From: an uncultured bacterium
GTDB taxonomy: Bacteria > Patescibacteriota > Minisyncoccia > UBA6257 > 2-01-FULL-56-20
Direction of reading: 5' to 3'
DNA: 64,000 nucleotides
NCBI GenBank assembly: GCA_963718575.1
Contig: OY970358.1
Span: 642,172-706,171 of the forward strand
Part shown: one piece after another, positions 1 to 64,000 of the stretch
How positions within the stretch are numbered: position 1 is the stretch's first letter
How the letters are laid out: each line of letters starts with the position of its first letter
The notes under the pieces: generated by a model
What the model was told of the DNA's origin: nothing
The model's input: the letters and a program-made list of their open reading frames with translations, nothing else
Databases searched by the model: none
Made by a program: the position numbers and the translations under genes

Positions 1-489
1 GCCGCGATCAACCCCGGCAATTCAGGCGGTCCATTGCTCGACCTTCGCGGCGATGTGATCGGTATCGATACTGCCGTCGCGGACGATGCGCAGAATATCG
101 GTTTTGCGATTCCGATCAACGAGGCAAAAGCGGTGATCGCTTCCGTCGAGGCGACCGGCCGGATCGAAGCGCCGTATCTCGGCGTGCGGTATGAAGATGT
201 GACGCCCGTGCTTGCCACGCAGAACAAGTTGCCGATCAGTTACGGCGCGTGGGTGAATAGCGATGGTCAGGGCCTGCCTGTGGTGCCCGGATCGCCTGCG
301 GCTGTGGCCGGCATTCAAGCGGGGGATATCATCGAATCGGTGAATGGGCTGAAGCTCGATAGCACCCACGATCTGGCGAATGTGATCAATGAATATAGCG
401 TAAGCAGCACGATAGCGCTCGTCGTTGACCGCGGAGGGAAGGAAATTACCCTGCAGGCGACGCTTGCCCAGCGCCCGGCAGGGGACTAG
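1..489 (+). CDS. HtrA/DegP-like serine protease, C-terminal part (5' truncated by window edge)
   Basis: GNSGGPL catalytic-serine motif at the window start, followed by a PDZ-like region; stop TAG at 487-489. Confidence 0.8.
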   Translation, partial: AAINPGNSGGPLLDLRGDVIGIDTAVADDAQNIGFAIPINEAKAVIASVEATGRIEAPYLGVRYEDVTPVLATQNKLPISYGAWVNSDGQGLPVVPGSPAAVAGIQAGDIIESVNGLKLDSTHDLANVINEYSVSSTIALVVDRGGKEITLQATLAQRPAGD

Positions 490-533
490 ATTCGCGATGG
501 GCGGCGGGTGTCATTAGCAGTCTCCCCTCGAGA

Positions 534-561
534 TTGACAATGACGCTTTCCGCGCTATAAT
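534..561 (+). promoter_or_regulatory. Sigma70-type promoter TTGACA-16-TATAAT upstream of clpB
   Basis: TTGACA at 534-539 and TATAAT at 556-561 with a 16-nt spacer. A 9-bp inverted repeat GCGCGGTAT..ATACCGCGC (578-618) follows. Confidence 0.45.
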
Positions 562-649
562 TGATATATATCGGTGCTTGGCGCGGTATAATGAGTTAAG
601 AACTTTTTAATACCGCGCGGGGTAGTATAAGGTAAAAAATAAAAATTAC

Positions 650-3338
650 ATGCCAAACTTTCATCGTTTCACTATAAAGGCGCAGGAGGCGTTGCAGAAC
701 GCGCAGGAGATCGCGGCAAAGAAGAATCACGGCGAGCTGAAATCGCTCCATTTGCTTGCGGCGCTACTTGGAAGATGAGCAGTCGCTCGTGATCCCGGTG
801 CTCGAACGCTCCGGCGTCAATCTTGAGGAGCTCGACGAGCAGATCGAGGTTGAACTCGATCGCATTCCGCCTATCGTGAGTAACAGCGCGCTTGGCCAGC
901 TCTATCTTTCGCAGGAGTTGATGAAAGTGCTCGACCAGGCGGCGAAGGTCGCTGCGCAACAGAAGGATGAGTTCGTTTCATGCGAACATCTTTTGCTTGC
1001 CCTGCTCGATGTGAACGGCACGGCAAAGTCGTTGCTCGAAAAGTTCGGCGTGCGCCGCGAAGGCGCGTTCCGCGTGCTGGCGCAGCTGCGCGGCTCGGTG
1101 CGCGTGACCGATGAGACTCCGGAGAGCAAGTTCCAGGTACTTGAAAAATATGCCATCAACTTGAGCGACAAGGCCAAGGCGGGGGAGCTTGATCCGGTCA
1201 TCGGCCGCGAGGAAGAGTTGCGCCGCCTGATGCAGGTGCTCTCGCGCCGCACGAAGAACAATCCGTGCCTTATCGGCGAGCCGGGCGTGGGAAAGACCGC
1301 AATCGTGGAGGGATTGGCTCAGCGCATCGCCTCGGGCGACGTGCCGGAGCTTCTTAAGGGCAAGCAAGTTTTAATGTTAGATCTCGGCTCGCTTATCGCC
1401 GGAACCAAGTTTCGTGGCGAGTTCGAGGATCGCCTGAAGGCGTTCATGAAGGAGGTGAAGAACGCGCAGGGCAATATCATCTTATTTATAGACGAGATCC
1501 ACACGATCGTCGGTGCCGGCGCGGCGGAAGGCGCGATTGATGCGTCGAATTTGCTGAAGCCCGCTCTCGCGCGCGGCGAACTCCACGCGATCGGCGCGAC
1601 GACGATCCGCGAATATCAGAAATATATAGAGAAGGATCCGGCGCTCGAGCGCCGCTTCCAGCCTATTATAGTGGAGGAGCCGTCCATCGAGGATTCGATC
1701 TCGATTTTGCGCGGGCTCAAGGAGAAGTACGAGATCCATCACGGCATGCGCATCAGCGATGAGGCGATCGTGGAAGCCGTGAATCTTTCCGCGCGCTACA
1801 TCACCGACCGGTTCTTGCCGGATAAGGCGGTGGATCTGATCGACGAGGCCGCCGCGGCGCGCCGGTTGGAGTCGGAGAGTTTGCCGAAGGAGATCGACCA
1901 GGCGCGCCGCGAGATCACGCGGCTTGAGATCGAAAAGCAGGCGCTTTCGCAGGAAGGGCAGAAGCTCGTCACCACCGAGCGTATCAAGGAGATCGACAAA
2001 CAGCTCGGGGCATTGAAAGAGCAGAATGATGAGCTTTCAAGCAAGTGGCACTCGGAAAAGATCAAATTTGAAACATTACACCAGCTTCGCCAAAAGGTGG
2101 ATAACTTAAAGCGCGAGGCGGAGATCGCCGAGCGGGACGGCAACCTCGAGCGCGTGGCACAGATCATGTACGGTGAACAGCCTGCGGCCGAAAAGGATTT
2201 CGCGATGTTTGAAAAGAAGAACTTTGGCGGTTCGACAGGAACGGCGGTGAAAGGCAAGAAGACGAAGGGTGCGGCCGGAACAAACAATCCCGCCGCCGCC
2301 AACAGCCGTTTCCTTAAGGAATCCGTGGACAAAGAGGATGTTGCCGCGGTCGTTGCTGTGTGGACCGGCATTCCGCTGAAGCGCATGCTCGAGACCGACA
2401 GTGATAAACTTATCCGCATCGAGGACGTGTTACGCGAGCGCGTGATCGGCCAGGACGAGGCGATCGCTTCTGTTTCATCGGCATTGCGCCGTTCCCGCGC
2501 CGGGCTTTCGGACGAAAATCGTCCGATCGGCTCGTTCATGTTCCTCGGTCCGACCGGCGTCGGCAAGACCGAGCTCGCGCGGACACTCGCGGAGTTCATG
2601 TTCAACGACGAGAAGGCGCTCGTGCGCGTGGATATGTCCGAATATATGGAGCGGCATGCGGTCAGCCGCCTGATCGGTTCGCCCCCGGGCTATGTGGGCC
2701 ACGAGGAAGGCGGCCAGCTCACCGAGATCGTCCGCCATCGCCCGTACAGCCTCATCCTTTTCGACGAGATCGAAAAAGCGCATCCGGAGGTCTTCAATCT
2801 GCTTTTGCAGGTATTGGATAACGGCCGCCTTACCGACAGCAAGGGCAAAACCGTCAACTTCAAGAATTCGATCATCATCATGACGTCGAACGTCGGGAGC
2901 GAGCACTTAAAAGCGATGTCGCGCATCGGATTCAGCTCCGAGGACAATCAGGCGACGGTGGAGGAAGGGGATTATCGCGAAAAAACGATGGAAGCCCTGC
3001 GCGGCAGTTTCCGCCCGGAGTTTTTGAACCGCATCGATGATGTGGTCATCTTCAATCCGCTCCGCAAGCACGACATCGAGAAGATCGTGGACATTCAGAT
3101 CAAGCTGATCGAGAAGCGCCTCGCCGATCGTCGCATCAAGCTCGAGATCGAGTCTGCGGCGCGCGCCCACCTTGCCAAAGAAGGGTTCAGCGCCGAATAT
3201 GGCGCGCGCCCCTTGAAGCGATTGATGCAGAAGGTTATCCTTGATAAGTTGGCGGATAAGATTATTCGCGGCGAATTCAAAGATGGCGGAAAGGTTAAAG
3301 TCAATTTTAAAGCAAACGAGCTGGTCTTTAGTTCTTAA
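650..3338 (+). CDS. clpB: ClpB disaggregase chaperone (AAA+), with an apparent 1-nt frameshift near 770
   Basis: Two Walker A motifs ([16 protein letters not shown]), a coiled-coil middle domain and overall ClpB architecture. The N-domain ([19 protein letters not shown]...HLLAALL) is in frame 2 from ATG 650 and hits TGA at 776. The rest (EDEQSLV...) is in frame 3 from 756. Confidence 0.9.
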
Positions 3339-4023
3339 GGCCGTCATTTTTGGCATTGCGTGGTGGGCATTGCCTTCCTGGCTATTCCTCGTTTTCCTTG
3401 TCATCGCGTTTTATCTTTACTTCATCCCGATCACGGGCGCCGGAAAGGTTTCGGCGCCCTTTTTCGTCCTTTTGTTGATATCGCTTTTTCAAGGGAAAAG
3501 CATCCTCGCGGCGGTTCTCTTTGCGGCCATCTTCTACTTCATTCTCCTCATCAAAGACCTCCTCATCATCGACCGGCGCTCGGCGTACGAGATCCTCATG
3601 CTCGTGCTTTCATACTTGCTCGTGCGAAGTTTTTTCTTGAACGTCGGCGGCTCGTTCGGCCTGGAGGCGGTGGCCTACAGCATCCTCGCCGCCTGGGGGA
3701 TGAGCGCGCTCGTCATGGGATTCGTTAAAAATTTTTCCGATGCGTCGACGGATCATGCGGGCGAAGAGGCCATGCACGAGCTCCATCCGTTCCATCGCAT
3801 GCTCGGCTGGATGGTATTCCTTCTTGCGTGGCAGCTGCTCCTCGTCGGGCTTTTTCTTCCGCTCGATTTTCTTTACCAATCGGCGATCGTCTTCCTTGTA
3901 TCCGTCATTTTGATCGATCTCGTGCCGCAATATGTTTTTGGTCAGCTTTCCCGCACAAAAGTATTGGCTACGGGAAGCGTGCTTTTTGCACTACTCGTCA
4001 TCGTGCTCGCCTCCGCCCGCTGA
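3283..4023 (+). CDS. Integral membrane protein, hypothetical (multi-TM)
   Basis: Long ORF with hydrophobic segments; the start is ambiguous (ATG 3283 overlaps the clpB 3' end; ORF opens at 3241). Confidence 0.5.
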   Translation: MAERLKSILKQTSWSLVLKAVIFGIAWWALPSWLFLVFLVIAFYLYFIPITGAGKVSAPFFVLLLISLFQGKSILAAVLFAAIFYFILLIKDLLIIDRRSAYEILMLVLSYLLVRSFFLNVGGSFGLEAVAYSILAAWGMSALVMGFVKNFSDASTDHAGEEAMHELHPFHRMLGWMVFLLAWQLLLVGLFLPLDFLYQSAIVFLVSVILIDLVPQYVFGQLSRTKVLATGSVLFALLVIVLASAR

Positions 4024-4036
4024 GAGGATCCTTCTT

Positions 4037-4453
4037 ATGCAAAAAGATTTAGATAGCGTAAAAAACGACCTTAAGGATGTTAAATCGAAAGTGGACGACA
4101 TATCTCCAAAAATGGAAATTCTATGGAATGATGAGATTGCTCCGGCTCATTCTCGGCGAATATTAAATGAATATGGAGAAAAAGTTTTGAGAGGGAGCGG
4201 AATAAAAGATATTATCGATAAGAAGAGGGCAGAGCTTTTTAAGCTTGTAGCGGAGAAGGGGTCAAAAAATATTTATGACGTGGAAGAGGATATTCTTACC
4301 GTGGCCAAGCAATTACCGGAGCGTTATCCCGAAATCGTGGATATGTTAAAAACTGGGGCATTTAACACGGGAGCCGATCTGAACGTCGTTCTCTATGCGG
4401 GTGGTATTTATCTTTGGGATCTGATTTTGCCGGATCTTGGATTTCCCGCATAA
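4037..4453 (+). CDS. Hypothetical protein (AT-rich gene)
   Basis: ATG 4037 preceded by GAGAGGA; lower GC than the surrounding sequence. Confidence 0.45.
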   Translation: MQKDLDSVKNDLKDVKSKVDDISPKMEILWNDEIAPAHSRRILNEYGEKVLRGSGIKDIIDKKRAELFKLVAEKGSKNIYDVEEDILTVAKQLPERYPEIVDMLKTGAFNTGADLNVVLYAGGIYLWDLILPDLGFPA

Positions 4454-4456
4454 ACC

Positions 4457-4485
4457 TTGCAATTGCCGGATTGCCGGATTATAAT
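4457..4485 (+). promoter_or_regulatory. Consensus promoter TTGCAA-17-TATAAT whose spacer is the direct repeat TTGCCGGAT TTGCCGGAT
   Basis: TTGCAA at 4457-4462, a 17-nt spacer (ttgccggattgccggat) and TATAAT at 4480-4485. ATG at 4494 makes the transcript leaderless. Confidence 0.5.
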
Positions 4486-4493
4486 CCCCGCAT

Positions 4494-5219
4494 ATGAGCG
4501 AGACCGGCAAAGAGCGTTTTATCCTGACGAAGGCTTATGAAGTGGCCTACGCGCTATTCCGTTTAGCGGCGCAGATGCAGGAAAAAGACTTTGCCGAACC
4601 GCTCCGGGCATCCGGCATCGCACTTCTTTCCGCCGCCGCAGCGGAGGATTATTCCGCCGCCGAGCGCTCGCTCCGGGTGATGGAATGCCTGATCAAATTC
4701 GGGGGAGACGTTGGAATGATCGGCACCGCAAACGTAGATGTGATGACCCGAGAGATTTATGCTCTCGATATGGCGATCGCGGAACGGAGGACTGCTGTAA
4801 AGACCGATGAAGTGAACGTTGCCGAAATATTCTCTAGGCCGGAAATTGCAGAGCACCCTGCTGATCCGGAAAAAGAACCTTCACCGACGCGCATTCACAC
4901 AGAACCCGTTCGTTCGGCTGAACCGGCAATCCGGCAACCGGCAAATGATTCGGCAATCCGGCAAAGCGCGATATTGGAACGTATCCGGCAATCCGGCAAT
5001 TGCCGATTAAAGGACATTCAGGAGCTTTTGCCGGGGACGAGTGAACGAACGATTCGCTATGATCTGCAAACATTGCTTGAGCAAGGGCATATTGAACGAA
5101 TCGGCAATGCCGGACCGTCGGTGTTCTACCGCGCAGCGCAGAGGGGAAATCTCTCCAGGCCGGAGGTGAGCGTGAGCATCCCGGCAGACGCCGAAAACTA
5201 CGTCCCGAACATCGGGTAA
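4494..5219 (+). CDS. Helical N-domain protein with a C-terminal winged-helix (DeoR-like) HTH; contains IRQ repeats
   Basis: C-terminal sequence LKDIQELLPGTSERTIRYDLQTLLEQGHIERIG is typical of a wHTH. Internal peptide repeats AIRQ are encoded by ATCCGGCAA DNA repeats. Confidence 0.55.
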   Translation: MSETGKERFILTKAYEVAYALFRLAAQMQEKDFAEPLRASGIALLSAAAAEDYSAAERSLRVMECLIKFGGDVGMIGTANVDVMTREIYALDMAIAERRTAVKTDEVNVAEIFSRPEIAEHPADPEKEPSPTRIHTEPVRSAEPAIRQPANDSAIRQSAILERIRQSGNCRLKDIQELLPGTSERTIRYDLQTLLEQGHIERIGNAGPSVFYRAAQRGNLSRPEVSVSIPADAENYVPNIG

Positions 5220-5421
5220 CCTTTCGCCTGGCGACACGTTCTATACATGTGCCGTTAGACGAAAGGTTTTGGAGCGGTGCAAAGCACTTTATCCACACCT
5301 TTTTCCCAGCGGGAAACGTAGTATGTGCGGTACAATAGTAGAGGTTCGGTGTGAGGCTGAACCAAAGAATGTATTGAGCGGTCGTTAATTTTTTAGCGGC
5401 AGCTAACTATATTTTTATCAG

Positions 5422-5450
5422 CCTCGCGAAAGCGAGTTTTTTCTTTTTTT
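5422..5450 (+). terminator. Rho-independent terminator-like hairpin (CTCGC GAAA GCGAG + T-run)
   Basis: GC stem followed by TTTTTTCTTTTTTT. Confidence 0.45.
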
Positions 5451-5665
5451 AACAATCAACCCCGTTTTCGTCGCTCTCTTCTGTTTGATCGGTCGTCGCT
5501 TTCCCTCACGAGGCGATCGAAAGAGCGAACAGAGTGAAGTGCCGGAAACGGTTCCTGAAACAAAAAATAAAAACGTGATTTGGTGCACGGAAAGGTCGAC
5601 GGCTAGGGGATCCATAATGGATCAACAGGTCGATACCAATAATTAATCGATAAATTAAATTAAAA

Positions 5666-8600
5666 ATGAATTCTAAAAAATTGGTTTCCGCGGTACTCAC
5701 CGCCACCACAGTGTTGTGGATGGTAGGAGCCGCAGCGTTGCCTCTGGCAAACGCGCAGACCACATCGAGCCTCCAGGCTCAGATCGCGGCTTTGCTCGCC
5801 CAGATCCAAACACTCCAGGGCCAATTAAATTCTTCCGGCAGCACGACGACAACGACCGGTTCGATGACCTATGACTTTACCAGCGACCTCACCGTTGGTT
5901 CCACAGGCTCGCAGGTCACGGCGCTCCAGGAGTTTTTGATTGCCAAGGGGTATCTCGTTCTCGCCACTCCGACCCAGTACTTCGGTGCGCTTACCCAAGC
6001 TGCACTCGCAAAGTTCCAGGCCGCGAATGGCATCACTCCTTCCGTTGGCTACTTTGGTCCTAAGACGCGAGCCTTCGTTAATTCGATGAGCTCGTCCACG
6101 ACCACGACGACCACGACCACCACCGGTTCCCTTCCGGCTGGCTGCACTTCATCGACTGGCTTCAGCCCGACGACCGGTGCTTCCTGCTCGACAGGCGTGA
6201 CCTCGGTTGTCGCTCCTTCGACTGGTTTGGCGATAAGCTTGGCTTCCACCAACCCGGCAGCCGGCTCGCTCATCACGACCGCACCTAATACTTCCGGTTC
6301 GGGCGCGGCACGCGTTCCGGTTTTGGCAATAAACCTCACGGCTGGCAATGCTGGCGCAGCGACGGTTTCTGCAATCAACTTCCACAAGACCGGCGTCTTG
6401 TCGGACAGTGCGGTTGGCGGCGCATACTTGATCCAGAACGGTCAGGTTGTGGCGCAGTACAACTCGCTTAGCAATGGCGTGATCAGTTTCTCTGGCATGA
6501 GCTTGTCGATTCCGGCAGGCCAGACGGAGACCTATGAACTCGCTATTGACGTCGAGGGCGGTCTCTCGGCAGGAAACACGACAGGCTTCTCTTTAAATGC
6601 CGCGTCTGATGTTACCGCATTCGATGCCAACAACAACGCGATCACCCCGAGCGGCTCGTTCCCGTTGAGTGGTAACGTCTTCACGGTAACGTCTGTCAGC
6701 AACCCTGGCCTCGCGAGCGTAACGGTCACTACGTCTTCAGTACAGACGTCGGTGAACGCCGGCACGCAGGGCAATGTGGTTGGTGCATGGAACTTCAATG
6801 TCCAGAACAACACGGTATGGTTGAACAGCATTGCATTCCACGTCATCGGCTCTGCCAATATGGCCAATCTTCAGAACGTGAAGCTCTTGATCAACGGCAC
6901 GCAGGCGGGTGCAACCTTGGCTTCGGTTGGTTCAAACGACATAGCGTACTTCAATTTGGCCTCCGCTCCGGTGTCTCTCAATACGGGTAATAACACTATC
7001 CAGATCGAGAACGACGTTGCAGGTTCGCCGAACATGAACTTCCAGTGGGAGGTTTTGAATGGCTATGACGTTTATGCAGTCGACAGCCAGTACAATGTTC
7101 CGGTTTCTGTTGCGATCACATCCGGCGCTGATGCGCAGGTGTCGATCCAGCCGGGCCAGATCACGGTTCAACAGGATTCGAACACCCCGACGGGGAACAT
7201 TGCGAAAGGTGTTTCGCAGGTCACTCTCGGCAAGTTCGACTTCTATGCATCCGGCGAACCGACGAAGGTCAAATTCCTTGGCTTCTCGTTGGCCTTCACC
7301 GGCTTGAATACGGCGTCCGACACATCGCTCAGCTCCATCGTAAAGAACATTTCTTTGACGGATGATGCCGGTCAGCAGGTTGGTTCAACGATCAACACGC
7401 CTCCGACTGGTAACACGTGCGACAACTCGGTTGGCGCGGGCGGCGTAAATACCAACGGCACATTCGTCACCACTGGCCAAAACCAGTCGGTCACTTACGT
7501 TGACTGCTTTGGTACCTCCGCTTCGCCGATCAATTATGTGATCCCGGCGAACACGACCCGTGTCCTTTCGCTCAAGGCTGACATCCAGTCGACGGCGAAC
7601 TTCGGCACGATCACGGCTGGCTTACAGCAGGAGACCAACAACTTGCAGGGCCAGATCTCAAGCAGCCAGAACAGCTCAGGACAGGTGAGTGGGAGCGCAT
7701 TGTCGCTTTCCAACTCTTCTTTGACGGCGACCCAGAACACTGGTTTTGGTACGCAGTCAGTGTCCAAGAATACGAGCGATCAACAGATCGGTTCGTACTC
7801 TTTGACCGCTTCCTCGGCTGAAGGCGTGAATGTCAGCAACTTGAGCATCCTTACGAATTCCACCTGGGGCGCCCCTCAAGGCTACTTCTCTAACTTGGAA
7901 GTGGTTGTGAATGGCACGGAGTTCGGCACCATCGTGCCGAGCGTTGCTCCGGGAACGACGTATACCTTCTCAGGTTCTTCGTTCAGCGTTCCGGCAGGCC
8001 AGACGGTCACCGTGAACGTGTTTGCGAATATCAGCTCTCAGGCATCGGGTAACACGACTGGCGGAGCTACCTCGCTCACCGGCCTCAGCGGCACCGGCCA
8101 AATCTCCAATGCGGCAATCTCTTTGCCTGCAACGGTTCAGGGCCAGAACGTGACGGTCTCGAGCGGCTCTAACATCGCCATCTCGGCGAACTCGGGTAGC
8201 AACCCGGCAGCCGGTCAGGTCGCTATGGGCACTCCGGGACAGGTTCTCGCTGCCTATAACTTCCAGGAGACGCAGAATGTTGAGAACGTCAAGGTCTCAA
8301 CGCTCGACCTCGTGGATGTCTTGGCTACCTCTACGGTGGTAACCAGCACCGCGAATGTCTTGCCGTCCTTCAACGCAATAACGTTGAACTGGGCCAACGG
8401 ATCCACGCAGGAAAGCAGCCCGGCAAACTACGTAGGAACCACTACGGTCGCTGGCCAGACTGCATTCCTCTATCAGTTCTCGTTCGGCAATTCGAGCAAC
8501 TTCATCATCCCTCGCAATGGTACTTTGCAGACCATCTTGAAGGGTAATGTGAACACGTACTCGAATGGAAACGTGACTGATGGTAGCGTGCACACCTTTG

Positions 8601-9250
8601 AGATCGCTACCTCGACGTATGCCCCCACGGCAACGTCAACGGCAGTGGCTTTGGGTGCTACATCCAACATCCCCGCTACGGTTACGATCAATTCCGCAAA
8701 TGGCAATGCACAGACGATCTTGCAGAACAGCTTAGGCTTCTCGTATGCCCAAGTTGGTGTCTCTCAGGGTCGCAGCAAGAGCTCTGCTGACGAGTTGGCC
8801 ACTTTGACCTTCACGCCGAGCAATAGCGGAGTTGGTGTGATCACTACGACGACAGTTACCTTTAGTGGTAATGCGGCTACTACAACCACCGCGGGAGATG
8901 CCGAGTTGGCACTCGTTTCTGGCAGTGGCTTTGTCGCACCGTACATCACTCCGGTGGCGACGTCGAGCTGCAATGGCAGCAATTCCTGCACAGCAACCTT
9001 CTCCTTCACGCCTTCGCAGGGCTTGGTAAATGGCACTCCGGTGACCTATGCCTTGATCCTCAACGATGCGGCTGGGACAACGGTGGCTGGCGGTCAGAAC
9101 TACGTGAGCTTGTATGCAACTATCGCCAATGCAAATGCCATCCTTTACACGGACGGCAACTCTGGTACGACGGTCAGCGGTGTAGGCTTGCCTTCATCGT
9201 TCCTGTTCCCGATCCAGGTCTTCGGCGCTCAGTTCTCGCAGGGTTCCTAG
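5666..9250 (+). CDS. Large secreted surface protein (1194 aa): signal peptide, coiled-coil, peptidoglycan-binding domain, long Ser/Thr/Asn-rich beta-repeat region
   Basis: N-terminal hydrophobic signal sequence. PG_binding_1-like segment (TVGSTGSQVTALQEFLIAKGY...FGPKTRAF). poly-Thr linkers and a low-complexity repeat body. Confidence 0.75.
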   Translation: MNSKKLVSAVLTATTVLWMVGAAALPLANAQTTSSLQAQIAALLAQIQTLQGQLNSSGSTTTTTGSMTYDFTSDLTVGSTGSQVTALQEFLIAKGYLVLATPTQYFGALTQAALAKFQAANGITPSVGYFGPKTRAFVNSMSSSTTTTTTTTTGSLPAGCTSSTGFSPTTGASCSTGVTSVVAPSTGLAISLASTNPAAGSLITTAPNTSGSGAARVPVLAINLTAGNAGAATVSAINFHKTGVLSDSAVGGAYLIQNGQVVAQYNSLSNGVISFSGMSLSIPAGQTETYELAIDVEGGLSAGNTTGFSLNAASDVTAFDANNNAITPSGSFPLSGNVFTVTSVSNPGLASVTVTTSSVQTSVNAGTQGNVVGAWNFNVQNNTVWLNSIAFHVIGSANMANLQNVKLLINGTQAGATLASVGSNDIAYFNLASAPVSLNTGNNTIQIENDVAGSPNMNFQWEVLNGYDVYAVDSQYNVPVSVAITSGADAQVSIQPGQITVQQDSNTPTGNIAKGVSQVTLGKFDFYASGEPTKVKFLGFSLAFTGLNTASDTSLSSIVKNISLTDDAGQQVGSTINTPPTGNTCDNSVGAGGVNTNGTFVTTGQNQSVTYVDCFGTSASPINYVIPANTTRVLSLKADIQSTANFGTITAGLQQETNNLQGQISSSQNSSGQVSGSALSLSNSSLTATQNTGFGTQSVSKNTSDQQIGSYSLTASSAEGVNVSNLSILTNSTWGAPQGYFSNLEVVVNGTEFGTIVPSVAPGTTYTFSGSSFSVPAGQTVTVNVFANISSQASGNTTGGATSLTGLSGTGQISNAAISLPATVQGQNVTVSSGSNIAISANSGSNPAAGQVAMGTPGQVLAAYNFQETQNVENVKVSTLDLVDVLATSTVVTSTANVLPSFNAITLNWANGSTQESSPANYVGTTTVAGQTAFLYQFSFGNSSNFIIPRNGTLQTILKGNVNTYSNGNVTDGSVHTFEIATSTYAPTATSTAVALGATSNIPATVTINSANGNAQTILQNSLGFSYAQVGVSQGRSKSSADELATLTFTPSNSGVGVITTTTVTFSGNAATTTTAGDAELALVSGSGFVAPYITPVATSSCNGSNSCTATFSFTPSQGLVNGTPVTYALILNDAAGTTVAGGQNYVSLYATIANANAILYTDGNSGTTVSGVGLPSSFLFPIQVFGAQFSQGS

Positions 9251-9288
9251 TTCTAGCAAAACTTCGCGCGATGCTTGTGACCTCGCGT

Positions 9289-9319
9289 GATGGAAAACTC
9301 CCCGGCTTCGGCCGGGGAG
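9289..9319 (+). terminator. Rho-independent terminator (CTCCCCGGC TTCG GCCGGGGAG + TTTTCGTTT)
   Basis: Perfect 9-bp GC stem with a T-rich tail, downstream of the 1194-aa gene. Confidence 0.6.
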
Positions 9320-9464
9320 TTTTCGTTTGGGTAGGGCAGCACCGCGGCCACCCTGGGTGCTTGGCGCGTAGCTAACCCCCCCTGTGCAGAAAACCCTTGA
9401 TTTTGCTATACTAAAAGGGAGCTAAAAGCGCGAAAGGTCGGAAAAGAAAATAATTATTACATCA

Positions 9465-9740
9465 ATGAATAAAAAAGGATTAGTGGAAGCGGTCATGAAG
9501 GCGACGGGTATCGAGACGAAGGCGGCCGCAGAGCGTGCAGTGGAAGCCGTTTTTGACACCATCGTAAAGACCATGGGCCGCGGCGAGGAAGTCGCGATCA
9601 CGGGCTTTGGAACGTTCCGCGTTGCCAAGCGCGCCGCGCGCGAAGGCCGCAACCCGAAGACCGGCGAAAAGATCCAGATCAAGGCTTCGATCAAACCGAA
9701 GTTCCGCGCCGGCAAGCTTCTCAAAGAGGCTGTGCTGTAA
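9465..9740 (+). CDS. hup: HU family DNA-binding protein
   Basis: 91 aa with the HU signature GFGTFRVAKRAAREGRNPKTGEKIQI. Confidence 0.9.
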   Translation: MNKKGLVEAVMKATGIETKAAAERAVEAVFDTIVKTMGRGEEVAITGFGTFRVAKRAAREGRNPKTGEKIQIKASIKPKFRAGKLLKEAVL

Positions 9741-9774
9741 TCGCTGAAAAAGGATCCTTCTTTAGTATCTTAAG

Positions 9775-9812
9775 ATGAAAAGCACCGCGTGAGGCGGTGT
9801 TTTTCATCTTTT
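9775..9812 (+). terminator. Terminator hairpin after hup
   Basis: CACCGC GTGAG GCGGTG followed by TTTTTCATCTTTTT. Confidence 0.55.
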
Positions 9813-9857
9813 TAATGAGCGATTCTTATGATGGTTGGTATGTTTCTGTCACGCAAA

Positions 9858-10253
9858 ATGAGTAAAGAGGAGATTGCTCTTTATAAATTTATACGAACGC
9901 GCGTATTCTTCATCAGGGGAACAAAGGTAATATTAAGCACGCATCTTGTCGGTCTCTATGGCATTGAACCTCGCGTTTTGATTCAGGCTTTCAAACGGAA
10001 CAAAGCTCATTTCCCCGACTGGTGTGTCTTTCAGCTTAATGCCGCTGAATTCAGCGCTTTGAAATCACATTTTGTGATTTCAGAATACAATCACATTCGG
10101 CGTTCTTTGCCATATGCCCTTACTGAGCAGGGAGTAGTGATCCTCTCCGGCATTCTACGAAGTGAGCGCGCTATCGCTATGAACATCGCCATTATGCGCG
10201 CATTTGTCCGACTACCTAGTCGTCCTTATCTGAAAGCGCGCCTTAGTGGGTAG
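9858..10253 (+). CDS. ORF6N (KilA-N/antirepressor-like) domain protein
   Basis: Sequence ...YGIEPRVLIQAFKRNKAHFPDWCVFQLNAAEFSALKSHF...LPYALTEQGVVILSGILRSERAIAMNIAIMRAFV matches the ORF6N family pattern; low-GC gene. Confidence 0.55.
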   Translation: MSKEEIALYKFIRTRVFFIRGTKVILSTHLVGLYGIEPRVLIQAFKRNKAHFPDWCVFQLNAAEFSALKSHFVISEYNHIRRSLPYALTEQGVVILSGILRSERAIAMNIAIMRAFVRLPSRPYLKARLSG

Positions 10254-10274
10254 GAGTTGTGGTAAAATAACGAT

Positions 10275-10742
10275 ATGGCAAAGTTCGAGATCACATGGCA
10301 GGCGCCGGAGTTCGAGTATCGCGAGAAGGAAGTTTCGTGGTACTGGCTTTCGATCATTGTCGCCGCGTTCATCATCGCGTTTTCGGTGTGGCAGAAGGAT
10401 TTCCTTTTCGGATTTTTCATCGTCATTGCGGAGATGCTTTTTATTGTCTGGGGAAATCGCGTGCCACAAATGACCACATTCACGCTGACGGATATGGAGA
10501 TCAACATTGGGGGATATAAGACGTATCTTTTCAAGGAATTTGAGAGCTGGAGCGTGGATGCCGACGGCGCGGAGTGGTCCGATCTGATGTTCTATTTCCG
10601 CTCGCGCCTGCACCCGCCGCTCGCAGTGATGGTGCCGGATGAAAAAATGACGGAGGTGCGCGCAAATCTGAAGGTGGCGCTCAAAGAGATCGAACATCAG
10701 CCCACGCTGATCGATTCCATTGAAAAATTCCTCCGTTTCTAG
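10275..10742 (+). CDS. Hypothetical 2-TM membrane protein
   Basis: 155-aa ORF with two hydrophobic helices, tightly following the ORF6N gene. Confidence 0.45.
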   Translation: MAKFEITWQAPEFEYREKEVSWYWLSIIVAAFIIAFSVWQKDFLFGFFIVIAEMLFIVWGNRVPQMTTFTLTDMEINIGGYKTYLFKEFESWSVDADGAEWSDLMFYFRSRLHPPLAVMVPDEKMTEVRANLKVALKEIEHQPTLIDSIEKFLRF

Positions 10743-10763
10743 TACTATTCATCTGTTCTCTAT

Positions 10764-10835
10764 GCCCTCGTCGTTCAACGGATAGGACGCAAGCTTGCGG
10801 AGCCTGTAATCGTGGTTCGATTCCACGCGGGGGCA
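10764..10835 (+). tRNA. tRNA with anticodon GCG (Arg), 72 nt
   Basis: The cloverleaf was read by hand. 7-bp acceptor stem GCCCTCG/CGGGGGC, D-arm GTTC..GGAC, T-arm CGTGG TTCGATT CCACG. The anticodon loop TTGCGGA has one A.C mismatch in its stem. Confidence 0.55.
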
Positions 10836-10910
10836 CGGATAAAAATCGCCATTGAGCGAAGTGGATAGCACCAAGATGCAAGCGGGTGGCGTATTTAGTA
10901 TTATAGAAAG

Positions 10911-11951
10911 ATGGCGAAACCGACCGGGACCGGGAACAACCGTATCAGAAAGCGAATATATATTATCATAGTAATTCTCGCGTGCGCGGGGAGTTTTGGT
11001 TTCGGGTGGCTTTTGAATAAGATGACGACCACGATCACCATCCCGCCGCCGTTACGCCTGGGCGGCTATCAGTACATCAGCCCGCTCCTTAGTTGCAATC
11101 TTAGTGGCATCAAACTGGTTTCCCAGGATCAGCCGATGATCAACGCCCTCCAGTCGGTGATCTCACAGGATCAAAACGCCGGCGACGTCACCGAGGCGTC
11201 AGTATATTTCTCCGACTTTGCGACCAGCCAATCAGCGAATGTAAACGGCAATGATAAATATTATCCGGCGAGCCTCGGGAAAGTGCCGATCATGATGGCG
11301 TATTACGCGATGGCGGAAAATACAAGCAGCATTCTCGATGAAGAGAATGTGTATCCGACGAGTGCGCCGGATCAGAATGCTCAGCAGGAGATCCCGCCGG
11401 CGGATGCCATCACTCCCGGGAAGGAATATACGAACGAGCAGCTCATCGAGTATATGATCAAGTATTCCGACAATGATGCTGCGGAAGTGTTGACCGCGCT
11501 TACCACCCCCGCAGAATTGCAGGGCGTGCAGGATGTCTATTCCGATTTACAGATTCCGCTCGACAATACGGTGACCGCATCAACGAGCGATATCATGACG
11601 CCGTCGCAATACGCGATTCTTTTCAAGACGTTGTATAACGCCACGTATCTTTCCCGCGACTATTCCGAGAAGGCACTCGCGCTCATGACGCAGACGACGT
11701 TCACGCAGGGAATCGTGGCGGGCGTGCCGAGTTCAACGGTGGTTTCCCATAAATATGGATTGGTGTCATATACGTCGGGCGGTGTGCCGTATCAGTGGGA
11801 GCTTCACGATTGCGGCATCGTCTACGCGCCCGGACATCCATACTTGCTGTGCGTGATGACGAAGGGGACGACGAGCATCGCCGCACAGGAAAAGACGATT
11901 GCGGACATTTCCGCAGCGGCGTATCAGGAGGTCGAAAATGGCGGGGATTAA
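10911..11951 (+). CDS. Class A beta-lactamase-like / PBP-type serine hydrolase, secreted
   Basis: N-terminal TM/signal segment. Motifs SLGK (SxxK), YSDN (SDN) and a KYG (KTG-like) box. Confidence 0.55.
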   Translation: MAKPTGTGNNRIRKRIYIIIVILACAGSFGFGWLLNKMTTTITIPPPLRLGGYQYISPLLSCNLSGIKLVSQDQPMINALQSVISQDQNAGDVTEASVYFSDFATSQSANVNGNDKYYPASLGKVPIMMAYYAMAENTSSILDEENVYPTSAPDQNAQQEIPPADAITPGKEYTNEQLIEYMIKYSDNDAAEVLTALTTPAELQGVQDVYSDLQIPLDNTVTASTSDIMTPSQYAILFKTLYNATYLSRDYSEKALALMTQTTFTQGIVAGVPSSTVVSHKYGLVSYTSGGVPYQWELHDCGIVYAPGHPYLLCVMTKGTTSIAAQEKTIADISAAAYQEVENGGD

Positions 11952-12012
11952 AAGTTTGTTTCGCGCGGATTGATTTTTTTGTGAAGCTCTATATAATGAA
12001 TCCGTAAACAAA

Positions 12013-12083
12013 GCGGGTATCGTATAACGGTATTACATCTGGTTGCCAATCAGACGACAGGGGTCCGACTCCCCTTACCCGCT
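12013..12083 (+). tRNA. tRNA-Gly(GCC)
   Basis: Acceptor GCGGGTA/TACCCGC, anticodon loop TTGCCAA and discriminator U. Ends 2 nt before the ABC ATPase ATG. Confidence 0.8.
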
Positions 12084-12085
12084 CA

Positions 12086-12901
12086 ATGGAACCTCCGAAA
12101 ACTGCATCGATCATCGACATCAAGAACCTGACGAAACGGTTCGGTGACTTCGCCGCGGTGGGGGATGTCTCGTTTGGCGTGGAACGCGGGGAGATCTTTG
12201 CGTGCCTCGGGCCGAACGGCGCGGGGAAAAGTACGCTGATCAAAATGCTCATCACATTACTGAAGCCCACGGATGGCGATGCGACGATCGACGGGCACGA
12301 TATTGTGCATCATTCTGCGGAAGTGCGGAACACGATCGGCTACGTGCCGCAATCGATTTCGGTGGACGGCACGCTCACGGCATACGAGAACCTGATGCTC
12401 TTTGCGCGGCTTTACGACATCCCGCGCGCGGCGCGCAAGACGCGCATTCAGGAGACGCTCGAGTTCCTCAATCTTCAGGGCCACGCGAACGCGCTCGTGC
12501 GCACGTTTTCCGGCGGCATGATCCGCAAGATGGAGATCGGGCAGGCGATGTTGCACCGGCCAAAGGTGCTGTTTTTGGATGAGCCGACGACCGGCCTCGA
12601 TCCGATCGCCCAGCAGAGCGTGTGGGGTCATCTCGCCGACCTCCGCAAGACGATGGGTACGACGATATTTTTCTCGACGCACAATATGGAAGAGGCCGAC
12701 GGCGTGAGCGATCGCGTTGCCGTCATGAACCAGGGAAAGGTCGCGGTGATCGGAACGGTGCCGGAGTTGAAAGAAAAGACCGGCAAGCCGAACGCCACAC
12801 TTGAGGATGCGTTCATCTTCTTCTCGGGGAACAATATGAGCGATACGGGAAATTTCCGCGACATCCGTCGCATGCGCCAGACGGAAAAAAGACTGGGATA
12901 A
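12086..12901 (+). CDS. ABC transporter ATP-binding protein (ABC-2/DrrA-like)
   Basis: Walker A GPNGAGKST, an ABC signature region and Walker B LFLDEPTTGLD. Confidence 0.9.
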   Translation: MEPPKTASIIDIKNLTKRFGDFAAVGDVSFGVERGEIFACLGPNGAGKSTLIKMLITLLKPTDGDATIDGHDIVHHSAEVRNTIGYVPQSISVDGTLTAYENLMLFARLYDIPRAARKTRIQETLEFLNLQGHANALVRTFSGGMIRKMEIGQAMLHRPKVLFLDEPTTGLDPIAQQSVWGHLADLRKTMGTTIFFSTHNMEEADGVSDRVAVMNQGKVAVIGTVPELKEKTGKPNATLEDAFIFFSGNNMSDTGNFRDIRRMRQTEKRLG

Positions 12902-12913
12902 TTTTATACAGCG

Positions 12914-13690
12914 ATGTTCCACTATCTTTACGAAACAATTAAAAAGTCCTGGGTGCTGACCGAAATGGAAGCGCGGAAGCTTTTGCACGATCCGACGGAG
13001 CTCATCTCCCGCGCCGTACAGCCGATCCTATGGCTTGGCATCTTCGGTGAGGCGCTCAGTAAAGTGCGCGCGATCCCGACGGGCGGATTCACCTATCTGC
13101 AGTTCATCACGCCGGGCATTCTTACGCAGTCGGTCGTCTTTGTGGCGATATTCTATGGCCTCTATATCATCATGGACCGTGACACCGGCATTTTGCAGAA
13201 ATTGCTCGTGACGCCGACGCCGCGCCTCGCGCTCGTGTGGGGCAAGATGCTTTCCGCCGGCCTGCGCGGACTGTGTCAGGCGCTCATCGTTTTCATTTTC
13301 GCGATCATCCTCGGCGTCCAGTTGAACATTTCGCTCTGGTCCATCCTCGGCGTCATCGTGATTGTCCTCCTTGGCGCGGCCGTCTTCACCGGCATCTCGA
13401 TGATCATCGCCTCCATCGTAAAGACGCGCGAGCGGTTCATGGGCATCGGACAGGTGATCACGCTGCCGCTCTTCTTCGCTTCGAACGCCATCTATCCGAT
13501 CGCGATCATGCCGACGTGGCTTCAGGTGGTGGCGAACATCAATCCGTTGAGCTATATGGTGGACGGGTTGCGCGCGCTCATGCTCACGAACACGAGCGCG
13601 GGTGTCGGCTTCGACATTTTCATTCTCGCGGTCGTCGCGCTCGGCATATCAATGATCAGCGCATGGATGTATCCGAAGGTGGTGATATAG
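12914..13690 (+). CDS. ABC-2 type transporter permease
   Basis: Six predicted TM helices, adjacent to the ATPase gene. Confidence 0.85.
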   Translation: MFHYLYETIKKSWVLTEMEARKLLHDPTELISRAVQPILWLGIFGEALSKVRAIPTGGFTYLQFITPGILTQSVVFVAIFYGLYIIMDRDTGILQKLLVTPTPRLALVWGKMLSAGLRGLCQALIVFIFAIILGVQLNISLWSILGVIVIVLLGAAVFTGISMIIASIVKTRERFMGIGQVITLPLFFASNAIYPIAIMPTWLQVVANINPLSYMVDGLRALMLTNTSAGVGFDIFILAVVALGISMISAWMYPKVVI

Positions 13691-13769
13691 CAGTGGATAT
13701 GTGTTGATTTTTTTTCGGCCATGCGTATATTTCTAAAAAGTGTGTGAGCATTTTTTGGGGAGGAACCGA

Positions 13770-13985
13770 ATGCCCTGCATCGCCGAATATTGTGACCCCG
13801 AGTTTCGCCATCAACCGCCCATCATCGAACTTGTCGATGCCCTTACGGACGAACTTCGCAACGCAAAGGATAAGACCGCGTTCGATCTGACTTTTGTGAA
13901 CGCCATTGCCACTGTCAGCAAGGTCTTTGGAGCCGATGCCGTTGAAGCTTTTAAGGAAGTATTGCCGGTCTGGAACGGCGCCTGA
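13770..13985 (+). CDS. Small hypothetical protein (71 aa)
   Basis: ATG 13770 (MPCIAEYCDPEF...) downstream of the ABC exporter. Confidence 0.35.
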   Translation: MPCIAEYCDPEFRHQPPIIELVDALTDELRNAKDKTAFDLTFVNAIATVSKVFGADAVEAFKEVLPVWNGA

Positions 13986-14098
13986 CTTCTTCTCTCTCTA
14001 TGAATGACGGGGCCTCAAGCGGCTGCAGGCACTCCGGTGCTTGCAGCCTTTTTTACATGGATTTGCAGGATTCCTTTTATGGAGTAAAATCTATAACA

Positions 14099-14692
14099 AT
14101 GATCCTCTCTGACCGCGACATTGAGAAGGCGCTGAAAAGCGGACGAATAACGGTCGCGCCGCTGTTTCCCCATGCGATCCAGCCGGCATCGATCGACCTC
14201 CATCTTGGAAAAGATTTTTTGGTATTTAAAACCAATGACCAAGTGTGCATCGACCCGAAAGAGCCGATTGATCACATCATGGAAAAGGCGGAGATCAGTG
14301 AAAAAAAACAATTCGTAATCCACCCGGGCGAGTTCGCGCTTGGCATGATCTACGAAGTGGTGGGCGTCGGTGATGATATGGTGGGACGCCTAGAGGGGAA
14401 GTCGTCGCTCGGGCGCATCGGTCTTATCATTCATGCAACGGCGGGCTATCTTGACCCGGGAAATAAATTAAAGATGACGCTTGAGCTGCATAACGTCTCT
14501 CCGTTGCCGATCAAGCTTTACTATAAAATGCCGATCGCGCAGATGTCGTTCACGCCGCTCTCTTCGCCCGCCGAACATCCATATGGCAAGAAGGCGCTTG
14601 GCAGTAAATATTATGGCGCGATGAAACCGCAGGCGTCGCAGTACTGGAGGAATTTCAAGAAGAATAATCAGTGGATGAAGTTTGAGAAATAA
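14099..14692 (+). CDS. dcd: dCTP deaminase
   Basis: MILSDRDIEKALKSGRI...IDLHLG...IHPGEFALG...GKSSLGRIGL is typical of the Dcd/dUTPase fold. Confidence 0.85.
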   Translation: MILSDRDIEKALKSGRITVAPLFPHAIQPASIDLHLGKDFLVFKTNDQVCIDPKEPIDHIMEKAEISEKKQFVIHPGEFALGMIYEVVGVGDDMVGRLEGKSSLGRIGLIIHATAGYLDPGNKLKMTLELHNVSPLPIKLYYKMPIAQMSFTPLSSPAEHPYGKKALGSKYYGAMKPQASQYWRNFKKNNQWMKFEK

Positions 14693-14693
14693 A

Positions 14694-16373
14694 ATGAATA
14701 ACGAAGCGTACCGTCCGGATTTTCCACAGGAGGCATGGACCGACGAAGAGCGATTTCTCCTTGGGCCGTTTGTAAGCGACCTCGACGGGTTCGTTTCGGT
14801 ATTGCGCAATCTTCCGCCGGAGATCGTGGGAGCGCTCTGTTCCCGCGCGAGCCGCGCGGGCGGTTCTCTCGTGCGCATATTACATGACGAATATCTGAAG
14901 CCGATCATTGATAGCGATCCAAAGCTCGGCGAAGAACTGAAGAATATGGTCGTGTTCCTCAATGAGCACGGATTCAAGAATATTTTGAACAATCAGCGCG
15001 CGCAGGCGTTCTACGTGAAGTGGCTTTCGCAATATGGTGACGATTCGATCGCACAGATGACAGGCACGCATGTGGCGTTTTGGGGAATTTCGCAGGTGGC
15101 GATGAAATATCTGGAGGATCAGCGCATCGGCCTCGAGCCGATCGAGAAGTCCACGCGGTATGTGAGCTTTGCCAAGAAAGTTGGTGGGAAGTATCTGTAC
15201 TACACACCAAAGCCGGATCTCGAAAAGCTGGGATTGCTCGTTGAATATAAGAACGCGCTCGATAATCTTTTTGAAACGTATTCATCGCTTGTGGAGGAGT
15301 TGAAGGTATGGCTTAAAGCGAATTATGAAGAGAAGGAAGGCGTGCTTGAGAAAAAAGCATTCGATACCCTGCGTGGTATGCTCCCGATGGCGACGCTCGG
15401 TCAGGTGGGCTTCCGCGGCAACGCGCAGGCGCTTGAGTATGCGGTGAATCGCATGGCCGCGCACGAACTCGGCGAGTTCCGGTGGATATCGGATACGTTA
15501 AGAGGGGAGCTTGATAAGGAGATTCCCTCATTGTTGTTGCGCTTGCAGGACGAGAAGTCGCATGAATACCAGGGATATCTCGGGCATCGCATGCAAATCA
15601 CGCGGAATTTTGTGAAGACGTCGCATGCGGATTTCGCGGCAGCGGCCGATGGCGCTGCGCCAGCAACGGGCCCAGTGGTGAAGCTTGTCGAGTATGATGC
15701 TGATGCCGAGCTTAAAGTGCTCGCGGGAATTCTCTATTCGGCGAGCCACGCAGAATGGGACGAATGTTTTACAAAGGCAAAGAAGCTTTCGCCAGAAGAA
15801 AAAGAAAAATTACTCGGCGCCTACCTTTCTGGCCGCACCGCGCGATGGCATAAAGTGGGTCGCGCATTTGAGAACAGCTATGTCCGCTTCGATATCCTTA
15901 TGGATATCGGTGCGTATCGCGACCTGCACCGCCATCGGATGATGACGCAGGAGCGCCAGCTCTTTAGCGTACGCCATGGATATGATATGCCGCAGGAGAT
16001 CGCGTGGGCAGGGCTCGAAAAGCGTTATCGCGAGACGATGGAATCAATAGTGCCGCTATTCAATGAACTGGAAGCATATTCTCCTGAGCTCGCGCAGTAC
16101 GTTGTGCCGCTTGCGTACCGCGTTCGTTTTCAACAATACCAAAACCTCCGCCAATTTTTCTGGGAGGCAGAGCTACGTACCGGGCCGCAGGGTCATCCGA
16201 ACTATCGCTTTATCGAGCAGGAAAAATTCCGCCTATTAAAAGAAAAACTTCCACTCATCAGTAAGGCGATGATCGTGGATATGAATGATTACAGTTTCGC
16301 CCGACGCGGCACCGAAGAGGCGATCCTCGCGAAGGAAGAGAAGCTGAGAAATAAACTTCAGGGGAAGGGCTAG
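14694..16373 (+). CDS. Probable flavin-dependent thymidylate synthase (ThyX-like), long two-domain form
   Basis: RHR motif (DLHRHRMMTQERQ), an S-x-RY-like motif (EKSTRYVSF), and a position between dcd and tmk. The motif spacing is non-canonical, so the assignment is tentative. Confidence 0.45.
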   Translation: MNNEAYRPDFPQEAWTDEERFLLGPFVSDLDGFVSVLRNLPPEIVGALCSRASRAGGSLVRILHDEYLKPIIDSDPKLGEELKNMVVFLNEHGFKNILNNQRAQAFYVKWLSQYGDDSIAQMTGTHVAFWGISQVAMKYLEDQRIGLEPIEKSTRYVSFAKKVGGKYLYYTPKPDLEKLGLLVEYKNALDNLFETYSSLVEELKVWLKANYEEKEGVLEKKAFDTLRGMLPMATLGQVGFRGNAQALEYAVNRMAAHELGEFRWISDTLRGELDKEIPSLLLRLQDEKSHEYQGYLGHRMQITRNFVKTSHADFAAAADGAAPATGPVVKLVEYDADAELKVLAGILYSASHAEWDECFTKAKKLSPEEKEKLLGAYLSGRTARWHKVGRAFENSYVRFDILMDIGAYRDLHRHRMMTQERQLFSVRHGYDMPQEIAWAGLEKRYRETMESIVPLFNELEAYSPELAQYVVPLAYRVRFQQYQNLRQFFWEAELRTGPQGHPNYRFIEQEKFRLLKEKLPLISKAMIVDMNDYSFARRGTEEAILAKEEKLRNKLQGKG

Positions 16374-17053
16374 CGTCCGACTGTCTTTTGGAAAACCAGC
16401 CAAACTTTCTCATGTACGGCGTCGATCGAAAGCAGTTTGCCGTCTTCCACGCATTCTACAACGGCGAACTCGGAGGGATATGCCTCGGCCAACTGCCGGT
16501 ATGTTTCCTCGCTCCTTTTTAAATGATTGATATCGGATTCATGAAGGTCGCGCTTTTTTCCACCGAGATATTGACGCTCTAATTTTTTATCCACGAGTTC
16601 CTGTGCAATCTCCGCGGGAACATGGAGAAGGATATTTAAATCCGGCCGCGGAATTTTATTGATATTGTATTCAAGATCGCTATTCCATTCGAAATATTTT
16701 TTACGCTCGGCACGATCGTTGTATTTTGATCCTTGATGCCCAAGACTCGACGCAACATAGCGATTTGAGATTACAATGTCGCTCTCCGCGAGTGCGGTAC
16801 GGATCGCCGGTGCCGCCGCATAGCGGTCGAGCGCGTAGAAGAGGGAGGCGGTCTTGGGCCCCACCTCGTCTATCGTGCCGAAATTGCCGTTCAGGAACTG
16901 ACTTACGAACCATGCGGAAGGTTCGCTATAGCGCGGGAAGTCGAACGGGGTCACCGTCATCCCGGAATCCTTCAACCGTTTTACCAGCCGGATTGTTTGT
17001 TCTCCTTTTCCTGAACCATCAGTCCCTTCAATGACGATAAATTTTCCAGCCAT
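16370..17053 (-). CDS. tmk: Thymidylate kinase
   Basis: P-loop IVIEGTDGSGKG and the DRY motif region. Confidence 0.85.
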   Translation of the reverse strand: MAGKFIVIEGTDGSGKGEQTIRLVKRLKDSGMTVTPFDFPRYSEPSAWFVSQFLNGNFGTIDEVGPKTASLFYALDRYAAAPAIRTALAESDIVISNRYVASSLGHQGSKYNDRAERKKYFEWNSDLEYNINKIPRPDLNILLHVPAEIAQELVDKKLERQYLGGKKRDLHESDINHLKRSEETYRQLAEAYPSEFAVVECVEDGKLLSIDAVHEKVWLVFQKTVGR

Positions 17054-17204
17054 GTTCTCTACAGTATAAAGGGAATGGGCACCGCGACGCTAGACCCGGA
17101 AACCCCAACGCGCTATAATAGACCTATAAGAAGATGCCCTATTGCGTGGGGCATTTTTGATAAACGGGGGTGGGCGAGATAAACGCCAAAAACCCCTCAA
17201 AACG

Positions 17205-17232
17205 AGTAACTTATCCACATAATTTACGTTCT
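17205..17232 (+). promoter_or_regulatory. ECF-type promoter GTAAC-N16-CGTTC immediately upstream of the sigma factor ATG (autoregulatory, leaderless)
   Basis: AAC at 17208-10, a 16-nt spacer and CGT at 17227-29; ATG at 17235. Confidence 0.4.
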
Positions 17233-17234
17233 AC

Positions 17235-17801
17235 ATGATAGACGGTGAGGAAGAAAAACTCATTCAGTCAGCCGTCGGGGGCGATTCCTCGGCTTTTGGC
17301 TCTCTCTACGATCGTTATCAATCGGCAATTTACCGCTTTATTGTGATCAAAGTCGGCAGCCGTGAGGAAGCCGAGGATATCACCCATCACGTGTTCCTGT
17401 CCGCGTGGCAGAAGGTAGGCACCTATAAGCACCGCGGGCATCCGTTCTCGAGCTGGCTTTACCAGATCGCGCGGAACATGGTGATTGACCATTATCGTTC
17501 CCAAAAGGACGATGTGAGTCTCGACAAGCTGGACCCGGATTCTTCCATCATTCCCGCCGTCGCGCAGTCGGACCTTTTTACAAAGATGCAGCTCGAGAAA
17601 GTGCATGGTGCGATCAAAGAGCTGAAGCCAGATTATCAGGATGTCATCATTCTGAGATTCGTCGAAGACCTGTCGCTCAAAGACACTGCGACGATTCTCA
17701 AGAAATCGGAAGGCGCCGTGAAGCTTGCCCAGCACCGCGCCATCAAGGAGTTGAAAAAGAAATTGGGCGGTGAGCATTACGAAGACGATGAAATTATCTG
17801 A
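17235..17801 (+). CDS. ECF (sigma-70 family group IV) RNA polymerase sigma factor
   Basis: Region 2 (YRFIVIKVGSREEAEDITHHVFLSAW...WLYQIARN) and region 4 HTH (DVIILRFVEDLSLKDTATILKKSEGAVKLAQHRA). Confidence 0.85.
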   Translation: MIDGEEEKLIQSAVGGDSSAFGSLYDRYQSAIYRFIVIKVGSREEAEDITHHVFLSAWQKVGTYKHRGHPFSSWLYQIARNMVIDHYRSQKDDVSLDKLDPDSSIIPAVAQSDLFTKMQLEKVHGAIKELKPDYQDVIILRFVEDLSLKDTATILKKSEGAVKLAQHRAIKELKKKLGGEHYEDDEII

Positions 17802-18303
17802 CCTATTAAAACAATTTAAAACTATCGAGCCCGACGCGGAATTTTCCCAACGGACGCGCACGGAGATTTTGCTTTCTCCGCGGGCGGAGCGCCGCACCAT
17901 GGGCGGCGTGTTCACGTTTTTACACATGCTTGAAACGGGTGCCGCGGTGGCCCTCGCCGGATTTTTCATATTCATACTCGCGGAAAGTTTTTCTCCGACC
18001 CGCTCGATCGGGCCGGTACAATATGCGGTGATTGATCCCGCCGGATTGCACGCAGAGGCGCAGGCGATCGATATGCAGATCCAGCTCGCTGATATCGAGT
18101 ATCCGCAGGTGACGTCCACTGCAGCAGGGGAATCGGTGGCCGCGTCACCAGCGACGCTCAATAAAGTTTTTGCCGCCGCGCTTGGCGTTCAGTCCACATC
18201 TTCCGCATCCGCGCCGGCCGCAACGGCCGGGGGGGCGACTTCGACCGCTTCGACCACCACCGCACTTTCCGTCGATCAGGCATTGCAACAACTATCCCAT
18301 TAA
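17788..18303 (+). CDS. Putative membrane-anchored anti-sigma factor
   Basis: Overlaps the sigma gene stop by 14 nt; single TM segment (AAVALAGFFIFILA) and a Ser/Ala/Thr-rich C-terminus. Confidence 0.5.
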   Translation: MKLSDLLKQFKTIEPDAEFSQRTRTEILLSPRAERRTMGGVFTFLHMLETGAAVALAGFFIFILAESFSPTRSIGPVQYAVIDPAGLHAEAQAIDMQIQLADIEYPQVTSTAAGESVAASPATLNKVFAAALGVQSTSSASAPAATAGGATSTASTTTALSVDQALQQLSH

Positions 18304-19083
18304 ATGAAAATCGCAAAGGCGGTATCTCTGGCTATTTCCTCCATCCTGTTTGCCGCAGGCGCGTTTTTTATTTTGGGATTCATCGGCGCGCCGACCGCGC
18401 AGGCGGCGACCTGTGGCATCACCGCGGGAGATATCGCCCAGATAACGGCAATAGAGAATGATGCCTCGCTTACCTCTTCACAAGAAATTACGCAGGAGCT
18501 CGCGGCGAGGAAAAAACTTGTCGGAGAGACGATCATGTGTGCGCAACAGGAGGCAAAGACGTTTCAGATAAATTTAGCGAGCACTACCGTCCAGGGGGAT
18601 TCCCAGCAATTGCAGGGGCAGCTATTGAGCGATCTTGGTAATGCATCAAATTTTTATAATTTGGAACTGACCAAATTGAGCGGTGTCGGCATTTCCGGCA
18701 GCGAGGAGATCGCGCAGGCGGTGCTTGCCTGGCGTGCGGGGACCTTCCTTCCTCTCAGCGAGAACGTCAACAACTTCATTCTGTGGGCGCAGAACCAGAG
18801 TCTTTTTGATACTGCACAGACCCGGATGACACAGACGGGGCAGGCGGTCTCGTTCCTTGAGGGGACGACGCCCAATGTCGCCTTGCAGACCGCTTTCGAT
18901 AACGCGCAGTCATCCTTTAATAGCGCCGAGAGCGAGAACCTTCAGGCGAAGGCCGCGCTCGCGCAGGGACTTTCGCCTGACCAATCGCTCGCGCTCATCA
19001 AGCAATCGCTTGCTTCGCTTTCCGCAACGTATCAGAATCTATTCACAGTGAGCACACTGATCACCAACAACCTCCCGCAGTAG
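18304..19083 (+). CDS. Secreted hypothetical protein (signal peptide), same operon as sigma/anti-sigma
   Basis: ATG directly after the anti-sigma stop; N-terminal signal sequence. Confidence 0.5.
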   Translation: MKIAKAVSLAISSILFAAGAFFILGFIGAPTAQAATCGITAGDIAQITAIENDASLTSSQEITQELAARKKLVGETIMCAQQEAKTFQINLASTTVQGDSQQLQGQLLSDLGNASNFYNLELTKLSGVGISGSEEIAQAVLAWRAGTFLPLSENVNNFILWAQNQSLFDTAQTRMTQTGQAVSFLEGTTPNVALQTAFDNAQSSFNSAESENLQAKAALAQGLSPDQSLALIKQSLASLSATYQNLFTVSTLITNNLPQ

Positions 19084-19498
19084 GAACCGTATGTAAATAG
19101 TTCTCAATCAGTGCGATATCTTTAGAATCCTTTTCGCGGCCATACGAGCGTTTAATCCGTACGATGTCTTTTAAATTGCAAAAAGGAATCCCATTGATAA
19201 TTTCCGCGGCCTCTCTCAACTCTTTGAATCCAGATTGGATTCCGCCGCCGATCGTCGGATACAGTTCTATTACGCCATTGTCCAGGCCCGATGGTTCATT
19301 CGGATCCAAGCGGGGATGGATTTTCCATTTATCATCTTTTCAGCACTCTTCCAATAATTCAAGAGCAACTAAAATATCGACGTCGTGTGTTTCTCGGATT
19401 CCTCTTGCGGCGATTGCGCCGCCGCCAAAAACAACATATCTTTCTGGCGGGAAGCCAAGCTTTTTAATTTCACGAAAGACATCCATTTCTGAATTATA
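19061..19498 (-). pseudogene. Minimal nucleotidyltransferase (pol-beta superfamily) interrupted by an in-frame TGA
   Basis: Start ATG 19498 (MDVFREIKKLGFPPERYVVFGGGAIAARGIRETHDVDILV shows the G[GS]x9-13DxD motif). An in-frame TGA lies at 19352-19354. The same frame continues as ORF 19061-19309. Confidence 0.4.
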
Positions 19499-19504
19499 GC
19501 AGTT

Positions 19505-20191
19505 TTACGCTTTTGCAACGGCAAGTGCTAGGATCTTTTTGGCACCGGCGGATTTGAGGATGTGGCTGGCCTCGGTGAAGGTGGTGCCGGAAGTGGTGAC
19601 GTCGTCCACGAGGACGATCTTTTTGTTCTGCACATTCGCGCCGGGCGCGATGGCGAAGCAGTCCTTAATGTTTTCCCGTCGCTCAAAGATGTCTTCGGTA
19701 TCGCTTTGCGGTTTTCGATGCACGATGCGCGCGAGGACATGTTCTTCAAATGGGATGCCGAGCGCGCGGGCGAACGGGCGCGCGATGAGCGCGGACTGGT
19801 TGAATCCGCGCGCCCGCGCGCGTTTTACGGAGAGCGGCACCGGCGTCACTATATAATTCTGCAGGTCGAGCGGTAGCCGTTTGATATATTTGGCGAGCAT
19901 ATCCGCGAGCGGCGCGGCGGCGGCCTCGATTCCCTGGAACTTGAGCGCATGGATAAGCGCGCGGAGCGATTCGTCGTCGTACGCCGCCGCCGCGCCGAGG
20001 AGGTACGGTGCGTTTTTATGGCAGATCTTCTTTTGCTCCGGAAGCCGCGCGGCGCAGGTGCCGCAGAAGAGCGTATCGAATCCGACGATGCTGTTTTTGC
20101 AGCTATCGCAGATGACGCCATTCGCAATGGAATCGCCGCACCCCACGCACGTTGGAGGAAAAAATATGTCTCCGAAGAAGTTGAAATTCAT
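19505..20191 (-). CDS. comF: ComF family protein (phosphoribosyltransferase domain)
   Basis: N-terminal Cys-rich zinc finger (CVGCG...CDSC) and a PRTase motif VLVDDVTTSGTT. Confidence 0.8.
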   Translation of the reverse strand: MNFNFFGDIFFPPTCVGCGDSIANGVICDSCKNSIVGFDTLFCGTCAARLPEQKKICHKNAPYLLGAAAAYDDESLRALIHALKFQGIEAAAAPLADMLAKYIKRLPLDLQNYIVTPVPLSVKRARARGFNQSALIARPFARALGIPFEEHVLARIVHRKPQSDTEDIFERRENIKDCFAIAPGANVQNKKIVLVDDVTTSGTTFTEASHILKSAGAKKILALAVAKA

Positions 20192-20235
20192 GCTATTATA
20201 TAGTAAAGAAGCCGCATTAAAATCCTATTAATCGG

Positions 20236-21306
20236 ATGTCCTTATTTTCGCAGAACAAATCATGCCTTGGCGTTGATATCGGCACGACCACCATCAAGAT
20301 GGTGGAGGTGACCGCCGGGAAAAGAGGCCCCCGCATTACCAACTACGGGATGTTGGAATCGAGCGGATATCTCGCGCGCGCCAATCAGGCTTTGCAGACG
20401 AGCGGATTGAAGATCTTTGAAAAGGATGCGGTAGCACTCCTCCGAGCCCTTATAAAACAGCTTGGCACGTCGACGAAGGACGCCATCGCCTCGTTGCCGC
20501 CGTTCGACGTGTTCATGACGATCGTTGATTTTCCCGCGATGGATCCGAAGGATGTCGCAAAGGCGCTCGTGTATCAGGCAAAGCAATATGTGCCGATGCC
20601 GCTTTCCGAAGTGGCGCTCGACTGGATGAAGATCGCGGATTATCAGGATGAGAAGGGGTTTGCGCATCAAAAAATATTATTGATCTCCGTCCCGCAGGAG
20701 CAGATAAAAAAATATCAGCATATGTTCGAGGCGGCGGGGTTGCGCCTGCGCGCGCTCGAGATCGAATCGCTTTCTTTGGCGCGCATCTTCGCCGGCGATC
20801 CGACGCCCACGATCGTCGTGGACATCGGGTCCCGATCCACGAACATCATCTTTATGGAAAAAGGGGTGCTTGCGTGGGGCGCGCAGAGCGATATTGCCGC
20901 CGCGTCGCTCACCCAGGCGCTCGTGACGAGCCTGGGGATCAATCCGATGCGCGCCGAAGAGCTCAAGCGGGAGCGGGGAATATCGGGGACGGGACCCAAC
21001 TATGAGTTATCCACAATAATGATGCCGTTTTTGGATGGTATAGTTAATGAGGTGAAGAAGGCGACATACAGTTACCGCCAGCAATTTTCCACGGCATCGA
21101 CCGCGGAGCGCGTCGTGCTCGCGGGAGGTGGCGCGAACCTGTCGGGCATCGAGAAATATTTCGAGAAAGAGTTCGGCATCCCCGTGGTAAAGGTGGCGCC
21201 GTTCTCACGGTTCGAATATCCCGATACGATCGCGCCGTTCGTTCCTGAGCTCGGCGCCCCGATGGCCGTAGCACTCGGCCTGGGAATGAAGCAATTCATC
21301 ACATAA
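20236..21306 (+). CDS. pilM: Type IV pilus assembly protein PilM (actin-like ATPase)
   Basis: GVDIGTTTIKMVEV N-terminus and overall PilM architecture. Confidence 0.8.
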   Translation: MSLFSQNKSCLGVDIGTTTIKMVEVTAGKRGPRITNYGMLESSGYLARANQALQTSGLKIFEKDAVALLRALIKQLGTSTKDAIASLPPFDVFMTIVDFPAMDPKDVAKALVYQAKQYVPMPLSEVALDWMKIADYQDEKGFAHQKILLISVPQEQIKKYQHMFEAAGLRLRALEIESLSLARIFAGDPTPTIVVDIGSRSTNIIFMEKGVLAWGAQSDIAAASLTQALVTSLGINPMRAEELKRERGISGTGPNYELSTIMMPFLDGIVNEVKKATYSYRQQFSTASTAERVVLAGGGANLSGIEKYFEKEFGIPVVKVAPFSRFEYPDTIAPFVPELGAPMAVALGLGMKQFIT

Positions 21307-21313
21307 TCACATC

Positions 21314-21880
21314 ATGCCTCTTCCGGAAAAAGTCATCGAACAATTAGGACAGGAACCCTCCGGGACCCAGGGCTGGGCCACGGGAGCCATCTTTTTTTCG
21401 TTCGGCATCCTTTTTCTTTCTGTTGCGATATACTTTGGGCTCACGTTTGGCTATGCGCCGTATTTGCAGGGGCAACTCAAAGACACGCAGGGCCAGGTGA
21501 CCACGCTGAACAATTCCGTCTCCGCAAGCGAACAATCCCAGCTGATCGATTTTTATTCCCAGATCGCGAATCTTCAGACATTGTTGCAGAACCATGTGCT
21601 TGCCTCGCATTTTTTCACGTGGCTTGAGCAGAACACCGAGGCGAACGTGTATTATCAATCGCTCAACCTCACCCAGGGGACCCAGGTGACGCTTTCGGGC
21701 GTGGCGAAGACCGAGGCCGACATCAATCAGCAGATCGCGATTTTTGAAAACTCTCCCGACGTCTCTTCGGTATCCGTTTCGAACGTCACTGCGCCGCAGC
21801 TCCTCGGCACCGGGCTGGACCTTCAATGCGACGCTCGTCATGAATCCGTCGGTATTTTCGGCATCTACTCAATGATATGA
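21314..21880 (+). CDS. pilN: PilN-like fimbrial assembly protein (C-terminus apparently frameshifted near 21820)
   Basis: N-terminal TM helix plus a periplasmic domain; the C-terminal tail switches frame. Confidence 0.55.
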   Translation: MPLPEKVIEQLGQEPSGTQGWATGAIFFSFGILFLSVAIYFGLTFGYAPYLQGQLKDTQGQVTTLNNSVSASEQSQLIDFYSQIANLQTLLQNHVLASHFFTWLEQNTEANVYYQSLNLTQGTQVTLSGVAKTEADINQQIAIFENSPDVSSVSVSNVTAPQLLGTGLDLQCDARHESVGIFGIYSMI

Positions 21881-22411
21881 AACAAGAGACCAAACGGCTT
21901 TCCAGTATTCATCATCGCGGCGCTGATCATCGCCGGGGCGTTGGTGGTGTACTTCGAATTCATCGTTCCCGCGTACACCAATCTTGAGACCGTCAAAGGC
22001 CAGGAAGAGAGCGAGCAGATGCTCTATGCAAATGAAACTCAGATCGTGACCCAGGTGAAGAACCTTCTTAGCAGCTATCAGAGCGACGCATCGTCCAGCC
22101 AGTCGGTGGCCATGGCGTTGCCGGTGGGTCCGGACGTCTCGGGCGCGCTCGCGCAGATCTATGGTATTGCGGCGAACACGGGAGTGACGATCCAGGGAAC
22201 GGGAGTTTCAACCCGCGCGATACAAGCGGTCGGCGGCGCAGGCGAATATTGCGAGCGTCCCGAGCAGCCAGCTTGTGAATGCCGCCGCTGCCGGATCGAT
22301 CGTCAAGCCGACGGGTACGGTATCGTTCCAGGTCGACGGGATCGGGCAGTTATGAGGCATTCAAGAGCATTCCTTAGGCCCTCGAGACGAACATCCGGAT
22401 ATTCAACGTGA
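21877..22411 (+). pseudogene. pilO: PilO-like protein disrupted by at least 2 frameshifts
   Basis: MKQETKR is followed in another frame by the TM segment FPVFIIAALIIAGALVVYFEF.. (ORF 21941-22411). The C-terminus is garbled. Confidence 0.4.
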
Positions 22412-22533
22412 CCGCGATCTCCTTGCAACCGGTGACGGTTTCACTCGCTATAAAGGACCAGACGGCAAATCAGGATATTTTCAATTACACCATAACGGTC
22501 GTAACCTATTATCAGTCTCCATAAAACAACCTC

Positions 22534-22835
22534 ATGGCGATCATCGTTGAAGAAAGCGAAAAAAAGAGCAATCTGTTCGGCATCGTCGGATGGCTGGTCT
22601 TTTTGGCGATCGCCGGCGCGGCAGTCTATTATCTGTTTTTTGCGCAACCGCAGCTGGTGACCATCCCCGCATCGGGGACGCTTGGCTACGATCGCGCCCA
22701 TCGCGCAGATATCCTTGCAACCGCAGACGGTGGTGCAGGGTCCGGAGTTTTCTGGCGCTGACCTCCACGATCGCATTGCCAACGCCGCAAGGCCCGGCGC
22801 CGGTCGGGCGGACCGATCCGTTCGTCGCACCCTAG
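22534..22835 (+). CDS. Small membrane pilus-assembly-like protein, split over three frames (frameshifts)
   Basis: TM helix LFGIVGWLVFLAIAGAAVYYLFF. The downstream frames continue to ...RTDPFVAP with stop at 22833-35. Confidence 0.3.
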
Positions 22836-22955
22836 CATTATATTGCCACACCCTTTCTGAGGGACGCGTCGCGGTCTGCTGACCGCGCGCTTACTCTCGC
22901 CGCCTGCGCGGATCCGAGATGCCCCCAGAAAGGGTGTGGCAATATAATGCTAGGG
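22830..22955 (+). repeat. Hairpin repeat element copy A: 30-bp perfect inverted repeat enclosing a conserved core
   Basis: Arms 22830-22859 and 22926-22955 (CTAGCATTATATTGCCACACCCTTTCTG / reverse complement). The core begins GGGACGCGTCGCGGTCTGCTGACCGCGCGCTTAC, shared with copies at 57017, 58009, 62509 and 62662. Confidence 0.7.
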
Positions 22956-23010
22956 GACAAAAATAACTTTATAAATAAAATTATTTTGCCCAGCGTGGTA
23001 GAATAGAGAC

Positions 23011-24738
23011 ATGACGTAGCGATGAACTTCTCCAACAACTGCAGAGTCGGGGATTGATCACCGAGGCGATCGCCGCGCGGCTTAAGCGCGATGCGATCGT
23101 GGGAAACGAATCGGCGGAAGATATCATCGAGCGCGAGCAGATCGTGCCCGATGAACAGCTTGCGTCGCTTAAGAGCGAGCTGCTCAAGGTTCCTTATAAG
23201 AAGATAGATCCGAACGCGCTGACCGCGGAGCTGATGGGCGTCGTGCCCGAAGAGACCGCGCGGACGTATCATGCCGTTCCGATCAGCCTGCAGGACGGAT
23301 CTGCTCGTCGTCGGCATGCTGCATCCGGACGATCCAAAGGCGCAGGAAGCGATGAAGTTCATCGCGCGGCAGAATCATTTCAATCTCGGCGTTTATCTTG
23401 TCTCGTACAAGGACCTTGCAGGCGGCGCTCCGGAAATATTCTCCCGTATCGTGCGGAAGTGGAGGCGGCCGTGCGATCGCTGAACTTAAAAGACGGATCG
23501 GACGGCCAGCGAGGCGATCGAACTCGAAGGAGGCGACAGCGCCGATGCGCCGATCATCAAGATCGTCGCGGATACATTCAAGGAGGCGGTGCTCAATAAG
23601 GCGTCGGACGTGCATATCGAGCCGCAGCAAAAATCGTTGCGCATCCGCTTGCGCATTGACGGCGATCTGCGCGAAGTGGCGTCGATGCCGGTGGAGCTTG
23701 CCCAGCCGATCACGTCGCGCATCAAGGTCATTTCCAGTTTGAAGATCGACGAGAATCGCGTGCCGCAGGACGGCCGCTTCCGCGCAAAACTGTTCGATCG
23801 CGATATCGACTTCCGCGTCGCCACGTTTCCGACGCCGCTCGGCGAGAAGATCGCCATCCGCGTGCTCGATCCCACGACCGGCCTCAAGAATTTCGAGCAG
23901 CTTCGATCTTCTCGACGCCCACGCGCGAGATCATCAAAGAAGGATTGGCAAAAGCCGTTCGGCATGGTGCTCATCACCGGCCCCACCGGTTCCGGAAAGA
24001 CGACGACGCTCTACGCATTTTTGCAATCAATGAACACCGAGGATGTGAACATCGTCTCGCTCGAAGACCCGGTGGAATATTTCGTTTCAGGCATTAACCA
24101 GTCGCAGGTGCGTCCGGAGATCGGCTACGACTTCGCATCGGGATTGCGACAGATCTTGCGCCAGGACCCGGACATCATCATGGTCGGTGAGATCCGCGAC
24201 AACGAGACCGCCGGCCTTGCGGTGCAAGCCGCGCTCACCGGCCATGTCGTGCTTTCCACACTGCACACCAACAACAGCGCGGGCGTCATCCCGCGGCTCA
24301 TCGATATGAAGGTGGAGCCGTTCCTTATCCCGGTATCGCTCAGCCTTGATGATCGCCCAGCGTCTCGTGGGCGTGCTCTGCCCGAACTGTAAAGCGCCCG
24401 AATCGGCGCCGGCGGAGGTGCAGAAGATCATCACGCGCGCGCTTGCCGACCTTCCGCCGGATATCACTGCGGATTTCAAGGCGCCGTATCAGATCTATCA
24501 CGCAAAAGGATGTGCCACGTGCAAGGGCCGCGGCGTTCTCGGCCGCACCGGCATCTTCGAGGCATTCGCCGTCACAAAGGAGATCGAGGATATCGTGAGC
24601 GCCGGCGTCACCACGCAAAAGATCACGGCGCAGGCGAAAGCGCAGGGGATGATCACATTACGCCAGGATGGGATCGTGAAGGCGTTAAGGGGAATCGTAT
24701 CGATCGAAGAGATCATTCGGGAAACGGAGGAGGCGTAG
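23011..24738 (+). pseudogene. pilB: Type IV pilus assembly ATPase PilB/GspE, fragmented by about 6-7 frameshifts
   Basis: Pieces recognizable in three frames: N-domain ELLQQLQSRGLITEAIAARL; Walker A GPTGSGKTTT; Asp/His boxes; C-terminal Cys4 motif CPNCK..CATCKGRG. The frameshift sits right after ATG 23011. Confidence 0.7.
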
Positions 24739-24787
24739 AATACTCCTCCTGTTCCGCTTACCTTTCTTGATGTGGTAATATTAGTGC

Positions 24788-25863
24788 ATGGATGACTTCA
24801 AGCAACAGCTGAATGATCTTTTGACGACGACGGCGAAGCAGAATGCGTCGGATCTTCACCTTGCGGTGGGCCGCAAGCCGACCCTGCGCATCGACGGGGT
24901 GCTCGATCCCGCTCGAAAAAGAGCCGATCATGACGCCGGAATCGGCGGAAGGGATCATTTCGCAGATGCTCACGCCGGAGCAGAAGACGAAATTGCTCAC
25001 CCAGCGCCAGATCGACTTCGCGTACAGCTTCGAAGAGAAGGCGCGGTTCCGCGTGAACGTCTATTTCCAGCGCGGATATCTCGCCGCCGCGTTGCGTCTT
25101 ATCCCTACGCGCATCAAAACGATCGAAGAGCTGAACCTTCCGCCGTTGCTTCATGACTTCGCCCAGCTCTCGCAGGGATTCGTGCTTGTGGTGGGGCCGG
25201 CCGGGCATGGAAAATCGTCCACGCTCGCCGCGATCGTGGATGAGATCAATCACACGCGCACCGACCACATCATCACGATCGAGGATCCGGTGGAATATCT
25301 TTTTACGCAGGACAAATGCATCGTCTCGCAGCGCGAGGTCGGCAGTGACACCACGAGTTTCCATTCCGCGCTCCGCACCGTGCTGCGACAGGACCCGGAC
25401 GTCGTGATGATCGGCGAGATGCGCGACGGCGTTTCGATCGGCACGGCCATGACCGCATCCGAAACGGGACACCTCGTGCGTTTCCACGCTGCACACCAAC
25501 TCCGCGTCACAGACGATCGACCGCATCATCGATTCCTTCCCGGCGGATCAGCAGGGACAGGTCACGTCACAGCTTGCCGCGACGCTCGTCGCGATCATAT
25601 CGATCCGTCTGCTCCCGCGCATCTCCGGCGGCCGCATTCCGGCGATGGAGATCATGATCGTGAATCCCGCCATCCGCAATCTTATCCGCGAGCGCAAGAC
25701 CTATCAGATCGACCTCGTCATCGAAACGAGCTTGCAGGAGGGCATGGTGACGCTCAACCGCTCGCTCGTGAATCTGATAAAAAATAAAGAGGTGACGCTC
25801 GACAATGCGGAGTTGTATTCGCTTAACCCGGCCGAACTCCGTATTTTGTTGGAGCGGACCTAA
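24788..25863 (+). pseudogene. pilT: Twitching-motility ATPase PilT with 2 frameshifts (about 24905 and about 25480)
   Basis: MDDFKQQLNDLL..., then Walker A GPAGHGKSST and ...STLHTNSA..., spread across frames. Confidence 0.7.
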
Positions 25864-25866
25864 CGA

Positions 25867-27080
25867 ATGAAATTCAAGTATCAGGCCAAAACAAAAGAAG
25901 GTGCGACGCAGGTGGGATTTGTGGAGGCGGCGAACCGCGATGCGGCAAGCGCGATCCTCGCGAGCCACGAACTTTTTGTGCTGAGCGTCGTCGCGGATCA
26001 GCCGCCGACCGCGCTCGATAACATTGCGGGATTTTTCGGCCGCGTGGGACGCAAAGATCTCATCGTCTTCACCCGTCAGCTTGCAACACTGCTCGAGGCG
26101 CGCCTCCCGTTGAACAATGCGCTCAAAATTTTATTCGAGCAGACCACCAATAAAAATCTCAAAGAGGCCATTTCGCAGGTGACCTATGACATCGATGCGG
26201 GCATATCGTTCTCCGCGGCGATGGAACGGCAGGGAAAGATATTTCCCGATTATTATATTGAGATGGTGCGCGCCGCCGAGGTCACGGGCAATATGAACGA
26301 GGTTGCGGCATTCCTTGCGGACTATACCGAAAAGGAAGGAGACCTTGCGAGCAAAGGCATCGTCGGCGCTTGTGTATCCTGGGCATCGTCGTCGTGCTTT
26401 TCGTCGTCGTAGCGTTCATCCTTCTCACATTCGTCTATCCGTCGCTCGGCGGCGTGTTTGCGGAAAACGGCGTCGCGCTTCCATGGTATACGCAGATACT
26501 CTTGAACACGGGGACGTTCCTGAACAAGTGGTGGGTCGCCGTCGTGGTCGCCGTCATCGCCCTTGCCGCGGTAGCCGTCAATTATTTCCAGACGGAAGAA
26601 GGCGAGGCGATCCTCGACGAGGCGAAGATCCGCCTGCCGATCGTGAAGCAGGTCTATCTGCCGGTCATCATGGCGCGGTTCGGCAATTCGGCGGCGCTGC
26701 TCGTGCACGGCGGTATTCCCATTGCGCAGTCGCTCGAGATCATCGGGCACATGGTGGGGAATGTGCTCTATCGTGATGTCGTGCATGAGATCGCGGAAGA
26801 TGTGCGGCAGGGAACCCTCCTTTCGGCGAGCATCGCGAAATATCCGCAATATTTCCCGCCGCTCATTTCGCAGATGGTGGCGGTAGGGGAAACGACGGGG
26901 AAGATCGAAGAGATGTTCGCGCGGCTTTCCGGCATCTATACCCGCGAGGCGGATGCGATCACCAACAACCTCGTGGACCTTATCCAGCCGGTGCTCATGA
27001 TCGGCATCGGCGTCATGGTGGGCCTCCTTTTTGCCTCCATTCTCATCCCTATTTACAGCCTCACGGAGAGCATCCATTGA
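25867..27080 (+). CDS. pilC: Type IV pilus platform protein PilC (one frameshift near 26365)
   Basis: GspF/PilC repeats and TM segments; the two halves are in different frames. Confidence 0.7.
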
Positions 27081-27119
27081 AAATGGTACAATAAAAGGGT
27101 CGAAACATACTTTATCAAC

Positions 27120-27614
27120 ATGAACATAAAACAAAAAGAGGGATTCACCCTTATTGAAATCTTAATCGTCGTCGCGATCATCGCCATTCTCGCATCGGTC
27201 GTGCTCGTCGGCCTCGGTCCAACGCAGGAAGCCGGTCGTGACGCGCGGAGAATTTCGGATCTGAGCGAGGTGCAGAACGGTCTGGAGCTTTACTATAACG
27301 AGTGCGGCTTTTATCCGGGGCCGGCACAGGCAGCTACCCCTTGCAGCGCTTTCGGCAGCCCGCTTACCTCTTGGTCGGATTTGAGTGCTTCGCTTACCGG
27401 AACTCCCGGAATCGGCGTGGCGAACGTTCCTAACGATCCAAGTTCCGGACGCAGTTATGAGTACGGTACGGACAGTATCGGAAGTACGTATGTCCTTGAG
27501 GCGACGCTCGAGAACGGAGGGAACTCGGTGTTCACCGGTTATAATCCGCCTTCCCTTACCGGGATAGCGAACATAACTTCGTGTGCGTCCCCGAGCTATT
27601 GTAAGACTCTTTGA
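27120..27614 (+). CDS. Type IV pilin (major pilin candidate)
   Basis: Prepilin leader MNIKQKE and the G-FTLIEILIVVAIIAILA class III signal/methylation motif. Confidence 0.8.
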   Translation: MNIKQKEGFTLIEILIVVAIIAILASVVLVGLGPTQEAGRDARRISDLSEVQNGLELYYNECGFYPGPAQAATPCSAFGSPLTSWSDLSASLTGTPGIGVANVPNDPSSGRSYEYGTDSIGSTYVLEATLENGGNSVFTGYNPPSLTGIANITSCASPSYCKTL

Positions 27615-27676
27615 TCTGCTTGATGTAAGGAATACCCAAAATCCCGCTCCGGCGGGTTTTTTGGTAGAATGGGTCT

Positions 27677-28537
27677 ATGCTGTGGTTTTTTCTTTTTGTC
27701 TTCGGGATCATCTTCGGAAGTTTTTTGAACGTGGTGATTTTGCGCTACGACGGCGAGCGATTTTTGCTCGACGTGAAAACGCTCGGCGGGCGATCGCATT
27801 GCATGCATTGCGGGAAGACCTTGCGGTGGTTCGAACTCGTGCCGATCTTTAGTTTTGTCATCCAGCGCGGCCGGTGCCGGCGGTGTGATGCGCGGCTCAA
27901 TGTCCAGTATCCGATCGTGGAAGCGTTGTCGGGATCGATCTTCGTGTTCGTGCCGTTTGTATTTGGCGCCGCCGCGGGCGGCATTGCGGGCCCGCTTCTC
28001 ATCGTCGCCATCGTATGGGTCTCCGTATTCGAGGCATTGCTCGTCATGTCCGCCGTCGATATCCGGCTCGGCATCATTCCCGATGAGATCAATGTATTCC
28101 TCGGCGTGATCGGCGTTTTTCTTGCGATCATTTCCGCGGGATATTTCGGCGCGGCGAATCAGTCGTTGCTCGGTCCTTACGCGGCGCTCTTCGGCTGGCA
28201 GGGGAACGTGGTCCTTGCCAGGCTGATCGGCGCCGCGGCGAGCGGCATCTTCTTTGCGGCGCTCATCGGCGTCACCCGGGGCAAAGGCATGGGGATTGGC
28301 GATCTCAAGCTCGCCATCCCGCTCGGCCTGATCTTCGGCTGGCCGGACATCATTTTTTTGATGGTGTTCGCATTTGTTCTCGGCGCGCTCGCGGGCATCA
28401 TCGCCATCGCAGGCGGAAAGAACAGCATGAAAGGGACGCTCCCGTTCGGACCATTCCTCGCGCTCGGCGCTGCGACGATATTTTTCTGGGGGCCGCAGAT
28501 CTTCAACTGGTATTTTTCGCTGATCGGCATTCGGTGA
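27677..28537 (+). CDS. pilD: Prepilin peptidase (A24 family)
   Basis: Cys4 motif CMHCG...CRRCDA, multiple TM helices and conserved Asp residues. TGGTAGAAT lies 6 nt upstream of the ATG. Confidence 0.85.
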   Translation: MLWFFLFVFGIIFGSFLNVVILRYDGERFLLDVKTLGGRSHCMHCGKTLRWFELVPIFSFVIQRGRCRRCDARLNVQYPIVEALSGSIFVFVPFVFGAAAGGIAGPLLIVAIVWVSVFEALLVMSAVDIRLGIIPDEINVFLGVIGVFLAIISAGYFGAANQSLLGPYAALFGWQGNVVLARLIGAAASGIFFAALIGVTRGKGMGIGDLKLAIPLGLIFGWPDIIFLMVFAFVLGALAGIIAIAGGKNSMKGTLPFGPFLALGAATIFFWGPQIFNWYFSLIGIR

Positions 28538-28566
28538 GGATGCCGGGGAAGTGATAGAATACTTAT

Positions 28567-29178
28567 ATGCAGAGAAAAGGCTTTACCCTGATAGAGGTTC
28601 TCGTCGTGCTCGCACTCACCGCGCTGCTTTCCGGGATTGCCATCGGCTACACGCACGTGGGGCAGAATGACGTATCGCTTTCCATCGAAGAATCGGAAAT
28701 CGCCCAGATGATCCTCGAGGCAAAGGAACTCTCCATTGCAACGTACAGCTCGAACAGCGTCACGTGCGCATTCGGGGTGCAATTCGATTACGTAAATTCA
28801 ACCTATTCGCTTTTTGCCTATGATGCGGCGGCGAGCCCGTCGCAACCCGGCGGTCGGCCTTTGTGTCCGTCGCTTGCGGGGACGGCCGCAAGCGTGGATC
28901 AAAATGCGATCACCGAATATGCGAACGGGAGTTGGCAGGTGCATACGCCGCCAGGCGTCGTGCTTGATGCCTCCGCAGATCCTGTCGCAAGCGATACCAT
29001 TCAGGATGTGTTGTTCTATCCCCCGAACCCGTTCACATTGATGAGTTTTGATGGCCAGACATTTCAGGATGACTATACGAATCCTCCGGCATCGACGGGG
29101 TATGTCTATCTGAGCACTGTTGGCGGCACTGACAGCCGCACAATAAGCGTGAATACTGACGGCCAGGTCAGTTTATAG
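28567..29178 (+). CDS. Minor pilin / pseudopilin (prepilin-type N-terminus)
   Basis: MQRKGFTLIEVLVVLALTALL. Confidence 0.65.
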   Translation: MQRKGFTLIEVLVVLALTALLSGIAIGYTHVGQNDVSLSIEESEIAQMILEAKELSIATYSSNSVTCAFGVQFDYVNSTYSLFAYDAAASPSQPGGRPLCPSLAGTAASVDQNAITEYANGSWQVHTPPGVVLDASADPVASDTIQDVLFYPPNPFTLMSFDGQTFQDDYTNPPASTGYVYLSTVGGTDSRTISVNTDGQVSL

Positions 29179-29179
29179 A

Positions 29180-29758
29180 ATGCGCGATATACGATACTAT
29201 CTATCCATGAGCCCATTGAAATTCTCCATCCGTTCGCGTCGCGGCCAAACGCTCATTGAGGCGCTCGTCGCGCTCAGCATCCTCACCACCGGATTCATCG
29301 GCATCGTGGCGCTTCTCACAAAGTCATTCCAATTGAACCGCACGACGACGAACGACACGCAGGCGACCTACCTTGCGGCCGAGGGGATCGAGATCGTAAA
29401 GAATCTGAGCGACCACGACATCTATTCCGGGTTGCCGAATAATGACGGTTTCGCGCAGTGCTTTGGTCTTGGTCAGGGGCAGACTGGATACTTTAAACTT
29501 GAATACGATACGATGACGTGCCCACCCCCCGTGTATGTCGGGCCGGCGAGCTACCTTTCAGACCCCCTCTATTTCAATTCGGCCACTCACCTCTATACTT
29601 ACAGCACCCTTGGCGCAACACAGACCGATTTTGCCCGTGAGGTAAAAATAACCAACGACGGCGAGGACCTTGACGTGCAGTCGACTGTCACCTGGAGCGA
29701 TGGCGGAACTTCAAACACCATCACCCTTGAGGATCATTTTTACGATTATCATCCATAA
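29180..29758 (+). CDS. Minor pilin-like protein
   Basis: RRGQTLIEALVALSILTTGFIGIVALL is a prepilin-type segment. Confidence 0.55.
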   Translation: MRDIRYYLSMSPLKFSIRSRRGQTLIEALVALSILTTGFIGIVALLTKSFQLNRTTTNDTQATYLAAEGIEIVKNLSDHDIYSGLPNNDGFAQCFGLGQGQTGYFKLEYDTMTCPPPVYVGPASYLSDPLYFNSATHLYTYSTLGATQTDFAREVKITNDGEDLDVQSTVTWSDGGTSNTITLEDHFYDYHP

Positions 29759-29759
29759 C

Positions 29760-30386
29760 ATGAAGAAAGGATTCACCCTCATAGAGATGCTTATCACGGT
29801 CGGGCTGTTCACGATCGTCATCACGATCGCGGTGGGCGCGTTTACGAATGCGATCCGTACGGAACGCCAGGTCTCGTCGCTCATCTCCGCGGAGAGCAAT
29901 GTGAGCCTCGCGCTCGAACAGATGACGCGCGAGATCCGCAATGGGTATCTCTTCTGTCACGACCCCGGGGCCGCCGCTACGGATCCTCCTTCGCCGAGCT
30001 GCAACGATGCTAATAATTCCTCAATGCCGACGTGTACGACTTCAGGCAACCCCGATGATCCGGTGTGGACGTGTCCATCCCTCGACTTCTACGATTCCGA
30101 AACCGGCGATCACATAAATTATTCCTGGGCCGGCGGCTCACTCACGGAAAGCATCAACTCGAGCACCCCCCAATCTATCACGGGCGACAGCGTTTCGGTA
30201 AAGGACCTTCAGTTCGTGCTCTTTGGCCAGACAGAAGGGGATCATTGGCCGCCGCGCATCACCATTTCCCTTGGCATTGCGCCAAGTTCCACTGATCCTG
30301 CTGTCGAGAACGACATCTTCAACCTTGAGACCACGGTGAGCGCGCGTACGATAGACTGCACGCTTGGCCCAAATCCGCAGTGTTAG
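29760..30386 (+). CDS. Minor pilin / pseudopilin
   Basis: MKKGFTLIEMLITVGLFTIVITIAVGAF. Confidence 0.65.
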   Translation: MKKGFTLIEMLITVGLFTIVITIAVGAFTNAIRTERQVSSLISAESNVSLALEQMTREIRNGYLFCHDPGAAATDPPSPSCNDANNSSMPTCTTSGNPDDPVWTCPSLDFYDSETGDHINYSWAGGSLTESINSSTPQSITGDSVSVKDLQFVLFGQTEGDHWPPRITISLGIAPSSTDPAVENDIFNLETTVSARTIDCTLGPNPQC

Positions 30387-30443
30387 AAAAGGCGATCCAT
30401 TATCCACAACCCCCGTTTCCGGAATATCTGGTAAGATAAGAGC

Positions 30444-30893
30444 ATGAAAGACTCAAAACGCATCTGGGCGTGGGTCGGTGTGGCAATCATCGTCATTGTG
30501 ATCGTCGCATGGTTTGTATGGAAATTCGGGGCAGCACACCCGGTGGCGTCCGGTCCGACGCCGGTCTTTGCGCCGCAAGGGCAGCTTGTTCCGCAATTCC
30601 CCAAGGGGCTCATCGTTGACGGCGATGCAGCGATCAGCGGGAGCTATGCCATCAATTATTCCTCGAGCACCAACCAGTACACGGCGGAATACGATTCGTC
30701 GAGCACGGTGACGTCGCTTTATAAAGATTATCAATCGTATCTTTCGGCAAACGGCTGGGTGGTGACCGGTTCTCTCGCTACCCATCCGACGTTCGACGCA
30801 CTTGCGGCGACGCAGGGCAGTAACCAGTTGCAGGTGGTGATCAGCACGAAAGCCAAAGGGTCGCAGGTGACGATAACCTATCTGGTGAAGTAA
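30444..30893 (+). CDS. Hypothetical membrane-anchored protein
   Basis: Single N-terminal TM helix (IWAWVGVAIIVIVIVAWFVW). Confidence 0.45.
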   Translation: MKDSKRIWAWVGVAIIVIVIVAWFVWKFGAAHPVASGPTPVFAPQGQLVPQFPKGLIVDGDAAISGSYAINYSSSTNQYTAEYDSSSTVTSLYKDYQSYLSANGWVVTGSLATHPTFDALAATQGSNQLQVVISTKAKGSQVTITYLVK

Positions 30894-30901
30894 CAAATAT
30901 T

Positions 30902-33900
30902 ATGAATAAAAAAAGAACTACTCGTGTTGCGGGAGTCGGCATAGCACTCCTGGCCATTGTGGCGGTCGTCGCATGCTCAAGGGTCTGCTTTTTTTCTAAG
31001 CCTCCGACGGCACATGCGGCGGATCTTTCCGCGACAAGCACCGTCGTGTTCGGACTCAATGTATACGGCTATCAGCTGCTGGCTACGGCAACTCCGAACC
31101 AGTCGATAAATACCGGTCCGATGGTGGATGCCCAGGGTGTTGCGATCAATCCGGGCGATTACAAGAGCGGGGTTCCTGATAAGATCTATATCAACGCATC
31201 TTCCTTTAGCGTAGACTTCCGGGTCGGAATGATGATTTGCGACGACAGCGGCGAGAATTGCCATACGGGATGGACGCCATGGGCGAGCGACGTAGCCGAT
31301 GGCAATGCGACGAATGATTATTCGCCTATCGTTGGCGGGGGACCGCTCGACGGAGGAACGTTCTGCGGCGCGAATACGGCAACGCTTCACAATCGCCTCG
31401 GCGATATTTTCATCGGCGCGCAGACGCGCCCGCTGCCGGCCGGTGCTGTTTTGGATAGCGTCTCGCTTACCCTTTTCCCTCTTGAATATGATTTCAATGT
31501 GCCCGTTGATGACGTGACGGCAGTAAACCCCGCTTGCTGGAATCCGTATGACGATGCGGTAGGAACGCCGGGATTTACGTCCGGAGGATGGAGTAATGAT
31601 GCTTTTGATAAATGGAACAACGCTTCAACCGACGGTTTTGTGATCGAGATGATCGCAGGAGCAACTTCGTACAACGCCTCATATGTGAGTGCCAATATCC
31701 CGGGCTCGTTCAGCGTCGGCGAAACGACGACGACGGGGACCGATGGTAAGCCGCTCGAAATCACGATGAAGAATACCGGCGCTGCCGTTTGGCCTTCTGA
31801 ACAAGGGAACGTGGTCGGCACCCCGACGGGAAGTTGTACCGTGGATACCAACGGCGATGGAATTCCTGATGCGCCTGCAGCGAACACGTCAGGTTCTTGT
31901 ACTGTTGATTATAACTATAACGGCATTGCCGATGAACTGAACCATACCGCCGGCTCTTTTACTCCCGCTCCTAATCCGATGCAATATACGAGGGTGGTAC
32001 CGATCACCACGATATGGGCTCCTGCGACCACCGTGACCGTTCCCCTTCCCCCGATCTGCACCAGCGCAGATGCCCGGCCTGCGGGCGGAACGCTTTCCTC
32101 GCTCATCTCTACTGCTTTCGCGGTCTCGTTGAAGTGTACCCCACAGCCGCCCAGGTCAGAGGTCGTCCCCGCGCACTACGAAAGCACGCCAGCAATTCCG
32201 ACAGCGGTCGCGCAAGGGGATACTGCTACGTTTATATTAAACAGCCTCACCGCACCTTCGGCGCCCGGTACATATAATGAGGCATGGCAGATGGAAGAAA
32301 GCAATATTCCCTTCGGTTCGCCAGCGAACATCCCGATCACCGTTACGGCTGCTACGCCGCCCACCTCCCCGAACACTCCGGCCGTTTCCCTTGCTGCTTC
32401 ACCCTCTGCTATCACGCTCGGAAGTTCCACAACCCTTACCATCACGACGAACGATGTAACCTCCTGTACCGGTTCTGGTGCCTGGAGCGGCGCGGAACCG
32501 ACCTCCGGCCCGGTGCCTTCAACTCCAGGGTCAGTTGGCACGGCAACCTATACTATTTCCTGCACCGGTCCCGACGGAAACGCGAGCGCATCAACAAATG
32601 TCACGGTGACAGCAACGCCACCTGTCACTCCTCCTTCGACGCCTTCAGTCACCGTCTCGTGCAGTCCGAACAGCATCCTTGTAAATGGAACGTCTGCCTG
32701 CACTGCCAATGTCACAAACCTGAGCGGCACCACCGTGACGTGGACCTCCACCGCGGGATCGATCGACGCCAATGGTAATTTTACCGCCCCCTCAACCGCC
32801 GGATCAGTGCCGGTGACCGCCTGCTCTACCGTTGACCCGAGCGTCTGCGGTTCGACGAACGTTATAGTAACGGCGACCCCGACCGCCATCGGAACCATCA
32901 CGGTAACATCAGAGGACTCGCAGACGGGTTCACCGGTAGATTCGTCGTGGGATGTCCTCGCGGCCGACGCAAGTGGCGAGAGCGACCTCTGTGGCGGCCA
33001 ATCATGCGAGGGGCAGACCCAGACATATAATAATGTTCCTACCGACGGCAATATCATCACCGTCGTCGCCGGAACTCCCACGGGGCTGTTTGCTTTACGA
33101 GGGGTCGGGGAACGATTCGCTCCTCTCGCGCTTTCAAAGAATCTATTTTTTGGAGTGGCAAACGCATTGAACTACTGCGCATATTATGGCTCGTCGAGCG
33201 ATCAGTGCACGCTTCCCAATCCTCCAAGCCTTGGCGTAAATTCCCTCACGCTTACCCCCGCCCAGTCCGACGCGAATTTCATGATTCTTTGGGATCCGGA
33301 GGCAAGTATGATCATCACTCCGGGCTCAGTCACGTCCACGCTGTCCGCTTCTGGCACGGTTGGAACGGTGACGATCACGAACAACAGCACTGCGCCGGGC
33401 TCGGAATTGGGATGGGTTGCGAGCGTGAGTCCGGCGAGCGCGGACAGTTGGCTTTCCGTCACTCCCGCTACGAATGCAAATCCGAGCGGCGTGGCGAATG
33501 GGTCGCCCGATACTGCAACGATCACCTATAACGGCGGCCTTGCGTCAGGAACGTATAATGCAGAAGTAGATTTTTCCGGAACGTCAATAAGCGCTCCGGG
33601 CGCGGGAAGCGCCGGGACGGTGCAGGTTCCTGTTACGCTTACCGTAACAAGTTCGGGCGGCGGATTCAGTTGTATCAGTAACGCATGCTCGGCGGTCTCG
33701 TCGGGCGGCGTTTCATATTCTTCCTGCGAAGCTGCGTGCGGAGAGCCGCCAGTGCCTCCGGACGACAATGGTTTTAGCTGCATCAATAACACATGTTCCT
33801 CGGTTCCCTCGGGTGGTGTTTCGTATGCATCGTGCGAGGATGCGTGCGGCGGTAGTGGTGGTGGCGGAGGAGGCGGTGGGGGGGGCGGTGGAAGCCAGAG

Positions 33901-34447
33901 TTATAGCTGCATCAGTAATGCATGCGCATTGGTTGCCTCGGGCGGCGTTTCATACTCTTCTTGCGAAGCCGCTTGCCCCGGTACGGGAACGGAGTACAGC
34001 TGTAGCGATAATTCCTGCCGGGCAGTTTCTTCCGGCGGCGTTTCGGAGCCGGATTGCGAAGCTGCATGCGGCGTTCCGCCGCCGCCGACGTGTCCCGCCG
34101 GGGATGCTTCCTGTCAGGCGTCTTGCAATAATCCGGCGTTTACCGCAAGTCCTTCATCCCTTGTCGTTCCGGAATCCTCGAATTTGCAATACGGCTGCTC
34201 GCACGTCACCGAGTGCCAGCTATCGGGAGGAAGCCTGACCGGGTCCGCGCCTATATACGCGGCGCAGGGTACGGATAGTATAAACGGGAGCACCGCCGTG
34301 GCGCCTTCCATAACCACCACATACACATTGACCTGCGTGAACGGCAATTATAGTGATGATTCTGTGAATTCCACCGCCCAGGTGACGGTAAGCGGATCAA
34401 GTCGTTGCGAACAAAATCCAAACGGGGCGGGATGCCCGGGGCAGTAA
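30902..34447 (+). CDS. Giant secreted protein (1181 aa) with four tandem Cys-rich repeats (about 28 aa each) and a poly-Gly linker; candidate pilus-associated adhesin
   Basis: N-terminal TM/signal segment. Four repeats of about C-x4-C-x2-V-x-SGGVS-x3-CE-x-AC at aa 920-1050 (SCISNACSAVSSGGVSYSSCEAAC and related). A G8 homopolymer (33878-33885) lies within the poly-Gly codons. Confidence 0.7.
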   Translation: MNKKRTTRVAGVGIALLAIVAVVACSRVCFFSKPPTAHAADLSATSTVVFGLNVYGYQLLATATPNQSINTGPMVDAQGVAINPGDYKSGVPDKIYINASSFSVDFRVGMMICDDSGENCHTGWTPWASDVADGNATNDYSPIVGGGPLDGGTFCGANTATLHNRLGDIFIGAQTRPLPAGAVLDSVSLTLFPLEYDFNVPVDDVTAVNPACWNPYDDAVGTPGFTSGGWSNDAFDKWNNASTDGFVIEMIAGATSYNASYVSANIPGSFSVGETTTTGTDGKPLEITMKNTGAAVWPSEQGNVVGTPTGSCTVDTNGDGIPDAPAANTSGSCTVDYNYNGIADELNHTAGSFTPAPNPMQYTRVVPITTIWAPATTVTVPLPPICTSADARPAGGTLSSLISTAFAVSLKCTPQPPRSEVVPAHYESTPAIPTAVAQGDTATFILNSLTAPSAPGTYNEAWQMEESNIPFGSPANIPITVTAATPPTSPNTPAVSLAASPSAITLGSSTTLTITTNDVTSCTGSGAWSGAEPTSGPVPSTPGSVGTATYTISCTGPDGNASASTNVTVTATPPVTPPSTPSVTVSCSPNSILVNGTSACTANVTNLSGTTVTWTSTAGSIDANGNFTAPSTAGSVPVTACSTVDPSVCGSTNVIVTATPTAIGTITVTSEDSQTGSPVDSSWDVLAADASGESDLCGGQSCEGQTQTYNNVPTDGNIITVVAGTPTGLFALRGVGERFAPLALSKNLFFGVANALNYCAYYGSSSDQCTLPNPPSLGVNSLTLTPAQSDANFMILWDPEASMIITPGSVTSTLSASGTVGTVTITNNSTAPGSELGWVASVSPASADSWLSVTPATNANPSGVANGSPDTATITYNGGLASGTYNAEVDFSGTSISAPGAGSAGTVQVPVTLTVTSSGGGFSCISNACSAVSSGGVSYSSCEAACGEPPVPPDDNGFSCINNTCSSVPSGGVSYASCEDACGGSGGGGGGGGGGGGSQSYSCISNACALVASGGVSYSSCEAACPGTGTEYSCSDNSCRAVSSGGVSEPDCEAACGVPPPPTCPAGDASCQASCNNPAFTASPSSLVVPESSNLQYGCSHVTECQLSGGSLTGSAPIYAAQGTDSINGSTAVAPSITTTYTLTCVNGNYSDDSVNSTAQVTVSGSSRCEQNPNGAGCPGQ

Positions 34448-34534
34448 TAAGCGATTGGACGCGGGGCTTGTCAATCTCCTAGATATGTGGTAGAATTTCT
34501 CTCAGCACATAACACCGTGCAGAAGGAGAGTCCA

Positions 34535-35095
34535 ATGCAACTTACCACCATCCGCGCCGGTTTTTTCGGCGTATTGCTGGTGACGATGGGCCTTGTGAAC
34601 CTGTCGTTACCCGCCAACTCTCAAACGTTGTTCTCTTTGCAAGGCGGAATGATGAGGATTCCAAAGCCGGAGCAGGTTCCTAAAAAACCTAGCTTCGTCT
34701 TTCGGGCCTCTGAATTCTACCTTGCCGGAGCAACGGCGTTTGACATGACCACGACCGTCGATGGGTCGGGGTTGGGTCATCCCACGACTGCGTATAGGAG
34801 TGACGGGTCATTCCTCACTCACTATTACGTGGTAGAAAAGGGCTGGGCGGGCTTTCTTGGCAGACGAGATCCTTGGACCGCAGTTGGGGCCAATGTGATC
34901 AAAAATGCCGTGATTGACCGATATACCAACAAGCTCTATGCGTTGGGTGGTCGTTGGCGACCTGTTGCGATCGGGGTGAATGTCCTTACGGGGACGCTCA
35001 ACGCGTTAGCGGCAGGTAGCAATATTCGTTCAGGCGAACGGATTGATCAACAGGTAAGACTTGCGACGGGTTACAAGGGTAAGATCGTCTGGTAG
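34535..35095 (+). CDS. Hypothetical secreted protein
   Basis: ATG 34535 with SD AGGAGAG; signal-like MQLTTIRAGFFGVLLVTMG; TTGTCA-17-TGGTAGAAT promoter at 34467-34496. Confidence 0.45.
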   Translation: MQLTTIRAGFFGVLLVTMGLVNLSLPANSQTLFSLQGGMMRIPKPEQVPKKPSFVFRASEFYLAGATAFDMTTTVDGSGLGHPTTAYRSDGSFLTHYYVVEKGWAGFLGRRDPWTAVGANVIKNAVIDRYTNKLYALGGRWRPVAIGVNVLTGTLNALAAGSNIRSGERIDQQVRLATGYKGKIVW

Positions 35096-35388
35096 CCTTT
35101 CGCTTCGCTGGCGGGTGGCGGATAACCATCTGTCGCCCGCCGGCACTATATGTTGTATGGGCATTCGAAGACTTGACATTTCTGCCGATAGCGCTATAGT
35201 TAGCGTAGAACAAAGGATCAGAGTCGAGATTAGGGAATCGATGCTGGAAGAAAGAGCCTGGACTCTCCTTCGCGTGGGTGGCCACCCATACCGGCATATT
35301 CCTCCGCGAGGGTCATGCGTGAGCCCACAACTCACAAGTGACCCTTGCACTAACTTTCATTGAAGCCTGCTTTCTAAGCACGGCTTTT

Positions 35389-36159
35389 TTATTTCTTCAA
35401 AAATTTCTGTATCTTTTTCCGGAACGCTGGTTGTGTTGTATTCGAAATAGAAAGATGTCCGCCGCGAGTGAGAAGTAGTAAGCGCGCGCCCGTCTGTTGC
35501 GCAAACGTTATCGATGCTTTTGCATAAACGACCTCATCATCCTTCGCGTGGATGATGAGCAATTTTTTACCGTCGATGGAATCGATCTCGTGTGCGGGAT
35601 TATAGAAGGCTCCGCTTTTTAATTTTTTCCAATCTTTTTCTGCGCCGCGATAGCCGTTGCCGAATGCCGAACGCGTGAAGCTTTGCAACTTGTCGATGGA
35701 TTCGGTTTCGCTCGCCGCGCGCCAGTTGGTGACTGGCGAGAGCGCGACCGCTTTGCGCACGCGCGGGTCGCGCGAGGCGAGGATCACCGCCGGGCCGCCA
35801 AAGCTTGACCCGATGAGATATATTTCCGGCTGCGCAATTTTATGCGTTTTGCCGGACCAGAGATCCTTGAATCCGCGCGGGAGCTGGTCGATCACGTCGA
35901 TCACGTCGCGGTGTGGTGATAGTTTTAAGAATGACCCGCCGCTTTCCCAGCTTCCGCGATAGCGGGGGACGAAGACCCAGTATCCCTTTTTTGATAAGAA
36001 CTCCACAACCTCAGTTTTCCCGCCCGGATATCCCGGCGCGCCGCCACAGAGGACGATGACTTTATTGGGGGCGTGCTTACCGCCGCGCGCCGCTCGCGCT
36101 GCGGGCGGCAAGAATTCGCAGACGATATCTTTTTTGATGCGGGTGCGGAGAAGGTGCAT
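35389..36159 (-). CDS. Alpha/beta hydrolase (S9/dienelactone hydrolase-like)
   Basis: GxSxG nucleophile elbow IGSSFGG in an alpha/beta-fold context. Confidence 0.8.
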   Translation of the reverse strand: MHLLRTRIKKDIVCEFLPPAARAARGGKHAPNKVIVLCGGAPGYPGGKTEVVEFLSKKGYWVFVPRYRGSWESGGSFLKLSPHRDVIDVIDQLPRGFKDLWSGKTHKIAQPEIYLIGSSFGGPAVILASRDPRVRKAVALSPVTNWRAASETESIDKLQSFTRSAFGNGYRGAEKDWKKLKSGAFYNPAHEIDSIDGKKLLIIHAKDDEVVYAKASITFAQQTGARLLLLTRGGHLSISNTTQPAFRKKIQKFLKK

Positions 36160-36216
36160 ATGTTTTCATTATACTGTTTTCTCGCCCCGCGCGTGGCGGC
36201 GGGGTATAATAGAGGG

Positions 36217-38855
<2,639 letters not shown>

Positions 38856-38927
38856 TTTTTTATCAGCGCGAGAAGCTGTTCGTTAAAAATTTATTAAAAA
38901 GTTTTTGACTTCGAAAAATGAAGGCGT

Positions 38928-39320
38928 ATGATTTTTGGTATGAATAAAAAAATAACTACGATAGATGACTTGGCGGTGATGATCGGAAAAGAATTTCAAG
39001 CAGCAGAGAAGCGATTTAACGTGTTGGAAGAAAAAATTGAGAAGGTTGTTGTGGATGTAAAAGAGATCCGAAAGGATATTGACGCAATTCATACGGACAT
39101 TGCCACTATTCACGTAGATATCAGTACAATCCAGGCTGATATCAATGCGATTCACGCGGATATCAACGGCCTTCATGACAAAGTTGGCGATATCCACACA
39201 GATATAAAAGAGATCCGTGCGGATATAAGCGACATCCGGGCTGATGTAAAAAAACTGGATATGCGCACTGCGGTGATCGACCTTGGGATCCGAGTGAGCA
39301 AGCTGGAGGGGAATGTTTGA
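38928..39320 (+). CDS. Hypothetical coiled-coil protein with tandem DIxxIHxDI repeats (AT-rich islet)
   Basis: Repeated DIDAIHTDIATIHVDISTIQADINAIHADINGLH...; low-GC gene directly upstream of tRNA-Asp. Confidence 0.5.
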   Translation: MIFGMNKKITTIDDLAVMIGKEFQAAEKRFNVLEEKIEKVVVDVKEIRKDIDAIHTDIATIHVDISTIQADINAIHADINGLHDKVGDIHTDIKEIRADISDIRADVKKLDMRTAVIDLGIRVSKLEGNV

Positions 39321-39360
39321 TTTATCCGCCGAAAAACTATAGAATTTTCAAGGTAAGTAT

Positions 39361-39435
39361 GCGGTCGTAGCTCAATTTGGTTAGAGCACCGCCCTGTCAC
39401 GGCGGGGGTTGCCGGTTCAAGTCCGGTCGGCCGCG
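39361..39435 (+). tRNA. tRNA-Asp(GTC)
   Basis: Acceptor GCGGTCG/CGGCCGC, anticodon loop CTGTCAC and discriminator G. Confidence 0.85.
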
Positions 39436-39520
39436 CAGCGTCTTAAAAACGTCTTAAAGTAGAGATAGAGACCTCCTCGGCGGAGGTAGATTTCTGTTAT
39501 AATGAAGCCAACCCAAACGC

Positions 39521-40873
39521 ATGAAGGATAATACCGCTGAAGCGATAAAACAGGTTGCTCATGTAGCCGATTTTTGGATCCCGCTCAAGATTCAGTATGA
39601 TCGCATGCCTGGCGTATCGGTGGGTATTGTATACAGGGGGAAGTTGGCCTATAAGAAGGGCTTTGGATTCGCCGATCTTGAAAAGAGGAAGCGTACCACC
39701 GAGGCGACGCGATATCATATCGCATCGCACTCAAAGATGTTTACCGCGGTCGCCATCATGCAGCTTGCCGAGAAAGGAAAGCTACGGCTTGATGACAAGG
39801 TGGCGAGCCACATTGATTGGTTCAAGGCCAAAAATAAGAATGCCGATGCGGCGAATATCACCATTCGGCAGTTGCTTTCCCATACATCGGGGATCTTCCG
39901 CGACGGCGACACTGGGCACTGGGAAACGGGGAAGTTTCCGAAAGACCTTAAGTCATCATTCTCCTCGAAATCCTTGCGGTTTGAGAATCTTACTTCATTC
40001 AAGTATGCGAACTACGGATACGCGCTCCTTGGGGAGATTATCCAAAACGTGAGCGGGATGGCATATGAGGAATATGAGAAAGAGAACATTCTGCGCCCGC
40101 TCGGGATGAGCTACACCGCGCCGGAATACAAGAGCGGTATGCGGGACGTGGCGATCGGATACGGCAGGAACATCCCCGGCGAGCCGCGCCGTCGATTCGC
40201 TCCTTATGCGACGCATATCTACGCCCCGGCGACAGGGTTCGTCTCGAACGTCATTGATATGGCGAAGTTCATCCACTCCTTCTCCCTGGACAATAAGCGG
40301 GGCGTTTTATCGCGGGAGTCCAAAAAAGAGATGATGCATCCGTATGAAAAAACGATGGAAGGGGATGAATATGGGCTGGGGTTTGAGATAGGGTATATCA
40401 AAGGAAGAAAGATCGTCGGCCATGGCGGAGGGTTCAATGGATATATCACGCGGACCATGTGGGATCCGAAGAACGATATAGGGGTGATCGTACTTTCGAA
40501 CTCGCTCGACAGTTCGGCAGCCGTCATCGCCGAGGGCATTTTCCAAACCATCTACGGATTTTTGGATCAGCGGTTGGAGTACATGCACTACAGAAAGGTG
40601 CAGTATTCAAAATATGAAGGCATCTATCGCACTGTTTGGAGCGATATTATCGTCGCACGCTTCGGGAACGCGCTCATCGAATTCAGCCCGCGCACGGAGT
40701 TTCCACTCAAATGGAACTCGATCCTCGTGCCAGAGAGAACGACGCATCACTTTTCGGTAAAATCGAAGAATGTGTTCGGTGATATAAATGAGCCCGCGGA
40801 ATTTGCCGATTTTAAAAAAGACAAGGCGCAAAAATTGCTCATCAGCGGAACGCCTTCAAGGCGAGTGGTGTGA
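39521..40873 (+). CDS. Serine hydrolase, beta-lactamase class C / PBP-like family
   Basis: SHSK (SxxK), a YANYGY (YxN) motif and an HGG box. A TATAAT sits at 39498-39503. Confidence 0.75.
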   Translation: MKDNTAEAIKQVAHVADFWIPLKIQYDRMPGVSVGIVYRGKLAYKKGFGFADLEKRKRTTEATRYHIASHSKMFTAVAIMQLAEKGKLRLDDKVASHIDWFKAKNKNADAANITIRQLLSHTSGIFRDGDTGHWETGKFPKDLKSSFSSKSLRFENLTSFKYANYGYALLGEIIQNVSGMAYEEYEKENILRPLGMSYTAPEYKSGMRDVAIGYGRNIPGEPRRRFAPYATHIYAPATGFVSNVIDMAKFIHSFSLDNKRGVLSRESKKEMMHPYEKTMEGDEYGLGFEIGYIKGRKIVGHGGGFNGYITRTMWDPKNDIGVIVLSNSLDSSAAVIAEGIFQTIYGFLDQRLEYMHYRKVQYSKYEGIYRTVWSDIIVARFGNALIEFSPRTEFPLKWNSILVPERTTHHFSVKSKNVFGDINEPAEFADFKKDKAQKLLISGTPSRRVV

Positions 40874-40940
40874 TGGAGGGGATGTAAATCTCGCCCGGAT
40901 TCGTCTTAAAAAGGTTTCTAACGTCGTCCACCAGCCCGCG

Positions 40941-40980
40941 CTGAATAAAAAGAACACGAAAGAGTGTTCTTTTTATTCAG
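40941..40980. terminator. Bidirectional terminator-like perfect 17-bp palindrome
   Basis: CTGAATAAAAAGAACAC GAAAGA GTGTTCTTTTTATTCAG. Confidence 0.55.
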
Positions 40981-41169
40981 TCATGAAGTCGGACTTGAAC
41001 GAGGGGGTGGGTCGGGAGTACGCCGCCGAGCGCGCCGACTGTCAATGCGGCCGCTCCGGGTAACACTAAAATATCCCTTTCCTGGTCGGCGCCCTCCTCG
41101 AACGGGGGATCGGCACTTACGGAGTACCTGATTGACGACCGTTTCACGGGATCGTCCACCTTTGTTCAG

Positions 41170-42537
41170 GTGGCAACGACCAGCGCCTCATTTACGACAA
41201 GCACGATTACCGGCCTTACGAACGGCCAATCGTATGATTTCGAGATCTTCGCTATGAATGGGGTGGGGACGTCGTCTCCTTCGAATATCGTCTCAAGCAC
41301 TCCTGTCACGACCTCGACCGCTCCCTATAATCTTTCTGCCACCGCAGGGAATGCAGAGGCTACAATCTCGTTCTCAGCTCCCACCTCAACAGGAGGATCT
41401 TCTATCCTTTATTATACCGCCACGGCAAGTAACGGCGGCTTTTTTGCCACCTCTACCGGAAGTCCGATCACGGTAGAGGCTCTCAGTAATGGTACGGGAT
41501 ACACCTTCACCGTAACCGCGACGAACGGCGCTGGCACTTCGGCATCGTCTTCCCCTTCGAACAGCGTGACCCCCAGCGGTGCCTACCCTTCCGTATCTTC
41601 ATTTACCGCATCCCGCTCTGATATCCAGCCCGGCGTTTCAAGCACTCTTTCCTGGACGATCATAAACGCCTCCTCCGTAGCGATCGACCAAGGGATCGGT
41701 AGTGTCGCTTCTTCTTCCGGATCCTTCATTGTCACTCCCACCACTACACTTATATATACCCTGACCGCGACGAATGTGAGCGGCTCAACCACCGCTCAGA
41801 CAACGATCCTCGTGGACGGTATTCCTCCCTCCGCTCCCACAAGCGTCACGGCTAATGCGGTTTCCCAAGCCGAGATCGATCTTCTCTGGGCATCGAGCAC
41901 GGATAATGTAGGGGTGACGGGATATGACGTATACCAGGGCGCTTCTACCAGCACACTGTCCCTCATTGCGACAACCACCGGTCTTTCCTATCGGAACACC
42001 GGCCTTTCTGCAGCCACCACTTTTTATTACGCTATCGCAGCCTATGACGATGCAGGAAATATTTCTGTGCAAAGTTCATTTGTCAGCGCAACAACCCAAT
42101 CCGCATCGAGCGGTGGCGGAGGCGGGGGTGGCAGCTCCGGTGGCGGGGGTGGCGGATATTATTATGCGACACCCATAACCACCAGTGAAACGACCTCGAC
42201 CATTGCGACGGGAGAACCTACTACCCTCCCGGACGAGTTACTCGATCTTGTGGCCGAGGTTCGCGCGCTCTCCCTGCAGATGTTTCTTGCGAATGATAAA
42301 AACCAGAATCTTACGATCGGGTCCATGGGGAGTAATGTCTGGGCGCTCCAAGTCTTCCTTATTATGAACAACATCATAAGCCCCACCGCTCAAGGGTTGA
42401 AGCTGGTGGATCCCACGGGTTATTTCGGGACGATCACGCGAGGAGCGTTGGCCAGCTATCAGGCAAACGTTGGCATAACCCCTCCATCGGGGTTCTTGGG
42501 TCCGAAGACGAGAGCGTATCTTGAGAATATCCCGTAA
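41170..42537 (+). CDS. Fibronectin type III-repeat protein with a poly-Gly linker and C-terminal peptidoglycan-binding domain; apparently 5'-truncated
   Basis: FN3-like repeats (LTNGQSYDFEIFAMNGVGTSSPS). The C-terminal PG_binding_1-like segment (FGPKTRAYL) resembles the N-domain of the 5666 gene. Homology continues upstream to about 40999 with no start codon or signal peptide. Confidence 0.55.
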   Translation: MATTSASFTTSTITGLTNGQSYDFEIFAMNGVGTSSPSNIVSSTPVTTSTAPYNLSATAGNAEATISFSAPTSTGGSSILYYTATASNGGFFATSTGSPITVEALSNGTGYTFTVTATNGAGTSASSSPSNSVTPSGAYPSVSSFTASRSDIQPGVSSTLSWTIINASSVAIDQGIGSVASSSGSFIVTPTTTLIYTLTATNVSGSTTAQTTILVDGIPPSAPTSVTANAVSQAEIDLLWASSTDNVGVTGYDVYQGASTSTLSLIATTTGLSYRNTGLSAATTFYYAIAAYDDAGNISVQSSFVSATTQSASSGGGGGGGSSGGGGGGYYYATPITTSETTSTIATGEPTTLPDELLDLVAEVRALSLQMFLANDKNQNLTIGSMGSNVWALQVFLIMNNIISPTAQGLKLVDPTGYFGTITRGALASYQANVGITPPSGFLGPKTRAYLENIP

Positions 42538-42590
42538 GGAAAAACTCCCATGGCGTCGTGTCGCCGAAGCGGATTTGTTATACTTAAGCT

Positions 42591-43460
42591 ATGGATAAGA
42601 ATAACGAAACAGGCGGGGCGAAGTTGAGCCTGCATTCGATTGGATCGCTTTTTAGCGATACGTGGAAACTCTACAAAGAGCGATTTTCCACGCTTGTGGA
42701 GATCGTTCTCCTGCCGGTGCTTGTGACCATGTTGGGATATATTCTGCTGGGTCTCGGATTTCCGTTTTCCGCAATCGGCGGCCTCGTTATTTTTGTTGGC
42801 GCGATCCTTTTCGTGTTCACCGTCCTGCCGGTTATCTTTTCCATCCATAATACGGCGGGCGTCGATGCATCGTACCGGTCGGCGATCCGATGGTTCTGGC
42901 CGTTCGTATGGATCGCCATTCTTGAGATCCTTGCGATGTTCGGTGGATTCGTCATGCTTGTCGTTCCGGGTATCTGGCTTATAGTTTCGTTCGCGTTCGT
43001 CGCGTATGTGCTTGTGATCGAACAGCGTCGTGGAATCGACGCCCTTCGGCAGAGCAAGGCATATATTAAAGGATACTGGTGGGCGATTACGGGGAGAGCG
43101 ATTTTGATCGCCATTTTGTATTGCGTAGGAGTGATGATCTTGGAAGTCCCCGCAGGACTCATTGCGGGAAGGATCGGAGCGGAGCTTGCATCCATGGCGG
43201 CGGTGTTATTCTTTGTCCCGTTCTCGGCCATCTATTATTACAATATCTTTATGAATCTTCGCGACCTCAAGCCGGAACTTGCCAGCGTGCAGACAAAAGA
43301 GGGGACCGGATTCATCAAAGCGAGCGCAATTGTGGGGATCGTGGCGCCGGTGCTTATCATTATTATCCTGATTATTTTTGTCGGGGTGGGATTGTTCAGC
43401 GCGAGGAGAAATGTCGGGTCGTATGGCTCATTGCCGGGATCTGGTGCGCAAAATTATTAA
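42591..43460 (+). CDS. Hypothetical polytopic membrane protein
   Basis: 289-aa ORF with about 6 TM helices. Confidence 0.5.
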   Translation: MDKNNETGGAKLSLHSIGSLFSDTWKLYKERFSTLVEIVLLPVLVTMLGYILLGLGFPFSAIGGLVIFVGAILFVFTVLPVIFSIHNTAGVDASYRSAIRWFWPFVWIAILEILAMFGGFVMLVVPGIWLIVSFAFVAYVLVIEQRRGIDALRQSKAYIKGYWWAITGRAILIAILYCVGVMILEVPAGLIAGRIGAELASMAAVLFFVPFSAIYYYNIFMNLRDLKPELASVQTKEGTGFIKASAIVGIVAPVLIIIILIIFVGVGLFSARRNVGSYGSLPGSGAQNY

Positions 43461-43509
43461 AAAATAAAACGTCGAACGATATTTAAAAAATAAATAAAAT
43501 CAATATTTC

Positions 43510-44481
43510 ATGGTACAGGATCAGCTCGTTGAATATATAAACTCACAGATGAAGGCGGGCGTTTCCCGTGACGCCATCAAGACCACGCTCACCGGAGCGG
43601 GATGGACCACGGTGGATGTAGAGGACACGCTCAAAAAAATAGAGTCGGCAAAGACGGCCCAGCCGATGTCGGCGACAATGTCGTCATTTGCAAAGCCGGG
43701 AGAACCTGTTGTCGCTTCAAAGCCGATGACCATAAAGGTAAGCGACCTCGTCTCGACTCCCGCGTCGTCATCAGTGTCGGCGTCGACGCCGTCGATGGCA
43801 GGAAAGAGTCCGATGACCGGCTCCACGACAATGGCGGCAAAGCCGGCGGCGACCGGTTATCAAGCCTCGGCATCTCCGGCGGAAAAGACGCACGGATCGC
43901 GCGGCGGACTCGTCACGGATATTGTCCTTGTGGTTGTTATTCTTGCGGTGGGAGGGTTCGCGGGATTTTTGTATATGCAAAATGGCAGCCTGAACACACA
44001 GCTTAGCGCGTTGAACGGGCAGAGCTCGGGGGTGAACTCCCAGCTTTCCACCTTGCAGGCGCAGGTGGCGGCTTCCACCACGGCGCTTACGGCCCAGGTA
44101 TCGACGCTCACCACGGAAACACAGGAGTTGCAGGCCGAGCTTGCGTTCTACGTTGCGCCGGCCGGCACCACTCCCGGATCCACCAGCACCGTAACGATAG
44201 GCGGGATCGTTTCCGGCGGCGGGAAGACCCCGTACGTGATCACGGCAGAGTACGGAGCAAAGATCTATGTGACGGATTCCAAAGTCGCCGCCGTGATTTC
44301 GGCGCTTGCTCCGCTCATGGGAACTCCGGCGCAGGTTGCGAGCAGTACCGGCACCGGAACGAGCACTGCCGTTGTCGCTCCAACGCCGGCCACCGCTCCC
44401 ACGACGGCGCAGTTCACGGGAATCTATACTCCCGGATTGGACAGCATCACCCTCACCTCCGTCAACGGTACGGCGTTATAG
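43510..44481 (+). CDS. Hypothetical single-pass membrane protein with coiled-coil and Thr/Ser-rich tail
   Basis: TM segment IVLVVVILAVGGFAGFLYM followed by a QLS coiled-coil. Confidence 0.5.
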   Translation: MVQDQLVEYINSQMKAGVSRDAIKTTLTGAGWTTVDVEDTLKKIESAKTAQPMSATMSSFAKPGEPVVASKPMTIKVSDLVSTPASSSVSASTPSMAGKSPMTGSTTMAAKPAATGYQASASPAEKTHGSRGGLVTDIVLVVVILAVGGFAGFLYMQNGSLNTQLSALNGQSSGVNSQLSTLQAQVAASTTALTAQVSTLTTETQELQAELAFYVAPAGTTPGSTSTVTIGGIVSGGGKTPYVITAEYGAKIYVTDSKVAAVISALAPLMGTPAQVASSTGTGTSTAVVAPTPATAPTTAQFTGIYTPGLDSITLTSVNGTAL

Positions 44482-44485
44482 AAAA

Positions 44486-44545
44486 ATTCCCTCCTTTTTT
44501 AACCTAGCGGGCAGATTCGACAGTCAAAAAAGGAGGGATTTTTAT
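44486..44545. terminator. Inverted repeat (13-bp stem, 25-nt loop) between convergent genes
   Basis: TCCCTCCTTTTTT ... AAAAAAGGAGGGA. Confidence 0.45.
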
Positions 44546-44547
44546 TT

Positions 44548-45108
44548 TTATTCCTGACCGTCAAACACTCCCAGATTCTTCAATGCCGCTTTGTAGATGT
44601 CTAATCCGCGTTCGGCGAGGTCACGCTTAAGTTTGAAGTTCGGCTCGTGCGCGATCTGGTTGCGCAACTTATGCGCCTGCCAGAGCTCGTTCAGGTTCGG
44701 GATCTGTTGGGCGGTCGCTTTCTTCAGCCGGTCGCCGAGCTGCGTGCCCATCACCCCCGCTTCGCGCAATACGTCGTTTAACAGCTTGTCCGCTTCAAGG
44801 ATCGCCACCTTGAGGTCGCTTTCACCGCCGCGATAGAAATGTTCCTGGATCTTTTTCCATGATTCCTGCGCATGCTTTTTTGCCGTGTCCGATTGCAGGA
44901 CGACATGCCGGAACTTATTGACGCGATAGGTGAACCACCCCATTTCGATGATAAAATAGATGACGCCGGCGAAAAAGACGAGCGCGATGACGAGGCCGAA
45001 AAACTCCAGCATGCCAAGATGGGAAAAATATCCGACGATGAAATTTTGGCTCGCCGCCTGTGCCTGCGACTGCAATGCCCGCGTGGTCGATGTTATTTGA
45101 TCACCCAT
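44548..45108 (-). CDS. Hypothetical membrane protein
   Basis: N-terminal TM helix (LEFFGLVIALVFFAGVIYFII) and a soluble helical domain. Confidence 0.5.
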   Translation of the reverse strand: MGDQITSTTRALQSQAQAASQNFIVGYFSHLGMLEFFGLVIALVFFAGVIYFIIEMGWFTYRVNKFRHVVLQSDTAKKHAQESWKKIQEHFYRGGESDLKVAILEADKLLNDVLREAGVMGTQLGDRLKKATAQQIPNLNELWQAHKLRNQIAHEPNFKLKRDLAERGLDIYKAALKNLGVFDGQE

Positions 45109-45123
45109 GGGTTCGATGGTTGG

Positions 45124-46587
45124 TTAGTTTAATCGTTCGTAATATTGGCCGATGCCGAGAATGTCCGCCTCGTGCCACTTCTTGCCGATCAGCTGGAAGC
45201 CTACGGGAAGCTCGCCTGCGGCAAGGGATGATGATGGCTTGGCGGGAACGGAAATCGCGGGGACTCCGGCGAGGCTTGCGGGGATGGTAAAGATGTCCGC
45301 GAGATACATCGAGAGTGGATCGTTCGTCTTTTCGCCGATCTTGAATGCGGGCGTCGGCGTCACCGGAGTGAGGATCACATCGACATCTTTGAATGCATTG
45401 TCGAAATCCTGCCGGATGAGCGTCCGGGTGCGCTGGGCTTTGTCGTAGTATGCGTCGTAATAACCGGACGAAAGCACGAACGTACCGAGGATGATGCGAC
45501 GCTTTGCTTCCGCGCCAAATCCGAGGCCGCGCTGCTTTAAGTATAGCTCGCTCAACTTTTCTCCTTCCGCTTTGGCGTTAGGGATGCGCGCGTAACGAAT
45601 GCCGTCGAAGCGTGCAAGGTTGGAGCTGACCTCCGCCGGCATCACGATGTAGTAGCACGAGAGCGCGTACTTCGTATGCGGCAGGGATATTTTTTTAAAG
45701 CTGAAGCCGAGACTCTTCAGTTTGTCGATCGCGTTCTGGACGCCATCGGACACCGCTTTATCCAAACCGTCGATAAAATATTCTTCCGGAAGGCCGATCG
45801 TGAGCTTTTTTATCTTTTCGAGCGGCGCGAGGTCGGTGATATTCGAAAAATCCGCGCCGTTGGCACTTGTCGCGTCGAGCGGATCGCTTCCGGCGATGGC
45901 TTTGAAAAGTATCGCTGCGTCCTCAACGGTCTTTCCAAACGGACTGATCTGGTCAAGGCTCGAAGCCATTGCGCTGAGGCCGGAGCGCGAGACCGCGCCA
46001 TAGGTCGGCTTGAATCCGACGATGCCGCACATTCCTGCCGGCTGGCGGACGGAGCCGCCGGTGTCGGAGCCGAGCGCCGCCATCGCAAACTGTGCGGCGA
46101 CCGCAGCCGCGGATCCGCCGGACGAGCCGCCCGGCACGCGCGAGCGATCGTGCGGATTGTGCGTCACGTGGAACGCGGAATTTTCCGTGGAGGATCCCAT
46201 CGCGAACTCGTCCATATTCGTCTTGCCGAGGAAGACGGCGCGCTCGCCGCGCAACTTTTGGATGACGGTCGCGTCATAGCTCGCAACATAAGTTTCCAAA
46301 ATTTTCGATCCGCAGGTGGCGGGAAGGTCTTTGATGAGGACGCAGTCCTTGATGGCGAGCGGGACGCCGGCGAGCGCGCCGAGCTCTTCGCCATCGGCCA
46401 GCGCCACATCGACGGCGCTCGCATCGCGCGTGGCGGACTCCTCGGCGAAACTTAAATACGCCCCGATCTCTTTATCATGCTCTTTGATCCGGCGGAAATA
46501 TGCCTGCGTGACCTCGAGTGCGGAAAACTCCTTATTGAGCAATCCGTCATGGAATTTTTTTATCGTGAGTTCGTGAAGCGGTTCCAT
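45124..46587 (-). CDS. gatA: Glutamyl-tRNA(Gln) amidotransferase subunit A
   Basis: Amidase signature GGSSGGSAAAVA..GSDTGGSVR. Confidence 0.9.
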   Translation of the reverse strand: MEPLHELTIKKFHDGLLNKEFSALEVTQAYFRRIKEHDKEIGAYLSFAEESATRDASAVDVALADGEELGALAGVPLAIKDCVLIKDLPATCGSKILETYVASYDATVIQKLRGERAVFLGKTNMDEFAMGSSTENSAFHVTHNPHDRSRVPGGSSGGSAAAVAAQFAMAALGSDTGGSVRQPAGMCGIVGFKPTYGAVSRSGLSAMASSLDQISPFGKTVEDAAILFKAIAGSDPLDATSANGADFSNITDLAPLEKIKKLTIGLPEEYFIDGLDKAVSDGVQNAIDKLKSLGFSFKKISLPHTKYALSCYYIVMPAEVSSNLARFDGIRYARIPNAKAEGEKLSELYLKQRGLGFGAEAKRRIILGTFVLSSGYYDAYYDKAQRTRTLIRQDFDNAFKDVDVILTPVTPTPAFKIGEKTNDPLSMYLADIFTIPASLAGVPAISVPAKPSSSLAAGELPVGFQLIGKKWHEADILGIGQYYERLN

Positions 46588-46625
46588 TTTTTTTGAAGAA
46601 AGTTTTGCGAAAGTATTTGCGCGCG

Positions 46626-46967
46626 TTATTCAAAAACCGGCGGCACCTTGTTGTAGCCGTCTTTCGATTCCGGGAACGCGTCAACGCCCGCGCCCTGGTT
46701 CGTGTTCTCGTGGCCGCCTTCCTCTATGGTGTCGGGGCGGAGGACGTTCGTAAGGTCGGTGCCGCCGGTCATCGGAGCAACGTTCGAGGTGTCGAGCGCT
46801 TGGAGTTCTTTAAAGTGATCGAGGATCGCGCCGAGGTCGGCTATCAATTTGTCGGCTTCTTTCGGATCGATCTCGATACGCGAAAGATGAGCCAGATGTT
46901 CCAGCTCTTTCCTGCTGATGCTGCCAGTGGCACTTGGGGTTGCGTCGGATGACGAAGATGAAGACAT
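46626..46967 (-). CDS. gatC: Glutamyl-tRNA(Gln) amidotransferase subunit C
   Basis: ISRKELEHLAHLSRIEIDPKE...LDHFKELQALDT. ATG 46967 with SD AAGGA; the ORF extends to 47003. Confidence 0.75.
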   Translation of the reverse strand: MSSSSSSDATPSATGSISRKELEHLAHLSRIEIDPKEADKLIADLGAILDHFKELQALDTSNVAPMTGGTDLTNVLRPDTIEEGGHENTNQGAGVDAFPESKDGYNKVPPVFE

Positions 46968-47003
46968 TATCCTTATCTTAGCCGATAGTGTTGGCTTTTT
47001 CAA

Positions 47004-48389
47004 TTATTCCTTAAGCGCTTTGACCGCTGCTTTAAACTGCTTCCCGCGGTCGGTGTAGTTCTTGAACATGCCGAACGATGCACAGCCGGGGGAAATAATC
47101 ACGACGTCGCCAGGAGCGGCGGTCTTGTGCGCGGCGGCAATGATCGCCTTCATGGTGGTACGCCCCTCTATTATTTGGATGCGTGGATTATGAATATGCT
47201 CTTTGATGCGGGGCCATTCCACGCCGATGCCGATGATCGCCTTTATGCTCTTTGACCGCGAGATCGCCCGGCCTAATTTTGAAAAGTCGGCATTTTTATG
47301 TGAGCCGCCGAGGATCAAAATCTTTGGCGCGGCAAACGCCTGCATCGCCACTGCCGCCGCATCCGGCGTGGTGGAGTACGAATCGTTGTAATAGCTGACA
47401 CCTTTTATTTTTGCAACGAACTCAATGCGATGCTCAAGGCCGTGGAAGGTTGCGATGGCTTTCTTGATGTCCGCCTTGGCAATGCCTGCAAGCTTTGCAG
47501 CAGTGATCGCCGCGCTCGCATTTTCCCAGTTATGTTCGCCCGGAATGTGGAGCTCGCTTACGGAACAGATCTTTTGTTTGTGCACGCCGTCGGAAAACCA
47601 AAACGCGTCGTCCTGCGCCCACGTTCCCTTTTTGACGGGATGATGGCGGGAAAACGTAAATATCTTTCCGCGCGTTTTTCGCGCATAGGATCGCGTGCGT
47701 GGATAATCCTCTGCGATCACCGCATAATCGGCGGGGGATTGGAATCGCACAATGTTCGACTTTGCCGCGACATATTCCTTAACGTCCGCGTGCCAATCAA
47801 GATGTTCTTCGGTCACCATAAGCGCCACGCCGATGTACGGGCTTTTTTCGAGGTCGATCAGCTGAAAGCTGGAAAGCTCCAGCACCACCCACGATTTTTT
47901 TTCGAGCTTGGGAAGGATATCGAGCGGCGGCACGCCGATGTTGCCGGCGAGGAATGCTTTCCGCCCGCCCGCCTTGAGCATCCGGTAGATCAGCGTGGAC
48001 GTGGTTCCTTTACCTTTTGTGCCGGTAACACCGATGATCCGCGCCGGACATCGGTCGAAGAATAATTTTGTTGCGCTCGAAATGATCGCGCCTTGTTGCC
48101 GCGCATGCTGGATCTCCGGCGCGTAATAGCGCACGCCGGGGGTGCGGAAGATAAGGTCAAAGCCATTGAGGTCGCTCATATAATCCTTGCCCAGTTTTGC
48201 GTGAACGCCTTTGGGGACTCTGATATCTTCTTTTTTATCCAGCACCCAGATCTCCGCGCCGCGAAACGCTGGGTCGCGCAAAATAAACTGCAACGTCGAT
48301 TGTCCTTCCCGCTCGAATCCGAGCACCGCGATTTTCATCATCTGATAATCGCACCAATCGATTTTTTTGACAACTTCTTTGACAATCAC
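47004..48389 (-). CDS. murD: UDP-N-acetylmuramoylalanine--D-glutamate ligase
   Basis: GVTGTKGKGTTSTL P-loop and Mur ligase domain order; the start is uncertain (alternative Met at 48341). Confidence 0.85.
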   Translation of the reverse strand: MIVKEVVKKIDWCDYQMMKIAVLGFEREGQSTLQFILRDPAFRGAEIWVLDKKEDIRVPKGVHAKLGKDYMSDLNGFDLIFRTPGVRYYAPEIQHARQQGAIISSATKLFFDRCPARIIGVTGTKGKGTTSTLIYRMLKAGGRKAFLAGNIGVPPLDILPKLEKKSWVVLELSSFQLIDLEKSPYIGVALMVTEEHLDWHADVKEYVAAKSNIVRFQSPADYAVIAEDYPRTRSYARKTRGKIFTFSRHHPVKKGTWAQDDAFWFSDGVHKQKICSVSELHIPGEHNWENASAAITAAKLAGIAKADIKKAIATFHGLEHRIEFVAKIKGVSYYNDSYSTTPDAAAVAMQAFAAPKILILGGSHKNADFSKLGRAISRSKSIKAIIGIGVEWPRIKEHIHNPRIQIIEGRTTMKAIIAAAHKTAAPGDVVIISPGCASFGMFKNYTDRGKQFKAAVKALKE

Positions 48390-48836
48390 GTTCGAAAATT
48401 CATATAATGCACAGGTTGGTTACGGTGCGTTCATCGTTTGTGGCGCATACGCAATTTCATAGCGCGGGAGGGTTGGGAAAGGTTTTCCGGGAAGCCCCAT
48501 AAGCTTCCGAAGCAAGTCCGAGTCTTGCCCCCGCAACAGCCAAGGCGAAGTCGATTCAAGACCGACTTACTCTATATTTTTTGAAACTCGCAACCGGAAA
48601 AACCGGTCCGAGTCCTTTCGTCGTCGAATGAAAGCCTGGTGACGATATAAGGATTTTCAAAACGCTCGAAAGATTTCACCCTCTTTATTCTAAAACGAAA
48701 GAGGCGCGGGATTTCAAGAAGCAGGTTGATGATGCAAAGAAAAAATTCCTCGGTGGGCCGCTTTAAAATTGACATAACTATTCCTCTTTGATATAAAGCA
48801 AAGCGGCATAACCCACGCAGTGGGAGGAGGGAATTT

Positions 48837-49289
48837 GTGAGGTTATTAGCTGATATCCAAAAGAAGATGGCCGAAGTGCCCGCCAAATATCTCATTACCG
48901 ATGGAGAGATACGGCCGGGAGAGCGGGTCATCGGGAAACTGCCCGAAGACTTATTGCAGCTCTACGGTCTCCATTGCCAGATCGTCGACCAGTTGGAGCA
49001 TTTACAGAACGCTCATGCATTGGTGCATCTCAAAGGAAAAAACTCCAAAAGCACCTGCCTCGATTTTCATAACCAGTACGAATGGGAAGCGCGGCAGCAT
49101 GACGCATTGATTCATTTTTTCTGGACGGCGGTGCGTCATGAGTTTTGCCTCCCGAATGGTCGCATCGGCATCCGTGCTCACGGGCAGGTGGTCACGTGGA
49201 TAGATGATCCGGCACGGATTGTCGCTTCTACGGAACCTGCCATAAAACCGCAACGGAGCTGCGGAGGAATGAGAATGCGCGGGCAGTAG
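48837..49289 (+). CDS. Hypothetical protein
   Basis: GTG start with SD GGAGG 9 nt upstream. Confidence 0.35.
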   Translation: MRLLADIQKKMAEVPAKYLITDGEIRPGERVIGKLPEDLLQLYGLHCQIVDQLEHLQNAHALVHLKGKNSKSTCLDFHNQYEWEARQHDALIHFFWTAVRHEFCLPNGRIGIRAHGQVVTWIDDPARIVASTEPAIKPQRSCGGMRMRGQ

Positions 49290-49328
49290 AGTTAACAAAG
49301 TTTCTAGTAGCGGGCATAATCATATCGA

Positions 49329-50072
49329 TCATGCCCGTTTTTCTTTGTCATAATTATTAATATGTATAGAGAAACGGCCCAATGCCTTGAGAGCGTTCAC
49401 AGCCGTGAAGTGGCGGTAGCCGTTCTTCTTTTCAGCCCGGGCTAGGGTTGCCAAACTCGCGATGAGTGTTTTGCCGTTCTCCGCGCGGTGCATCCCGAGC
49501 TTGCGGTTGACCTTCTCTGCGCCCTCACTCTGGATCATCGTTGCGACAATCCGCATGAGGAGATTGAAGATTCTTGCGCGCGCGGCATGCTTCTGCGCTT
49601 CGTCGTCCACGCCCTCGGCCTGGATGGCCAAGTAGTACAGCGTGATGAGCGATGCCGGATCATCGAGGATGACTTTCGCTGCTGCCTCGATCTGCTTCTG
49701 GCAGAGCTGAATCGCGGGATCCGCAAGGCGCCGCGCGAGGGTGTCGTCCTCGTCGAAGCCGTTCTCATCCTCTCCGAAGGCCATCATGCCCGCGAACTCG
49801 TCGAAGGACATCGGGGTGTGGTAGAACGGATCGTTCCCGTTTACGAACTCCCGCTCGAACTCAGTATCCTCAGTATCGGGGATGAAGAGTCCCTGACGTC
49901 CCGTCTGGCCGCCGGTGATGAAGCATCCGCCCTGGCTCGCGAGGCTAACCTTGGTCCTGTACGGTTTCAGGAAGGGCGACCCTCCCGACATTCTGGTACT
50001 GCGGCGCTCCGAAGAGCTCTTGCGGGGGATTGTGTTCCCCTGCACGACAGACATCAATTGAACGTGTGACAT
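49329..50072 (-). CDS. Hypothetical protein
   Basis: 247-aa ORF; no motif recognized. Confidence 0.4.
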   Translation of the reverse strand: MSHVQLMSVVQGNTIPRKSSSERRSTRMSGGSPFLKPYRTKVSLASQGGCFITGGQTGRQGLFIPDTEDTEFEREFVNGNDPFYHTPMSFDEFAGMMAFGEDENGFDEDDTLARRLADPAIQLCQKQIEAAAKVILDDPASLITLYYLAIQAEGVDDEAQKHAARARIFNLLMRIVATMIQSEGAEKVNRKLGMHRAENGKTLIASLATLARAEKKNGYRHFTAVNALKALGRFSIHINNYDKEKRA

Positions 50073-50342
50073 GATTGCCCTCCCAGGCTTGAAATTCTCG
50101 TTTCCCTGTATAACCAGTAATTAAAATGACTAGGGATATTATACCATCTATATATCTATTTTGTCAAGCCCGCCGCGGATGCTGTAAAACCTAGCAAACC
50201 AGCAAACCGAACACGTCCCAAATGCCCCCAAAGAGTCCGGTTTGTTCGTTTTATACCTAAGACCGAGACACCTCAATTGAGAGGGGAAGGAGGTTTTCAA
50301 GAACCTTTGTAAAGGATGGGGAATAAAAAAACAGGGCATCGC

Positions 50343-50377
50343 GCGAACGCGATGCCCTGAAAGGGTGCCTAAGGGAT
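50343..50377 (-). terminator. Rho-independent terminator (minus strand) after the 50369-50764 gene
   Basis: CAGGGCATCGCG cgaa CGCGATGCCCTG followed by a T-run on the minus strand. Confidence 0.5.
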
Positions 50378-50764
50378 GGATACGGAGTCGACGACCGAGA
50401 ACAACGCCGAGCGGGCGGTGGTGGGTTTGTCTTTATTGTTCCAGTTCTGAACCGTGATTGGCATGGATGGGTCGCCAAGCCAGATGGCGCGGTCGGTTGC
50501 GACGTTTTGGTCCTGAAATCCATAGCGTTCAGCAAATATTTGGACCCATTCTTGTGCCTGCTTGAGATCGCCCAGAGGTGATGTCATCTCAACCTCAAGC
50601 TCGATCGTTGGAGTCTCATCAGATGGTGGTCGAGAGTCGGAGACGCCTCGTGCTTGGAGAATCGCCACACAGAATGAGTTGGTCTTTTCGCTCTGGATGA
50701 GACAGAGTATGTCGCAGGGTCCGGATGCAAGTCGTTCGGCATCGGCATCGAGTGGAGTCAGCAT
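50369..50764 (-). CDS. Hypothetical protein
   Basis: 131-aa ORF with the terminator downstream. Confidence 0.4.
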   Translation of the reverse strand: MLTPLDADAERLASGPCDILCLIQSEKTNSFCVAILQARGVSDSRPPSDETPTIELEVEMTSPLGDLKQAQEWVQIFAERYGFQDQNVATDRAIWLGDPSMPITVQNWNNKDKPTTARSALFSVVDSVSIP

Positions 50765-50854
50765 GGAATTTCCTCCTAACTGTTTTTGTTATAGCACGGA
50801 TAAAATTAAGTGTCCATAATTTTGTAATCCTTTCAGATCTGCGACGGCTTCCTT

Positions 50855-51301
50855 ATGTCGCTCCCTATGAAATTCTTCATCGCATCGCCATGGCAGAACG
50901 TTGACCTCGTGAAGGGGTTGTCGGTCGCATTGACCACCCGGGGGCATGAGACATATTCATTCCTCGATAATGGAGCCAATGCCGTCGGCGGCGCGCCTTC
51001 CGTTGAGGAGTTCGAGGAAAATTTTCTGAACTCCGTATTGAACTGGGGGAATAATCCTGCGATCAAAGAAATCTTTGAATTTGATATGAAAGCGTTGAAG
51101 GAGTGCGATGTGGTTGTGCTTCTCGAGCCATCCGGACGTTCTTCTTTGGCGGAAGCGGGCATTGCGTATGGAATGGGAAAGAAGATCGTGCTCGTCGGCG
51201 CCGTCGCGCATCCGACGATCATCGTCTATAGCATTTGTCAGGATCGCTATGCCGGCGTCGATGAATTTCTGGCGAGCCTTGGCGCTATGCCGACACAATG
51301 A
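50855..51301 (+). CDS. Nucleoside 2-deoxyribosyltransferase-like protein (tentative)
   Basis: Small Rossmann-like protein (KFFIASPW...CDVVVLLEPSGRSSLAEAGIAYGMGKKIVLVG); weak family-level resemblance only. Confidence 0.35.
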   Translation: MSLPMKFFIASPWQNVDLVKGLSVALTTRGHETYSFLDNGANAVGGAPSVEEFEENFLNSVLNWGNNPAIKEIFEFDMKALKECDVVVLLEPSGRSSLAEAGIAYGMGKKIVLVGAVAHPTIIVYSICQDRYAGVDEFLASLGAMPTQ

Positions 51302-51322
51302 GCAATCGGGTATAATAAGGCT

Positions 51323-52393
51323 ATGCTTAAAAAGATAATTTTCATTCAGGTTCGTGCGGCATTTTTTGCGGTCTTCTTATTGTCTTTGGCGGCGGCGGCC
51401 GGCGGCATTGCCATCGCATCCGCCCAAACGACGGGTGTCGTGTCGCTCCCGATCGCGATCCGGCCGTGGCCATGCTATCCGTTCGGCCATTTTCTTTCGG
51501 TCGGCGCGACCGGCAGCGATGTTACGGCACTTCAGAATTATCTTGCGGCGCAGGGAGATTTTACCGTGTCATCGACGGGATATTTTGGCGTGTTGACGAG
51601 GGCTGCGGTGAGCGAGTGGCAGGCGCAAAATAACGTTGCCGCGTTGGGCAGCGCGGGGAGTGGTATTTTTGGCCCTCTGTCCCGCGCGGCATTTATCCGT
51701 TCGTGCGGAATTGGCGGTGGTGGCGGCGGAACAGGCGGCAGTAGCAGTACGCAAGGTCTTTCGGCAAGCCCGCAATCGGGTATCGCGCCGCTTACCGTGC
51801 AATTCACTGCGACAGCACCGCAAGGCGACGTGTTCGGCTCAACGGTCAATTTTGGCGATGGCACGACGGGGACGCTCATGTTTGCGCCCGTCTGTTCAAG
51901 CTGCAATGTGCTTGCGGTCGTCTCGCATACCTACGCCGTGCCGGGCACATACACTGCGACGTGGGGAAACGGCCTCTGCGCCTGTCCGGAGAATGGTATG
52001 TGCAATTGCCCTAACATGGCGATCCTCGGCACTGCAACGGTGATGGTCGACGCGACAAACACCACGCCCACCTCCACCTCCGGTATTCAGCAATTGGACG
52101 CGCCCGGAAGCGTGACGCTTTCGCCGGGTGGCATCGCGGAGATCCGCAATGAAAGTACGTATTTTACCCTCCAAAGCGTTACCGAATCATCCGTAACGAT
52201 CCAGATCTCGCCGGTCGGATGCTGGAACTCGTTCCCTTCGGATCCGCCGCCAAGAGTTGTTTGTATGCTGGCGATGATGCCGATCCCGCCGCAGACATTT
52301 ACCGTGGGCCAAACTTACGCTACGGCGAATTATTTTATTACCCTCACTCAGCTTGATAACGGCGTGGCAATGTTTTTGGTAGGCGTGAATTAG
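51323..52393 (+). CDS. Secreted protein with N-terminal peptidoglycan-binding domain, poly-Gly linker and Cys-rich C-domain
   Basis: Signal peptide. A PG_binding_1-like segment (GSDVTALQNYLAAQG...FGPLSRAAF), GGGGGGTGG and a CACPENGMCNCP motif. Confidence 0.6.
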   Translation: MLKKIIFIQVRAAFFAVFLLSLAAAAGGIAIASAQTTGVVSLPIAIRPWPCYPFGHFLSVGATGSDVTALQNYLAAQGDFTVSSTGYFGVLTRAAVSEWQAQNNVAALGSAGSGIFGPLSRAAFIRSCGIGGGGGGTGGSSSTQGLSASPQSGIAPLTVQFTATAPQGDVFGSTVNFGDGTTGTLMFAPVCSSCNVLAVVSHTYAVPGTYTATWGNGLCACPENGMCNCPNMAILGTATVMVDATNTTPTSTSGIQQLDAPGSVTLSPGGIAEIRNESTYFTLQSVTESSVTIQISPVGCWNSFPSDPPPRVVCMLAMMPIPPQTFTVGQTYATANYFITLTQLDNGVAMFLVGVN

Positions 52394-52482
52394 AACGCTC
52401 ACTTCATTTGCCTCCTGCTGTTGGCTATAATATAGTTATTCTGCTTTTGCGCATTCCCGCCGGAGCGGGCCATGAAGCAGAT

Positions 52483-52554
52483 GCCGACGTAGCTCAGTGG
52501 TAGAGCAGGGCTTTCATAAGGCCAAGGTCGCAGGTTCGATCCCTGCCGTCGGCA
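52483..52554 (+). tRNA. tRNA-Met(CAT), elongator or Ile2-type
   Basis: Acceptor GCCGACG/CGTCGGC fully paired, D-arm GCTC AGTGGTA GAGC, anticodon loop TTCATAA, T-arm GCAGG TTCGATC CCTGC. Confidence 0.8.
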
Positions 52555-53611
52555 CAAAAAGAAATAGGCATCGCTGTCTCGCTACCGCGTAGGAACGCTC
52601 AAACGCCCGACAGCGATGCCTATTTCTTTTTGTGCAAGTGATGAAGGCGGGAGGATAAAGATAAAAAAAGCCGCTACCTTTGGTAGCGGCCAGTGTTGTC
52701 TTCTGAGGGTGAAAGAATCGATAGCGCGGGTGTTTTGGCGGTTTCCCCGCGAGCTCGTCGGCGTAATCAAGGATCGCTGCGATGTAGAAGTTGTCGTGGT
52801 TGTACGCAAAGAGCGCGCGGCGATGCGATTCCTCGGTTGTTCCCCATTGTGCCCGGGAGAGATAATTGGCGATGCTGCAGATCGCATCGTCGTTGCCGAA
52901 AATGTCCGGGGGATCGTCGTCATCTCCGTCATCGCTACAATGTACGGCAAGTTTGGCATAGGAGGTCGGTTCGAACTGCGGCAGGCCGAACGCTCCGGTG
53001 GCCGATCCTTTGATGGAAAAAAGTTCATCAAGGTCGCTGTTTTGAAAGATAGTAAGGAAAGTGATCAGCTGCTCCTCTGACCATCCGGGTTTTTGGAAAT
53101 CCGGCCGCATCACCGCAAGCGTGTAGAGTCTTACGACGACCGGCCACTTTCCCATGCTGTCCGGTCTTTGTCCCCACTGCGTTTCAATGTTCAGCACGCC
53201 GTCGATGACTTCACGCGGAATGCCGAATTTTTTTTCCGCGTAATCGAGCGCCACTGCGTTATTTTCCAAAAATCTTCGGCTTTGTTCTTTCGACCATACG
53301 CTGAAGACGTAGTCGTAGTCATATCGCTTTGGCTTTGGATTGCGCTGCGGAGCGGCGGGATTCGGGCTCGGGGGATGCTTGAACATGGTCGGGTCGATCG
53401 CAAAGCGTTTATCGTTCGTGATTGTCTCCCCATATTCTCCAAGCTTTTGTTTGATGTGCGCAATGATGAGTTTTTCGCGCACGACAGGATCGAACGGCGC
53501 GGTATGTTTCGTGGTGGCGGTGTTTTTCGCATGCGGAGCGGCGGCCGCGAGCGAAGGCCCAAACAGTGCGGTGAACAACATGCAGATGAGCATCGGGGTT
53601 TTCACGGACAA
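52514..53611 (-). CDS. Membrane-bound lytic murein transglycosylase B-like protein (C-terminal stop apparently lost)
   Basis: Signal peptide and an SLT/MltB-like core (NIETQWG...GAFGLPQFEPTSY...YNHDNFY). The ORF has no stop until 52514, so it reads through the hairpin element and into tRNA-Met. Confidence 0.65.
   Translation of the reverse strand: MSVKTPMLICMLFTALFGPSLAAAAPHAKNTATTKHTAPFDPVVREKLIIAHIKQKLGEYGETITNDKRFAIDPTMFKHPPSPNPAAPQRNPKPKRYDYDYVFSVWSKEQSRRFLENNAVALDYAEKKFGIPREVIDGVLNIETQWGQRPDSMGKWPVVVRLYTLAVMRPDFQKPGWSEEQLITFLTIFQNSDLDELFSIKGSATGAFGLPQFEPTSYAKLAVHCSDDGDDDDPPDIFGNDDAICSIANYLSRAQWGTTEESHRRALFAYNHDNFYIAAILDYADELAGKPPKHPRYRFFHPQKTTLAATKGSGFFYLYPPAFITCTKRNRHRCRAFERSYAVARQRCLFLFVPTAGIEPATLAL
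52555..52632. repeat. 24-bp perfect inverted repeat with a 30-nt loop (hairpin element, looser relative of copies A-E)
   Basis: CAAAAAGAAATAGGCATCGCTGTC ... GACAGCGATGCCTATTTCTTTTTG. The loop contains GGAACGC as in cores C and E. It lies inside the C-terminal reading frame of the MltB-like ORF. Confidence 0.5.
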
Positions 53612-53679
53612 GCCTCCTCGGTTGGAATGTTCAGATGTAAAAATTGCCCTCCCTTCACTTTAGCATTACAATCTTTCTT

Positions 53680-54810
53680 ATGGAATATAAGATCCCTCTC
53701 GACGAGCAGAACCGGATTTTGGCGACGGTCGACAAGCGTACGGACGCGGAGGCGGCGCGGATCAAGCGGTATCTCGCCATGCCGGACCTTTCGCGCACGC
53801 CGGGCAATCCGCTCTATGAGATCGTGCAAGCGGCGATGGAAACGAAATCGCTCAAGGGGTTTGATAACATCATCATCCCGGAGATCGTTCCGGCTGATAT
53901 CAATTTCGATCTTTTCGATTTTGCGCCCGATCATCCGGCGCGGTCAAAGTCCGATACCTATTACGCGGACGACAAAAATATTTTGCGCACACACGACACG
54001 GTGATGTGGTACTACTACACGCAATTGCCGGAGGTCAAAGCGCGCCTCGCGCGCCGCGAAAAGCTTGGCGTCGTCTGCTACGGCAAGGTCTATCGCAAGG
54101 ACGAGATTGACCGCAAGCACATGAACATTTTCCACCAATTCGGCGGATGGTATATGACGCCCGCGGACACCGCGCCGCTCACGATCGACGATTTGCGCAA
54201 CGCGCTTACCGAGATCGTCCGCGCGCTCTTTGGCGCCGACGTAAAGTATCGTTTTCTCGACGACACATTCCCGTATACCGATCCGTCATTGCAGATCGAG
54301 GTTGAAGTGAACGGCCAGTGGATCGAGATCATGGGCGGGGGAATGACGAAGCAGAGCGTGTTCAAAAAATTCGGCGTCGAAGGATATAGCGCGTGGGCGT
54401 TCGGCTTCGGTCTCGAACGGCTTGCGATCATCAGCATGGAATTGCCGGACATCCGCCTGCTCTGGTCCGCCGACGCGCGCGTCAAAAAGCAGCTGCATAT
54501 GGGCACGAAATTTGTGGAGGTCAGCAAATACCCACCGGTCATCCGCGATATTTCTTTTATTGTTCCAAAAACATTCGCGCCGAACGATTATTTCGATCTC
54601 GTGCGCGATATCGCGGGCGATTTAGTGGAGCAAGTGGAGTTGATCGACGAATATGCAAATGATGAAAAATTTGGTGCGGATAGAAAAAGCTATGCATACC
54701 GCATCATCTATCGCTCAAGCGAGCGGACGTTGACGAACGAAGAGGTAGATGTGCTTCACAAGAAGATCGAGGAGGAAACGGCGAAAGAGTTTGGCGCGGT
54801 GGTGCGGTAG
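53680..54810 (+). CDS. pheS: Phenylalanine--tRNA ligase alpha-type catalytic domain fused to a C-terminal FDX-ACB anticodon-binding domain (mitochondrial-type monomeric PheRS architecture)
   Basis: Class II motifs (HPAR, FPYTDPSLQIEVEV, GLERLAI) plus a C-terminal FDX-ACB-like segment (KYPPVIRDISFIV...YRIIYRSSERTLTNEEVD). No pheT is adjacent. Confidence 0.7.
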   Translation: MEYKIPLDEQNRILATVDKRTDAEAARIKRYLAMPDLSRTPGNPLYEIVQAAMETKSLKGFDNIIIPEIVPADINFDLFDFAPDHPARSKSDTYYADDKNILRTHDTVMWYYYTQLPEVKARLARREKLGVVCYGKVYRKDEIDRKHMNIFHQFGGWYMTPADTAPLTIDDLRNALTEIVRALFGADVKYRFLDDTFPYTDPSLQIEVEVNGQWIEIMGGGMTKQSVFKKFGVEGYSAWAFGFGLERLAIISMELPDIRLLWSADARVKKQLHMGTKFVEVSKYPPVIRDISFIVPKTFAPNDYFDLVRDIAGDLVEQVELIDEYANDEKFGADRKSYAYRIIYRSSERTLTNEEVDVLHKKIEEETAKEFGAVVR

Positions 54811-54826
54811 GGTACAATGTAAGTAA

Positions 54827-56284
54827 ATGAAGAAGATCGCCGTTCCCGAGGAGGTCGTTGCGGTATCGAAGACGCTTGCCGAAGCGGGGTTCGAGGCATA
54901 CCTCGTTGGTGGATGCGTGCGCGACATGCTGCTCGGGCGCGAGCCGAAGGACTGGGATGTGGCGACGGATGCAAAGCCGGCGGAGGTGCAGAAGCTTTTT
55001 CCGGACAGCGTGTACGAGAATGATTTTGGCACGGTGGGGGTTAAGACGGAATCGGAGGATCCGCGGGTGAAGATCATAGAGGTGACGACATACCGCATCG
55101 AAAGTGAATATACCGACAAGCGGCATCCGGACGCGGTGAAGTTCGCCTCTGATATAGAGGACGATCTTTCGCGCCGCGATTTCACGGTGAATGCGCTCGC
55201 GATGAATTTGAAAGGCCAGGTGATCGATCCGTTCGGCGGCGAACGCGATATCAAAGACCGGACGATTCGCACCGTCGGCGCGCCGGAAGAGCGGTTCAGC
55301 GAGGATGCCCTGCGTCTGATGCGCGCGGTGCGTTTTTCTGTGGAGCTCGATTTTGAGATCGAGATGAACACGCGCCGCGCGATCGTAAAATTGGCAGGCG
55401 GATTGGAAGAGATCGCAAAGGAGCGCGTGCGCGACGAACTCGTCAAAATTCTGATGACGCCGAACGCGGCGAAGGGGATCGTCCTCCTCGAAGAGCTCGA
55501 TCTGCTCCGCTATGTTTTGCCGGAGCTTCGCGACGGCATCGGCGTCGGGCAGAACAAGCATCACATTTATACCGTCTTTGAGCACAACGTCCGCGCACTC
55601 GATTATACCGCGGGCGAAAATTATTCTCTGCCGGTGCGCATGGCGGCGCTTCTCCACGACGTCGGTAAGCCGAAGGTGAAAAGCGGCGACGGGCCGGATT
55701 CGACGTTCTATCAGCACGAATATATCGGCGCGCGCATCGCGGTCAAGATGCTCGACCGCCTGCGGTTCTCGAAAGACTTTGTGGAACAGGTGGGGCACTT
55801 GGTCCGTTCGCACATGTTCTATTACGATACCGGCGTGATCTCTCCCGCGGGCGTGCGGCGCTTCGTGGTGCGCGTCGGGCCGGAGAACATCGATGATCTA
55901 TTAAAAGTTCGTGAAGCGGATCGCATCGGCAGCGGCGTCAAAAAAGCGGTGCCGTACCGCCTGCGCCATTTGCTCTTTATGATAGACAAGGTCAAGCGCG
56001 ATCCGCTCTCGCCGAAGATGCTCGCGTTGCGCGGCGACGATCTCATGCCACTGCTCAACCTTCCGCAATCGCGTCGCGTCGGCTGGATCCTAAACGCGCT
56101 CATGGAAGAGGTGATCGATGACCCAAAGAAGAACGATAAAAAATATCTCACAAAGCGTGCAAAGGAATTGAACAAACTGGACGATAAGGAATTACAGGAA
56201 TTGTTTGCGAGTGCCCAGCGGAAAAAGCGCGATGCGGAAGGGGAGATGGACGAGGATATTAAAAAGAAGCATCACGTGAAATAA
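54827..56284 (+). CDS. cca: CCA tRNA nucleotidyltransferase (class II NTase with HD domain)
   Basis: GGCVRD...DWD head motifs and an HD motif LLHDVGKP. Confidence 0.85.
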   Translation: MKKIAVPEEVVAVSKTLAEAGFEAYLVGGCVRDMLLGREPKDWDVATDAKPAEVQKLFPDSVYENDFGTVGVKTESEDPRVKIIEVTTYRIESEYTDKRHPDAVKFASDIEDDLSRRDFTVNALAMNLKGQVIDPFGGERDIKDRTIRTVGAPEERFSEDALRLMRAVRFSVELDFEIEMNTRRAIVKLAGGLEEIAKERVRDELVKILMTPNAAKGIVLLEELDLLRYVLPELRDGIGVGQNKHHIYTVFEHNVRALDYTAGENYSLPVRMAALLHDVGKPKVKSGDGPDSTFYQHEYIGARIAVKMLDRLRFSKDFVEQVGHLVRSHMFYYDTGVISPAGVRRFVVRVGPENIDDLLKVREADRIGSGVKKAVPYRLRHLLFMIDKVKRDPLSPKMLALRGDDLMPLLNLPQSRRVGWILNALMEEVIDDPKKNDKKYLTKRAKELNKLDDKELQELFASAQRKKRDAEGEMDEDIKKKHHVK

Positions 56285-56303
56285 CCATCACCGTCCAATC
56301 ACG

Positions 56304-56735
56304 ATGAACATAAAAATAAAACGATTTGATAAAGACCTGCCGTTGCCGAAGCGCCAGACGGAGGGTGCCGCCGCGTTCGACCTGACCGCGCGCGAAGCGG
56401 TGACGATCGCGCCGGGCGCGGTCGGTTATGTTCCGTTGAACATCGCCGTCGAAACGCCGGTCGAACATTTTCTCCTCATTGCCGCGCGGAGCAGCACTCA
56501 TAAAAAGGGAATCATGATGGCGAACGGCATCGGTATCGTCGATCCGGATTATTCCGGTAACGAAGATGAATTGAAAGCGGCATATTTTAATTTCTCCGCC
56601 GCGCCGGTGGTCATTGAGAAAGGCGAGCGCATCGCGCAGGGAACGTTTGTAAAGATATCCCACCCCGATTGGATCGAAATGGACGAGATGGAGAACAAGA
56701 CGCGCGGGGGATTCGGGACGACAGGAAATAAATAA
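56304..56735 (+). CDS. dut: dUTP diphosphatase
   Basis: GAAAFDL, the RSSTHKKGIMMANGIGIVDPDYSG motif and GGFGTTG. Confidence 0.9.
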   Translation: MNIKIKRFDKDLPLPKRQTEGAAAFDLTAREAVTIAPGAVGYVPLNIAVETPVEHFLLIAARSSTHKKGIMMANGIGIVDPDYSGNEDELKAAYFNFSAAPVVIEKGERIAQGTFVKISHPDWIEMDEMENKTRGGFGTTGNK

Positions 56736-56945
56736 AGCCCCCCCTATATGTCTTTCAAGATTGACCCTGATATAGAGCGCTCTTTTTCTATTCTCAAAAA
56801 GAAATCAAAATTATATATTGAATATAATGATGGTACATTGCGAGAAGCGGGACAACTAAAAAATGAACAGTCCGCGATTGCAGCGTAGCGCTTTTGATAA
56901 GGTTGAATTATTTCCCCAAACGCGGTTAAATACGTTGGTATTCTA

Positions 56946-57016
56946 CGGGCCGTAGTATACCGGTAGTACGTGCGATTCGGGTTCGTAAAGACCGGGTTCG
57001 ATTCCCGGCGGCCCGA
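56946..57016 (+). tRNA. tRNA-Pro(CGG)
   Basis: C1-G72 acceptor CGGGCCG/CGGCCCG, anticodon loop TTCGGGT, T-arm CCGGG TTCGATT CCCGG and discriminator A. Confidence 0.8.
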
Positions 57017-57130
57017 CAACAACAAAAAGAATATACCCCAAAGGGACGCGTCGCGGTCTGCTGACCGCGCGCTTACGCTCGGCACCTTCGTGCCTCCGCG
57101 AAACCCTTTTGGGGTATATTCTTTTTGTTG
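57017..57130 (+). repeat. Hairpin repeat element copy B (27-bp IR with one bulge + conserved core), abutting the tRNA-Pro 3' end
   Basis: Arms ACAACAAAAAGAATATACCCCAAAGGG / CCCTTTTGGGGTATATTCTTTTTGTTG. Core ACGCGTCGCGGTCTGCTGACCGCGCGCTTACGCTCGGCACCTTCGTGCCTCCGCGAAA. Confidence 0.7.
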
Positions 57131-57283
57131 CCTGTTTGTTCGATGGGAATCGAACGGCGGAGGGGGTCGGGGAACCGCGGTTGGTTCCCCGTGCTGGAGG
57201 CATTCGGAACCGAGGGTTCCGAAAAACGAGCGGAGCGAGTGTGTGAGCTTCCCGGCGGCCCGACTGATAAAATATAATTTCGA

Positions 57284-57321
57284 ATAAAAATGCGCCGGGC
57301 TTCCATGGGGAAGCCCGGCGC
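57284..57321 (-). terminator. Strong hairpin terminator (13-bp stem) on the minus strand
   Basis: GCGCCGGGCTTCC atgg GGAAGCCCGGCGC followed by a T-run on the minus strand. Confidence 0.5.
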
Positions 57322-57330
57322 GGGCAAGGA

Positions 57331-57500
57331 TCAAAGACAGCTTCTTTTCGGAAAGGTCTTCCCTTGTTTTTTAGCTTTATGGATGTAAGAAACGACATAC
57401 AGATATGCAGACAACGATGTCACCGCTACGAGAATAACAAACGCGGAGACGGCTTTTTGTAGCCAGAGAGAAAGCTCAGGCGGGAGATGAAATGGGTGCA
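57331..57500 (-). CDS. Small hypothetical membrane protein (56 aa)
   Basis: ATG 57500 with SD AAGGAGG; one TM helix (AFVILVAVTSLSAYLYVV); the ORF extends to 57660. Confidence 0.3.
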
Positions 57501-57602
57501 TATTGGAGGCCTCCTTCGGGCGGCTTCCTATAGAATGCCACAACCATGGGGAAAGTAAATGTACTGGATTTGGGTGGCTTTTGGCGCGCCACCATAGAGC
57601 TA

Positions 57603-57630
57603 TTGACATCCTTTTCGAGCCGAGTATACT
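57603..57630 (+). promoter_or_regulatory. Strong sigma70-type promoter TTGACA-16-TATACT (candidate 23S-5S rRNA operon promoter)
   Basis: TTGACA at 57603-08 and TATACT at 57625-30. A hairpin + T8 terminator-like structure follows at about 57712-57742. Confidence 0.45.
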
Positions 57631-58008
57631 TACTCCTAAGATACGAATGGTAAAGAACACTAATCTTTCACAGCAAGACGGCTGACCGCGCGTATTTTAC
57701 GCGATGGACCAAGCCGCTCTGCGGCCGATTTTTTTTCTGGGCATAGTATCTTCAAATGCTGCGTTGGTCGCCTCTTGGGCGACGGCGGCATCTGGCAGTG
57801 TTATTTAAAATCATCTGCCGATTTGGTGGAACTCCGAATTGTAGAGTCGGAGGACATAATATGGAGACTCTGTGTCACTAATTTAGGTTCTGCGATCTCC
57901 GCTCGGTGACGAGCGAGGAAAGCCGGGCCCGTGCATACGCATATGTACGCAATTTCTCGTGGCAAGTCAGAGTCAAATCAGTGATGAAATTTATTTTATC
58001 ACTGGCAA

Positions 58009-58115
58009 GTGTTGTACACCCCTTTGAAGGGCGTCGCGGAGGCACGAAGGTGCCGAGCGCCAAGGCGGCCGGTCAGCAGGCCGGAACGCCGTCCCTGCAA
58101 AGGGGTGTACAACAC
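58009..58115 (+). repeat. Hairpin repeat element copy C (core inverted relative to B/D), immediately 5' of the 23S rRNA
   Basis: Arms GTGTTGTACACCCCTTTGAAGGG / CCCTGCAAAGGGGTGTACAACAC (1 mismatch). Core CGTCGCGGAGGCACGAAGGTGCCGAGCGCCAAGGCGGCCGGTCAGCAGGCCGGAACGCCGTC. Confidence 0.7.
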
Positions 58116-58689
58116 GAGCAAGTCAGCATTGGGATGGTTGGCAAATAAGGGCGAACGGTGGATGCCTAGACTAGAAAAGGCGATGAAGGACGTGGCGTAG
58201 CAACGAAATGCCTCGGGGAGATGCGTAGCAATCTACGATCCGGGGATGTCCGAATGGGGAAACCTAGTTGAGTAACCCTCAATTGTTTCGACGCAAGTCG
58301 ATTCGCGTACCCGCTGAAGTAAAACATTCCAGTAAGCGGAGGAAAAAAGAACAAATCAGTTATTCCCCAAGTATCGGCGAGAGAACAGGGAACAGCCCAA
58401 ACTAAGGTTGTGATTTATTTCGCAACGTTAGGGTATAGTCTAAAGACGCTGTTTAGTAAATAACGTAGCGCGCTCCTTAAAAAAGTGCGTTTCGTTATTT
58501 GCTATTCGTGAAGGAGTAAAAAAATCATATGTTAGCCAAAGTCGTCTGGAAAGCGACGCCAGAGCGGGTGATAGCCCCCTAGGCGAAAACATTTGGTCTC
58601 CTTAGTTTTTTAACTTGAGTACTTCGGAGTAAAACAGTTCCGGAGGAATATGCCTGTACTATCAGGTAAGGCTAAATACTTTTCTAGAT

Positions 58690-58726
<37 letters not shown>

Positions 58727-60442
58727 CAGGCCGGTGAGGCCGTTGAAATAGAACCTGAAACCGTTTGTCTACAAGGAATTGAACCACGAACGGCTTCCCG
58801 CAAGGGAGGACGAGTGGAACAATGTGCCTATTGAAGAATGATCCAACGACTTATTTTGTGTTGCTTGTCTAAGCGCGCATAGCGTGAAGGCGTAGCGAAA
58901 GCGAGTCTGAATAGGGCGCATGTCTCCCCTTAAAAGGAGATCGCAGCACAAGATAGACCCGAAGCGTTATGAGCTTGCCTTGGCCAGGGTGAACTCCCGA
59001 GAAATCGGGAGGGAGGCCCGAACCGGTTGATTGTTCAAAATCTTCGGATGAGCTGAGGTAAGGAGTGAAAAGCTAATCGAATAACGTAATAGCTGGTTCT
59101 CTCCGAAACAGTTTTAGGACTGGCGGCAAGAGTTCCTCTTGGGGGTAGAGCACTGGATGATCGTTACAGGGGGAAACTCCGAACGATCAATCAAACTCCG
59201 AATACCGAGAGTCAAGATCTTGCTAGTTAGACTGCGGGGGCTAAGCTCCGTGGTCGCGAGGGGAAGAGCCCAGATCGTCATCTAAGGTCCCTAAATTCAT
59301 GCTAAGTGTTAAAGGTAGTCATAACCCATAGACAGATAGGAGGTTGGCTTAGAGGTAGCCATCCTTTAAAGAGTGTGTAACAACTCACTATTCGACGGGT
59401 CGTGGCGCCGAAAATGTACCGGGGCTAAGCATGATACCGAAGATACGAATGTATACTTCCTTCGGGAGGTGTACGTGGTAGGAGAGCATTTCGGCCTGCA
59501 GTGAAGGTCAACCCGCGAGGGTGACTGGAGCGGCCGGAAGAGAAAATGTTGGAATGAGTAACCACAATCCCAATGAGAAATTGGAACCCCGAAAATCCAA
59601 GGTTTCCGTGGCACTGGCAATCAACCACGGGTTAGGCGGTCCTAAGGCGATGGCGAAAGCCGCAGTCGATGGGAAGCTGGTTAATACTCCAGCCCGGCCG
59701 TACGATCATAACTAGAGGACAAAGGAGATAAGCAGATGTGCCTTATTGGTTTGGCATTCTTTGTACTAAGCTCACGCGTGTACCGAGAGAAGGTTAAGAA
59801 TTTACTTAGTCGACATCTGTGAAGTGCCTTTCGAGAAAAATCTGGCCAAATCGAGCGTAAGGTCTCCGTACCGTAAACCGACACTGGTGGATAGGGCGAG
59901 TAGCCCAAGGGGAACGAGTGATTCATCGTTAAGGAACTAGGCAAAATAGCGGCCGTAAGTTAGCAATAAGGCCTGCCCTCGCAAGAGGGCCGCAGCTAAA
60001 GAATCTCTGGCGACTGTTTACCAAAAACACAGCTCCCTGCCAACTCGCAAGAGGATGTATAGGGGGTGACACCTGACCGATGCGAGAAGGTCAAGATTGG
60101 GGGTGGTATGGAGCAATCTGTACTGCTCACTGATTCAAGCCCTCGTCAATGTCAGCGATAACTATGAACAACATTGTAGTTGTAAAATTTGGCTATATGC
60201 TGGAATAACCGTTAGTATCCGGCGCTACTCGAAAGAGTGACAATGCGTCCGGTGCGGTCAATCAGCAGGAAAGGCCTCGATAATTATTATTGAGGAATCC
60301 TCAGAGACTACACGCCAGACCCTAAAATATTTAGGGATGATATAGTCCGAACTATATGGCGACATATAGAGTTGTTCGCGAAGTGCGAGCAGAATAACAT
60401 ACTTGAATCGTTCTAAGGTAGCGCAATTCCTTTTCGGGTAAG

Positions 60443-61168
60443 GTAACTTGCCCCTTTACGCCGCGAGGTGTATTGAAACAGCTGGCTCATAACGGTGAAG
60501 TCCTAAATTTTAGATAAATTTAATGTCTGATTGTTTAGGATAATACCGTGGGAAGTCCATTGATTAAAAATCAAAATGACCCCGTAACGACTTCGTCCTG
60601 CAAGGGACGTAATGAGGTGGTTTTGACCCCTCATTATACGCCGGCTTCTTCAGAAGGAGAGAGAAGAAACATAGCGGAATATATAACCGGTTATGTTGAT
60701 GGTGAAGGATGTTTTACGGTTACGTTCAATACAAAACCAAAAGCTTTGCTTGAATGGGAATTCAGGCCGAGTTTTTCGGTAAGTCAGAACGAAGATCGCC
60801 GTCAGGTTCTCGATCTCATGAGAAACTATTTCGGATGTGGTTTTATCCGCCGTGATTGGAGTGATAAGACCGTAAAGTTCGAAGTACGAGATCATAAGAA
60901 TTTGATGACAAAAATTATTCCTCATTTCGAGAAGTTTCCTCTTATTTCGGCAAAGAACAATGATTTCAAATTATTCAAAACAATTTGTCGCATTGTCGAC
61001 TCGCAGAAACATTTAAGTAAGGCTGGATTTATAGAAGTTATAAATCTTGCTTATCAAATGAATGGCTCTGGTAAAAGAAAAAGAGCAAAAGAAGAAATCA
61101 TCCAATCTCTTTTTGAAGATAAAGATATAGTCTGATCCTCACCGTAAGGTGAGATAACACGGATGAAG
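60443..61168 (+). mobile_element. Intron in 23S rRNA (domain IV region, E. coli about 1917-1931) carrying a LAGLIDADG homing endonuclease ORF; probably group I
   Basis: Exon junction GGGTAAG | GTTCCGAAGCGCACGAAAGG restores the conserved 23S sequence. The junction is ambiguous by 1 nt. Confidence 0.6.
60548..61135 (+). CDS. LAGLIDADG homing endonuclease (intron-encoded)
   Basis: ITGYVDGEGCF motif; the start codon is uncertain (GTG 60548 or a later non-ATG). Confidence 0.8.
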   Translation: MGSPLIKNQNDPVTTSSCKGRNEVVLTPHYTPASSEGERRNIAEYITGYVDGEGCFTVTFNTKPKALLEWEFRPSFSVSQNEDRRQVLDLMRNYFGCGFIRRDWSDKTVKFEVRDHKNLMTKIIPHFEKFPLISAKNNDFKLFKTICRIVDSQKHLSKAGFIEVINLAYQMNGSGKRKRAKEEIIQSLFEDKDIV

Positions 61169-61817
61169 TTCCGAAGCGCACGAAAGGTGTAACGACCGGA
61201 GAACTGTCTCAACGATGAGCTCGGTGAAAATGCGATTCCCGTGAAGACGCGGGATACCTGCAGCGGGACGAAAAGACCCCGGAAGCTTTACTGCAGCTTG
61301 GCATTGATTTTAGAGTTTTACTACGTAGCGTAGTGGTGAGGATTTGAAGCGTCGCTCTCGGGTGACGTGGATCCGACAATGAAACAGCCATTTTTAAAAC
61401 TTTAACGTCTAACTGGTAACGAACCCTTCGGGGAAGCGTTGCTAAGACAGTGCTTGGTAGGCAGTTTAAATGGGGCGTTTTCCTCCAAAAGAGTAACGGA
61501 GGAGTTTATTAAGGTCAGCTTAGCCCGGATGGAAATCGGGCAGGACGTGCAAACGCAAAAGCTGGCTTGACTGCAAGTCCTACAAGACGAGCAGGTGCGA
61601 AAGCAGAAGTTAGTGACCCGACGGCCCTTCATAGAAAGGCCGGAGACACCGGATAAAAGCTACTCCGGGGATAACAGGCTAGTATTGTCCGAGCGTCCCT
61701 AGCGACGACAATGCTCGGCACCTCGATGTCGGCTCGCCACAGCGCGGGGGTGTAGAAGCTCCCAAGCGTTTGGCTGTTCGCCAATTAAAGTGGCACGTGA
61801 GCTGGGTTCAGACCGTC

Positions 61818-62202
61818 AACAAGATAACCCAATCGAAGGTAACGAAGCGAAAGCGGAAACTGTTAAAAAAGAAGAAACGGCGGCCCAGGAAAGCAATTTC
61901 CTGGAGTGAAGCCTTGCATTCAAGTCTGTCATTCGTCCGACAAATCGCAAGGCAAGAAAATCGACTCATATCGGTGAAGTCCTTACTTGGTTTAGACCTG
62001 AACCATGAGGATAATACCGAGGGAAGTCGTGCATGGAGTTATGGAATTTATTTTATGCATTGACCCCTTAGAGACTTAGCGCGTAAGCGCTGGAGTCCGG
62101 CAATCGTGCCGGGCTAACACGTCGGTCATCTTACTAAATTCATTTTTAGCGAGATGGTGGTATAGTCCAACCCGCCAGTAATGGCGATGAAGAATAAGTT
62201 GC
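61818..62202 (+). mobile_element. Second, ORF-less intron in 23S rRNA (E. coli about 2593-2596 region, the I-CreI-type site)
   Basis: Exons GAGCTGGGTTCAGACCGTC | GTGAGACAGGTCGGTCTCTATCTGC are contiguous in the conserved 23S sequence. Shares the motif AGGATAATACCG(T/A)GGGAAGTC with intron 1. Confidence 0.5.
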
Positions 62203-62343
62203 GTGAGACAGGTCGGTCTCTATCTGCTGCAGGCGTGAAATACTTGAGGGGAGTTGACCTTAGTACGAGAGGACTGGGTTGAACATACCTCTGGTCTACC
62301 GGCTTTGCTACCAAGTGAATTGCCGGGTAGCTATGTATGGAAG

Positions 62344-62376
<33 letters not shown>

Positions 62377-62508
62377 CACCCCAAGATTAGGTATGCGTGA
62401 TTTCGTCATAGACTATGACGTTGATAGGCGCTCGGTGTAAGAACAGCAATGTTTTTAGCCAAGGCGTACTAATAATCCCGCCAACCATCCCAATGCTGAC
62501 TTGCATTC

Positions 62509-62614
62509 GATCTGTGTTTGTACTTTGCGGGGACGTGTCACGGTCTGCTGACCGCGCGCTTACGCTCGGCATCTTCGTGCCTTCGCGAAGCCCCTCAAAG
62601 CACAAACACAGATC
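62509..62614 (+). repeat. Hairpin repeat element copy D, immediately 3' of the 23S rRNA
   Basis: Arms GATCTGTGTTTGTACTTTGCGGGG / CCCCTCAAAGCACAAACACAGATC (2 mismatches). Core ACGTGTCACGGTCTGCTGACCGCGCGCTTACGCTCGGCATCTTCGTGCCTTCGCGAAG. Confidence 0.7.
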
Positions 62615-62661
62615 TCATTTCTGATCTACAATCAGAAATCCAAACAAAAAGGCGGCGGGGC

Positions 62662-62778
62662 GCTGCTCATATTTTTGTGTTTCGAAGAGTGTCTCGGAGC
62701 CGCGAAGGCGGCGAGAGCCAAGGCGGCCAGCCAGTAGGCTGGAACGCCGTCCCTGAGAAATATAAAAATATGAGCAGC
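62662..62778 (+). repeat. Hairpin repeat element copy E (core inverted), in the 23S-5S spacer
   Basis: Arms GCTGCTCATATTTTTGTGTTTC / GAAATATAAAAATATGAGCAGC (2 G.U positions). The core is related to C with compensatory stem changes. Confidence 0.65.
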
Positions 62779-62795
62779 ACCACGAACGGCTTTTT

Positions 62796-62916
62796 GATGT
62801 CGGTGCTTCATTCGGGCGTGCCCCACCTCTTCCCATTCCGAACAGAGAAGTGAAAGCGTCCCAATCCCATGATACTTGCGGGTTCGCCTGCGGGGAAAGT
62901 AGGATGTGCCGACATC
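62796..62916 (+). rRNA. rrf: 5S ribosomal RNA
   Basis: CCCACCTCTTCCCATTCCGAACAGAGAAGTGAAAGC...GGGAAAGTAGGATGTGCCGAC; terminal helix GTCGGTG/GTGCCGAC. Confidence 0.85.
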
Positions 62917-62945
62917 AAAGTGCCGTTAAAGATAATTGATAAAAA

Positions 62946-62990
62946 GAAAGACGCTGCGCATTAATTTGCGTGGCGTCTTTTTGTTTTGCG
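62946..62990. terminator. Bidirectional terminator between 5S rRNA and the convergent gene
   Basis: AAAGACGC ... GCGTCTTT stem flanked by A-run and T-run. Confidence 0.5.
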
Positions 62991-62993
62991 GCA

Positions 62994-63386
62994 CTACGGC
63001 TCGATCCATGTCGCATAGGCGGCGATGAGGGGATTCCCAGATCGGTCAATAAACTCGCTTGCCCTGCTAACCGTCCATCCTTTGACAGCAGAGGAACTCG
63101 GTCGGATTTTGTATCGTGCCCGGTCTTCTTCTTGGGATGCTTCGGAATATAGCAACAGTTCTAGAGCCATCGCTCGCTGGTTAAGTTGGCAAGGGAGCGG
63201 GTTACTTCCGGCAAACACTTCTTTTCCTAAAAGTCGGATAGAGCAATCCATTCCCGAAATTGGTTTTACGTGGCCAAAGTACGGTCCAACCTTTCCGCCG
63301 CTGGCAAATAGAAGACATTCAGTCAGTGTTGAAAGGTCATACCCTTGACCAATGACATACGACGGAGCTAAAAGGATTTCTATCAT
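62994..63386 (-). CDS. Hypothetical protein (130 aa)
   Basis: ATG 63386 with strong SD GGAGG 8 nt upstream; no recognizable motif. Confidence 0.5.
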   Translation of the reverse strand: MIEILLAPSYVIGQGYDLSTLTECLLFASGGKVGPYFGHVKPISGMDCSIRLLGKEVFAGSNPLPCQLNQRAMALELLLYSEASQEEDRARYKIRPSSSAVKGWTVSRASEFIDRSGNPLIAAYATWIEP

Positions 63387-63470
63387 ACTCTACCTCCGTA
63401 GAAAATATATATCGCAGGGTTGTTGACGTCAATCAAGACAATGTCCTTCTCATCCTCTATAATGAATACA

Positions 63471-64000
63471 TGTCCACTCGCCGCGCAAAGCAACTCCTCT
63501 ACGGCACGCTCTACGTGTTGATCGTGCTGATCGTTTTCGCCGGCATTTATTTTGTGGTTGTGCATCCGTTCATCGTTGCGTCTACGCCCGTGGGATGCAC
63601 GCCGAACACCTGCGCGCCGACGAGCACGGCGTGGGTCGTGGCGGGGCCGGCGCCACTGCTCACGTTCACCACGAGTCCGGGTCACTATTCCTTCCTTGCG
63701 CAAGTGACGAATCAAGATGCCGACTACGGCGCGCAGGTGATTGATTATGCGATCGACCTCGATGACGCCTCCGGCACGGTGTTGCAATCAATTCCTGCGC
63801 AGTCGTTCATCTATCCGTCGCAGACGAAATATTTGGCGGTGTTGAATCAGGCGGTGGCGCAACCATTCGATCACGCGACGCTCGTCACGACCGGTGCGTC
63901 GTGGCTTACGAGTTCGACGATCGGCACGATCCCGGCGATCGCGCCGGGCCAGTTCGCGTTGCAGAATATCCAAACGAGCGTCGGGTCCACGACGGTCGCC
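63471..64000 (+). CDS. Hypothetical membrane-anchored protein (3' truncated by window edge)
   Basis: ATG 63471 is 7 nt after TATAAT (63459-64); TM helix LLYGTLYVLIVLIVFAGIYFVVV; the ORF is open to the window end. Confidence 0.45.

Follow-up and report, generated by a model that had tools for sequence, protein, structure and literature searches.

We propose that positions 57135-57264 of the window (the whole stretch of 64,000 nucleotides that we analyzed) are probably a copy of a MITE-like, non-autonomous element of Patescibacteria that is specific for the 3' ends of tRNA and tmRNA genes and that carries a conserved, structured core. This element, which we refer to as X, looks like a tiny mobile element rather than the leftover of a virus or of a genomic island. 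The evidence comes from the arrangement of the tRNA-Pro locus in the window, from the predicted fold of X, from the distribution of related copies in metagenomes, and from loci in which near-identical copies of X are found behind different tRNA genes.

The tRNA-Pro locus

The part of the window that surrounds X contains the following features.

56946..57016, + strand: tRNA-Pro(CGG), ending at 57016/17, intact and without an encoded CCA, read as the target gene (ARAGORN; Rfam tRNA model, 55.7 bits)
57002..57017, + strand: first copy of the direct repeat, comprising the last two T-loop bases, the 3' strand of the T stem, the 3' strand of the acceptor stem, the discriminator and 1 further nucleotide (exact 16-mer, parsed against a tRNA alignment)
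57020..57130, + strand: trailer hairpin of the tRNA, with a 26-bp perfect stem (57020-57045 paired with 57105-57130) and a 64-nt conserved core at 57043-57106
57135..57265, + strand: X, a complete copy of its family (covariance model R1, 121.8 bits, E=1.9e-28, all 136 model positions matched)
57249..57264, + strand: second copy of the direct repeat and 3' arm of X, which reproduces the tRNA-Pro 3' end and which we read as a target-site duplication (exact 16-mer)
57292-57321, - strand: terminator, with a 13-bp stem followed by a T run

The 16-mer TTCCCGGCGGCCCGAC occurs exactly twice in the 64-kb window, at 57002-57017 and at 57249-57264, with a start-to-start spacing of 247 nt and with 231 nt between the two copies. 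The initial annotation had recognized this exact duplication and placed its second copy at 57262-57277, which is 13 nt too high. It had also noted a terminator on the minus strand, which is indeed present, at 57292-57321. Given that short repeats are numerous in a window of 64 kb, the duplication could in principle be a chance match. We regard this as negligible, since shuffled sequences gave a mean of 0.11 matches even with 2 mismatches permitted, and since a repeat of the tRNA 3' end is also present in 60 independent loci with other tRNAs among the matches listed. The 16-mer is also not part of a larger unrelated repeat, a coincidence that the initial annotation had considered.

Between the two copies of the 16-mer lie the hairpin at 57020-57130 and then a 118-nt stretch of X at 57131-57248. 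This DNA had been described as one insert composed of a "repeat copy B" and three consecutive hairpins. Copy B corresponds to the 26-bp perfect hairpin with its 64-nt conserved core at 57020-57130, and all three further hairpins are present (GTTCGAT/ATCGAAC at 57138-57155, GGGGAACC/GGTTCCCC at 57169-57190 and CGGAACC/GGTTCCG at 57205-57221). However, the DNA between the repeats is made of two separate things, namely X and the trailer hairpin, the 64-nt core of which belongs to a repeat family distinct from X. In most of the loci that we inspected, and also in the X-bearing loci that we read directly, a trailer hairpin separates the tRNA from X. The gene for a CCA-adding enzyme is found closely upstream of tRNA-Pro, and a Pfam scan of the neighboring genes assigned a CCA-adding enzyme and a dUTPase upstream of the locus and left a small ORF downstream unannotated.

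Predicted fold of X

A search of the window with R1 found this one copy of X only, which has the following parts.

57145..57155, + strand: core of the 5' arm, GGGAATCGAAC, the reverse complement of GTTCGATTCCC in the tRNA, predicted to pair with the 3' arm (helix P1)
57156-57167, + strand: purine-rich junction GGCGGAGGGGGT, which precedes H2
57168..57191, + strand: helix H2 (C GGGGAACC G, loop, GGTTCCCC G), taken from the alignment and mostly fixed by the search pattern
57203..57223, + strand: helix H3 (TTCGGAACC GAG GGTTCCGAA), 93.5% paired in the family with 6 of 7 pairs covarying
57224..57248, + strand: junction J31 (AAACGAGCGGAGCGAGTGTGTGAGC), which leads into the 3' arm; its family consensus in alignment A1 is AAAAGCGA...GCGCGTGAGA

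The structure is based on alignment A1, which comprises 48 members of the family. RNAalifold recovers H2 and H3 from this alignment, and P1, in which the 5' arm (GGGAATC...) pairs with the 3' arm (GATTCCC...), was added by our own model. The helices are supported as follows.

H3: 93.5% of alignment cells paired, 6 of 7 pairs covarying, independent of the search pattern
P1 (inner arms): 84% of cells paired, 6 covarying pairs, independent of the search pattern
H2: 99.8% of cells paired, 2 covarying pairs, mostly fixed by the search pattern, with only pair 44:49 free to vary (GC in 35, AU in 11)
Outer arms: 48% of cells paired in a fixed register, all 9 pairs varying on both sides

Over the whole three-way junction 83% of the cells are paired as compared with 77% in shuffles, with 0 of 500 shuffles reaching as high a value, and controls in which the pairing partners were slid by 1-3 columns gave only 31-59%. 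We model the core of X as a three-way junction composed of P1, H2, H3 and purine-rich joining strands, a fold that is supported by covariation. The outer arms taken together with the T-stem part of P1 are 58% paired versus 51.5% in shuffles (0 of 500 as high). In some loci the outer arms pair perfectly, over 22 bp in L096; in the window they pair poorly. Because only 48% of the cells are paired between the distal 5' arm and the local repeat, the ends of X can be called terminal inverted repeats only in part; the inner arms are 84% and the outer arms 48% paired, which is above shuffles, and the 3' arm is itself the duplicated target. Counts of G-U versus A-C do not separate the two strands as the folding strand.

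The 5' arm that is conserved in the family (GGGAATCGAAC, 57145-57155) is the 3' half of the first of the three hairpins mentioned above. The idea that these hairpins recur elsewhere holds for the second and third, which are found family-wide, but not for the first, which even L126, the nearest relative that bears X, does not share. A core that is so strongly conserved and that covaries would not be anticipated in purely selfish DNA; it points to a function of the folded RNA or of folded single-stranded DNA.

The X family and its link to tRNA genes

A metagenome scan with the central H2 hairpin, in which the loop was left free, recovered at least 120 loci, 112 of which are distinct. All members of the family were found with this single pattern derived from the window, and the sample is thus biased toward close H2 variants. 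Members of the family are about 130-170 nt in size and non-coding, so that X is short, non-coding and present in many copies across at least 120 metagenome loci, as is characteristic of MITEs. Homologues of the CCA-adding enzyme carry the labels Paceibacterota, Minisyncoccia or Patescibacteria.

Among the matches listed, a tRNA or tmRNA gene ends no more than 330 nt upstream of the motif in 75 of the 112 distinct loci. In all 75 of these X lies downstream of the tRNA or tmRNA and on the same strand, with a median gap of 74 nt between the tRNA and the motif. The neighbors of X span at least 29 anticodon types plus one tmRNA. A contig end is too near to judge tRNA proximity in 7 of the 112 loci and no tRNA is nearby in 30, again among the matches listed. 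About half of these 30 form a free-standing class that has its own 5' hairpin and a terminator-like hairpin.

The initial annotation had suggested a search for other partial duplications of tRNA 3' ends. Such duplications are indeed present, as X terminates in an exact copy (at least 10 nt, median 15) of the local tRNA 3' end in 60 distinct loci among the matches listed, which identifies the 16-mer of the window as the standard 3' end of the family. The terminal copy is 10-24 nt in length and extends from the end of the T loop to the discriminator, which is the 3' strand of the acceptor/T-arm helix. It starts at tRNA positions -22 to -10, mostly at -18, -16 or -15, and hence in the last T-loop bases or in the 3' strand of the T stem. 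Its other edge coincides with the last base of the tRNA in 24 of the 60 loci and is no more than 2 nt off in most others (among the matches listed), with longer repeats seen where a second tandem unit or a remnant of one follows. The start of X is complementary to the beginning of the terminal tRNA copy.

We defined subfamilies of X with those alignment columns that belong neither to the arms nor to the search pattern. These subfamilies are common to unrelated tRNAs, and the terminal repeat tracks the local tRNA. One subfamily is found behind tRNAs for Pro, Trp, Arg, Ser, Gly, Gln and Glu, and another behind tRNAs for Gly, Pro, Ser, Leu and Met. Among the matches listed, the copy nearest to X of the window is L126, which is also located at a tRNA-Pro (91%), followed by copies behind tRNA-Trp and tRNA-Gln.

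Several of these properties would also be displayed by a resident, functional small RNA gene that does not move and that is co-transcribed with the neighboring tRNA or processed like it. In such a gene the closing helix would have copied the tRNA strand by local duplication, by gene conversion or by selection, for example for recruiting RNase P, RNase Z or the CCA-adding enzyme. The strongly conserved core with its covarying helices fits this explanation, as do the strict same-strand orientation with the tRNA, the fact that the repeat is a structural unit of the tRNA that usually ends at the mature 3' end, and the existence of a free-standing class that is unlinked to tRNAs and has its own 5' hairpin and terminator-like hairpin. 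We nevertheless consider a resident gene rather unlikely. Subfamilies that cut across tRNA types argue against it, as does the occurrence of tandem units, and the one-sided homology of the repeat is hard to obtain by gene conversion. Further evidence against it comes from the loci described below. A mobile RNA gene would satisfy both the properties of a resident RNA and those of a mobile element.

Evidence for mobility

Three loci at which X follows tRNA-Arg(TCT), tRNA-Arg(GCG) and tRNA-Arg(CCG), two of them from one metagenome (Ga0078972), show no relation in their upstream DNA and have tRNA bodies that diverge. From the last base of the tRNA on, the units composed of trailer and X are ∼95% identical, as estimated by eye from the alignment. 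Near-identical units behind three ancient tRNA-Arg paralogues are difficult to explain with a resident RNA gene. At each of the three loci the two repeats agree with the T stem of the tRNA at that locus (CCTAC, CCTCT or CCTGC), and the internal 5' arm is identical in all three and fits the T stem of tRNA-Arg(TCT) only. This pattern suggests that the mobile unit consists of the trailer, the 5' arm and the core. Furthermore, the combination of two local repeats with a shared 5' arm argues for a target-site duplication and not for conservative exchange at an att site. A second, truncated tandem unit is present in two of the three loci, which is to be expected if each insertion recreates the target.

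We also compared the tRNA-Pro locus of the window with that of relatives. Near-identical strains from peat metagenomes all carry X in the same arrangement. In eight relatives whose CCA-adding enzyme is 87-93% identical, the tRNA-Pro 3' end is the same and is followed by a long perfect hairpin, and neither X nor a second 16-mer was found at their tRNA-Pro, with flanks too diverged to define a base-exact empty site. Relatives without the insert, which the initial annotation proposed to look for, and with them empty sites, therefore exist. A species-level scan (one genome per species) with the 41-mer from the 3' end of tRNA-Pro yielded 51 tRNA-Pro(CGG) loci, of which 4 contain X as detected with R1. 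This patchy occurrence at a single tRNA, in 4 of 51 species and in 0 of 8 close relatives, is again not what a resident RNA gene would lead one to expect. In several of the 51 loci an X-like sequence that ends tRNA-like follows the tRNA and its hairpin. Many of the 51 loci have an ordinary tRNA-Pro(GGG) in the position of X. A filled and empty pair with near-identical flanks was not found for X, the closest X-free relatives being ∼80-83% identical upstream, so that the boundaries of the insertion are inferred and not seen.

No autonomous element with the same ends was found among the at least 120 loci, and the neighbors of the free-standing copies are unrelated housekeeping genes. A gene for a linked enzyme was considered and rejected, as a Pfam scan of 24 neighbors of free-standing copies gave no shared family and neither a recombinase nor a reverse transcriptase. 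Likewise, no transposase, integrase or reverse transcriptase linked to X was detected. In locus L083 a distant tRNA and X are separated by a gene that, as judged from its sequence, resembles one for a housekeeping ligase.

Comparison with integrase attachment sites

The initial annotation offered two explanations of the repeat, an integration remnant with attL/attR sites or a MITE at a tRNA site. According to the first, a phage or island would have integrated into tRNA-Pro by means of an integrase and would later have been mostly deleted. A direct repeat of the tRNA 3' end that flanks an insert, as observed here at 57002-57017 and 57249-57264, is the classic signature of such an event. In addition, these bacteria do harbor integrations at tRNA 3' ends, since locus L078 differs from L153 by an additional island of 10,264 bp whose insertion point is the exact end of tRNA-Trp and which encodes a large serine recombinase, a TnsA-like protein and a restriction-modification system. 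The L078 island, however, lies between the tRNA and X and exhibits only a 6-nt overlap at its junctions, and thus represents a different kind of event. In the window, no recombinase or other gene fragment was found within the 231 nt between the repeats or beside them, and apart from short chance matches X resembles nothing else in the window and nothing in relatives. The same short unit of ∼130 nt recurs at no fewer than 29 anticodon types, an outcome that independent deletions would not give. As both repeats of the tRNA-Arg loci are local, the tRNA-side repeat is not borne by the element. Searches of 2.9 million viral contigs gave no match to the X patterns and none to the pattern of the hairpin core, and a phage origin was rejected on these scans. 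We therefore hold an integrase remnant to be very improbable. The second explanation is close to the evidence, in that X is small, non-coding and repeated, has a direct target repeat and partly complementary arms, and is absent from eight close relatives.

Other identities considered

X is not a recognizable degraded tRNA, as local alignment to the five tRNAs of the window gave only an 11-nt reverse-complement match to the T loop and ARAGORN reported nothing. A tRNA-like gene that relatives have on the minus strand between dut and tRNA-Pro was rejected as the origin of X, since the two have only the same 11-mer in common. A T-loop intron or a permuted tRNA was rejected because nothing is missing from the upstream tRNA and the downstream DNA has no 5' acceptor strand that would match. 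Rfam 15 gave nothing that overlaps X in the window at E<=10 and no match at the gathering score in 19 related loci, and for the free-standing copies it gave chance hairpin matches only at E<=10. There was thus no Rfam match to tmRNA, SRP RNA, RNase P RNA, 6S RNA or a known ribozyme. Two likenesses seen by eye, an SRP-like GGAGAGCAG and, in L019, a hammerhead-like CUGAUGAG, were not supported by any model. A description of X was not found in Rfam or in the full-text literature, including searches with sequence strings, an absence that is no proof of novelty, and the main text of the 224-motif paper contains no such motif.

Proposed mechanism

We believe that a unit consisting of the trailer hairpin, the 5' arm and the core may insert directly behind the final nucleotide of a tRNA gene. 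If one break occurred in the T-loop region and another, staggered one at the end of the gene, their filling in would duplicate about 13-18 nt of the target, and the 16-mer of the window would be such a target duplication. Since X encodes nothing, the enzyme involved must act in trans. Tandem arrays can form because every insertion restores a target, and recombination between the repeats would lead to clean deletion of the unit. The most speculative part of this model is that the core may be made as RNA by read-through from the tRNA gene and that the tRNA-like closing helix may let tRNA-processing enzymes excise it. Read-through into X should be limited, as the trailer hairpins are terminator-like.

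DNA transposons do not usually produce duplications of 13-22 bp that end at the last base of a gene. The repeat coincides with a structural unit of the tRNA and ends at the mature 3' end, which suggests a step at the RNA level. In line with this, X might be a bacterial counterpart of SINEs that moves by way of an RNA copy. A read-through transcript would be cut at both ends by tRNA 3'-processing enzymes, with the closing helix mimicking a tRNA. The 3' arm of the RNA would then anneal to the nicked bottom strand of another tRNA or tmRNA gene and be copied by a reverse transcriptase supplied in trans (target-primed reverse transcription), with the three-way junction serving as a handle for the enzyme or as a ribozyme. 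Such a route could account for a unit that starts right after the last base of the tRNA and a repeat that usually ends at the mature 3' end, for local repeats combined with an internal 5' arm of the donor type, for the fixed orientation and for the conserved fold of the core. Nevertheless, we judge movement through RNA to be unlikely, and more so than a resident RNA gene. No reverse transcriptase is linked to X, neither poly-A nor another hallmark of retro-elements is found, the trailer hairpins resemble terminators, and a cut-and-fill mechanism at the DNA level fits the data equally well.

Relation to known systems

X shares features with four types of known systems. The attL/attR repeats of integrases are, like those of X, partial copies of a tRNA or tmRNA 3' end that lie downstream in the same orientation and extend from the T-loop region to the end of the gene; sublocation classes of such repeats at tRNA 3' ends were reportedly distinguished by Williams in 2002. 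X differs in that its insert is only ∼130-250 nt, non-coding and without an integrase, in that both repeats are local in recently moved copies, and in having an extra inverted copy of the target (the 5' arm) as well as a conserved folded core.

Bacterial MITEs (Correia/NEMIS, ERIC, RUP, BOX and Nezha) resemble X in being small, non-coding and repeated, in having complementary ends and a target duplication, in their patchy distribution among relatives and in their presumed mobilization in trans. Unlike these elements, X uses one structural part of tRNA genes as its target, in a fixed orientation and with a duplication of 13-22 bp. Its 3' "inverted repeat" is the duplicated target and not a transposase-binding end, its interior rather than its ends is the most conserved and covarying part, and no parent insertion sequence is known. 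X is thus distinct from both MITEs and integrase att duplications in its target, in the length and nature of the duplication, in the inverted 5' copy and in the covarying core.

SINEs and target-primed retroelements (R2, tRNA-derived SINEs and the Dictyostelium TRE elements) are likewise linked to tRNA or rRNA genes with co-transcription being possible, and exhibit a variable target duplication with one fixed edge as well as tRNA-like ends. In contrast to them, X is bacterial and has no reverse transcriptase partner, A-rich tail or internal promoter. Finally, tRNA-like minihelix ends (the tRNA-like domain of tmRNA, mascRNA/MALAT1, YrlA and viral tRNA-like structures) share with X an acceptor/T-arm mimic that RNase P, RNase Z and the CCA-adding enzyme could read. 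In X, however, a three-way junction replaces the T loop, the mimic follows the adjacent tRNA, and the acceptor part is in many cases poorly paired.

The genomes of Patescibacteria are tiny and their tRNA genes are single-copy, and to our knowledge few mobile elements have been described in these bacteria. If our interpretation is correct, X represents a new use of tRNA genes as safe landing sites, in which the gene is left intact and in which miniature elements target the 3' strand of the acceptor/T-arm of almost any tRNA as well as of tmRNA. Prophages and islands are commonly recognized by partial tRNA copies, and most such copies in these genomes may mark X elements instead. Should the core be a functional RNA or a ribozyme, it would constitute an abundant uncharacterized class. 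The repeats also break assemblies: two contigs stop at tRNA-Pro, and the contig of L006, which is probably chimeric, jumps between two copies of the 64-nt hairpin core.

Free-standing copies of the X core, and other sequences behind tRNA-Pro

The core of X, the structured non-coding element found behind tRNA genes, also occurs in a free-standing class that comprises about 14 metagenome loci among the matches listed, including L071, L076, L089, L090, L103-L105, L137, L158, L167, L168, L174 and L181. These copies do not adjoin tRNAs and the genes beside them are unrelated. In addition to their own 5' hairpin (TTGCGCAGAATTCCCCG...CGGGGATGAATGCGCAA), they have a terminator-like hairpin immediately 3' of H3, one of the helices of the three-way junction. 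The tRNA-linked X copies could derive from this free-standing class as their parent small-RNA gene.

Downstream of tRNA-Pro(CGG), two comparison loci contain sequences with non-X cores, located between the tRNA and an imperfect copy of the tRNA 3' end (...GGATTCCAGGGCGGCCCGAC in L036 and ...GATTCTCGGCGGCCCGAC in L019). Neither sequence is detected by R1, the covariance model of X, and the one in L036 retains X-like ends (AGGATCGAATGGCGGAG...). This arrangement suggests that there are more families sharing the X architecture. In a third locus, L035, long insertions downstream of tRNA-Pro(CGG) split tRNA-like pieces: the 5' half of a T-arm is followed about 100 nt further on by CCCGGCGGCCCGAC, and in a tRNA-Pro 5' half an entire tRNA-like gene is embedded behind the anticodon loop. 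The pieces may represent tRNA genes that are disrupted or contain introns.

Between dut and tRNA-Pro, relatives have a minus-strand gene of 74 nt, called as tRNA-Leu(UAA) by ARAGORN; it is absent from this interval in the window:

L011 9940-10013, minus strand, gene called tRNA-Leu(UAA)
L013 9906-9979, minus strand, gene called tRNA-Leu(UAA)

The gene lacks a long variable arm, and visual inspection indicates poor pairing in its anticodon stem. Pieces of the gene recur as partial, scrambled copies about 150 nt downstream, on the plus strand of L011 and L013.

An island and perfect hairpins at tRNA 3' ends

Contigs L078 and L153 are 100% identical apart from a 10,264-bp island in L078 (1934-12197). 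Its insertion point is precisely the 3' end of tRNA-Trp, and the island separates this tRNA from the hairpin and X that belong to it. The island encodes a large serine recombinase of 494 aa together with a TnsA-like protein, a type III restriction helicase, a DNA methylase and an SDH-type protease. CCCCGC is the only sequence that its junctions have in common.

Perfect hairpins with stems of 25-33 bp lie directly 3' of tRNA genes in the window lineage, and their stems are locus-specific:

window 52552-52635, hairpin behind a tRNA gene
L011 10342-10428, hairpin behind a tRNA gene
L013 10305-10391, hairpin behind a tRNA gene
L015 10200-10277, hairpin behind a tRNA gene

The hairpin behind tRNA-Met in the window and those behind tRNA-Pro in relatives share a loop motif, CGTAGGAACG. 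L011 and L013 have similar stems with an inverted 21-nt loop (TCACGTTCCTACGTGGCATTT versus its reverse complement), a sequence pattern that looks as though the loop had flipped.

The rRNA locus and the 64-nt core repeat family

The window 23S rRNA spans 4355 nt versus 2925 positions in the model; a group I intron and an ORF for a LAGLIDADG endonuclease lie within it. Positions 58118-58142 and 62480-62504 pair perfectly over 25 bp to form a processing stem, and no 16S rRNA is present upstream of the 23S rRNA in the window.

58135-62489, 23S rRNA
60156-60369, group I intron in 23S rRNA
60548-61135, LAGLIDADG endonuclease ORF in 23S rRNA
62799-62914, 5S rRNA, after 23S rRNA

A second repeat family, separate from X, has a conserved core, about 64 nt long, whose internal hairpins covary; the near-perfect inverted repeat of 24-34 bp that encloses the core differs from copy to copy. 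Window copies occur in both orientations, on either side of the 23S rRNA, ahead of the 5S rRNA and after tRNA-Pro:

22830-22955, plus strand, 64-nt core copy
57020-57130, plus strand, 64-nt core copy
62509-62614, plus strand, 64-nt core copy
58001-58123, minus strand, 64-nt core copy
62656-62784, minus strand, 64-nt core copy

Members with compensatory changes are found ahead of the 23S rRNA in L014 and in the tRNA-Pro trailer of L126, the closest X-bearing relative; none was found in the viral contigs scanned. The near-identical-strain contig L006 (ERZ27250198 k141_1603072) matches the window as far as the 64-nt hairpin core behind tRNA-Pro, and from about 3700 to its end it runs on in the sequence that flanks core copy A, from about 22890 onward in the window. 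The switch at the repeat reflects either chimeric assembly or genuine recombination.

Phenylalanyl-tRNA synthetase

The window encodes a phenylalanyl-tRNA synthetase that joins the class II core and the ferredoxin-fold anticodon-binding domain in one chain of 376-388 aa:

53644-54810, plus strand, single-chain phenylalanyl-tRNA synthetase gene

Such a layout is known for the mitochondrial enzyme, the usual bacterial one having two subunits. The single-chain form is kept in every relative retrieved.

Follow-up and report, generated by a model that had tools for sequence, protein, structure and literature searches.

A dispersed family of gene-end hairpins with a conserved three-way-junction tip and locus-specific stems in uncultured Paceibacteria

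What kind of element keeps its centre and lets its ends vary? The question is raised by a 64,000-nt stretch of a metagenomic contig from an uncultured Paceibacteria bacterium of the candidate phyla radiation (hereafter the window), in which five dispersed hairpins carry one shared core on stems that are different in every copy. A sequence-only reading of the window had proposed that such a pattern reflects selection for a fold, that it belongs to no described class of element, and that it could represent a small RNA or RNase III substrate, a core inserted into the loops of pre-existing hairpins, or a protein-binding palindrome. Here we describe the family to which the five hairpins belong and weigh what it may be.

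Hairpins in the window and their relatives

We searched for the family with a degenerate pattern of the core and with a covariance model, R1, built from relatives. The window holds exactly five matches to R1, copies A to E, which score 59.6-104.6 bits (E 1e-13 to 1e-25) against 15.6 bits for the runner-up, and a 22-nt word of the core occurs three times where 0.00 occurrences are expected. All five lie at, or within a few bases of, the positions at which they had been read by eye. In each of them a core of 59-62 nt sits atop a near-perfect, copy-specific stem of 23-34 bp, whose arms remain complementary (86-97%) when the coordinates are re-checked. The core runs forward in A, B and D and is reverse-complemented in C and E, which confirms from the sequence what had been claimed.

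Copy A (22830-22955, plus strand; 87.8 bits) has 34-nt arms at 22830-22863 and 22922-22955 that are 97% complementary and enclose a 59-nt three-way junction at 22864-22921; a TAG codon that ends an upstream open frame (22833-22835) lies within its left arm. Copy B (57020-57130, plus strand; 104.6 bits) starts 3 nt after the gene for tRNA-Pro(CGG), which occupies 56946-57017 of the plus strand and has no encoded CCA. Its 26-nt arms at 57020-57045 and 57105-57130 (96% complementary) flank a core at 57046-57104. The basal arms have an A-tract/stem/T-tract layout, with CAACAAAAAGA / TCTTTTTGTTG as the basal stem and TTCTTTTTGTTGCCTGTTTGTT as the end of the copy, and a T-rich run extends over 57117-57139; a terminator scan at this copy returned inner fragments only.

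The other three copies accompany the rRNA genes. The 23S gene (58135-62489 in the Rfam scan) is framed by a processing stem that we read from the sequence, its 5′ strand (58118-58141, plus strand) pairing with its 3′ strand (62481-62504, plus strand). Copy C (58001-58123, minus strand; 67.7 bits) lies in the 23S leader, reversed with respect to the rRNA transcript, and ends 2 nt before the 5′ strand of this stem; it has a core of the 62-nt type, and its arms (58001-58031 and 58093-58123) are 87% complementary overall and perfectly so over 58009-58026 and 58098-58115. Copy D (62509-62614, plus strand; 84.0 bits), with arms at 62509-62532 and 62591-62614 (92%), starts 4 nt past the processing stem in the forward orientation. 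Copy E (62656-62784, minus strand; 59.6 bits), again with the 62-nt core type and with arms at 62656-62683 and 62757-62784 (86%), runs up to the first base of the stem from which 5S is processed (62785-62803 / 62909-62927). D and E both lie inside the 23S-5S unit, upstream of its canonical short terminator, which follows the 5S gene at 62946-62985; another such terminator is found at 57292-57321.

A sixth hairpin, F (52552-52635, plus strand), is also present where it had been placed. It overlaps the last 4 nt of a tRNA-Met gene, and its arms (52552-52578 and 52609-52635) are 27 bp long and 100% complementary. F had been taken for a looser relative of the five. It shares their architecture but scores 12.2 bits (E 0.6) against R1 and bears a separate cap, CGCGTAGGAACGC, of a type that is also found in L023 and L086; its membership as a diverged copy was ruled out on these grounds.

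The core recurs well beyond the window. The degenerate pattern matched 68 stretches in a species-representative genome collection, nearly all of them in bins labelled Candidatus Paceibacterota, Parcubacteria, Minisyncoccia, Patescibacteria or 'uncultured bacterium', with up to ten copies per bin. Four matches, in Streptomyces, Kineosporiaceae, Sulfopaludibacter and Gemmatimonadales, came without complementary arms and were dropped as chance matches. In 529 kb of fetched loci, R1 identified 81 copies from about 22 Paceibacteria/Parcubacteria genome bins, and the core pattern had no match in 2.9 million viral contigs. The strain of the window is also found at 99.8-99.97% identity in JGI, ENA and Logan assemblies of peat and soil samples, and the sequences in question (L001-L005) show zero differences from the window in the hairpins, which makes them uninformative about strain polymorphism. 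Three of these contigs (L002, L003 and L004) end at or near hairpins, a fragmentation that we attribute to the hairpin element itself.

A scan of the window against Rfam 15 at gathering thresholds returned only rRNA, tRNA and a group I intron, and no match on a hairpin. Relaxed scans, at E<=10 over 56900-58200 (copies B and C and the X element described below) and at E<=1 over five related loci, left both the hairpins and X without a match. Nor did we find a description of a junction-capped hairpin in the literature that we searched, in keeping with the view that no described class fits; the element is apparently undescribed. TIGR arrays, which are known from bacteria of the candidate phyla radiation, were considered and ruled out: they are tandem arrays, whereas the hairpins here are dispersed and single.

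Fold and covariation of the junction

Each of the five window copies is predicted to fold as RNA into one and the same three-way junction, with z-scores between -6.6 and -12.8. In the predicted fold, a basal helix P1 leads through GGGAC into P2, through CUNAC into P3 and through A-N-N back into P1. P2 is predicted to contain a bulged U and a UGCU-type tetraloop, and P3 to consist of 3 bp, a UC/UCC internal loop, 5 bp and a CUNC tetraloop. The junction module is 59-66 nt long across the family.

The helices covary. When 38 copies are aligned without gaps, 96.6% of P2 is paired and 7 of its 10 pairs have changed on both sides, pair 49:71 of P3 alternates between G-C and U-A, and pairs 54:65 and 56:63 alternate between G-C and C-G and between A-U and G-C. 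At least 18 different compensated P2 stems occur, and the compensatory differences between the cores of C and E that had been pointed out beforehand are correct as read from the sequence. In the alignment of all 81 copies, which was fitted to the covariance model, 95% of the cells are paired and 27 of 31 pairs have changed on both sides; none of 500 shuffles reaches the observed value, and slid controls are 33-61% paired. These results support a fold under constraint, as the sequence-only reading had argued.

The covariation is of a particular kind. Family-wide, helix mismatches on the sense strand comprise 34 G.U and 53 A.C, and pairs that alternate between G-C and A-U do so with no G.U intermediates. 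Such a lack of G.U excess is unusual for a selected RNA helix, although it is not proof of a role as DNA. The G-T mismatches in the arms of copy E, once put forward as a sign of a plus-strand RNA, are real, but the argument built on them fails across the family.

We also considered self-cleavage. No small self-cleaving ribozyme model in Rfam matched the hairpins, and comparison by eye with the hammerhead, twister, pistol and HDV cores yielded no match. The junction strands (AC / CUNAC / A-N-N) lack the CUGANGA...GAAA of the hammerhead, and any cleavage site at the gene end would be 25 bp from the junction.

Gene ends, orthologous sites and exchange of cores

The copies sit just behind genes, tRNAs and rRNAs, a placement already suspected from the window and now supported by the family. 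The element's forward strand corresponds to the sense strand of the gene before it: the end of a co-oriented ORF, tRNA or 23S gene abuts the left arm in 44 copies, and a gene end is found at the right arm only in 5. The distance from gene end to junction is nearly constant, with medians of 27 nt for ORFs, 25.5 nt for tRNAs and 28 nt for the 23S stem. Upstream genes include those for EF-Tu (tuf; five genomes), ATP synthase gamma (atpG; four), DnaB (four), EF-G (fusA), GroEL (groEL), YchF, L7/L12 (rplL), PNPase and RNase J, and copies also follow tRNAs and the 23S 3′ end (seven genomes). In L028 and L015, two opposite copies lie in a single 8-kb locus, each behind its own gene, and the strand of negative GC skew carries 9 of 37 copies. 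The copies thus follow the direction of transcription and not that of replication, and a replication-linked orientation was ruled out.

Some placements fit plain termination less well. Copies D and E precede the terminator of the 23S-5S unit, and further copies lie downstream of fusA and atpG, genes whose downstream neighbours are, in most bacteria, transcribed together with them, so that these positions would be operon-internal. A processing or protective role is accordingly likelier than plain termination for D, E and the fusA and atpG copies, and for C too. Stems of 20 or more base pairs, of any sequence, are what RNase III-type enzymes need, and the arms are of that length (about 20 bp or more, near-perfect), those in the window being 24-34 nt long and 86-97% complementary. 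A T-run is found on the 3′ side in 18 of 71 copies, as against 3 of 71 on the 5′ side (7 or more in 9), which leaves 75% of copies without a U-run.

Stems across the family are 23-46 bp long. The median arm is 33 nt in an extension alignment of 77 copies that includes decayed outer flanks and counts 2472 matches and 328 mismatches. Non-orthologous copies have unrelated stem sequences and copy-specific outer ends, so the contrast with classic mobile repeats that had been drawn from the window, with ends that vary around a conserved centre, holds throughout the family. Arms are shared only between orthologous loci, and then with compensatory differences; the sole exception is a pair of tRNA loci of one genome (L013 and L030) with identical arms. 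The left arm usually takes in the stop codon and last codons of the upstream gene, and the right arm or flank is their inverted repeat; in L065 the arms pair at 46 of 46 bp and include nine codons, and L023 carries a decayed inverted copy of the EF-Tu C-terminus. That arms always arise by inverted duplication of the target is not general, since those of L049 bear no relation to the ORF before them. The fetched loci contain 65 inverted repeats whose exact arms reach at least 18 nt; 47 of these carry the junction and 18 carry short recurring loops, namely GTAGGAAC (F, L023 and L086), ATTCTTAT, TACTCGGAAGGG and AGATTAA. Long locus-specific stems with exchangeable tips are thus general in these genomes, the three-way junction being the commonest tip.

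Orthologous sites in relatives hold the same kind of hairpin, a plain terminator or nothing. Orthologous copies, present in 2-7 genomes, keep the core and have changed their arms compensatorily. This is seen for copy C in L071 and L034, and copy D has orthologues in L043, L025, L008, L018, L058 and L063, with TTTGTAC/GCACAAA in the window corresponding to TGAGTGC/GCACTCA in L025. Copy E has orthologues in L008 and L063, and a differently capped hairpin is found at its site in L025 and L043; the position of copy C in L088 is occupied by a long inverted repeat that encloses a tRNA-like gene. Between L028 and L031, the arms are about 50% identical and the core differs only in P3b.

At the tRNA-Pro site, L089 has a plain terminator, CAACACAAAAAGACCCATC-ACGC-GATGGGTCTTTTTGTGTT, that is orthologous to the basal stem of copy B: its own basal stem, CAACA(A)CAAAAAGA / TCTTTTTGT, is homologous to CAACAACAAAAAGA.../...TCTTTTTGTTG of the window. 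L088 has another plain terminator at this site, and L093 a junction with an enlarged P3. The fusA site holds a canonical terminator in L061 as opposed to a capped hairpin in three other genomes. At ychF, L028 and L062 each have an element, the two differing in core type and having unrelated arms, whereas nothing occupies the site in L056 or in L073, which retains only an 8-bp inverted repeat around the stop codon. Since orthologous sites carry either form, capped hairpins and ordinary terminators are interchangeable at a site, and the change may have been a gain or a loss of the cap. An orthologous hairpin lacking the core, which had been named beforehand as a check, is thus found for copy B in L089, with the same basal stem, and L088 and L061 likewise have plain terminators at the tRNA-Pro and fusA sites. 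Entry of the core into the loop of a pre-existing hairpin would not be general, as the orf294 site is filled in L049 and empty, without any hairpin, in L073 and L031 (12-nt or overlapping spacer).

The cores resemble one another across loci as much as across genomes. Those of L031, L055 and L035 are 100% identical at unrelated loci. Mean core identity is 0.727 between paralogues within a genome and 0.723 between orthologues across genomes, and the nearest match to a core is a paralogue 23 times and an orthologue 16 times. At the atpG site of L014, a core of that genome's own AT-rich 62-nt type sits in arms that match L055 in their inner part. For comparison, the tuf genes of these genomes differ at synonymous sites in about half of the codons, by our reading. 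Judged from the sequences, this pattern would fit gene conversion or exchange, strong selection on a trans-acting sequence, or mobility.

Copy B belongs to a larger arrangement. It opens a 246-nt composite set between two copies of the final 16 nt of the tRNA-Pro gene, the direct repeat TTCCCGGCGGCCCGAC at 57002-57017 and 57248-57263. The remainder, which we call the X element (57131-57263, plus strand), consists of a T-rich patch, GGGAATCGAAC (57145-57155, plus strand; the reverse complement of the T-loop and T-stem 3′ strand of tRNA-Pro), a conserved multi-hairpin body and the tRNA 3′-end copy at 57248-57263; in its predicted fold, the two tRNA-derived ends of X are paired. The same layout recurs behind tRNA-Leu, Arg, Met and Glu in the genome bins, sometimes in tandem, with tRNA-end repeats of 14-23 nt in L013, L050, L024, L015, L045, L038 and L007. 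A scan of metagenomes with an X motif found 54 loci; in 31 of 58 occurrences X follows a tRNA at a distance of 65-240 nt, and the tRNA-end repeat is present in 18 of these 31 tRNA-linked copies. Between tRNA and X there may be no hairpin, a plain terminator, an F-type cap, another cap or a three-way junction. This variation indicates that X is a separate element and that the junction hairpin occupies the position of the tRNA's terminator. The composite shares with tRNA-gene integrative elements the direct repeat of the tRNA 3′ end but lacks their integrase and cargo, the insert being only about 230 nt. The motif scan yielded no full-length autonomous version, and ten ORFs next to tRNA-linked copies contain no integrase, transposase or recombinase domain.

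Possible roles and comparison with known systems

We tentatively favour the reading that each element is its locus's own 3′-end hairpin, a terminator or processing stem that works in the sense RNA, and that the conserved apical module serves as a recognition handle. The hairpins would form the 3′ ends of individual transcription units, the base of each stem being the end of the upstream gene, and the element would act in cis within the sense transcript. The stem would need pairing only, which would let its sequence differ from locus to locus, and might be a terminator at some loci and a double-stranded processing or protective stem within operons and the rRNA precursor at others. The conserved junction would offer a specific handle for a factor: a putative protein or RNase III-type enzyme may read the cap and act about 2-2.5 helical turns below it. 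The active form would be RNA rather than DNA, and the near-perfect arms, reaching into the last codons or the tRNA T-arm, may be kept so by hairpin-templated DNA copying. An orientation that follows transcription favours a role as RNA, and the reading builds further on the covarying fold, the steady placement at gene ends, the conservation at orthologous sites, the exchange with plain terminators there and the T-runs on the 3′ side. Several observations speak against it: the helices show no wobble signature, 75% of copies are without a U-run, copies C and E and their orthologues are reversed with respect to the rRNA transcript yet conserved, and identical cores at unrelated loci and in diverged genomes, when at least 18 alternative P2 stems exist, could reflect mobility or gene conversion rather than a function in cis.

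Those identical cores in unrelated stems, together with the strictly Watson-Crick covariation without G.U excess, keep alive a reading at the level of DNA, which we nonetheless hold to be rather unlikely. The core would be a small selfish or recombination-active module that lodges in the tips of existing terminator or processing hairpins, or is copied from one tip to another, and folds as single-stranded DNA or as a cruciform, in arms that belong to the host and are extended and perfected by hairpin-templated (template-switch) copying. Such copying would suit arms that are perfect up to 46 of 46 bp and right arms that are inverted gene ends (L065, L023 and the tRNA loci). A mobile or converting core would likewise suit the excess of nearest paralogues over nearest orthologues, the L014 core of its own genome's type in L055-like inner arms, the presence and absence of the element at orthologous sites, including the unrelated ychF occupants of L028 and L062, and the terminator of L089 that already has the basal stem of B. 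But orientation follows the adjacent gene and not the local strand majority or GC skew, ORF-adjacent copies show neither target-site duplication nor conserved ends, and neither an integrase or transposase beside the tRNA-linked copies nor a viral carrier came to light in the searches described above. Arm-sharing pairs, moreover, are all orthologous except L013/L030, and copies have persisted at the same sites across genomes as far apart as the tuf comparison indicates. A stronger version, in which the 59-66 nt junction propagates itself by colonising, or being copied between, the apical loops of hairpins through gene conversion or an RNA- or DNA-based mechanism, seems to us unlikely. If it were true, this would be a mobile element that keeps its centre and takes its self-extending arms from the host, built the other way round from every described MITE and REP; the host would tolerate its spread, since a module closed on itself does not stop the hairpin from working.

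Two further accounts stay with RNA. The junction and part of the stem might be excised from highly expressed transcripts as an abundant small RNA, about 70-100 nt long, that works in trans; RNase III would process the long stems, as it does in rRNA. Stems of at least 20 bp with free sequence, cores that stay identical across unrelated loci and diverged genomes in the manner of multi-copy RNA genes, the position downstream of tuf, rRNA, tRNAs and further genes with strong expression, and the inverted repeat of L088, which indicates that such stems can frame an RNA product, are all consistent with this account. We regard it as improbable all the same, given that the reversed copies C and E would yield the complement, that a single genome contains many compensated variants of P2 and P3, that plain terminators replace the element at orthologous sites, and that no Rfam RNA is similar. 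The simplest account, ordinary Rho-independent terminators in which the large loop is a neutral passenger and the core has no function, is the one to which we give least credence. It would explain the A-rich left and T-rich right basal arms of many copies, among them B with its TTCTTTTTGTTGCCTGTTTGTT end, the canonical terminators at orthologous sites, and the promoter-like -10 boxes that we read in the sequence directly downstream of several copies. It is at odds with a U-run in only 25% of copies, with D and E inside a 23S-5S unit that has its own canonical terminator, with a core far better conserved than the arms at orthologous sites (L028 versus L031), and with the existence of canonical short terminators in the same genome. 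The three explanations offered at the outset, small RNA or RNase III substrate, loop-inserting core and protein-binding palindrome, have in this way been narrowed but not told apart.

The candidate phyla radiation comprises a large share of bacterial diversity, and almost nothing is known of how its members end, process and stabilise their transcripts. The element marks the 3′ ends of the most highly expressed genes, of tRNAs and of rRNA, and its shape is conserved over many species. Should a nuclease or terminator factor use the cap as its handle, the element would represent a lineage-specific way of punctuating transcripts; should the cap be a module that spreads between hairpin tips, it would represent a new architecture for a mobile element. 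On either reading, a covariance model is ready for annotating these genomes.

Among known systems, integron attC sites and the sso of rolling-circle plasmids resemble the hairpins as folded single strands that depend on orientation and owe their identity to shape more than to stem sequence, attC also in lying 3′ of ORFs. By contrast, attC sites have outer R''/R' boxes (GTTRRRY), cassette arrays and an adjacent integrase, whereas the hairpins here have unique ends and are dispersed behind housekeeping genes; the sso is located on plasmids, unlike the present element. Neisseria Correia elements and other MITEs are similarly small, dispersed, non-coding and able to form hairpins in mRNA, and the hairpins of Correia elements serve as substrates for RNase III and can also function as terminators. 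A MITE, though, is bounded by conserved terminal inverted repeats and has target-site duplications. In the present family every copy has ends of its own, and no duplication accompanies the ORF-adjacent copies, the longest direct repeats that flank them (6-11 nt) being at chance level; flanking repeats of 14-23 nt are confined to tRNA-linked copies, where they are part of the X composite.

Intrinsic terminators share the position right after stop codons and tRNA ends. Their loops are short (3-8 nt) in contrast to the 59-66 nt conserved junction, and several copies sit where read-through would be required, as in the 23S-5S spacer and downstream of fusA and atpG. The RNase III processing stems of rRNA and tRNA are likewise long, free in sequence and abutting mature RNA ends, and three of the window copies (C, D and E) adjoin the stems of 23S and 5S. 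We know of no bacterial RNase III that reads a branched cap. The near-constant distance of about 25-28 nt from cap to gene end recalls, by analogy, the AGNN tetraloop ruler of yeast Rnt1p, in which the site of cleavage is measured from the cap.

The closest parallel in distribution is the REP/BIME family of proteobacteria, which is also dispersed, extragenic and hairpin-forming, with many copies per genome at gene 3′ ends and between cistrons, where it stabilises the upstream mRNA or terminates transcription. A REP has a conserved palindrome of 20-40 nt with a GTAG/CGTC head that is read by a RAYT transposase. Such a head is absent from the arm ends of the hairpins, and no RAYT was seen among the ORFs scanned in the 8-kb loci; here the stem varies and the branched tip is conserved. 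Dispersed hairpins at gene ends are already known, and what appears to be new is this inverted pattern of conservation, here in a lineage-wide family.

An element behind tRNA genes

Directly downstream of the capped hairpin that follows tRNA-Pro (copy B), the window carries a separate element, X (57131-57263). X elements of this kind, found behind tRNA genes of many species of tRNA, also occur in other fetched loci (L007, L013, L015, L024, L038, L045, L050, and L074-L127). X starts with the reverse complement of its own tRNA's T-loop and T-stem 3′ strand, continues through a conserved multi-hairpin body, GGGGTCGG-hairpin-CCGTGTAGGAGG...GGAACCGAGGGTTCC-GAAAGCGCAG-hairpin-GAGCAGTGAG, and ends by repeating the tRNA 3′ terminus directly over 14-23 nt. 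X had no match in Rfam when we scanned window 56900-58200 (E<=10) and five related loci (E<=1), and no recombinase was found among ten ORFs flanking the tRNA-linked copies.

At two loci of one contig, L013:3725-3882 and L030:6350-6507, the hairpin arms, the core, and the X body behind two different tRNA genes are the same in sequence. Among the arm-sharing pairs of fetched loci, this is the sole instance of arms common to non-orthologous loci, and it suggests that the entire composite was recently duplicated, converted, or moved.

Other caps and an enlarged junction

Hairpin F (52552-52635), directly 3′ of tRNA-Met, bears a distinct conserved cap, CNCGTAGGAACGNG, which recurs in the related loci L023 (3196-3284) and L086; its reverse complement forms a hairpin within the X bodies of L050 and L086. 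Additional recurring hairpin caps are ATTCTTAT, TACTCGGAAGGG, and AGATTAA. In a tRNA-Pro hairpin of another relative (L093:7457-7640), helix P3 is much enlarged, giving a core of ~105 nt, which shows that the three-way-junction module can accommodate expansions.

The 23S rRNA gene and its upstream region

Within the 23S rRNA gene (58135-62489; 4355 nt) are a group I intron (60156-60369) and an ORF for a LAGLIDADG endonuclease (60548-61135); the window has no 16S gene upstream of the 23S gene. The 23S leader of the related locus L088 has, at the position of copy C (L088:3860-4330, minus strand), a 23-bp inverted repeat around a tRNA-like gene, which itself bears an insertion.

Window 57603-57735 includes a near-consensus promoter (TTGACA-16-TATACT, match 11/12) and, ~85 nt past it, a small terminator, GCCGCTCTGCGGC plus T7; together they could specify a candidate small RNA of ~100 nt. 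This segment is 76% conserved in L088, where it adjoins the 23S gene.

Genes near the capped hairpins

Since a minus-strand small ORF of ~40 codons (57380-57502), preceded by a GGAGG ribosome-binding site, runs into a canonical terminator (57292-57321), ordinary terminators are present alongside the capped hairpins. Around copy A, genes resembling those for pili or type II secretion (21941-24392), with an MshEN domain and a GspE-like ATPase, are broken across several frames, including the area of the ORF ending at copy A, which suggests frameshifts that reflect either pseudogenes or assembly indels.

The window's tRNA-Pro and tRNA-Met genes lack an encoded CCA, which fits the presence of a CCA-adding enzyme (54827-56284). 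It adjoins a phenylalanyl-tRNA synthetase (53644-54810), whose single chain joins a class II core to an FDX-ACB anticodon-binding domain, an arrangement of the mitochondrial type.

Follow-up and report, generated by a model that had tools for sequence, protein, structure and literature searches.

The window, by which we mean the whole 64-kb stretch of DNA analysed, holds a 23S rRNA gene and, 310 nt 3' of it, a 5S rRNA gene. A search with Rfam models gave no SSU rRNA match anywhere in the 64 kb, of which 58 kb lie upstream of the 23S-5S unit and 1.1 kb downstream; the closest RNA gene upstream within the window is that of tRNA-Pro. The unit is thus, as the earlier note on this DNA had stated, unlinked from 16S across 58 kb of upstream sequence, an arrangement that is common in Patescibacteria (bioRxiv 10.1101/705046). 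The suspected CPR host was likewise confirmed: it belongs to the Parcubacteria (CPR/Patescibacteriota), and the nearest homologues of the endonuclease encoded within the 23S gene come from Parcubacteria metagenome-assembled genomes. Elsewhere in the 23S gene, small expansions relative to E. coli are apparent in a MAFFT alignment (for example about 110 nt at 58402-58527). The surroundings of the gene hold long perfect stems, and palindromic repeats near the rRNA genes carry no strand-specific RNA signature in energy or in G-U pairs. The features of the locus are:

58135-62489, plus strand: 23S rRNA gene, 4355 nt with introns (Rfam RF02541, 2096.3 bits, model positions 1-2925)
60166-60405, plus strand: L1917 group I intron, 240 nt, ORF-less and without P2 (RF00028, 65.7 bits)
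60406-60439, plus strand: exon between the L1917 and L1951 introns, 34 nt, E. coli 1918-1951
60440-61165, plus strand: L1951 group I intron, 726 nt, with P7.1 and P7.2, IA-like (RF00028, 46.8 bits, sub-threshold)
60486-60557, plus strand: core of the L1951 intron, P4-P5...P5'-P4'-P6 (blocks 60486-60509 and 60537-60557)
60548-61135, plus strand: single-domain LAGLIDADG homing endonuclease ORF, 195 aa from a GTG, without ATG
61817-62201, plus strand: L2593 group I intron, 385 nt, ORF-less, with P2, P2.1, P7.1 and P7.2 (RF00028, 34.8 bits, sub-threshold)
61965-62028, plus strand: the same core elements in the L2593 intron (blocks 61965-61988 and 62008-62028)
62799-62914, plus strand: 5S rRNA gene (Rfam RF00001, 58.5 bits)
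Intron-less L1951 target context: GGGT-AAGTTCCGA, the hyphen marking the insertion site

Three group I introns in one 23S rRNA gene

Aligned to E. coli rrlB with MAFFT (67% identity over aligned columns), the gene is interrupted exactly 3' of E. coli positions 1917, 1951 and 2593; minus the three insertions, it measures about 3004 nt. Two introns had been recognised from the sequence earlier, and both are real. The gene nevertheless has three, since a further insertion that had been placed at about 60115-60365 is itself a group I intron; it lies at 60166-60405 and gives the strongest Rfam group I match of all. The alignment also recovered the ORF-less insertion of 385 nt at E. coli 2593, and it moved the ORF-bearing insertion, previously assigned to about 1917-1931, to 1951. 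For these two introns, the lengths given before were right, and the rules of group I splicing place the boundaries further upstream, by 3 nt for the ORF-bearing intron and by 1 nt for the ORF-less one; the lengths are unaffected by this shift, since each junction repeats the shifted letters, AAG in the former and C in the latter. The same arrangement is found in the independent assemblies L002-L004, which speaks for the reality of the locus. The value of these assignments is chiefly one of annotation: the mature 23S rRNA would be about 3.0 kb rather than 4.36 kb, and the gene will be mis-sized by primers and rRNA callers.

The class of the insertions, which the earlier note had left open, was settled by the Rfam models as group I for all three. 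The matches to RF00028 cover the full-length model, with E values of 1.5e-15 (L1917), 6.9e-10 (L1951) and 2.9e-06 (L2593); the gathering score is 50 bits, which only the L1917 intron (65.7 bits) exceeds, the L1951 and L2593 introns (46.8 and 34.8 bits) being sub-threshold. Group II intron families gave no reported match at E values up to 10 in 58000-63000. With a group I core in each of them, the insertions are introns rather than expansion segments, as had been proposed.

At each 5' junction, the last exon nucleotide, a U, forms a wobble pair with a guide G in P1 (U60165-G60176, U60439-G60450 and U61816-G61880), and each intron ends in the terminal omega G (G60405, G61165 and G62201). The terminal G is likewise present in 65 of 65 L1951 homologues and 29 of 29 L2593 homologues. 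By contrast, Raghavan and colleagues are said to have described in 2007 a Coxiella intron that lacks it. We take the L1917 intron to lie in the loop sequence of helix 69, the L1951 intron to interrupt the conserved GGGUAAGUUCCGA stretch, and the L2593 intron to sit beside the peptidyl-transferase centre.

Comparison across loci supports the predicted folds to different depths. In the L1951 intron, P1 is formed by GGGU-AAG (hyphen at the splice site) with CUUGCCC, topped by a GUAA loop. Its U-G pair is found in 62 of 62 L1951 introns from as many loci, among which the guide covaries with the exon (CGGGT with GCCCG, CTGGT with GCCAG, CAGGT with GCCTG). Pair counts in this set support P1, P2, P4, P5, P6, P6a, P7.1, P7.2 and P9; P2, P6a, P7.1, P7.2 and P9 show four to six standard pair types per position, with most positions more than 85% paired, and P7 is invariant. 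The counts for P8 and P3 are weak, since gaps fall at the variable ORF junction in the MAFFT alignment, and were given no weight. The L1917 intron pairs exon AACUAU with the guide GUAGUU (60176-60181), and projection of its flanks showed the site to be empty in seven related loci (L009, L013, L015, L025, L054, L068 and L070).

In the L2593 intron, the guide GGCGGCC (61879-61885) and exon GACCGU form P1 with one A-C mismatch, beneath a loop that is rich in A and, at about 60 nt, unusually long. Related loci provide 29 occupied and 25 empty L2593 sites, all with junctions of exon T and terminal intron G. P7.1, P7.2, P8 and P9 form hairpins in the window and in L005, L013, L014 and L019, with sequences that are unrelated from one genome to the next. 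A MAFFT alignment of 17 ORF-less L2593 introns, in which the window's guide was misaligned, sets the window and L005 introns apart as a separate structural subtype, and for that reason it did not serve as the basis of a covariance model. Loci with the L1951 intron were collected through the endonuclease ORF, which yielded 65 homologous ORFs at this site, and therefore this sample of close relatives contains no empty L1951 site; E. coli has no intron there, judging from the alignment to rrlB.

An endonuclease frame that probably overlaps the ribozyme core

The earlier reading that the 726-nt intron encodes a LAGLIDADG endonuclease was upheld by the Pfam family LAGLIDADG_1 (PF00961), which matches the ORF in one stretch, residues 46-147, with 89 bits against a cut-off of 23.1. 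The ITGYVDGEG motif corresponds to residues 46-54, within which 19 aligned homologues all retain D51, G52, E53 and G54; by analogy with the family, the acidic residue of the motif is presumably catalytic. Homologues of the endonuclease number 899. Solved LAGLIDADG enzymes are matched at an E value of 1e-36, and the ORF matches each of the two halves of PDB enzymes of the I-OnuI, I-PanMI and I-CpaMI type. The 195-aa ORF within the 23S gene is best regarded as a mobile-element gene, not a cellular one; a blastn search of PLSDB plasmids with the L1951 intron gave no match.

Where does this frame begin? The ORF occupies P8 of the L1951 intron and runs over the core: codons 1-38 double as P4', P6, P7, P7.1, P7.2, P3' and the 5' strand of P8, and at the other end the final codons, with the TGA stop (61133-61135), double as J8/7 and the 3' strand of P7. 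A later start, near 60674, had been favoured in the earlier note. Three alternatives to the GTG at 60548 are available, namely GTG 60617, TTG 60623 and ATA 60671; the first two lie where most family members have their ATG, and an AGGA precedes GTG 60548. In 12 loci of the clade, however, the stretch between the core GTG and the LAGLIDADG motif contains no stop in frame and one to five stops in each other frame, and in each of the three sub-regions the loci differ in length only by multiples of three. Because of this frame conservation, we rank the three later starts below GTG 60548, and the proposal of a start near 60674 is probably wrong. Open frame and triplet indels argue instead that the long ORF as originally drawn is probably real and overlaps the ribozyme core, with GTG 60548 as the favoured start codon. 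Within this clade, the endonuclease frame has apparently been kept through most of the core, which offers, in little space, an example of a sequence constrained at once by RNA structure and by protein coding.

A more far-reaching version would have translation start within the most conserved part of the ribozyme (at an AUG in P5' or a GUG in P4'), so that about 45 codons would belong at once to the catalytic RNA and to an N-terminal extension of the protein, which might itself be functional; taken as a whole, we consider it unlikely. The extension could conceivably bind RNA, act as a maturase or couple translation to splicing. The frames, open in 12 of 12 loci, and the triplet indels support translation of the extension, and have no bearing on its role.

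Relation to known intron systems

The locus is an ordinary further case of a documented feature of CPR bacteria. Insertions have been reported in 82% of CPR 23S genes (Tsurumaki et al. 2024, PMC11270868), and group I introns, with or without an ORF, make up 45% of CPR 23S insertions (PMC11270868). The window comes from the same lineage and differs in nothing essential from the rRNA insertions described there (Brown et al. 2015; PMC11270868). Single-domain LAGLIDADG_1 ORFs of CPR cluster at positions 1917, 1931, 1952, 2593, 2604 and 2657 (PMC11270868); 1917, 1952 and 2593 are already published CPR intron hotspots. One CPR enzyme of the same Pfam family, I-ShaI, cleaves its own site and dimerises (PMC11270868); it resembles I-CeuI (PMC11270868).

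Bacterial introns at L1917, L1951 and L2593 have also been catalogued more widely (PMC1995217). In Coxiella, Cbu_L1917 and Cbu_L1951 occupy the same two sites as introns of the window, and therefore enclose the same 34-nt internal exon; both are spliced from the 23S precursor (PMC4990558). The Coxiella L1951 intron is 720 nt long, against 726 nt here, and contains a single-motif LAGLIDADG ORF of 157 aa (PMC1995217), against 195 aa from the core GTG in the window when compared by published description. Coxiella is a gammaproteobacterium and has no L2593 intron, whereas the window, from a member of the Parcubacteria, has one. What the long contig provides is a clean example of intron-rich CPR rRNA genes, in which a Coxiella-like L1917/L1951 pair occurs together with an L2593 intron.

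The 23S gene of Synechococcus sp. [quoted passage not shown] 2007, PMC1995217). [quoted passage not shown] Two of the sites are common to both genes, the middle intron being at L1931 there and at L1951 here, and endonuclease genes are present in three of three introns in Synechococcus sp. C9 versus one of three in the window. The chloroplast LSU intron of Chlamydomonas that encodes I-CreI, a member of the single-motif, homodimeric LAGLIDADG family, occupies the L2593 site as well. Unlike that intron, to which it is likened by site and not by sequence, the L2593 intron of the window is ORF-less. I-CreI has served as a structural comparator (PMC11270868).

Splicing, spread and competing accounts

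How might these introns leave the transcript, and how might they have arrived? [quoted passage not shown] We envision that each transcribed intron would fold into a group I ribozyme, in which P1 presents the exon U-G wobble and the guanosine-binding core is built from P3-P9. Two transesterifications, of which the second would use the terminal G, would free the intron, and joining of the exons would yield 23S rRNA about 3.0 kb long. Splicing in vivo is predicted here from the structures and from the literature on CPR bacteria and Coxiella. The L1951 endonuclease may act as a homodimer and cut intron-less 23S rDNA at L1951, after which double-strand-break repair would copy the intron in; this activity and specificity are suggested by analogy with its relatives. 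The L1917 and L2593 introns, having no endonuclease gene, are probably immobile passengers or relics.

Alternatively, one or two of the introns, most plausibly that at L2593, might be decayed ribozymes that depend on the L1951 LAGLIDADG protein as a maturase or on host factors. Such maturases exist in fungal mitochondria. The Rfam scores of 34.8 and 46.8 bits, both below the gathering score, would fit this scenario, as would the A-C mismatch and the long unstructured loop in P1 of the L2593 intron and the presence of two introns without an endonuclease gene. We nevertheless hold it to be improbable. Core elements and pairings are intact, and the window and L005 have retained a common structure although many substitutions separate them. 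Moreover, CPR genomes usually have one 23S copy (PMC11270868), and therefore every intron must leave efficiently.

A different question concerns the resemblance between the L1951 and L2593 introns. The earlier note had noticed a common motif of 24 nt (60538-60562 and 62011-62034); a common motif exists beyond chance, with two matches against 0.00 expected from 100 shuffles, but it measures 21 nt, 60537-60557 and 62008-62028 being identical at 20 of 21 positions. A second common block, 60486-60509 and 61965-61988, is identical at 21 of 24. The motif is the P5'-J5/4-P4'-P6 catalytic core. Taken with the occurrence of P7.1 and P7.2 in both introns, the two blocks might indicate that the L2593 intron is a recent ectopic transposition of the L1951 intron of the same genome, an account to which we attach very little probability. 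The likeness is confined to the universally conserved core; the peripheral helices all differ, with no common sequence in P2, the P5/P6 loops, P7.1, P7.2, P8 or P9. The L2593 introns of many genomes typically have an A variant of the motif, ACCGAGGGAAG, and L1951 introns have a T, so that each intron groups with introns of its own site. Both P7.1 and P7.2 also occur in L2593 introns of other genomes, and cyanobacterial L2593 introns have both elements too (PMC1995217). With up to three mismatches, the motif is present in 76 of 84 related loci from CPR, Actinomycetota, Dormibacterota and Chloroflexota, often at several rRNA sites within one gene. It therefore marks one intron subgroup rather than a duplication within the genome, and the common origin that had been suggested for the two copies is not borne out.

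Still less credible is a reading of the ORF-less insertions as intervening sequences that RNase III excises with no rejoining of the ends, which would leave a fragmented 23S rRNA. Such elements have been described from the 23S genes of bacteria, probably including those of CPR (PMC11270868; PMC4990558), and long perfect stems do occur around the 23S gene. Their known sites are elsewhere, however, at helix 45 in Coxiella (PMC4990558) and at 23IS2 and 23IS4 in CPR (PMC11270868), and they are simple stems without a ribozyme core, whereas the insertions of the window have P3-P9, a terminal G and P1 guide pairing. Least probable of all is that the insertions are lineage-specific expansion segments kept in mature 23S rRNA: the gene does contain small expansions relative to E. 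coli, such as the one of about 110 nt at 58402-58527, but all three insertions combine a complete group I core with the U and G junction rules, large retained inserts at such ribosomal positions would, from established knowledge of the ribosome, be disruptive, the L1917 and L2593 sites are empty in related genomes, and insertions in CPR are reportedly removed from the transcripts (PMC11270868).

Introns in the 23S rRNA gene

In a pairwise MAFFT alignment with E. coli K-12 rrlB, the 23S rRNA gene of this uncultured Parcubacteria bacterium contains three large insertions, each named here by the E. coli position that precedes it.

58135-62489, + strand: 23S rRNA, full-length bacterial (Rfam)
60166-60405, + strand: L1917 insertion, 240 nt, after E. 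coli 1917
60406-60439, + strand: exon between the L1917 and L1951 introns, 34 nt
60440-61165, + strand: L1951 insertion, 726 nt, after E. coli 1951
61817-62201, + strand: L2593 insertion, 385 nt, after E. coli 2593
62799-62914, + strand: 5S rRNA (Rfam)

Without them, the gene comes to about 3004 nt. Two had been recognised as introns, with correct lengths, in an earlier note drawn from the sequence alone; repeats of AAG and C across the junctions shifted its cut points by 3 nt and 1 nt, and its site for the first intron (1917-1931) gives way to L1951. The further insertion of about 250 nt that it considered a possible intron is the third, at L1917.

Each insertion matches the entire length of the Rfam group I intron model and no group II model matches at the 23S locus, a class assignment that the earlier note had left to such models. 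The score of the L1917 intron (65.7 bits, E 1.5e-15) lies above the gathering score of 50, and those of the L1951 (46.8 bits, E 6.9e-10) and L2593 introns (34.8 bits, E 2.9e-06) lie below it. At the MAFFT-derived boundaries each intron has an exonic U before it and G as its last base, and a guide shortly downstream allows a P1 wobble with that U: AACUAU pairs with GUAGUU at L1917; GGGU and the following AAG pair with CUUGCCC at L1951, closed by a GUAA loop; and GACCGU pairs with GGCGGCC at L2593, with one A-C mismatch. Two additional hairpins, P7.1 and P7.2, separate P7 from the 3' strand of P3 in both the L1951 and the L2593 intron. In the L1917 intron, P2 is missing and P5 is extended.

With the endonuclease protein encoded in the L1951 intron as query, we collected 80 loci from species-representative genomes and three near-identical assemblies (numbered up to L084). 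The latter agree with the window over whatever part of the region they contain: all three introns and the same tRNA-23S-5S layout are present in L002, L003 shows the L1917 and L1951 introns, after which its contig stops, and L004 has the L1951 intron only. An assembly artefact is ruled out for this locus. Among related loci the L2593 site is occupied in 29 and precisely empty in 25, always with T before the intron and G at its end, and the L1917 site is empty in several. Across 62 L1951 introns the guide covaries with the exon (CGGGT/GCCCG, CTGGT/GCCAG, CAGGT/GCCTG), and most positions of P2, P6a, P7.1, P7.2 and P9 have several standard pair types, as counted on a hand-drawn structure; P7 (GACU/AGUC) is invariant. 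In window-type L2593 introns (L005, L013, L014, L019), P7.1, P7.2, P8 and P9 remain hairpins with unrelated sequences. This evidence from relatives offsets the low Rfam scores of the two larger introns.

Insertions occur in 82% of CPR 23S genes, 45% of them being group I introns, about half of which lack an ORF; LAGLIDADG_1 ORFs concentrate at 1917, 1931, 1952, 2593, 2604 and 2657 (Tsurumaki et al. 2024, PMC11270868). According to Brown et al. 2015, as cited in PMC11270868, insertions are removed from transcripts. Bacterial introns are catalogued at L1917, L1931, L1951 and L2593, including a 720-nt Coxiella L1951 intron with a 157-aa ORF, and a Synechococcus 23S gene has three introns (Haugen et al. 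2007, PMC1995217). Coxiella has the same L1917/L1951 pair as the window, and both its introns are spliced (PMC4990558). Each element of the finding has thus been published before, either for the same lineage or for the same sites. The feature is real and is explained in full as one more CPR 23S gene interrupted by three group I introns, among them one that carries a homing endonuclease.

In domain I, about 110 extra nt (58402-58527, split 73 + 38 nt) lie opposite E. coli 272-287. Because Rfam gives no group I signal in this segment, it is probably an expansion or short intervening sequence.

The shared core motif and intron distribution

The motif AGGATAATACCG(T/A)GGGAAGTC, found at 60537-60557 and 62008-62028 (two matches; 100 shuffles gave none), is indeed common to both introns originally described, as is a second block, CTCATA(A/T)CGGTGAAGTCCT..., at 60486-60509 and 61965-61988. 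Was it inherited from a recent common source? In the Rfam alignments the second block is P4-P5 and the 21-mer P5'-J5/4-P4'-P6, that is, catalytic core. With up to three mismatches the 21-mer occurs in 76 of 84 related loci, often in two to four copies per 23S gene, in CPR, Actinomycetota, Dormibacterota and Chloroflexota; L2593 introns have the characteristic variant ACCGAGGG and L1951 introns ACCGTGGG, and outside the core the window's two introns differ throughout. This spread, the site-specific variants and the divergence argue that the motif marks a group I intron subgroup. Each window intron groups with introns at its own site, and recent duplication within the genome is unlikely; the common origin proposed earlier does not follow from so widespread a core.

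The core motif is present three or four times in the 23S genes of L011 (3.9 kb), L006, L008, L021, L037, L039 and L062, which therefore hold further introns of this subgroup at additional sites. The L1951 intron and endonuclease family also occurs in 23S genes of MAGs outside CPR (L036, L050, L057, L060-L061, L063, L065-L067, L069, L071-L076, L079-L084; labelled Actinomycetota, Acidimicrobiia, Thermoleophilia, Dormibacterota, Chloroflexi, Lacipirellulaceae and Proteobacteria), and so is far from CPR-specific in current soil metagenomes. In an alignment of L2593 introns from L022-L064, P7.1 and P7.2 are missing from most of the short ORF-less ones; these have a conserved ACAGTCTGAACCC in the long P1 loop, complementary to the upstream exon GGGTTCAGAC and overlapping exon bases to which the guide CACGGCGGTC pairs as well. 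No ACAGTCTGAACCC element is present in the window's L2593 intron.

The endonuclease reading frame

The ORF at 60548-61135 (+) contains, as the earlier note had read it, a LAGLIDADG domain (one LAGLIDADG_1, 89 bits, residues 46-147). Its product has 899 homologues, the closest from Parcubacteria, and is similar to both halves of two-domain enzymes of known structure, among them I-OnuI and I-PanMI. Placed in P8, the ORF overlaps the ribozyme at both ends: codons 1-38 double as P4', P6, P7, P7.1, P7.2, P3' and the 5' strand of P8, and the C-terminal DKDIV-stop doubles as J8/7 and the 3' strand of P7.

Where does translation start? A later start, as the earlier note preferred, would use GTG 60617, TTG 60623 or ATA 60671. 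In the whole L1951 family most ORFs start at an ATG 15-20 codons before the LAGLIDADG motif; stops precede that ATG, the frame bears no relation to the core, and some homologues start at MRNI directly before the motif. In the window's clade (window, L005-L015), however, the core GTG and the motif are 132-144 nt apart, a number divisible by three in 12 of 12 loci, length differences are multiples of three in each of three sub-regions, and the stretch has no stops in the endonuclease frame against one to five in each other frame. An ATG lies in P5' (ATGGAYAATACCGTG) in seven of the 12; the window has TAG there, so that its first possible start is GTG 60548, with AGGA seven bases upstream. Given this frame conservation, the long ORF from GTG 60548 is more likely the coding region. 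ORFs extending into the core of bacterial rRNA introns were described earlier (PMC1995217), and the only mildly notable point is that one sequence has apparently been maintained in the clade both as ribozyme core and as code for the endonuclease N-terminus.

Host, gene organisation and repeats

The window's GatA shares 72% identity with proteins named Minisyncoccia and Paceibacterota, and the best endonuclease relatives come from Parcubacteria and unclassified long-read metagenome-assembled genomes of about 0.9 Mb; the CPR assignment is thus supported, despite a G+C of about 54%, high for CPR. Rfam finds five tRNAs and no small-subunit rRNA in the 64-kb window, which covers 58 kb upstream of the 23S gene and only 1.1 kb after 5S, in line with the unlinked 23S-5S unit originally noted; unlinked rRNA genes are reported to be common in Patescibacteria (bioRxiv 10.1101/705046).

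The 1.1-kb tRNA-Pro-23S spacer (57018-58134) has no convincing ORF. It contains a near-consensus promoter-like TTGACA-16-TATACT at 57603-57630, and promoter-like sites there are no more numerous than in shuffles. A palindromic repeat of about 110-125 nt has five copies in the window and is also present in L002, L003 and L005.

22830-22952; 57020-57130; 58001-58123; about 62509-62615; 62656-62784: palindromic repeat copies

Four copies flank RNA genes in alternating orientation (after tRNA-Pro, before 23S, after 23S, before 5S). The closing stem (20-30 bp) varies in sequence among copies with complementarity kept, and the tip is a conserved Y shape of 65-75 nt with two hairpins (82-92% alike). 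RNA-fold z-scores run from -5.8 to -12.9, with no Rfam match and no strand asymmetry. The repeats may act as processing hairpins or belong to a dispersed repeat element. At the 23S ends, 58118-58142 is perfectly complementary to 62480-62504 over 25 nt, which is the usual long processing stem around 23S rRNA.
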